Notes: a model not told the origin generated them from the letters alone. Counted from the first letter of the stretch, positions 1 to 20,577 are shown. The stretch: DNA of 20,577 nucleotides from an uncultured Deferribacteres bacterium (GCA_964014485.1 CAXHAT010000147.1:1-20577); one strand, 5' to 3'. Numbers and translations: made by a program.

Positions 1-63
1 GCGCTCTTTCAACAAATGATTTCAAATGCGACAATTGACGTGCGGAATGTCGGATAAACCAAA

Positions 64-582
64 TCAAGCGATCATTTCTGCGAGCTTGTTAATTGTATTC
101 AGGTTTCTTGACGTCATTGTGACATTTTTGAACGCTTTTCCCATTTTCGCTACCAGCTTTGAGCGGCCAATGCCTTCCGGAGCATGGAAGTAAAATACAT
201 TTTCTATGAGCTTGTATTCTTCCGAATCCGCCTTTAATGACTCCAAAAATTCATAATCAACGGATTCCGGCATTTTGTCGCAGAAAGCGAAATGTACGGC
301 TTTTCCAACGCCCGTTTTATACGGATTATTCGCCGCCGCCCTTTCAAATTCAGCCGTGCTTAAAATGAATACTTCAGGCTTGAAACCGAATTTTCGCTCA
401 ATCAGTCGGCCGATCTCATCCGTTGGCCGCGTTGGATTTTGAAAAACGACATTGCCGCTCTGGATATAAGTTTTCACATTGGAAAACCCTGCGGCTTCCA
501 TCAGTCTGGCAAGCTCTTTCATGGGTACGATATGCTTGCCGCCAACGTTAATGCCGCGCATAAGCGCGATCCAGGTTTTCAT
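64..582 (-). CDS. DUF1697 family protein
   Basis: Has the N-terminal MKTWIALMRGINVGGK and TYIQSGNVVF motifs and a C-terminal T-S-RNLNT, all typical of DUF1697. Start moved from 648 to ATG 582, which has AAAAGGT upstream. Confidence 0.9.
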   Translation of the reverse strand: MKTWIALMRGINVGGKHIVPMKELARLMEAAGFSNVKTYIQSGNVVFQNPTRPTDEIGRLIERKFGFKPEVFILSTAEFERAAANNPYKTGVGKAVHFAFCDKMPESVDYEFLESLKADSEEYKLIENVFYFHAPEGIGRSKLVAKMGKAFKNVTMTSRNLNTINKLAEMIA

Positions 583-675
583 ATGCAATTGACCTTTTTG
601 AGATAATCTTGCCCGAATATAATGCCGTTTTAAAATAGCCGAATCCATAAATCTTTGACCAATACGCCAAAAGTA

Positions 676-791
676 AGCGGGCCGTTAGGGAAGCGGGGCT
701 AAAGCAATGCCCCCGATTTGTGTATAAAGAAAATCGCATTCATGGGAAGTGGTGAAAGGTTTTCTCAAAAACAGGAAGGCCGCGTTTTTTT
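676..791 (+). promoter_or_regulatory. Degenerate cobalamin-riboswitch-like structured leader ending in a T-tract
   Basis: Motifs in riboswitch order: AGGGAA (687-692), CCCCCG (710-715), TGTG, GGGAAG (744-749), CAGGAAGGCC (772-781). GCGG-GCC (677-683) can pair with GGCCGC (778-783), followed by T7. Several conserved positions are missing. Confidence 0.3.
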
Positions 792-991
792 GCATTAATG
801 ACGAGCGATTTCAGGATGATTGAATTTCAATAAAAACAAATTCTTATGTTTGTGTCTTTGCCTGCTCGTTCTGGAATGGAGTTTGACCTGTTCTTTTCTG
901 ACTCAATTTCAACTCGCAGCATGTCGTCACTATTTGATGAGTCGCGGAGAAAAATTAATATAGCGAAATTTTTTGAATGGGAGGCGCGCCT

Positions 992-2068
992 ATGTTTATT
1001 GCAAGAAGATTAAAGTCGCTGGTTTTCATGGCGTTTGTTGTCTTCGTCGAAACGGCATTTCCGCAAGAAGCGAAAAAAGTTTCCTACAACATCTTTCCCA
1101 TTTTGAACTATGACTCAGACATTGGTTTTGGAATCGGCACGAAAGGACTGGTCAGGAATTATTTCCAAAATGACGAATCTTTTGACCTGACGCTCTACGC
1201 CAGTTCGAAAGGAGAAAGGTGGGCGCTGTTCACGTTTGCAATCCCCGACTTTGAATTGCGTCAGGCCAAAGCCTTCCCCTGGGCGGTGGATTTGCGCGTA
1301 GAGCTCGACAAACAAGTCAAAACGAATTTTATGGGATTTGGCAACGATTCGGAAGATAACGATTTTCAATTTCCCCGAAAATTTTTCAAACTCGACTTAG
1401 CGATGAGTCGTGCGATAACGCCGCGATTCATAGTTTCGTTGAATTCTCGATATGCGCATTACCATGCTTACGGATTTGATCCGGCGTGGGGAACGATCAC
1501 TTCGCTGACGCCGGGCGCCGGAAAAAGCCAGGTTGCCATGCAGTCTGTCGCAGTCTTGTTTGACGCCCGCGACAGTCAATTGCAGCCCACAAAAGGCGTA
1601 CTGGTTAAGGCGGAAGCAAGTACGGCGCATCGCATTTTCGGCGGCGATTGGCGCTTCACGCGCTTTCAGTTGCGAGTGAACTGCTACCAACGTTTATTTT
1701 CGAAGTCGCACATACTTGCTTTGCGCCATTGGATTCAGGATGTTGACGGCTCCGCTCCATATTTGGAGCAAGGACGCTTGGGTAACAGCTGGACTTTGCG
1801 CGGGTACAAAGCTGAGCGGTTTATCGACAAGGCGCTGGCGTTGGCTTCCGCCGAATATCGGTTTCTGATTTGGAAAAAACTTGGCGGCGTAGCGTTTGCT
1901 GATGCAGGGCGTGTTTGGAACTCCATCAGGGATTACGGGTTTTCAGACTGGCACGGCAATCGCGGAATTGGCCTGCGATATTATTTGACCACTTTTGTCG
2001 CGCGTCTGGATATTGGAAAGAGCAGCGAAGGCACACGGATTTTTTTCAATTTTGGCCATGTTTTTTAA
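992..2068 (+). CDS. BamA/TamA (Omp85) family outer-membrane beta-barrel protein without POTRA domains
   Basis: GGAGG RBS before ATG 992; signal peptide; PILNYDSDIGFGIG first strands; LRGY motif (Omp85 VRGF/Y); AEYRF and FADAGRVW; ends IFFNFGHVF with a terminal Phe (beta-signal). Confidence 0.85.
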   Translation: MFIARRLKSLVFMAFVVFVETAFPQEAKKVSYNIFPILNYDSDIGFGIGTKGLVRNYFQNDESFDLTLYASSKGERWALFTFAIPDFELRQAKAFPWAVDLRVELDKQVKTNFMGFGNDSEDNDFQFPRKFFKLDLAMSRAITPRFIVSLNSRYAHYHAYGFDPAWGTITSLTPGAGKSQVAMQSVAVLFDARDSQLQPTKGVLVKAEASTAHRIFGGDWRFTRFQLRVNCYQRLFSKSHILALRHWIQDVDGSAPYLEQGRLGNSWTLRGYKAERFIDKALALASAEYRFLIWKKLGGVAFADAGRVWNSIRDYGFSDWHGNRGIGLRYYLTTFVARLDIGKSSEGTRIFFNFGHVF

Positions 2069-2110
2069 GGATAAATTATTGCGGAACGTTTTGGGATTTC
2101 AAGAAGCTTT

Positions 2111-2833
2111 ATGAGGAATGCGTCGACGGAAACGAGAATATTCTGGCTCAGCCTGAACTACTTTTTTTGGCACATTGTCATCATTTTTTTGAGCAAAGAA
2201 ATACAAGACAAGCTGCTGTTGGCGGATGTCTTAGATATTTTGACGCCGTTTTTCATGATTTTTATGGGCGCCTGGTTGTGGCTGGCGCTTGACGAATCTC
2301 CAGTGCAGAGCAAAGCCAGGTATTCGCGGCTTGGCGCACTTTTTCTGTTCACCGCCGGGGCCGTCGCTTTTGTAGAAGGACATGGCATGCATCTTTCCGC
2401 GAACGCCGTCGCCCGGCATCTGACGCAGATTCCGGAAACGTCAGTTTATCGCCTGACCTATTTCTTCGATGAAATTCTTGGGCATATCCTCTGGGACAGC
2501 GGGTGGGTTCTTATGTGCGTCGGGATAGCTTGGCGGGCTGTCGGATTGGCGCCGCAACAAACCGGCTCAAGGCGAATGGTTTATGTTGCAGCTTTCTTTT
2601 TTGGGTTTACTTATTCTTGCAACGCGATTGAAGGTCAGACGGTGATTTTCATGCTGCCGGCGGCGCTGATTTCCGCAACGACGTTAATCGTCATGCGCTG
2701 GCGCGCGACGAAGAAACAGAATCCGGTGTTGGCGTTTTTTATGTACGGCTGTCTGGTCGCATGTTTTTTGTTTGCTTTCTGGTATTTTCTGCAGGGCAGT
2801 TTCGTTGAATTCAGCAAGGCTGGATGGGTTTAG
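2111..2833 (+). CDS. Polytopic membrane protein with CLN6-like motifs
   Basis: About 7 hydrophobic segments. Motifs DILTPF, GHGMHLSANAVARH, YFFDEILGHILW and IEGQT occur in the same order as the CLN6 motifs as recalled (NVITPF, GASIHLVGDSVNHR, YYYDEYLGHCMW, TEGQI). Confidence 0.65.
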   Translation: MRNASTETRIFWLSLNYFFWHIVIIFLSKEIQDKLLLADVLDILTPFFMIFMGAWLWLALDESPVQSKARYSRLGALFLFTAGAVAFVEGHGMHLSANAVARHLTQIPETSVYRLTYFFDEILGHILWDSGWVLMCVGIAWRAVGLAPQQTGSRRMVYVAAFFFGFTYSCNAIEGQTVIFMLPAALISATTLIVMRWRATKKQNPVLAFFMYGCLVACFLFAFWYFLQGSFVEFSKAGWV

Positions 2834-2876
2834 AATCTTTCAAGTGACAAATGAGAAGCAAACGCCCTCAACATAT

Positions 2877-2913
2877 TTAACCCTGTCAGGGCTTCAAGTC
2901 CTGACAGGGTTAA
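2877..2913. repeat. REP-like palindrome / bidirectional terminator between convergent genes
   Basis: TTAACCCTGTCAGG-GCTTCAAGT-CCTGACAGGGTTAA: perfect 14-bp arms between the convergent stops at 2833 and 3017. Confidence 0.75.
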
Positions 2914-2937
2914 GGATTCCTTGGGCAAACTGCTTCG

Positions 2938-3012
2938 AGCAGAAACGCGGCAAGGCCGTTTTTATTCGAACAAGCGATGATGTTCAATCACGGCCCGCAA
3001 AGACGTTTTGCT
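2938..3012 (-). terminator. Long interrupted hairpin directly 3' of the katG stop
   Basis: Nested complementary pairs AGCAGAAACG/CGTTTTGCT, GGCCGT/ACGGCC and GAACA/TGTTC. Confidence 0.5.
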
Positions 3013-3016
3013 GCGA

Positions 3017-5254
<2,238 letters not shown>

Positions 5255-5329
5255 CTATGAATTATCCTGGTTCGCCGCATGACAAGCGAACGGCCGATTT
5301 CATAGCCCTGCATCTTTTTGCAAGCATGA

Positions 5330-5358
5330 ATATTAGTCAGATTTTCGACTTTCTGCAA
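5330..5358 (-). promoter_or_regulatory. Putative sigma70-type promoter of katG
   Basis: Minus strand reads TTGCAG-N17-TAATAT, about 120 bp upstream of the katG start. Confidence 0.45.
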
Positions 5359-5403
5359 GCGATTAAGAGAGAACGATGATCTATTGATTGTCTTCCAGGG
5401 TTG

Positions 5404-6522
5404 TCATCGTTCGGGGCGTACGACATCTTTTTCCAAACCAAGGAATTGCGCATGGCTTGATATACCGCATTCGATTTTCTTGAGCGCTGTTTTGGAAAGT
5501 TTCTCGAACGGTTCGATGGCAACTTCAAGACGTTTGCCTTTCCTTTTGTAAGGCCAGCAGCCGATGACGCGACCGTCGAGCAAGATGGCCGGGGTGAGCC
5601 AAGCGGAAGGGCGGTAGATGCGCTTGTAAAAATCCATGTTCAAGTACTGGCTTTTGTCCACGTGCGCCAATAGGTAGGGATCAAAGCTCGGAAGCAAGCG
5701 CACCACGCCTTTTTCAAAAGTCGTCTTCGTCAGCGGCTCAAAATCTTCTTCCAATAGAAGACCTTCTCTGCCGTCAAATTCAACTTCCAGCATGGAAAGC
5801 TTGGTTCGTTTGTGAATTGCTCGCGCCTCTTTCATCGTCAAGCCCGTCCAGCGCGAAAAATCCTGCAAACTCGCCGGGCCGTAAGCTTTCAAAAACCGCT
5901 GAAACAGAATTTCTTGCGCAGCGGATTCGTTCATTTCTTTGAAATCATCCAACCAGTCATCAACCAAAGCGAGCGTTGTTTTCGCGCCTTGGTTTGGGCC
6001 GTAACAAATGCGGCCTTCCACCAAAGCCTGCCGGAAAACGCTCCAGGAATGATCCATCCATGTTTTCATGTTGCGGCTCACGCCAGGGAGAATTTTTTTG
6101 ACCAATTCCGGCTGCGTTTTCGGGCCATCTTTGAGATGCGTCACAACGGCGTCAGACATTGCACGCGCTTCTTTGGCTGAAATATCAAAATGTTTGAGCG
6201 TGTTTCGCATCCAGGCTAACCGGTTGCTTTTCATTGCAGCGATAAAAACGGGCAAGTCGTTAATGGTGAGCAAGTGAAGAGTGCTGCGGAGGGCGTAGGT
6301 TTTAACGAGCGAGCGTTTTTGCCAGAGAGCGGCATGAATTTCTTCGCGCGTTACATTTGGCAGGCGGGCGCGAAACATCAACTCGGCGGCGGAAAGCACT
6401 TGCGCTTGCACGCCGCCAATGGCTTCGCAGATATTTTCAATAGATTTTGGCGCGGCGGAGGCGGGAAAATGGCGGGAAAATCGAAAGGCTAAAACGCGCT
6501 TTGATTTGACGAAAGTCCTCAT
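5404..6522 (-). CDS. HTH_42 (AlkZ/YcaQ family) winged-helix DNA glycosylase, AlkZ-like QxQ type
   Basis: GGVQAQ motif, LRSTLHLL, FLKAYGPAS..DFSRWTGL, RLLPSFDPYLL, LDGRVIGCW. ATGA overlap with the upstream gene (6519-6522). Confidence 0.85.
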   Translation of the reverse strand: MRTFVKSKRVLAFRFSRHFPASAAPKSIENICEAIGGVQAQVLSAAELMFRARLPNVTREEIHAALWQKRSLVKTYALRSTLHLLTINDLPVFIAAMKSNRLAWMRNTLKHFDISAKEARAMSDAVVTHLKDGPKTQPELVKKILPGVSRNMKTWMDHSWSVFRQALVEGRICYGPNQGAKTTLALVDDWLDDFKEMNESAAQEILFQRFLKAYGPASLQDFSRWTGLTMKEARAIHKRTKLSMLEVEFDGREGLLLEEDFEPLTKTTFEKGVVRLLPSFDPYLLAHVDKSQYLNMDFYKRIYRPSAWLTPAILLDGRVIGCWPYKRKGKRLEVAIEPFEKLSKTALKKIECGISSHAQFLGLEKDVVRPER

Positions 6523-7769
6523 TCGCGCTTTTTCAATTTTTCGACTTCCAGTTTGGCGTTTTCATAGATTTTTTTGAAGAGCGCTTCTTGTGCCGGAACC
6601 ATCATTGCCCCGCGCCTTTCCATCACGCGCTGCGCCGTCGCTCTCGCTTTATTGAACGTATAGAGCACCGTTCTTTCTATGCCGCCCCAACTAAATGAAG
6701 GAATATACTTGGGCGAATACCCCGCCCCAAAAACGTTAGCCATCACCCCGACGACCGTGCCGGTGTTGAACATGGTGTTGATGCCGCTTTTCGCATGGTC
6801 GCCCATAAAAAGGCCGACAAACTTTTGCCCGGTGTTGTGCATTTTGCCGTTGATGTAAACGCTCACCGGCGTGTAGTTGTTCTTCAAATCGCTGTTGTTG
6901 GTGTCGGCCCCGAGATTGACCCACTCGCCGAGATAAGCGTGGCCAAGAAAGCCCTCGTGCTGCTTGTTGCTGTGGCCGTGAATGATCGAACCTTCGATTT
7001 CTCCGCCGACCTTGCAAACGTCGCCAATCGTGGCGCCGCCGTAGATTTTCGCGCCGATTTTGACCACCGAATCCTTGCCGATATACGCCGGCCCTTCGAT
7101 GACGGCGTTTGACATCACTTTGGCGCCGTCGGCGATATAAACCGGTCCGCTCTCGCCGTCAATCACCGCGCCCGGATAAATCTTGGCGCCCAAACCCAGG
7201 TGGATATTTTCTTGTTCTAACAAGGTCACGTTGGGATAAATTTTGGCCAAAATTTGCCCGCCGCGCTGGGCAAAATTGAAGTCGCGCTCAATTTCGCGCG
7301 CATTGTGGTGCACCAAATCCCAACAAAAGGCGTTCATCGTCCCGTCAACTTCTTGCTGCGGCAGTGATTGAAAACAGATGTTTTTGATCGTGCCGTCTTG
7401 ATTGCGCTCGATCTTCCGAACGTCTTTCGGGGCGAGAAATGCGCCTGCAATTTCGTCATGGCAAATAAAAGTGGTGCTCGTTTCAAGTTTGCCCGGCAAC
7501 GGCTTTGAAGGCATAAAACGGCTGTTGATGAAGTAGCCGCCTTCGCGCGGCGCGGAATTCAATTGTGTTTGCGGGCGTTCAAGCTTGACCACGCCCAATA
7601 ATTCATCGCGCAGAAAATAGCTGACGCGGTATCCTGGAAAGCGCTGAATGATTTTTTGCCCCAGGGTGAAGAGGCCGCAACGCAGATCAAAAACTGGTCG
7701 CGTCAGGCTCAACGGTGAAAAGTTGATCGCACGTTCGTCTTCGTAAATGCACAAATCCAGTTGCTTCAT
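6519..7769 (-). CDS. GlmU-like sugar-phosphate nucleotidyl/acetyltransferase (NTP_transf_4 + hexapeptide repeats)
   Basis: N-terminal FSPLSLTRPVFDLRCG; left-handed beta-helix hexapeptide repeats; SNKQHEGFLGHAYLGEWVNLGADTNNSDLKNNY motif of the Bacteroidota/Ignavibacteria-type GlmU-like family. Confidence 0.85.
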   Translation of the reverse strand: MKQLDLCIYEDERAINFSPLSLTRPVFDLRCGLFTLGQKIIQRFPGYRVSYFLRDELLGVVKLERPQTQLNSAPREGGYFINSRFMPSKPLPGKLETSTTFICHDEIAGAFLAPKDVRKIERNQDGTIKNICFQSLPQQEVDGTMNAFCWDLVHHNAREIERDFNFAQRGGQILAKIYPNVTLLEQENIHLGLGAKIYPGAVIDGESGPVYIADGAKVMSNAVIEGPAYIGKDSVVKIGAKIYGGATIGDVCKVGGEIEGSIIHGHSNKQHEGFLGHAYLGEWVNLGADTNNSDLKNNYTPVSVYINGKMHNTGQKFVGLFMGDHAKSGINTMFNTGTVVGVMANVFGAGYSPKYIPSFSWGGIERTVLYTFNKARATAQRVMERRGAMMVPAQEALFKKIYENAKLEVEKLKKRE

Positions 7770-7782
7770 TTCTCAAATCCTT

Positions 7783-8967
7783 TTACGGTAAGCATATCTT
7801 TCCTAATACCACATTTTTTGCCGCCCCGGTCGCGCGCGGAATGTTGCCGGGTTCGCGACATAGCGCAGCCCAGGCGAGCGCCGCAAAACAAACCGCTTCT
7901 TTTGCGTCCCCCGCGACGCCGGTATCGTCGAATTTTTTCAACGTTGTTTGAGGGAGCTGGCGCGCTAACATTTTCATCAAGGTCGCATTGTTCGCACCGC
8001 CGCCGCTGACGAAAATTTCGTCGACTTTTGCCTGCCCGGCACAGCGCAAGACGCTTTCAACGATCGTGTCCGCCGTCAATTGCGCTGTGCTGGCGATGAG
8101 ATCAATCGGAGATATACCCGCGTTTTCCGCTTTTTTGCAGAGGGCTGCGACATATTTTTCACCAAATTCTTCCCTGCCTGTGGATTTGGGCCAGGGGCGT
8201 GAGAAATAAGGGTGCTTTTTGAGTTCCGCCAACAGCAACGAGTTTGGCTCCCCAAGCGCCGCCTTCTGCCCGTCCTGATCATACGGCAGGTCAAAATATT
8301 TTTTCAGCAAAGCGTCGATGATCATATTTCCTGGGCCTGAGTCGAACGCAACAACGTCTTCCAGAGAACACCTTTTTGGCAGCCAGGTGAAATTGGCGAT
8401 CCCGCCAATATTTAGAAGAACGCGATTTTGGGCCGGGTGGGCAAAATAAGCATGATCGAACCAGGGGACGAGAGGCGCGCCTTCTCCACCGTAAGCCATG
8501 TCGTTGGCGCGAAAATCTGCAATGACAACCTTGCCGGTTTTCGCCGCGATGACGGCCGGTTCGCCAATTTGCAAAGTGCCGGATGAAGGAAATCCGGCAA
8601 TATTCTCGGCATTTGGAACGTGCTGAATGGTCTGGCCGTGCGAGCCGATAAATTGGATGTTGTCGGCGCCCAATCCGCTTTCCTTGATCGCTTGCTGCGC
8701 TGCATCCGCGAGAGCATGGCCGACCGCCCAGTTCAAGCGCGTCACCGTTTCGGCGTTTCCTCCCGGCGGGGCGGAAGCGAACAGTAATTTTTTCCTTAAA
8801 TCATCGGGATAAGGAATGGTTTTGAAAAACAAGGTTTTAGGCGGGATTCGGCGATCTTTGTGCAGCTCAACGATGACTGTGTCAACGCCATCCAGAGAAG
8901 TGCCCGAAATCAGCCCGACGCCGATAACCGATTTTTGGCGTTTCCAGAAACTAGCGTCGAGCGTCAT
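7783..8967 (-). CDS. anmK: Anhydro-N-acetylmuramic acid kinase
   Basis: GLISGTSLDGVD, GSHGQT, TLQIG, DFRANDMAYGGEGAPL, NIGGIAN, FDSGPGN, PKSTGREEF, GGGANN and KEAVCFA motifs. Confidence 0.97.
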   Translation of the reverse strand: MTLDASFWKRQKSVIGVGLISGTSLDGVDTVIVELHKDRRIPPKTLFFKTIPYPDDLRKKLLFASAPPGGNAETVTRLNWAVGHALADAAQQAIKESGLGADNIQFIGSHGQTIQHVPNAENIAGFPSSGTLQIGEPAVIAAKTGKVVIADFRANDMAYGGEGAPLVPWFDHAYFAHPAQNRVLLNIGGIANFTWLPKRCSLEDVVAFDSGPGNMIIDALLKKYFDLPYDQDGQKAALGEPNSLLLAELKKHPYFSRPWPKSTGREEFGEKYVAALCKKAENAGISPIDLIASTAQLTADTIVESVLRCAGQAKVDEIFVSGGGANNATLMKMLARQLPQTTLKKFDDTGVAGDAKEAVCFAALAWAALCREPGNIPRATGAAKNVVLGKICLP

Positions 8968-9464
8968 TGCGGGTTGTTCTTTCGTTTTTGCGCAGATTCA
9001 ATGAAGACCTTGGCCATGGTGTGGAACATTTCGCGCTGATCCGGCTCGAGCTCTTCTAATTGATCCAGGTACTCGTTCATCTCTTTCAGAATGTCACGCC
9101 CGCTCATGATGCCAATCATCTCGCTCATCCGATCTGCGATCTTTTTTTCCATTATTGTGGACTTTTTTGGCGCAGGGTAGTTTTCAGGTGCGCCTCCCGC
9201 CGCCTTGATGCGTTCAATGCTCTCAGGGTTGGCCTTTTCTTCTAACAGCATTTCGCCTTCGCCAGTGATCAGCCAATTGAGGTTAATTCCGGCGTAGTAA
9301 CATTTTTTCAAAAAACCTGAGCCTGGCTCTTTTGTGTGATCGTTCAAAACCGCATATGCCGTGGACTTTGTCATTCCAGTGGCGCTAATAAAATCGCTGA
9401 TTTTTTTGTAGCCCAATGCGAAGATGGCGATCCGAAGACGTTCGCCTAATGGCTTGTTTTCCAT
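8964..9464 (-). CDS. XRE / phage-CI-like helix-turn-helix transcriptional regulator
   Basis: LGERLR start, HTH segment ISDFISATGMTKSTAYAVLN, and INLNWLITGEGEM tail typical of CI-like repressors. The C-terminus looks helical with no S24 peptidase motif. Stop overlaps the anmK start (ATGA). Confidence 0.8.
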   Translation of the reverse strand: MENKPLGERLRIAIFALGYKKISDFISATGMTKSTAYAVLNDHTKEPGSGFLKKCYYAGINLNWLITGEGEMLLEEKANPESIERIKAAGGAPENYPAPKKSTIMEKKIADRMSEMIGIMSGRDILKEMNEYLDQLEELEPDQREMFHTMAKVFIESAQKRKNNPQ

Positions 9465-9629
9465 TTTGTTGAAAAATATCTTGTTTTTTGTAAAAATCTC
9501 AATATTTTAAGCGAAATTGTTTTTCACAAAGCTGTTTTAATCACCTTGCACGACAAAGTACAAAGCGCAAACGGCGAATTCAAAAACAAAACGGTTAAAG
9601 CAGATTTCACTTAATTGGAGGGAAGTTGA

Positions 9630-9815
9630 ATGAGCCGAAATGATTTTATTCTAGCGTTAACATTATTTGCCAAAGAAATACCTTTGCGTTCATTGATTAT
9701 GGCGGCCATGTTGGTTGCAAAAGAGCCTGCTTTGACGACTCTGAAAAGTACGTTTCCTGAAATCTGGAAAGAGTTGGAGATGCGCTCCCGACCTGGGGGA
9801 ATCAATGAACCATAA
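9630..9815 (+). CDS. Small hypothetical protein (61 aa) divergent from the HTH regulator
   Basis: Strong GGAGG RBS (ttGGAGGgaagttgaATG), preceded by an AT-rich divergent intergenic region. No recognised domain. Confidence 0.55.
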   Translation: MSRNDFILALTLFAKEIPLRSLIMAAMLVAKEPALTTLKSTFPEIWKELEMRSRPGGINEP

Positions 9816-9993
9816 ACCCTCGCAGGGCGCCGTTTTTAATAGCTGGTGTTGCGCGTTTGCCGGTAAAACATGATGCAACTTGGTTCTCCGCCGAGCCGAA
9901 TATCGCAATTGCAGGTGGTTGATCCCTGGCGTTCTTCGAGGGCGGGAGTGGAAGAACCTTCGCAACTCTGCTAAATGCAAGTCTCTCAATTAC

Positions 9994-10012
9994 TGACACT
10001 TTTGAAGTGTCA
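9994..10012. promoter_or_regulatory. Dyad TGACACTT-N3-AAGTGTCA, candidate activator (UAS) or operator site
   Basis: Perfect 8-bp inverted repeat centred about 77 bp upstream of the sigma54-like -24 box. Confidence 0.45.
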
Positions 10013-10078
10013 AGCTTACACTTTTCAATGTTCCATCGTCTTGACTTAATTCTTTGAAAATTAAAGCTTTGTCGTTCG

Positions 10079-10093
10079 TGGCACGATTTTCAC
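10079..10093 (+). promoter_or_regulatory. Putative sigma54 (-24/-12) promoter
   Basis: TGGCACGATTTTCAC: perfect -24 TGGCACG, but the -12 reads AC instead of GC. A sigma54 activator gene lies in the same cluster. Confidence 0.45.
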
Positions 10094-10156
10094 ATTCAAA
10101 TTTCTTGTCTATGTTTGTGAAAATGTTTAGTTAATCGAATGAACGGAGGCAAGATG

Positions 10157-11092
10157 ATGAAACCCGCAAAGCTGTTTTTGGTCGTAACCTTCTCACTTCT
10201 GATTTTCGCTTGTCAGAACAACACGACGATCCAGCCCGGCGACGACGATACCGTCACACTTATTATTAATAAAGGGGTCAGCAATCCTTTTAGCCCGGAC
10301 GCGCTTGCCGGCGAAATTACCGACGACGATTATTTTGCATTTATGTGGGTGGCGCACACGAAAGGCCAGAATAAGGAAGTGCCATTGCCCGGCGGCGGTG
10401 GATGGGGCGGCGTTTATAATGACGTGCTCATTCAGCTCTGGAGCGTGAATGAGCGCGAAAATTATACTTTCGCCGATTTGGGCGATGTGAGCCTCGGCGG
10501 CGACGCGATTCCTGTTTGGGGCGACGGCGGCATTGTAAAATACGAGATTGGCGGCGAATTGCGCGAGTTGACCAATTACTACCAAGTGATTCGAGACGGG
10601 AGTGACGATGATCCGCCGTTTACCGGCGCCAGCGTTTTTTCGATTTCCGGTTCGCCGGACGTACAAGACGTTTCTCAGGAGTTGGCGCTGCCGCAAAAAA
10701 ATATTATTACCAACGTATCGATGGAAGAAGTCGTCGATCCTAACGAAGATTGGGTGATCGAATTTAAACATCCAATTTCGCCGGAAGACGAAGGACTCTT
10801 GCTTTTTGAACGCAACCTGGCGTTCCTTGAAAATTCGTGGGAAAATCAGTTTGAAGGCGTCAGTCACGTCATCATTCAAGCCGCTGAAGTGGCGAATTCG
10901 ATCACGATTCCGAGTTCGGAGCTCCAGGCTTTGCAGCAAAACAGCTCCACCGATCTCTTCATGATTCAACTCACGCTCAAGCCTCAAAAAATCGCGGAAA
11001 TTCCTTTGCTTAACCACGACGGCTCGACCAAAGAAAGCCTGACCGTCGCTTCCTATGTTACACACACGATAGACTTCAGATTTCAAGAGTAA
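10157..11092 (+). CDS. Lipoprotein of unknown function (acidic, beta-rich)
   Basis: GGAGG at 10145-10149 fits ATG 10157 (10154 is an alternative). MKPAKLFLVVTFSLLIFA-C is a signal peptide II lipobox. Mature part is Asp/Glu-rich. Confidence 0.8.
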   Translation: MKPAKLFLVVTFSLLIFACQNNTTIQPGDDDTVTLIINKGVSNPFSPDALAGEITDDDYFAFMWVAHTKGQNKEVPLPGGGGWGGVYNDVLIQLWSVNERENYTFADLGDVSLGGDAIPVWGDGGIVKYEIGGELRELTNYYQVIRDGSDDDPPFTGASVFSISGSPDVQDVSQELALPQKNIITNVSMEEVVDPNEDWVIEFKHPISPEDEGLLLFERNLAFLENSWENQFEGVSHVIIQAAEVANSITIPSSELQALQQNSSTDLFMIQLTLKPQKIAEIPLLNHDGSTKESLTVASYVTHTIDFRFQE

Positions 11093-11121
11093 TCAATCTG
11101 CTGCCTCTAGCTTAAACGAAA

Positions 11122-11214
11122 CGTGTTTGGTGAATCCCGTCTTGTTGCTCTGAAAAATCGCAGTTTGGCGAAACAGAGTCTTGAAGGGTTTTCTGAACAC
11201 GCCGTGAATACGGC
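11122..11214 (+). other. Intergenic structured RNA-like hairpins before the activator start codon
   Basis: CGTGTTTGGTGAATCCC pairs with GGGTTTTCTGAACACG (with G-U pairs); inner pairs GCTCTG/CAGAGT and TCGC/GCGA. A second hairpin GCCGT-GAAT-ACGGC abuts ATG 11215. Confidence 0.45.
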
Positions 11215-13455
11215 ATGAAGAGAAAAATTGCCTCCAGGTTACTGTCTTTCCTTGTTTTTTGGGTTATCCTTATACAGGAAGAAGCGTTCGCGCAAGAAAC
11301 GCCGCTAAACTACATTGCGATCCGGGAAAGCGATGTTAAAAATCTTGGCGGCTGGCCGTTGGATCGCAAGTGGTACGCGATTGCTTTGGAAAATCTATTC
11401 GCGAACGGCGCCGACAGGATTTTCATCGACTTGGCGTTTTCAGACGCGGATATTTCTCACCCCGAATCCGACCGCCTGTTTTTCGAGACTTTGCTCGGCT
11501 TCCCGAAGGCTTTCCTTCTGACCGCCCCCGATGATTTTGCCGCCGACAGCATCAAAGTCCTTGGCAATTTCTCACTCCCCGCCAAGCGATTTTTTGCGCC
11601 CTTCGCCGCCTCATTTCAATTGAAGCGGAATCGCCTCATTTCGAAGGATGACGCTCAAGGCTCTTTCGCTAAGCGTCTTCTTGAGAAAAGCCAGACAGGC
11701 GGGCGACTCGTGGCTTTCCCGGAGTCGGCGCCCGCCTCAAAACTTAGCTTTGTCGAGGTCGTCAAAAATAAAATTCAGAACATCGACGGAGACGTTGTTG
11801 TTGGATTAGAATTGCCGGGAAGATCGTCTTACATCGCCGGTTCGGAAACCCGGGATTTGGTTTCCAGCACTGCGCTGCAAGTCTGGGCGGTGCGACAAAT
11901 TCGTGCCGGTGAATTCGGTTTTTATTGGTCAAGCTGGCGGATTTTCGCCGTTTTTTGTCTGAGCTTGCTGCCTGCGCTGGGCGCATTTTTTTTCAGGAAA
12001 AAAGCATTCTTTTTCCTGTTCGCGGTCGTCGCGGTGATCGTCATTTTTGCTGCATTGAATTTTGCGCGTATCTACGTTTCCCCACTCTGGCTTTTGCTTG
12101 TTTTGATTCCACTGGGCGCGATGCTTTGGCAAATCTCCAAAAACCGAACAACCATAAATTCCGCCTTCGCCGCAAGCAACGATCAAGAGAAGAAGCAGAC
12201 CGCTCCCTCGCAGAACAAGGAAGTCCGTGAACTGCGTGAACGTTTGCAGTTTTATGAGCACTTGACCAGTCACGACGCGCCTTTGCCAAAACCGGAAGCG
12301 AACGGGCTTTATTTTCACCCCAAATCACCGCTTGTCGGCGTGCTGCAAAAAGCCAAACAAATTGCCGAAGCAAAAACCTCGGTTTTGATTTTGGGTGAGT
12401 CAGGCGTCGGCAAAGAAAGAATTGCGCAATTCATCCACGAAAATTCAATCGTTGCGGAGGGGCCGTTCGTCGCCGTCAACTGCGCGGCTTTTAACGAAAA
12501 CCTGATCGAGTCGGAGCTTTTTGGCTATGAGCCGGGCGCTTTTACCGGCGCTACAAAACAAAAACCCGGGCGTTTTGAACTGGCGGACGGCGGGACGCTT
12601 TTTCTCGACGAGATTGCGGAAACCAGCCCGGCGTTTCAGGCGAAGTTGTTGCGCGTGCTGCAGGAAGGTGCGTTTGAGCGCGTTGGAGGCGTTCAACAAA
12701 TTCGTGTTTCCGTTCGAATTGTCGCGGCCACGCACCACGATCTCGAGCAAGAAGTCGCTGAAAAAAAATTTCGGGAAGACTTGTACTATCGTCTGGCTGG
12801 ATACTTGCTTACCGTGCCGCCGCTTAGGGAGCGCCCGATGGACGCAGCTACGCTCTTCAAAGCTTTTGCCGCTGAAGCTGACAAGAAAATCAAGCTTTCC
12901 GATTCCATTGCTTCCTGGGTCGGCCAGCAAAAGTGGCCTGGGAATGTTCGCGAACTGCGCTCGGCGACGGAGCGCGCGATTCTAAACGCTTCGCTTAAAA
13001 AACGCCATTTTCTTTTGCCCGAAGATTTTGAATTGTCAGCGCCGGTCACAACTCCGGAAACGCCAAAAGACGATCTTGCAACACAGATTTTGGTGAAGCT
13101 GCGTGAACATCAATTTCGCCATCGCTCGGTTTCCGAGACGGCGCGCGATCTCGGAATCCACAGGGTCACGGTCACGGAATATCAACGCGGCTTGATTGCA
13201 AAATTCTATGCAGAACAAAATCTGGAGGTGGAAAAAACATTGGCGGCGATTCGTGGCGATGCAACCATCGCCGATGAAGCGCAGTTCAAAAAACGCATCT
13301 CGGGCTACATCGCATCTCTTCACCAAAAAATCGAGGACGGCGTGAAGACTGGAGAATCAGATGTTGAAATCAGGCTTCAGCGTTTTAAAAGTCTGCCCGG
13401 CTATTTCGAAACCGCTTTTGATCATTTGATCAAACAGATTCGAACCCTGACTTAA
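11215..13455 (+). CDS. Membrane-anchored sigma54-dependent activator: CHASE2-like sensor + 3 TM + AAA+ + HTH
   Basis: Signal/TM N-terminus; CHASE2-like IAIRESDVKNLGGWPLDR..GADRIFIDLAFS; three TM helices; Walker A GESGVGKE; ESELFGYEPGAFTGA; Walker B FLDEI; FREDLYYRL; WPGNVREL; HTH SVSETARDLGIHRVTV; extra C-terminal helical tail of about 90 aa. Confidence 0.9.
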   Translation: MKRKIASRLLSFLVFWVILIQEEAFAQETPLNYIAIRESDVKNLGGWPLDRKWYAIALENLFANGADRIFIDLAFSDADISHPESDRLFFETLLGFPKAFLLTAPDDFAADSIKVLGNFSLPAKRFFAPFAASFQLKRNRLISKDDAQGSFAKRLLEKSQTGGRLVAFPESAPASKLSFVEVVKNKIQNIDGDVVVGLELPGRSSYIAGSETRDLVSSTALQVWAVRQIRAGEFGFYWSSWRIFAVFCLSLLPALGAFFFRKKAFFFLFAVVAVIVIFAALNFARIYVSPLWLLLVLIPLGAMLWQISKNRTTINSAFAASNDQEKKQTAPSQNKEVRELRERLQFYEHLTSHDAPLPKPEANGLYFHPKSPLVGVLQKAKQIAEAKTSVLILGESGVGKERIAQFIHENSIVAEGPFVAVNCAAFNENLIESELFGYEPGAFTGATKQKPGRFELADGGTLFLDEIAETSPAFQAKLLRVLQEGAFERVGGVQQIRVSVRIVAATHHDLEQEVAEKKFREDLYYRLAGYLLTVPPLRERPMDAATLFKAFAAEADKKIKLSDSIASWVGQQKWPGNVRELRSATERAILNASLKKRHFLLPEDFELSAPVTTPETPKDDLATQILVKLREHQFRHRSVSETARDLGIHRVTVTEYQRGLIAKFYAEQNLEVEKTLAAIRGDATIADEAQFKKRISGYIASLHQKIEDGVKTGESDVEIRLQRFKSLPGYFETAFDHLIKQIRTLT

Positions 13456-13494
13456 CGCATTTTCAGTTTATTCTTTCGTTAAAAAGCTTGCTGA

Positions 13495-15504
13495 ATGAAA
13501 CCGTTGAAAAAACACTATCGTTTGTTCGCGACAATCACGACGGTCTTTTTCTCCGCATGCCGCCTTTCCGCTCAATTCGTGCCAGAGATTTCGAAAGCCG
13601 GGTGGCGCGCCGTGATTCTGGCAAAAGCGGCGCATGCGACGCACGGCGCTGATTATTTAAACGGAACCTTCATTCTCCGCCGACAAACGGAGACATTCAA
13701 TTTTGGCCTTCGTCTCGAACCCAACCCGTCGCAGCAATTCACATTTTTACCGGGTCGCCTGATCATCAAAACTGCTGACAGCGACGTCACGTTTGCTGAC
13801 AATGAAAATTTGAAAGCGCGTCCTGAGTTTTTTGGCGTTAACAAACCGGCCAGCGTTTTTGGCTGGCTAAAAAAACACGAATTTGAATTTGACGCGGGTC
13901 TGACGCTCATTACGCAAAATGCACGATTTGACACCGCCGATGTACAAACGCTGCGCGATTCATTATATTTTGTTGATTGGCGAACGGTCAAGCAAAACGC
14001 CAATCAATTCTTGCTCTCCGCCTCGCTTGCACAACAGTGGAAAAACTTCAGGATAAGCGCCGGGGTTCTCGCGTTGCCGATTTATCAAAACAATTCTTCC
14101 GTGGTCAAGCGCGGTCGCAATTTTAAAGCGCAGGGCGTTTTTGGGCTGGCTTGGCGGGCAGATCAGTTTTCCGCGAGCGCGACGGCAACAGGGTCTGATC
14201 TGGGTTTGAGTTTTCAAAAAACGCTTGGGCGCACAAACGTTCATGGCGCAGGCACAACCTTGGCAATGCATTTTCAGCGAGGGATTGGCGGTTTTCTGTA
14301 TAACGCGGGGGCATTGCATTTGTCGGCTCCCCTTTCAGATCGAATTCGAGGCTTGATAAGCGTCCAACACGTTCATTCGCCAAATTCCATTACAACAATC
14401 GATACGTTTGAAAACTGGCTGGCGTCAAACGTCTACACGCCGCAGAATTCAGCGGACCTAAATCTTCCCAAAACAGCCGTTGCGTTTGGCGTTGAAATTA
14501 ATTTGAGTCAGGTAACCAAACCGCCGATAGAATTGCTGGATTTTCAACTTGTTCAGCACGAAATATTTTTTTCCAAACGCGCCGTTTACGCGGCAAATCC
14601 GATAGCTCTGGCAACTGTCGTCAATCGTTCGCGGCACGAAGTCAATTTTCATTTAAACGCTGAAACAATGTATGATGCGGGCGATTTCCGTTCGGAGAGA
14701 TTGTCGTTGGAGCCGCGTGAGAAGCGAGCGATTCCGATCTATCTTCATCTCAACCGGTCAAGGAACGTTGCAGCGCCTCTTGCTGATCGCCTCGAGATTT
14801 CAGCGAGAATGGACAAGATCTCAATCGCATTAGCGGACGCGCCGCTGACGGTTTACGGCAAGAATGCGTGGAGTGGAAAAACGTGGGAGTTGAAGTTTTT
14901 TGCCTCACCGGAAGACCCGATCATAAAAAACGAGGCAAAAAAAGCTTATCTCTCCGCACTTGCCGTTGGCAGCGAGCACCATGATGAGCAAAAGCTTCGC
15001 TTTAAACGACTCGCGTCTTTCCTTGACAATCTGGGCGGAAGACTGAATTATGTTCCGGATCCAATCACGACCATTGAGATCGACAACGTGCAATTCCCAG
15101 GAGAAACTTTGATGAAAGGCGGCGGCGATTGCGAAGATTTGACGGTTTGTCTCGCATCAGCGCTGGGCGCCGTTGGTTACGCAACCGCCGTTGTCGACGT
15201 CCGCCCGCCTGCAAGCGACAATTTGCGAATTCCGCGCGCCAGTCCCGCATCGATAGGCCATGTTTTCTTGTTGATTGATACCGGGATTTCGCCGGAACAC
15301 GCCGAAATTTTGGACTTGACGGAATTTCAGGCGATTACGCGCACAAGCCGCTCCGGCGTTCCGACGATCTGGCTGCCGATTGAAACCTCCGTTATCAACA
15401 AAGGCTTTGAAGCGGCGTTCAGTGAAGGCGTGAAAATTTATTATCAGGAAGTTTTTGAAAATAACGGCATTGAAAAAGGCAGGATTCATGTTTACGATTT
15501 TTAA
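13495..15504 (+). CDS. Exported protein: beta-rich (possible OM barrel) N-half, Ig-like segment, C-terminal transglutaminase-like domain
   Basis: Signal peptide ending RLSA-Q; amphipathic strands (EFEFDAGLTL, FRISAGV, VAFGVEINL); C-terminal LNYVPDP..VQFPGETL..GGGDCEDL..GHVFLLIDTG..WLPIETS, giving a Cys-His-acid arrangement. Confidence 0.7.
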   Translation: MKPLKKHYRLFATITTVFFSACRLSAQFVPEISKAGWRAVILAKAAHATHGADYLNGTFILRRQTETFNFGLRLEPNPSQQFTFLPGRLIIKTADSDVTFADNENLKARPEFFGVNKPASVFGWLKKHEFEFDAGLTLITQNARFDTADVQTLRDSLYFVDWRTVKQNANQFLLSASLAQQWKNFRISAGVLALPIYQNNSSVVKRGRNFKAQGVFGLAWRADQFSASATATGSDLGLSFQKTLGRTNVHGAGTTLAMHFQRGIGGFLYNAGALHLSAPLSDRIRGLISVQHVHSPNSITTIDTFENWLASNVYTPQNSADLNLPKTAVAFGVEINLSQVTKPPIELLDFQLVQHEIFFSKRAVYAANPIALATVVNRSRHEVNFHLNAETMYDAGDFRSERLSLEPREKRAIPIYLHLNRSRNVAAPLADRLEISARMDKISIALADAPLTVYGKNAWSGKTWELKFFASPEDPIIKNEAKKAYLSALAVGSEHHDEQKLRFKRLASFLDNLGGRLNYVPDPITTIEIDNVQFPGETLMKGGGDCEDLTVCLASALGAVGYATAVVDVRPPASDNLRIPRASPASIGHVFLLIDTGISPEHAEILDLTEFQAITRTSRSGVPTIWLPIETSVINKGFEAAFSEGVKIYYQEVFENNGIEKGRIHVYDF

Positions 15505-15550
15505 AAAACCAAACATTGGGCGCTTAATATATGCCCGGAGCCTTCTTTTC

Positions 15551-15644
15551 TTGTCATTCCGAAGGAATCTTTTTAGGTCACAAGGAAAAGACGTTTTTTC
15601 AGCCTCGGACCTAAGGTTTAAAAAAGATGCTTCCAGCATGACAA
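15551..15644. repeat. TGTCAT...ATGACA-tagged (CGTC-type REP/MITE-like) palindromic element
   Basis: Left arm TTGTCATTCCGAAGGAATCTTTTT matches the reverse complement of the right arm (TTGTCATGCTGGAAGCATCTTTTT) at 19 of 24 positions. Inner pair TTAGGTC/GACCTAA. Confidence 0.7.
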
Positions 15645-15667
15645 TTGGGGGCTTTCTATGCACGCTC

Positions 15668-16366
15668 TTGTGGCGGTTCCTTGCAATTTGCTTTATTACG
15701 ATTCTCGGCTTTCAAGATGGCCAAGCGCAAACGGCTTGGGTGAAGATCGATTCCGGTGCAGCGCTTTATCTCAATCCGTTGACTTCCGAGTGGGTTCCGA
15801 TTGACGGCAAGGAAAAGATTCCTTTGAAGACTTTTCTGCTGACCAAGCCAAAAGCTTCGTCAATGCTTTTCGTCGAAACCGAAGTTATCACATTGCCGGA
15901 AAACGCTTATTTTTATTTGGAAGACGCGCTGCCGCGCCGTCAAACGCAGATTGTTGCAGCGCTCACACGGATCGAAGCGGAACAATTGCCGGAGAACGTT
16001 TCCGAGCCGGACAGCAGCGCCCGCCGCCGATTCGGCTTGACTTACGGGAGAAAAGCCAAAACGGCCGTGGAACAAAAAACCATCCCGTTTGAGCAGGAAC
16101 GGCTGCGCGCCGTTGACTGGTTTTACGCTCAAAATCGTCCGGACGCCAGCGTGGTCTGCCTGAAACGCATGCTGGCCAAATATCCTGCGCTTTATCACAA
16201 CGCAAGCTATGTTGAACGCCTGTTCTCACTCTACGAAAAACTGGAATTGTACGGCTTTTTGCTGGACGAGTCCCGTCGATTAACGCAAAGCGCGAGAATG
16301 GGAGAGTTGGCTAAAAAATGGCAGAGTATTGCACGAGAGCGGTTGGCGCAAATCAGGAAAAAATGA
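15668..16366 (+). CDS. Exported protein with FecR-like N-terminal domain and C-terminal TPR-like helices
   Basis: TTG 15668 gives a clean signal peptide (MWRFLAICFITILGFQDGQA-Q); the exact start is uncertain. AWVKIDSG..EWVPI..FLLTKPKASSML..ITLPENAYFYL resembles the FecR pattern. The C-terminus (AVDWFYAQNRPDASVVCLKRMLAKYP) looks TPR-like. Confidence 0.6.
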   Translation: MWRFLAICFITILGFQDGQAQTAWVKIDSGAALYLNPLTSEWVPIDGKEKIPLKTFLLTKPKASSMLFVETEVITLPENAYFYLEDALPRRQTQIVAALTRIEAEQLPENVSEPDSSARRRFGLTYGRKAKTAVEQKTIPFEQERLRAVDWFYAQNRPDASVVCLKRMLAKYPALYHNASYVERLFSLYEKLELYGFLLDESRRLTQSARMGELAKKWQSIARERLAQIRKK

Positions 16367-16408
16367 CCCTGGAAATTAGGCGCTCAAGGCATCAAGCTTC
16401 GGTAGCAA

Positions 16409-16480
16409 AGAGTGATGAAATGCTGGATTTTTGGAAACGGCAACCGTCAACACTCCATTAATCCAATATTCCATCAATCC
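16409..16480. repeat. Inverted arrays of degenerate 8-bp tandem repeats between convergent genes
   Basis: Right array AACACTCC-ATTAATCC-AATATTCC-ATCAATCC (16449-16480). Left array is complementary-like: AGAGTGAT-GAAATGCT-GGATTTTT-GGAAACGG (16409-16440). Confidence 0.6.
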
Positions 16481-16485
16481 CATGC

Positions 16486-18114
16486 TTAAACGCTCAAATC
16501 AGCCTGCTGCAGAAACTTGGGCGTTTTGCGGTGGTTGGTTGCTTGTTCGAAGGCGTAGGTCAATTTCAGCAGCGTTGGTTCGCTCCAAGGACCGGCAAAG
16601 AATGAAATGCCGACCGGCAAACCAAAAATTTGTCCCGCCGGAACCGTGATGTTCGTGTAGCCGGAGCGTGCCGCTGGAGACGAGCTGCCGCCGCCAAAAT
16701 GGTCGCCGTTGATGAGATCGATTGGCCAGGCCGGGCCGCCGGTCGGCGCGACGATGGCGTCGAGGTTGTGCTCTTTCATCGTAGCGTCAATGCCTTCTTC
16801 GCGCGACAGACGCAGTATTTTGGCCAGCGCGTCCTGGTACTCCTTGTCCGTCAACGGGCCTTTTTCTTGCGCTTGAATGTGAATTTCCTGCTCGAAATAC
16901 GGCATCTCGCGGTCGCGATTGTCTTCGTTGAATTTAATCACATCTTCCAGCGTTTTGACCCGAGCATTCGGCAATCCCGCCAGATATTTGTTGAGATCAG
17001 CCTTAAATTCGTAAAGTAAAACATCAAAGCCGGAACGCCCGTACTCGCGCGAGTTTTTGATGCTGGCGTCATCGATGATTTCCGCACCTGCGCTTTTGAT
17101 TGCGGCAATCGCATCTTCCATCACCTTGTCGACTTTTTCATGAAAACCCATAAAATTGCGCGCCACGCCGATTCTCGCTCCTTGCAACCCGTTCTTGTCG
17201 AGGAATTGCGTGTAATCGATCTGTGAATTGCCTTGGCTCGCCGAAGTTGCTTCATCGCGGGAGTCGACGCCGGTCAAAGCGCCCAGCAAAACTGCAGCGT
17301 CGGTCACGGTTCTTGCCATTGGGCCCGCCGTGTCTTGCGTGTGCGCGATGGGAATTATACCAGAGCGACTCACCAGGCCGACGGTCGGCTTGATGCCGAC
17401 AAGTCCGTTGGCCGAAGAAGGACAAACGACCGAGCCGTTGGTTTCGGTGCCGATGGCAATGGCGCACAGATTCGCCGCCGCCGCCGCACCGGAGCCGGAA
17501 CTGGAGCCGCACGGATTGCGATCCAAAGCGTAGGGATTTTTGGTTTGCCCGCCGCGTCCGCTCCAGCCGCTGGATGAGCGCGTTGAGCGGAAGTTCGCCC
17601 ATTCGCTCAAATTGGCTTTGGCCAAAATAACCGCGCCGGCCTCACGCAGCTTTTGAGCGACGAACGAATCCTGCGGTGCTATCGAGCCTTCCAAGGCAAG
17701 CGATCCGGCGGTGGTCATCATTTTATCCGCCGTGTCAATGTTGTCTTTGATGATGATTGGGACGCCGTGCAGCGGGCCGCGGACGTTGCCGTCCTTACGT
17801 TCCTGGTCCAGTTGTTCGGCAATCGCAACTGCATCCGGATTGACTTCGATGATCGCATTAACGGCGGGGCCTTGCTTGTCAATTTCTTCGATGCGACCGA
17901 GGTACATCTCGGTGATTTTTTTCGCGGTGTATTTTCCCGAGGCCATGCCTTCCTGCAATTGCGAAACGGTGATTTCATCCAATTCAAAAGCTTCCGGCGG
18001 CTTGTAACCGCCACCCGATCCGCTTCCGCCGCCTGGTTGGCAGCCGACTATTCCGGTGGTTGCTGCGACTGCTCCGGTAGCGGCAGCGCTTTGTAAAAAT
18101 GTTCTACGTTTCAT
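16486..18114 (-). CDS. Amidase-signature family enzyme (peptide amidase-like), Tat-exported, probably lipidated
   Basis: MKRRTFLQ twin-arginine signal followed by IVG-C; LHGVPIIIKDN (catalytic Lys), PCGSSSGSG, IGTETNGSVVCPS, GLVGIKPT. AAGGAG RBS. Confidence 0.93.
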   Translation of the reverse strand: MKRRTFLQSAAATGAVAATTGIVGCQPGGGSGSGGGYKPPEAFELDEITVSQLQEGMASGKYTAKKITEMYLGRIEEIDKQGPAVNAIIEVNPDAVAIAEQLDQERKDGNVRGPLHGVPIIIKDNIDTADKMMTTAGSLALEGSIAPQDSFVAQKLREAGAVILAKANLSEWANFRSTRSSSGWSGRGGQTKNPYALDRNPCGSSSGSGAAAAANLCAIAIGTETNGSVVCPSSANGLVGIKPTVGLVSRSGIIPIAHTQDTAGPMARTVTDAAVLLGALTGVDSRDEATSASQGNSQIDYTQFLDKNGLQGARIGVARNFMGFHEKVDKVMEDAIAAIKSAGAEIIDDASIKNSREYGRSGFDVLLYEFKADLNKYLAGLPNARVKTLEDVIKFNEDNRDREMPYFEQEIHIQAQEKGPLTDKEYQDALAKILRLSREEGIDATMKEHNLDAIVAPTGGPAWPIDLINGDHFGGGSSSPAARSGYTNITVPAGQIFGLPVGISFFAGPWSEPTLLKLTYAFEQATNHRKTPKFLQQADLSV

Positions 18115-18146
18115 TTCTCCGCTCCTTTTTGCATAATTCTTCGCTT

Positions 18147-18174
18147 GTAGAGGCGCGATGCATCACGTCTCTAT
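18147..18174. repeat. GTAG-family REP palindrome
   Basis: GTAGAGGCGCGATGCATCACGTCTCTAT is a near-palindrome of the GTAGAGACG-CGATGCATCG-CGTCTCTAC type. Confidence 0.75.
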
Positions 18175-18182
18175 CCAAAAAT

Positions 18183-19679
18183 CTAATTTCGCATTTTTTG
18201 ATCAATTTCTCTTCCAAGTTTCGTGACGATTCCGGGTAGTGCTGCGATATCCTCTGAGGTGGTTCGAAAGTTGACGACGCATGATCTTAGCGCGTATTTT
18301 CCAAAGATGACGGCGTTGGATACGAACGCTTCCCCTTCCACTTGCATCCGCGTTAGTATTTCGGTGTTCAATTTGTTGAGGTACGCTTCGCCCGCTTCCG
18401 AAGAAATTTCAAAGCCTTTCGGCACATAGCGGAAAGTCGTGATGCTCAGATTGAGCGTCATCGCTTCTAGTTCCGGGTTCTTTTTCGCAAGTTGAAACAG
18501 CTCTCTAGCCAATTCAATGTCATCGGAAAGCATCCGCTCGTAGCCGTTGCGCCCGGCTTGCCGCAATCCAAGCCACACTTTTAGCGCGCGAAATCCGCGT
18601 GAGTTTTGCGGGCCGAATTCATTGTAAATAAGCTGAGATTCGCCGTCGAGATCATCGAATTTATAGTAAGGCGGACGGTAGGTGAAAGCGTTGCGCAGGT
18701 ATTGCGGATCGCGAACCAGCGTGCAACCGGCTTCGAGCGGAGCGTAAAGCCATTTGTGCGGATCGAGCGCGATGGAGTCGGCCAAGCGCAGGCCGAGCAA
18801 ATTCTCAGGAGCATCCGGCAAGGCCGCCGCAAACGCGCCGTACGCCCCGTCGACATGGAACCACAGGTTGAATTCTCTGCAAATCTCGGCGATTTCCGGA
18901 AGCGGGTCAATGGCGCCGGTACTGACTGAGCCGCCAGTTCCGACCACCATGAACGGCAGAAAGCCATTGCGCAAGTCGTTCTGAATCGCCTGCCTTAATT
19001 TTGAAGCGTCCATGAGTAATTCTTCGTCCGTTTCGATCCAGCGAATGGCTTGCGTGCCCAGGCCAAACATGTCGGCGGCTTTTTGAATCCAGGTGTGCGT
19101 CTCGGCGGATACGTACACGCACATTTTGGATGCGTCTTCCGAGCGAAAGCCGCCTCGGCGAATATCCCAGTCGCTCTTGGCGCGTCGCGCCGCAAGGAAT
19201 CCGATGAAATTTGCCATGTTGCCGCCGCTGCTTAGAATGCCGCCGCAATCCGCGGGATAGCCGATCATTTCCGCAATCCAAGAAATCGCTTGTCGTTCAA
19301 TTTCAGTCGCGACCGGAGATAAAATGTAGGCGCCGACATTGGGATTGACTGAAGCCGCTAACATTTCCGCCAACGCGCCAATAGGCGCTGCGGATGAGGT
19401 AATATAACCCAGAAATTTGGGATGTCCGTTAAACAAGGAATGGTCAAACAACAGGCTTGCTGTGTTTTCAAGCAGTTTTTCCGCTTTCTCGCCTTCTTCC
19501 GGCATCGCGTCTGCGCCCAGCATTTTGCGAATTTCGGCTGGGGATTTCCCGGTGGTCACAGGTTTGTTCGGCAGTTCTGAAAGAAAGTCGGCGATTTGAT
19601 CGACAAGCCTATGCCCGGCGGATCGAAATTCGTCCGGGCTCATTTCCAGCGGGGCGTTGCGCTTTTTGTTGAATGACAT
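18183..19679 (-). CDS. Group II PLP-dependent decarboxylase (aromatic amino acid / DABA decarboxylase-like)
   Basis: HPKFLGYI, SGGNMANF, WFHVDGAYG, ADSIALDPHKW (PLP Lys), PQNSRGFRALKVW, LRSCVVNFRT. Start set at ATG 19679. Confidence 0.92.
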   Translation of the reverse strand: MSFNKKRNAPLEMSPDEFRSAGHRLVDQIADFLSELPNKPVTTGKSPAEIRKMLGADAMPEEGEKAEKLLENTASLLFDHSLFNGHPKFLGYITSSAAPIGALAEMLAASVNPNVGAYILSPVATEIERQAISWIAEMIGYPADCGGILSSGGNMANFIGFLAARRAKSDWDIRRGGFRSEDASKMCVYVSAETHTWIQKAADMFGLGTQAIRWIETDEELLMDASKLRQAIQNDLRNGFLPFMVVGTGGSVSTGAIDPLPEIAEICREFNLWFHVDGAYGAFAAALPDAPENLLGLRLADSIALDPHKWLYAPLEAGCTLVRDPQYLRNAFTYRPPYYKFDDLDGESQLIYNEFGPQNSRGFRALKVWLGLRQAGRNGYERMLSDDIELARELFQLAKKNPELEAMTLNLSITTFRYVPKGFEISSEAGEAYLNKLNTEILTRMQVEGEAFVSNAVIFGKYALRSCVVNFRTTSEDIAALPGIVTKLGREIDQKMRN

Positions 19680-19730
19680 TTTGGGTGAATCTCTTTGCTT
19701 TTGGCGGGCTATTCTCAACGAATTGGTGAA

Positions 19731-20577
19731 TTATGGCGCGACAAGCTGCATCAAAATTCCCGTCGCCCAGGCGCAATAAGTGCCTAGAGCATAGCCCAGA
19801 ACGGCGAGAAGAACGCCGACCGGAGCTAGCGAAGGGTGAAACGCCGATGCAACAATCGGCGCCGAGGCCGCTCCACCGACGTTCGCCTGGCTGCCTACAG
19901 CGAGGAAGAACAGGGGCGCACGAATGAGCTTTGCAACGAGAATAAGGAGCCCGGCATGAATCGCCATCCAAATGAGCCCGACGACAAACAGGCCCGGCGA
20001 TTCAAAGATGGCGAGCAGGTTCATTTTCATGCCGATTGTCGCGACGAGTACGTAGAGCAGGAGGCTTCCGATTTTTGACGCTCCAGCGCCTTCCATTTGT
20101 CGCGCTCTGGTAAAAGATGCGATTAAACCGCCGGTTGTCGCGATGACGACGATCCAGAAAAATTTTGAAGCAAGGCTGTAATCCTTGAGAAAAGGAGCGT
20201 TCGTTTCAATAAACGGCGCGATTAAGTCGGCCCCAAAATGAGCGATTGCGGTTATTCCAAAGCCGACGGCGCAAATTTTCATCAAGTCAGCCAGGCTGGG
20301 GATTTTGGCAATGCTGGCCTGATAATCTTCAACTTTTGTCCGCACTTGTTCAATCGAGGAAGTGTCGCTTTTCAACCAGCCGTCCAACCGCTCAGAGACG
20401 CCTGCGCCGTAGAGCAAGAACGCCATCCATATGTTGGCGACGATGACGTCTACGGCAACCATGGCTGAAAAGAGATTATCGCCGACTTCAAAAACCTCCT
20501 TCATCGCCGTTTGGTTGGCGCCGCCGCCAATCCAGCTTCCGGCGACTGTGGTCAAGCCGCGCCAGACGGCTTCGGGG
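19731..20577 (-). CDS. DUF819 family membrane protein (5' end outside window)
   Basis: AGSWIGGGANQTAMKE and VGSQANVGGAASAPIVA motifs, ending GYALGTY. Multiple TM helices. Frame is open to the window edge. Confidence 0.85.
   Translation of the reverse strand, partial: PEAVWRGLTTVAGSWIGGGANQTAMKEVFEVGDNLFSAMVAVDVIVANIWMAFLLYGAGVSERLDGWLKSDTSSIEQVRTKVEDYQASIAKIPSLADLMKICAVGFGITAIAHFGADLIAPFIETNAPFLKDYSLASKFFWIVVIATTGGLIASFTRARQMEGAGASKIGSLLLYVLVATIGMKMNLLAIFESPGLFVVGLIWMAIHAGLLILVAKLIRAPLFFLAVGSQANVGGAASAPIVASAFHPSLAPVGVLLAVLGYALGTYCAWATGILMQLVAP

Follow-up and report, generated by a model that had tools for sequence, protein, structure and literature searches.

The stretch of DNA analysed here (the window) comprises 20,577 nucleotides from an uncultured Deferribacteres bacterium and contains four co-oriented ORFs preceded by a repeat element and a sigma-54-type promoter (table 1). 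The sequence-only reading had named four envelope-directed products, and all were found: a lipoprotein, a CHASE2 activator, a barrel–Ig–transglutaminase-fold protein and an exported protein, here called P4. In the literature searched, no description of the four-gene unit as such was found. A divergent Cro/CI-like HTH gene is located at 8964-9464, 530 bp upstream.

Table 1. Features of the cassette, in window coordinates.
Feature	Position	Strand	Length	Remarks
Upstream activating sequence	9994-10012	+		inverted repeat TGACACTT-N3-AAGTGTCA
Third half-site	10016-10023	+		direct repeat, 22 bp after first; element spans 9994..10025
Sigma-54-type promoter	10079..10094	+		TGGCACGATTTTCACA; perfect -24 box TGGCACG from 10079
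Lipoprotein	10154..11092	+	312 aa	first operon gene; lipobox LIFA-C20 (Cys20); predicted beta-rich
One-component activator	11215..13455	+	746 aa	CHASE2, 3 TM, linker, AAA+ GAFTGA, HTH
GAFTGA of activator	12535-12552			residues 441-446
Barrel + Ig-like + LapG-like cysteine-protease fold	13495..15504	+	669 aa	from model and profile
Cys546, His589, Glu630 of 669-aa protein	15130, 15259, 15382
P4, exported	15638..16366	+	242 aa	signal peptide, beta-meander, helix, linker, TPR-like helical domain
T-Y-G137 motif of P4 linker	16040-16048

The window cassette is of subtype B, a divergent group with 12 loci; the common subtype is A. In the 167-genome phylum, the activator C-terminus was detected in 73 genomes, the P4 family in 70 of these and the protease in 66 of those 70. 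The claimed gene partnership was thus borne out by the neighbourhood check, the three families co-occurring in approximately 40% of the 167 genomes. In Thermochlorobacter's phylum, the P4 profile matched 42 of 301 genomes; among the 18 full-length P4 loci fetched, the protease gene was directly upstream in all 18 and a CHASE2-bEBP was within the locus in 16. Protease and P4 directly follow the activator in 11/12 subtype-B loci and are retained in the two loci (G168 and G350) that have neither lipoprotein nor recognisable promoter upstream. P4, protease and CHASE2 diverge in parallel into subtypes. Genes for extra barrels, TonB-dependent receptors, DUF4097/DUF4249 lipoproteins and secreted proteins frequently share a transcript with cassettes; these accessory genes vary, while protease and P4 never leave the activator's phylogenetic profile. 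In the same genome, a second cassette on contig C103 has its activator on C76. On these comparisons, the unit of sensor-activator, predicted outer membrane (OM)-anchored protease, P4 and lipoprotein is judged to be conserved.

The lipoprotein was not matched by Pfam or NCBIfam. Homologues of it, recognised by HMM (E 1e-7 to 2.5e-4) or by direct similarity, head seven other subtype-B loci, its profile matches the subtype-D lipoprotein directly upstream of the protease (hhalign 90%), and its ESM Atlas neighbours are unnamed Ignavibacteriota/Bacteroidota clusters. It had been taken for the target of the system, and enhancer and -24 box do precede its gene, but its conservation places it in the core of the cassette and not only among the targets.

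The activator and the promoter

The CHASE2 fold proposed earlier was recovered, both by PF05226 (residues 31-184, E 1.4e-7, 31.8 bits versus a cut-off of 26.3) and by an hhalign match of 98%, with internal deletions, to full-length subtype-A CHASE2; the domain is shortened (about 27-240). Three hydrophobic TM segments follow at 240-309 by hydropathy. The N-terminus is signal-peptide-like and may be cleaved, because the segment ends AFA-Q. The AAA+ domain (PF00158 Sigma54_activat, residues 375-530, E 2e-67, 226 bits versus 20.2) has the Walker A motif GESGVGKE and, read off the sequence, Walker B TLFLDEI and the R-finger FREDLYYRL. The C-terminal HTH, RDLGIHRVTVTEY, is a conserved region followed by a family-specific helical C-terminal extension. 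The protein scored below every NCBIfam equivalog cut-off among those listed, and grouped with the subtype-A activators in a single clade (quick tree, SH-aLRT 96). Subtype-B activators have intact GAFTGA-type loops, and rpoN is present in one copy in the genome (G000:C224). The AAA+ core, the HTH with its predicted enhancer and this rpoN gene together identify the protein as a predicted sigma-54 bEBP. The claim that CHASE2 is joined straight to sigma-54 output was confirmed to the extent that an intact bEBP is fused to it, without kinase or cyclase.

By pattern count, the 8.4-Mb genome has a single occurrence of ACACTT-N15/16-ACACTT against 0.55 expected, so that rarity by itself says little. 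Exactly this repeat is found ahead of the cassette in G108, G026, G184 and G189; G167, G179 and G174:C5 have a half-site there. HTH and enhancer change together, GNRDRGTITEY being found with TGCGGAA in subtype A and LxIHRxTVTEY with ACACTT in subtype B, a comparison that supports the ACACTT repeats as the predicted cognate enhancer of the subtype-B HTH. In subtype A, a TGCGGAA..TTCCGCA enhancer was located within 6 kb in 40/50 loci, with a sigma-54 box no more than 130 nt from it in 34 of the 40 (0.1 expected), at distances of 86-88, 95-99 or 107-110 nt. This spacing is helically phased (Rayleigh R 0.84 for 10.5 bp), the loci being kin and not independent.

The promoter and dyad claimed for the window were present in part as described: the dyad and the -24 box stand, the box following the first half-site at 83 bp across an AT-rich spacer, but the -12 box is non-canonical, reading TCAC instead of TTGC at exact spacing, with the -13 G replaced by A. 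Promoter-like sites with two mismatches number 15 in the window versus 26 expected, so the window site alone is no better than chance and gains significance only through conservation. All 10 subtype-B loci with a leading lipoprotein gene have a TGGCA(C/T) box before it; the -13 base in these promoters is A in five, T in three and G in two (8/10 without G), and the G is kept in 38/39 subtype-A promoters. At TGGCA sites genome-wide, G at -13 is enriched (0.47 intergenic versus 0.28 coding). No terminator-like site was found between the lipoprotein and activator genes, so the promoter at 10079 probably drives all four genes and hence its own activator. Taken as a prediction from comparison, the sigma-54 output of the cassette is well supported.

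The barrel protein and P4

The 669-aa protein had no match in Pfam or NCBIfam. In an alignment-based model (mean pLDDT 61; N-terminal half of the barrel below 50), an OM barrel (35-340), an Ig-like sandwich (343-444) and a transglutaminase/papain core (460-669) were distinguished. The top structural matches of the barrel (VIA-align) were all OM barrels, with Z up to 13.8 (4rl8, rmsd 3.6, 204 aligned); the best were 12-stranded, the strand number here being uncertain because residues 20-212 are mostly under pLDDT 50. The core matched 3kd4 (Z 10.0) and PNGase 2f4o (Z 8.7) by the same method, in agreement with the Cys-His-acid transglutaminase-like domain read from the sequence, and Cys546, His589 and Glu630 are invariant in 55/55 aligned homologues. 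The homologues fall in Transglut_core (Pfam). The domain profile matched the PDB LapG entries 4u65_E (E 7e-5) and 4fgo (E 9e-5), which points to LapG as its nearest solved relative, and acidic residues around the cysteine are common to both. The invariant acid after His589 is Glu630 (W-x-P-x-E) and not the Asp of the LapG C-H-D triad; by conservation, Glu630 is the putative third catalytic residue. No LapD-like gene was seen in the cassettes. The barrels that carry the Ig-enzyme module differ: they are of small OmpW/OMP_b-brl types in subtype A, and PorP/FadL/PorV-like in subtype D and other paralogues.

P4 had been described as a FecR-like/TPR protein. The window P4 gave no direct FecR, TPR or retention_LapA match, and what stands of the description is the first beta-meander (~65 residues), reached transitively. 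The family profile aligned to two true FecR-domain proteins at 96% over 66 columns, versus 0.1% for subtype B alone; the subtypes are linked in a chain (B-C 95%, C-A 99.6%, B-(A+C) 93%, B-A only 25%), and a subtype-A-only HMM misses the window P4. FecR PF04773 reached a best E of 0.07 in the P4 family, where it matched 5/18 members, and it matched 2/30 distant members at E 0.01-0.05. Retention_LapA (NF033682, cut-off 50 bits) was matched more often, in 33/56 members, with a best E of 2e-6 and all below cut-off; the matches listed score 15-24 bits and cover roughly positions 3-69 of the 145 in the profile. YbgF-type TPR matches were obtained in 32/56, likewise all below cut-off. A true FecR-domain protein also matches retention_LapA (E 7e-4), the beta-meander being common to FecR-domain proteins and LapA retention modules, so the resemblance of the P4 family to the retention module is weak and at superfamily level, and the FecR identity of P4 is partial. 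In the linker after the FecR-N/LapA-retention-like domain and helix, the glycine of T-Y-G137 is Gly in 69/74 and Ala in 5/74 linkers compared, the rest being variable; the LapG consensus DP...[T/A/P]AAG is absent in 74/74.

P4 was also considered as a FecR anti-sigma factor and rejected as such: at most the first beta-meander would be shared, and hydropathy revealed a signal-peptide-like segment alone, with no TM helix and cytoplasmic domain as in FecR anti-sigma proteins. No ECF sigma gene is present in the window, and one adjoins 2/20 cassette loci examined (L069 and L075).

Signalling model and alternatives

With moderate confidence, we propose an autoregulated outside-in envelope cassette ending directly on sigma-54, in which the protease acts on P4 and P4 controls CHASE2. 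The membrane-anchored CHASE2-bEBP would bind the subtype-specific ACACTT repeats and activate the -24 promoter, as comparison supports, giving lipoprotein and probably the whole operon as output. The input steps are ones that we only infer. A LapG-like Cys-His-Glu protease would be held at the outer membrane by the barrel, and its catalytic domain would lie in the periplasm. P4 appears to be built like LapG substrates, with retention-like beta domain, helix and short conserved linker, the TPR replacing the adhesin. An outside cue received by barrel and/or lipoprotein may alter protease access to P4, and P4, intact or cleaved near T-Y-G137, may be the periplasmic ligand that switches CHASE2 and then the AAA+ domain. 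More speculatively, the weak -13 position might keep transcription from the subtype-B promoter off as long as no activator has engaged it. To our knowledge, the pair of LapG protease and retention module is known only for freeing adhesins from inside; a tentative extension of the model is that the pair runs here in reverse, a barrel-gated protease processing a soluble retention-TPR messenger into the CHASE2 ligand in a new class of trans-envelope signalling, and that subtype B has co-evolved an enhancer of its own and a class of sigma-54 promoter without the -13 G. The sequence-only reading as a whole is partly supported.

Protease and P4 could instead be outputs, because in subtypes A and D the sigma-54 promoter precedes their genes. 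CHASE2 itself would then sense a small molecule or the envelope state, and protease, P4 and lipoprotein would be induced effectors, for example an envelope-remodelling complex. The activator encoded apart from the C103 cassette and the frequent co-transcription of barrels, receptors, lipoproteins and secreted proteins are in keeping with this, and we give it a real though minor probability. It fits less well with the variation of those accessory genes beside the constancy of protease and P4, with the position of both directly after the subtype-B activator and their retention in G168 and G350, and with the joint divergence of P4, protease and CHASE2; in cell-surface signalling, moreover, the receptor is normally also a target. 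The same wiring might also operate without proteolysis, the transglutaminase-fold domain being a transamidase or deamidase, or binding P4 in a conformational, NsrA-like relay. The Transglut_core assignment, the Glu-terminated triad, the missing LapG consensus site and the presence of PNGase and uncharacterised proteins among the structural neighbours favour this variant, which is nevertheless unlikely given the profile match to LapG proteases, including the acidic residues around the cysteine, and the one small-residue motif kept in an otherwise variable P4 linker.

Two further readings concern single components. The layout of intimin, a 12-strand-class barrel followed by an Ig domain, and autotransporter barrels among the structural matches raise the idea that the 669-aa protein is an inverse autotransporter displaying the Ig-enzyme module on the cell surface to outside substrates. 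This is improbable: the same module is carried by the different barrels of subtypes A and D, a small OmpW-type barrel would hardly let a passenger through, and the barrel model is of low confidence. It is very improbable that the subtype-B site is no working sigma-54 promoter and the dyad an operator of the Cro/CI-like gene, despite the missing -13 G, which is enriched at intergenic TGGCA sites, and the proximity of that gene; -24 box, spacer and repeat are also conserved at loci with upstream genes that have no relation to it, and the subtype-B GAFTGA-type loops are intact.

Relation to known systems

In the NsrA–CyaD1/CyaD2/CyaK–Clr pathway of Sinorhizobium meliloti, CHASE2 cyclases are described as receiving input from the OM barrel NsrA (PMC13001267). 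There, as proposed here, an OM beta-barrel passes an outside signal to inner-membrane CHASE2 proteins controlling transcription; the cassette CHASE2 is instead fused to a sigma-54 bEBP, without cyclase, cAMP or CRP-family regulator, a cysteine-protease fold is attached to its predicted barrel, and the beta/TPR protein and the lipoprotein each have a gene of their own. With LapD-LapG-LapA and DvhD-DvhG-DvhA, the cassette has in common a cysteine protease of transglutaminase-like fold whose nucleophile has acidic neighbours, and a partner that would consist of a retention-like beta domain followed by helix and short motif (PMC4359373, PMC13090378). LapG/DvhG substrates are reported to consist of retention domain, helix and cleavage motif, the retention domain docking on DvhG (PMC13090378). 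The Lap system works inside-out: c-di-GMP governs the release of the adhesin, and the C-H-D protease is either soluble or in the inner membrane. The cassette fold is C-H-E and fused to a predicted OM barrel, P4 ends in predicted TPRs with no adhesin and without DP/[TAP]AAG, and the membrane protein linked to them is an activator of transcription.

In Burkholderia (BiofilmReg) and P. aeruginosa, CHASE2 kinases have LysM-FecR genes as neighbours; much as with the partly FecR-like P4 here, an exported FecR-domain protein and a further exported protein accompany a CHASE2-3TM sensor (PMC5192318). As described there, the output of that operon is two-component via an OmpR-type regulator, its FecR domain is full and joined to LysM, and it is without the barrel-protease and sigma-54 found in the cassette. 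FecA-FecR-FecI, in which transcription is controlled through an OM protein, a periplasmic relay and proteolytic steps (PMC12036975), resembles the proposed scheme; in contrast, the cassette core is without TonB-dependent transducer, membrane-spanning anti-sigma or ECF sigma, and of the FecR-type beta region P4 would have no more than the first ~65 residues. NifA, NorR and PspF share the AAA+ GAFTGA core, the HTH and an enhancer ~100 bp upstream of a -24/-12 promoter (PMC7057263), whereas the sensory domain of the cassette activator is periplasmic and joined via three TM helices.

The cues of CHASE2 were stated in 2016 to be unknown (PMC5192318). The cassette offers a compact system for studying CHASE2 sensing, with a 215-residue candidate ligand and a possible generating enzyme encoded beside the sensor, and such neighbouring genes are available in more than 100 genomes. 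Predictions on sigma-54 promoter divergence in FCB-group bacteria are provided by the two predicted enhancer/HTH pairs and by the -12 box particular to the subtype. If the model is true, sigma-54 control would span both membranes with no kinase, second messenger or ECF sigma involved, and LapG-type proteolysis would extend from adhesin release to gene control.

Cassette genes and their distribution

The window is a complete contig of an 8.4-Mb genome with one copy of rpoN. The sequence-only reading had reported four co-oriented genes, a CHASE2-3TM-sigma-54 activator, a lipoprotein, a dyad and a TGGCACG box, and all were recovered (table). The three hydrophobic segments of the activator lay within residues 240-309, and comparison of its C-terminal extension with the PDB gave no convincing relative (best E 0.019).

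Features of the cassette and its 5′ flank, in forward-strand coordinates
Feature	Position	Strand	Remarks
Cro/CI-like HTH gene	8964-9464	-	weak Pfam HTH_19 and Phage_CI_repr matches
61-aa ORF	9630-9815	+	divergent from the HTH gene; good ribosome-binding site; no NCBIfam match
Dyad	9994-10012		upstream of the lipoprotein gene
Third half-site	10016-10023		
TGGCACG (-24 box)	10079		
Lipoprotein gene	10154-11092	+	lipobox with Cys20
GCCGT-GAAT-ACGGC hairpin	11200-11217		abuts the activator start codon
Activator gene	11215-13455	+	CHASE2 (E 1.4e-7); GAFTGA-bearing sigma-54 interaction domain (E 2e-67); HTH
669-aa protein gene	13495-15504	+	no family match above cut-off
P4 gene	15638-16366	+	no family match above cut-off

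Among 167 genomes of the same phylum, which include kin and many incomplete assemblies, 73 carried the activator C-terminal region, 70 a member of the P4 family and 66, by a strict threshold, the protease. These sets were nested, and 60 regions were fetched from these genomes. Cassettes fell into subtypes A (common), B (that of the window), C and D. Subtype A was ordered activator, enhancer/promoter, small barrel, barrel-Ig-protease and P4, behind which lipoproteins (DUF4097 or other) and TonB-dependent receptors often came. The source genome held a second cassette, of this subtype, on contig C103 (L003:2415-9972) with its activator on C76 (L002:10784-13342); it encoded a small barrel, barrel-Ig-protease, TonB-dependent receptor, DUF4249 lipoprotein, P4 and DUF4097 lipoprotein, and had its own enhancer and a canonical sigma-54 box. 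In regions L066 and L067 (genomes G006 and G003) the activator is separated from its barrel operon by an oppositely oriented cluster of cytochrome c oxidase-like genes, and enhancer and promoter remain with the operon.

Subtype B was present in 3/167 genomes of the phylum and at 12 loci in 11 genomes overall (L079 and G026:C363, being the same stretch, were counted once). Activator, protease and P4 were contiguous at 11 of the 12, that of G026 being spread over three contigs, and a lipoprotein gene lay upstream at ten. At eight loci, the window counted, this lipoprotein or its neighbour was a detectable homologue of the window's, which also matched the lipoprotein directly 5′ of the protease in subtype D. 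At four loci a gene for a secreted product some 1,030 aa long separated lipoprotein and activator. The activator at L153 carries GAYTGA in place of GAFTGA. The HTH gene and divergent ORF in the window look like a phage-type repressor pair inserted 5′ of the cassette, with none at the other subtype-B loci, and the hairpin could damp activator translation.

The P4 profile matched in 42 of 301 sampled genomes of the phylum of Ca. Thermochlorobacter; 20 of the 47 matches were fetched, giving 18 full-length P4 and two FecR-domain proteins. The protease gene was directly 5′ of all 18 full-length P4 genes, and a CHASE2-bEBP was encoded in the locus at 16. Nine of the 18 had the subtype-D order of activator, two lipoproteins, protease and P4. 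In three subtype-D activators (L152, L156, L157) GAFTNA or GSFTNA replaces GAFTGA; a -24 box, with an atypical -12 side, still precedes the operon. A different conserved trio was seen in the same phylum (L159:2842-11551, L160:1-8093): a histidine kinase, a roughly 600-aa FecR-Ig protein and an exported protein of 1,400-1,600 aa. Subtype C (L096-L098, L119, L120) has a 600-aa barrel ahead of the barrel-protease; its recognition helix reads GHLHRSTVTEY, its enhancer is a CCGAC direct repeat, and in L096 two candidate sigma-54 boxes come after the enhancer. A quick tree placed the activators of subtypes A and B in one clade and those of subtype C (L119, L120) outside it; the nesting of Thermochlorobacter within B suggests transfer between phyla.

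Promoter and enhancer

Because the -12 box of the window was TCAC, and two-mismatch sigma-54 sites in the window were fewer than expected by chance (15 versus 26), comparative support was needed for the promoter. In subtype A, 40/50 loci had TGCGGAA..TTCCGCA no more than 6 kb before the protease gene, several of the ten others stopping near a contig edge. A TGG..TTG box lay ≤130 nt from this enhancer in 34/40 (0.1 expected from shuffles), at distances of 86-88, 95-99 or 107-110 nt, a helical phasing as predicted for enhancer looping. With the -12 side left unconstrained, G stood at -13 in 38 of 39 first boxes.

The recognition helix was LxIHRxTVTEY in subtype B versus GNRDRGTITEY in A, and the enhancers differed too. 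The ten subtype-B loci with a leading lipoprotein, five of which belong to one small class, showed an exact ACACTT repeat (five), a half-site (three), or a degenerate or no site (two). All ten carried a TGGCA(C/T) box (chance per locus <2% in the four tested), with A (five), T (three) or G (two) at -13. Since a base other than G recurs at this position across subtype-B promoters, the odd -12 box of the window is a subtype trait and not decay. No terminator-like site was found between lipoprotein and activator genes, and transcription of all four genes of the operon from this promoter is therefore probable.

In two Thermochlorobacter genomes the enhancer pattern matched only inside unrelated genes or at their ends, and a looser enhancer-plus-promoter pattern gave background-level matches beyond the cassette sites in 10 genomes, and no wider regulon emerged. 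At intergenic TGGCA sites upstream of genes in the source genome, TTG was enriched at -15 to -13 and C at -12 was not (A 0.36, C 0.26); a relaxed -12 position is suggested for sigma-54 of this lineage.

Barrel-Ig-protease and P4

A word-based protein search with the 669-aa query returned no homologue; homologues came from genome searches. The model, built on a 17-row alignment, had a mean pLDDT of 61 (C-terminal third mostly 80-95, N-terminal half of the barrel <50), and folding from the single sequence reached only 31. By structure comparison, model residues 35-340 resembled outer-membrane barrels (best Z 13.8), 343-444 Ig-like sandwiches (Z about 8) and 460-669 transglutaminase/papain folds (Z 10.0 and 8.7). 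Cys546, His589 and Glu630 were invariant in 55/55 aligned homologues, and the sole PDB matches of the family profile at E <0.001 were two LapG structures (4FGO and 4U65; PMC4359373). In subtype A the Ig-enzyme module sat on small OmpW-type barrels, elsewhere on PorP/FadL/PorV-like ones; its fusion to differing barrel types points to the barrel as anchor or receptor and to a periplasmic enzyme domain. On two other contigs of the source genome, C152 (L004:4221-12107) and C128 (L005:6785-9232), the same module occurs on PorV/FadL-like barrels or TPR proteins and adjoins genes for a CHASE2-CHAT (caspase-like) product and further CHAT-domain proteins; these loci possibly have the same input arm with a protease as output instead.

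P4 had been read as a FecR-like/TPR protein. At family level, profile comparison matched the first about 65 residues to the beginning of true FecR-domain proteins (96%, 66 columns), and the C-terminal half was TPR-like. The window's own P4 gave no direct match to any family and was undetected by an HMM built from subtype-A P4 alone; profile comparison tied subtype B to the others via subtype C (95% and 99.6%), the direct B-A value being only 25%. Against the PDB the beta domain had no match, TPR proteins alone being among the matches listed. The beta domain leads into a helix and then a linker that varies except for one conserved motif, whose last residue is Gly (69/74; T-Y-G137 in the window). 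Reading this Gly as the FecR Gly-Thr self-cleavage site was dropped because the profile alignment to FecR-domain proteins ends before it.

Substrates of LapG and DvhG are described as a retention domain, a helix and a cleavage motif, of which the first docks on DvhG (PMC13090378). The LapA retention module matched 33/56 P4 members below cut-off (best E 2e-6). As a FecR-domain protein likewise matched the retention model weakly, and the LapG consensus cleavage site occurred in 0/74 linkers, P4 as a LapG-type substrate with a retention-like domain is a lead and not an identification. A three-chain complex prediction (Ig-protease, CHASE2 and, as the scored partner, P4; alignment per chain) reached 0.77 against 0.00 and 0.00 for partner-replaced controls, but the protease-replaced control reached 0.82, and the specificity mark was missed; the prediction carries no weight on either side of the binding question.

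Proposed mechanism and relation to known systems

The activator very probably binds the repeats and acts through sigma-54. A promoter of another kind, to which the TCAC box might point, is scarcely credible beside the TGGCA(C/T) box common to the lipoprotein-led loci. P4 and the barrel-enzyme would form the input arm to the activator, because their presence, subtype and gene order follow it while accessory genes vary, and because a barrel-to-CHASE2 link (PMC13001267) and a FecR-domain/CHASE2 link (PMC5192318) are reported in other bacteria. More tentatively, the enzyme would be a protease and P4 its substrate. Taken whole, this model has about an even chance of being right.

That protease and P4 are outputs only would suit genes probably served by the activated promoter, and is unlikely beside their covariation with the activator. 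A relay through the same proteins without proteolysis, with which the missing LapG consensus would agree, is less probable still, set beside the LapG matches. Surface display of the enzyme, conceivable for a module on outer-membrane barrels, is very improbable beside the fusion of the same module to small OmpW-type barrels.

The NsrA-CHASE2 cyclase-Clr pathway is alike in layout, but the cassette, having no cyclase, is not a member; nor is it a case of FecR-type cell-surface signalling. It shares LapG-like and retention-like parts with LapG systems but departs from them in the C-H-D triad, the stand-alone enzyme and the consensus site. The open-access papers searched yielded no description of a CHASE2-bEBP, a membrane-bound bEBP or the cassette, and nothing related on CHASE2 with transglutaminase; 'CHASE' was absent from the main text of two sigma-54 surveys, whose supplements could list the domain fusion. 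The present analysis establishes how the cassette is distributed across the phylum and divided into subtypes, the evidence for phased enhancers and promoters, the change at -13 and the lead towards LapG and the retention module. The cassette is a real, conserved system, and would represent a variant of trans-envelope CHASE2 signalling, its signalling role being putative.
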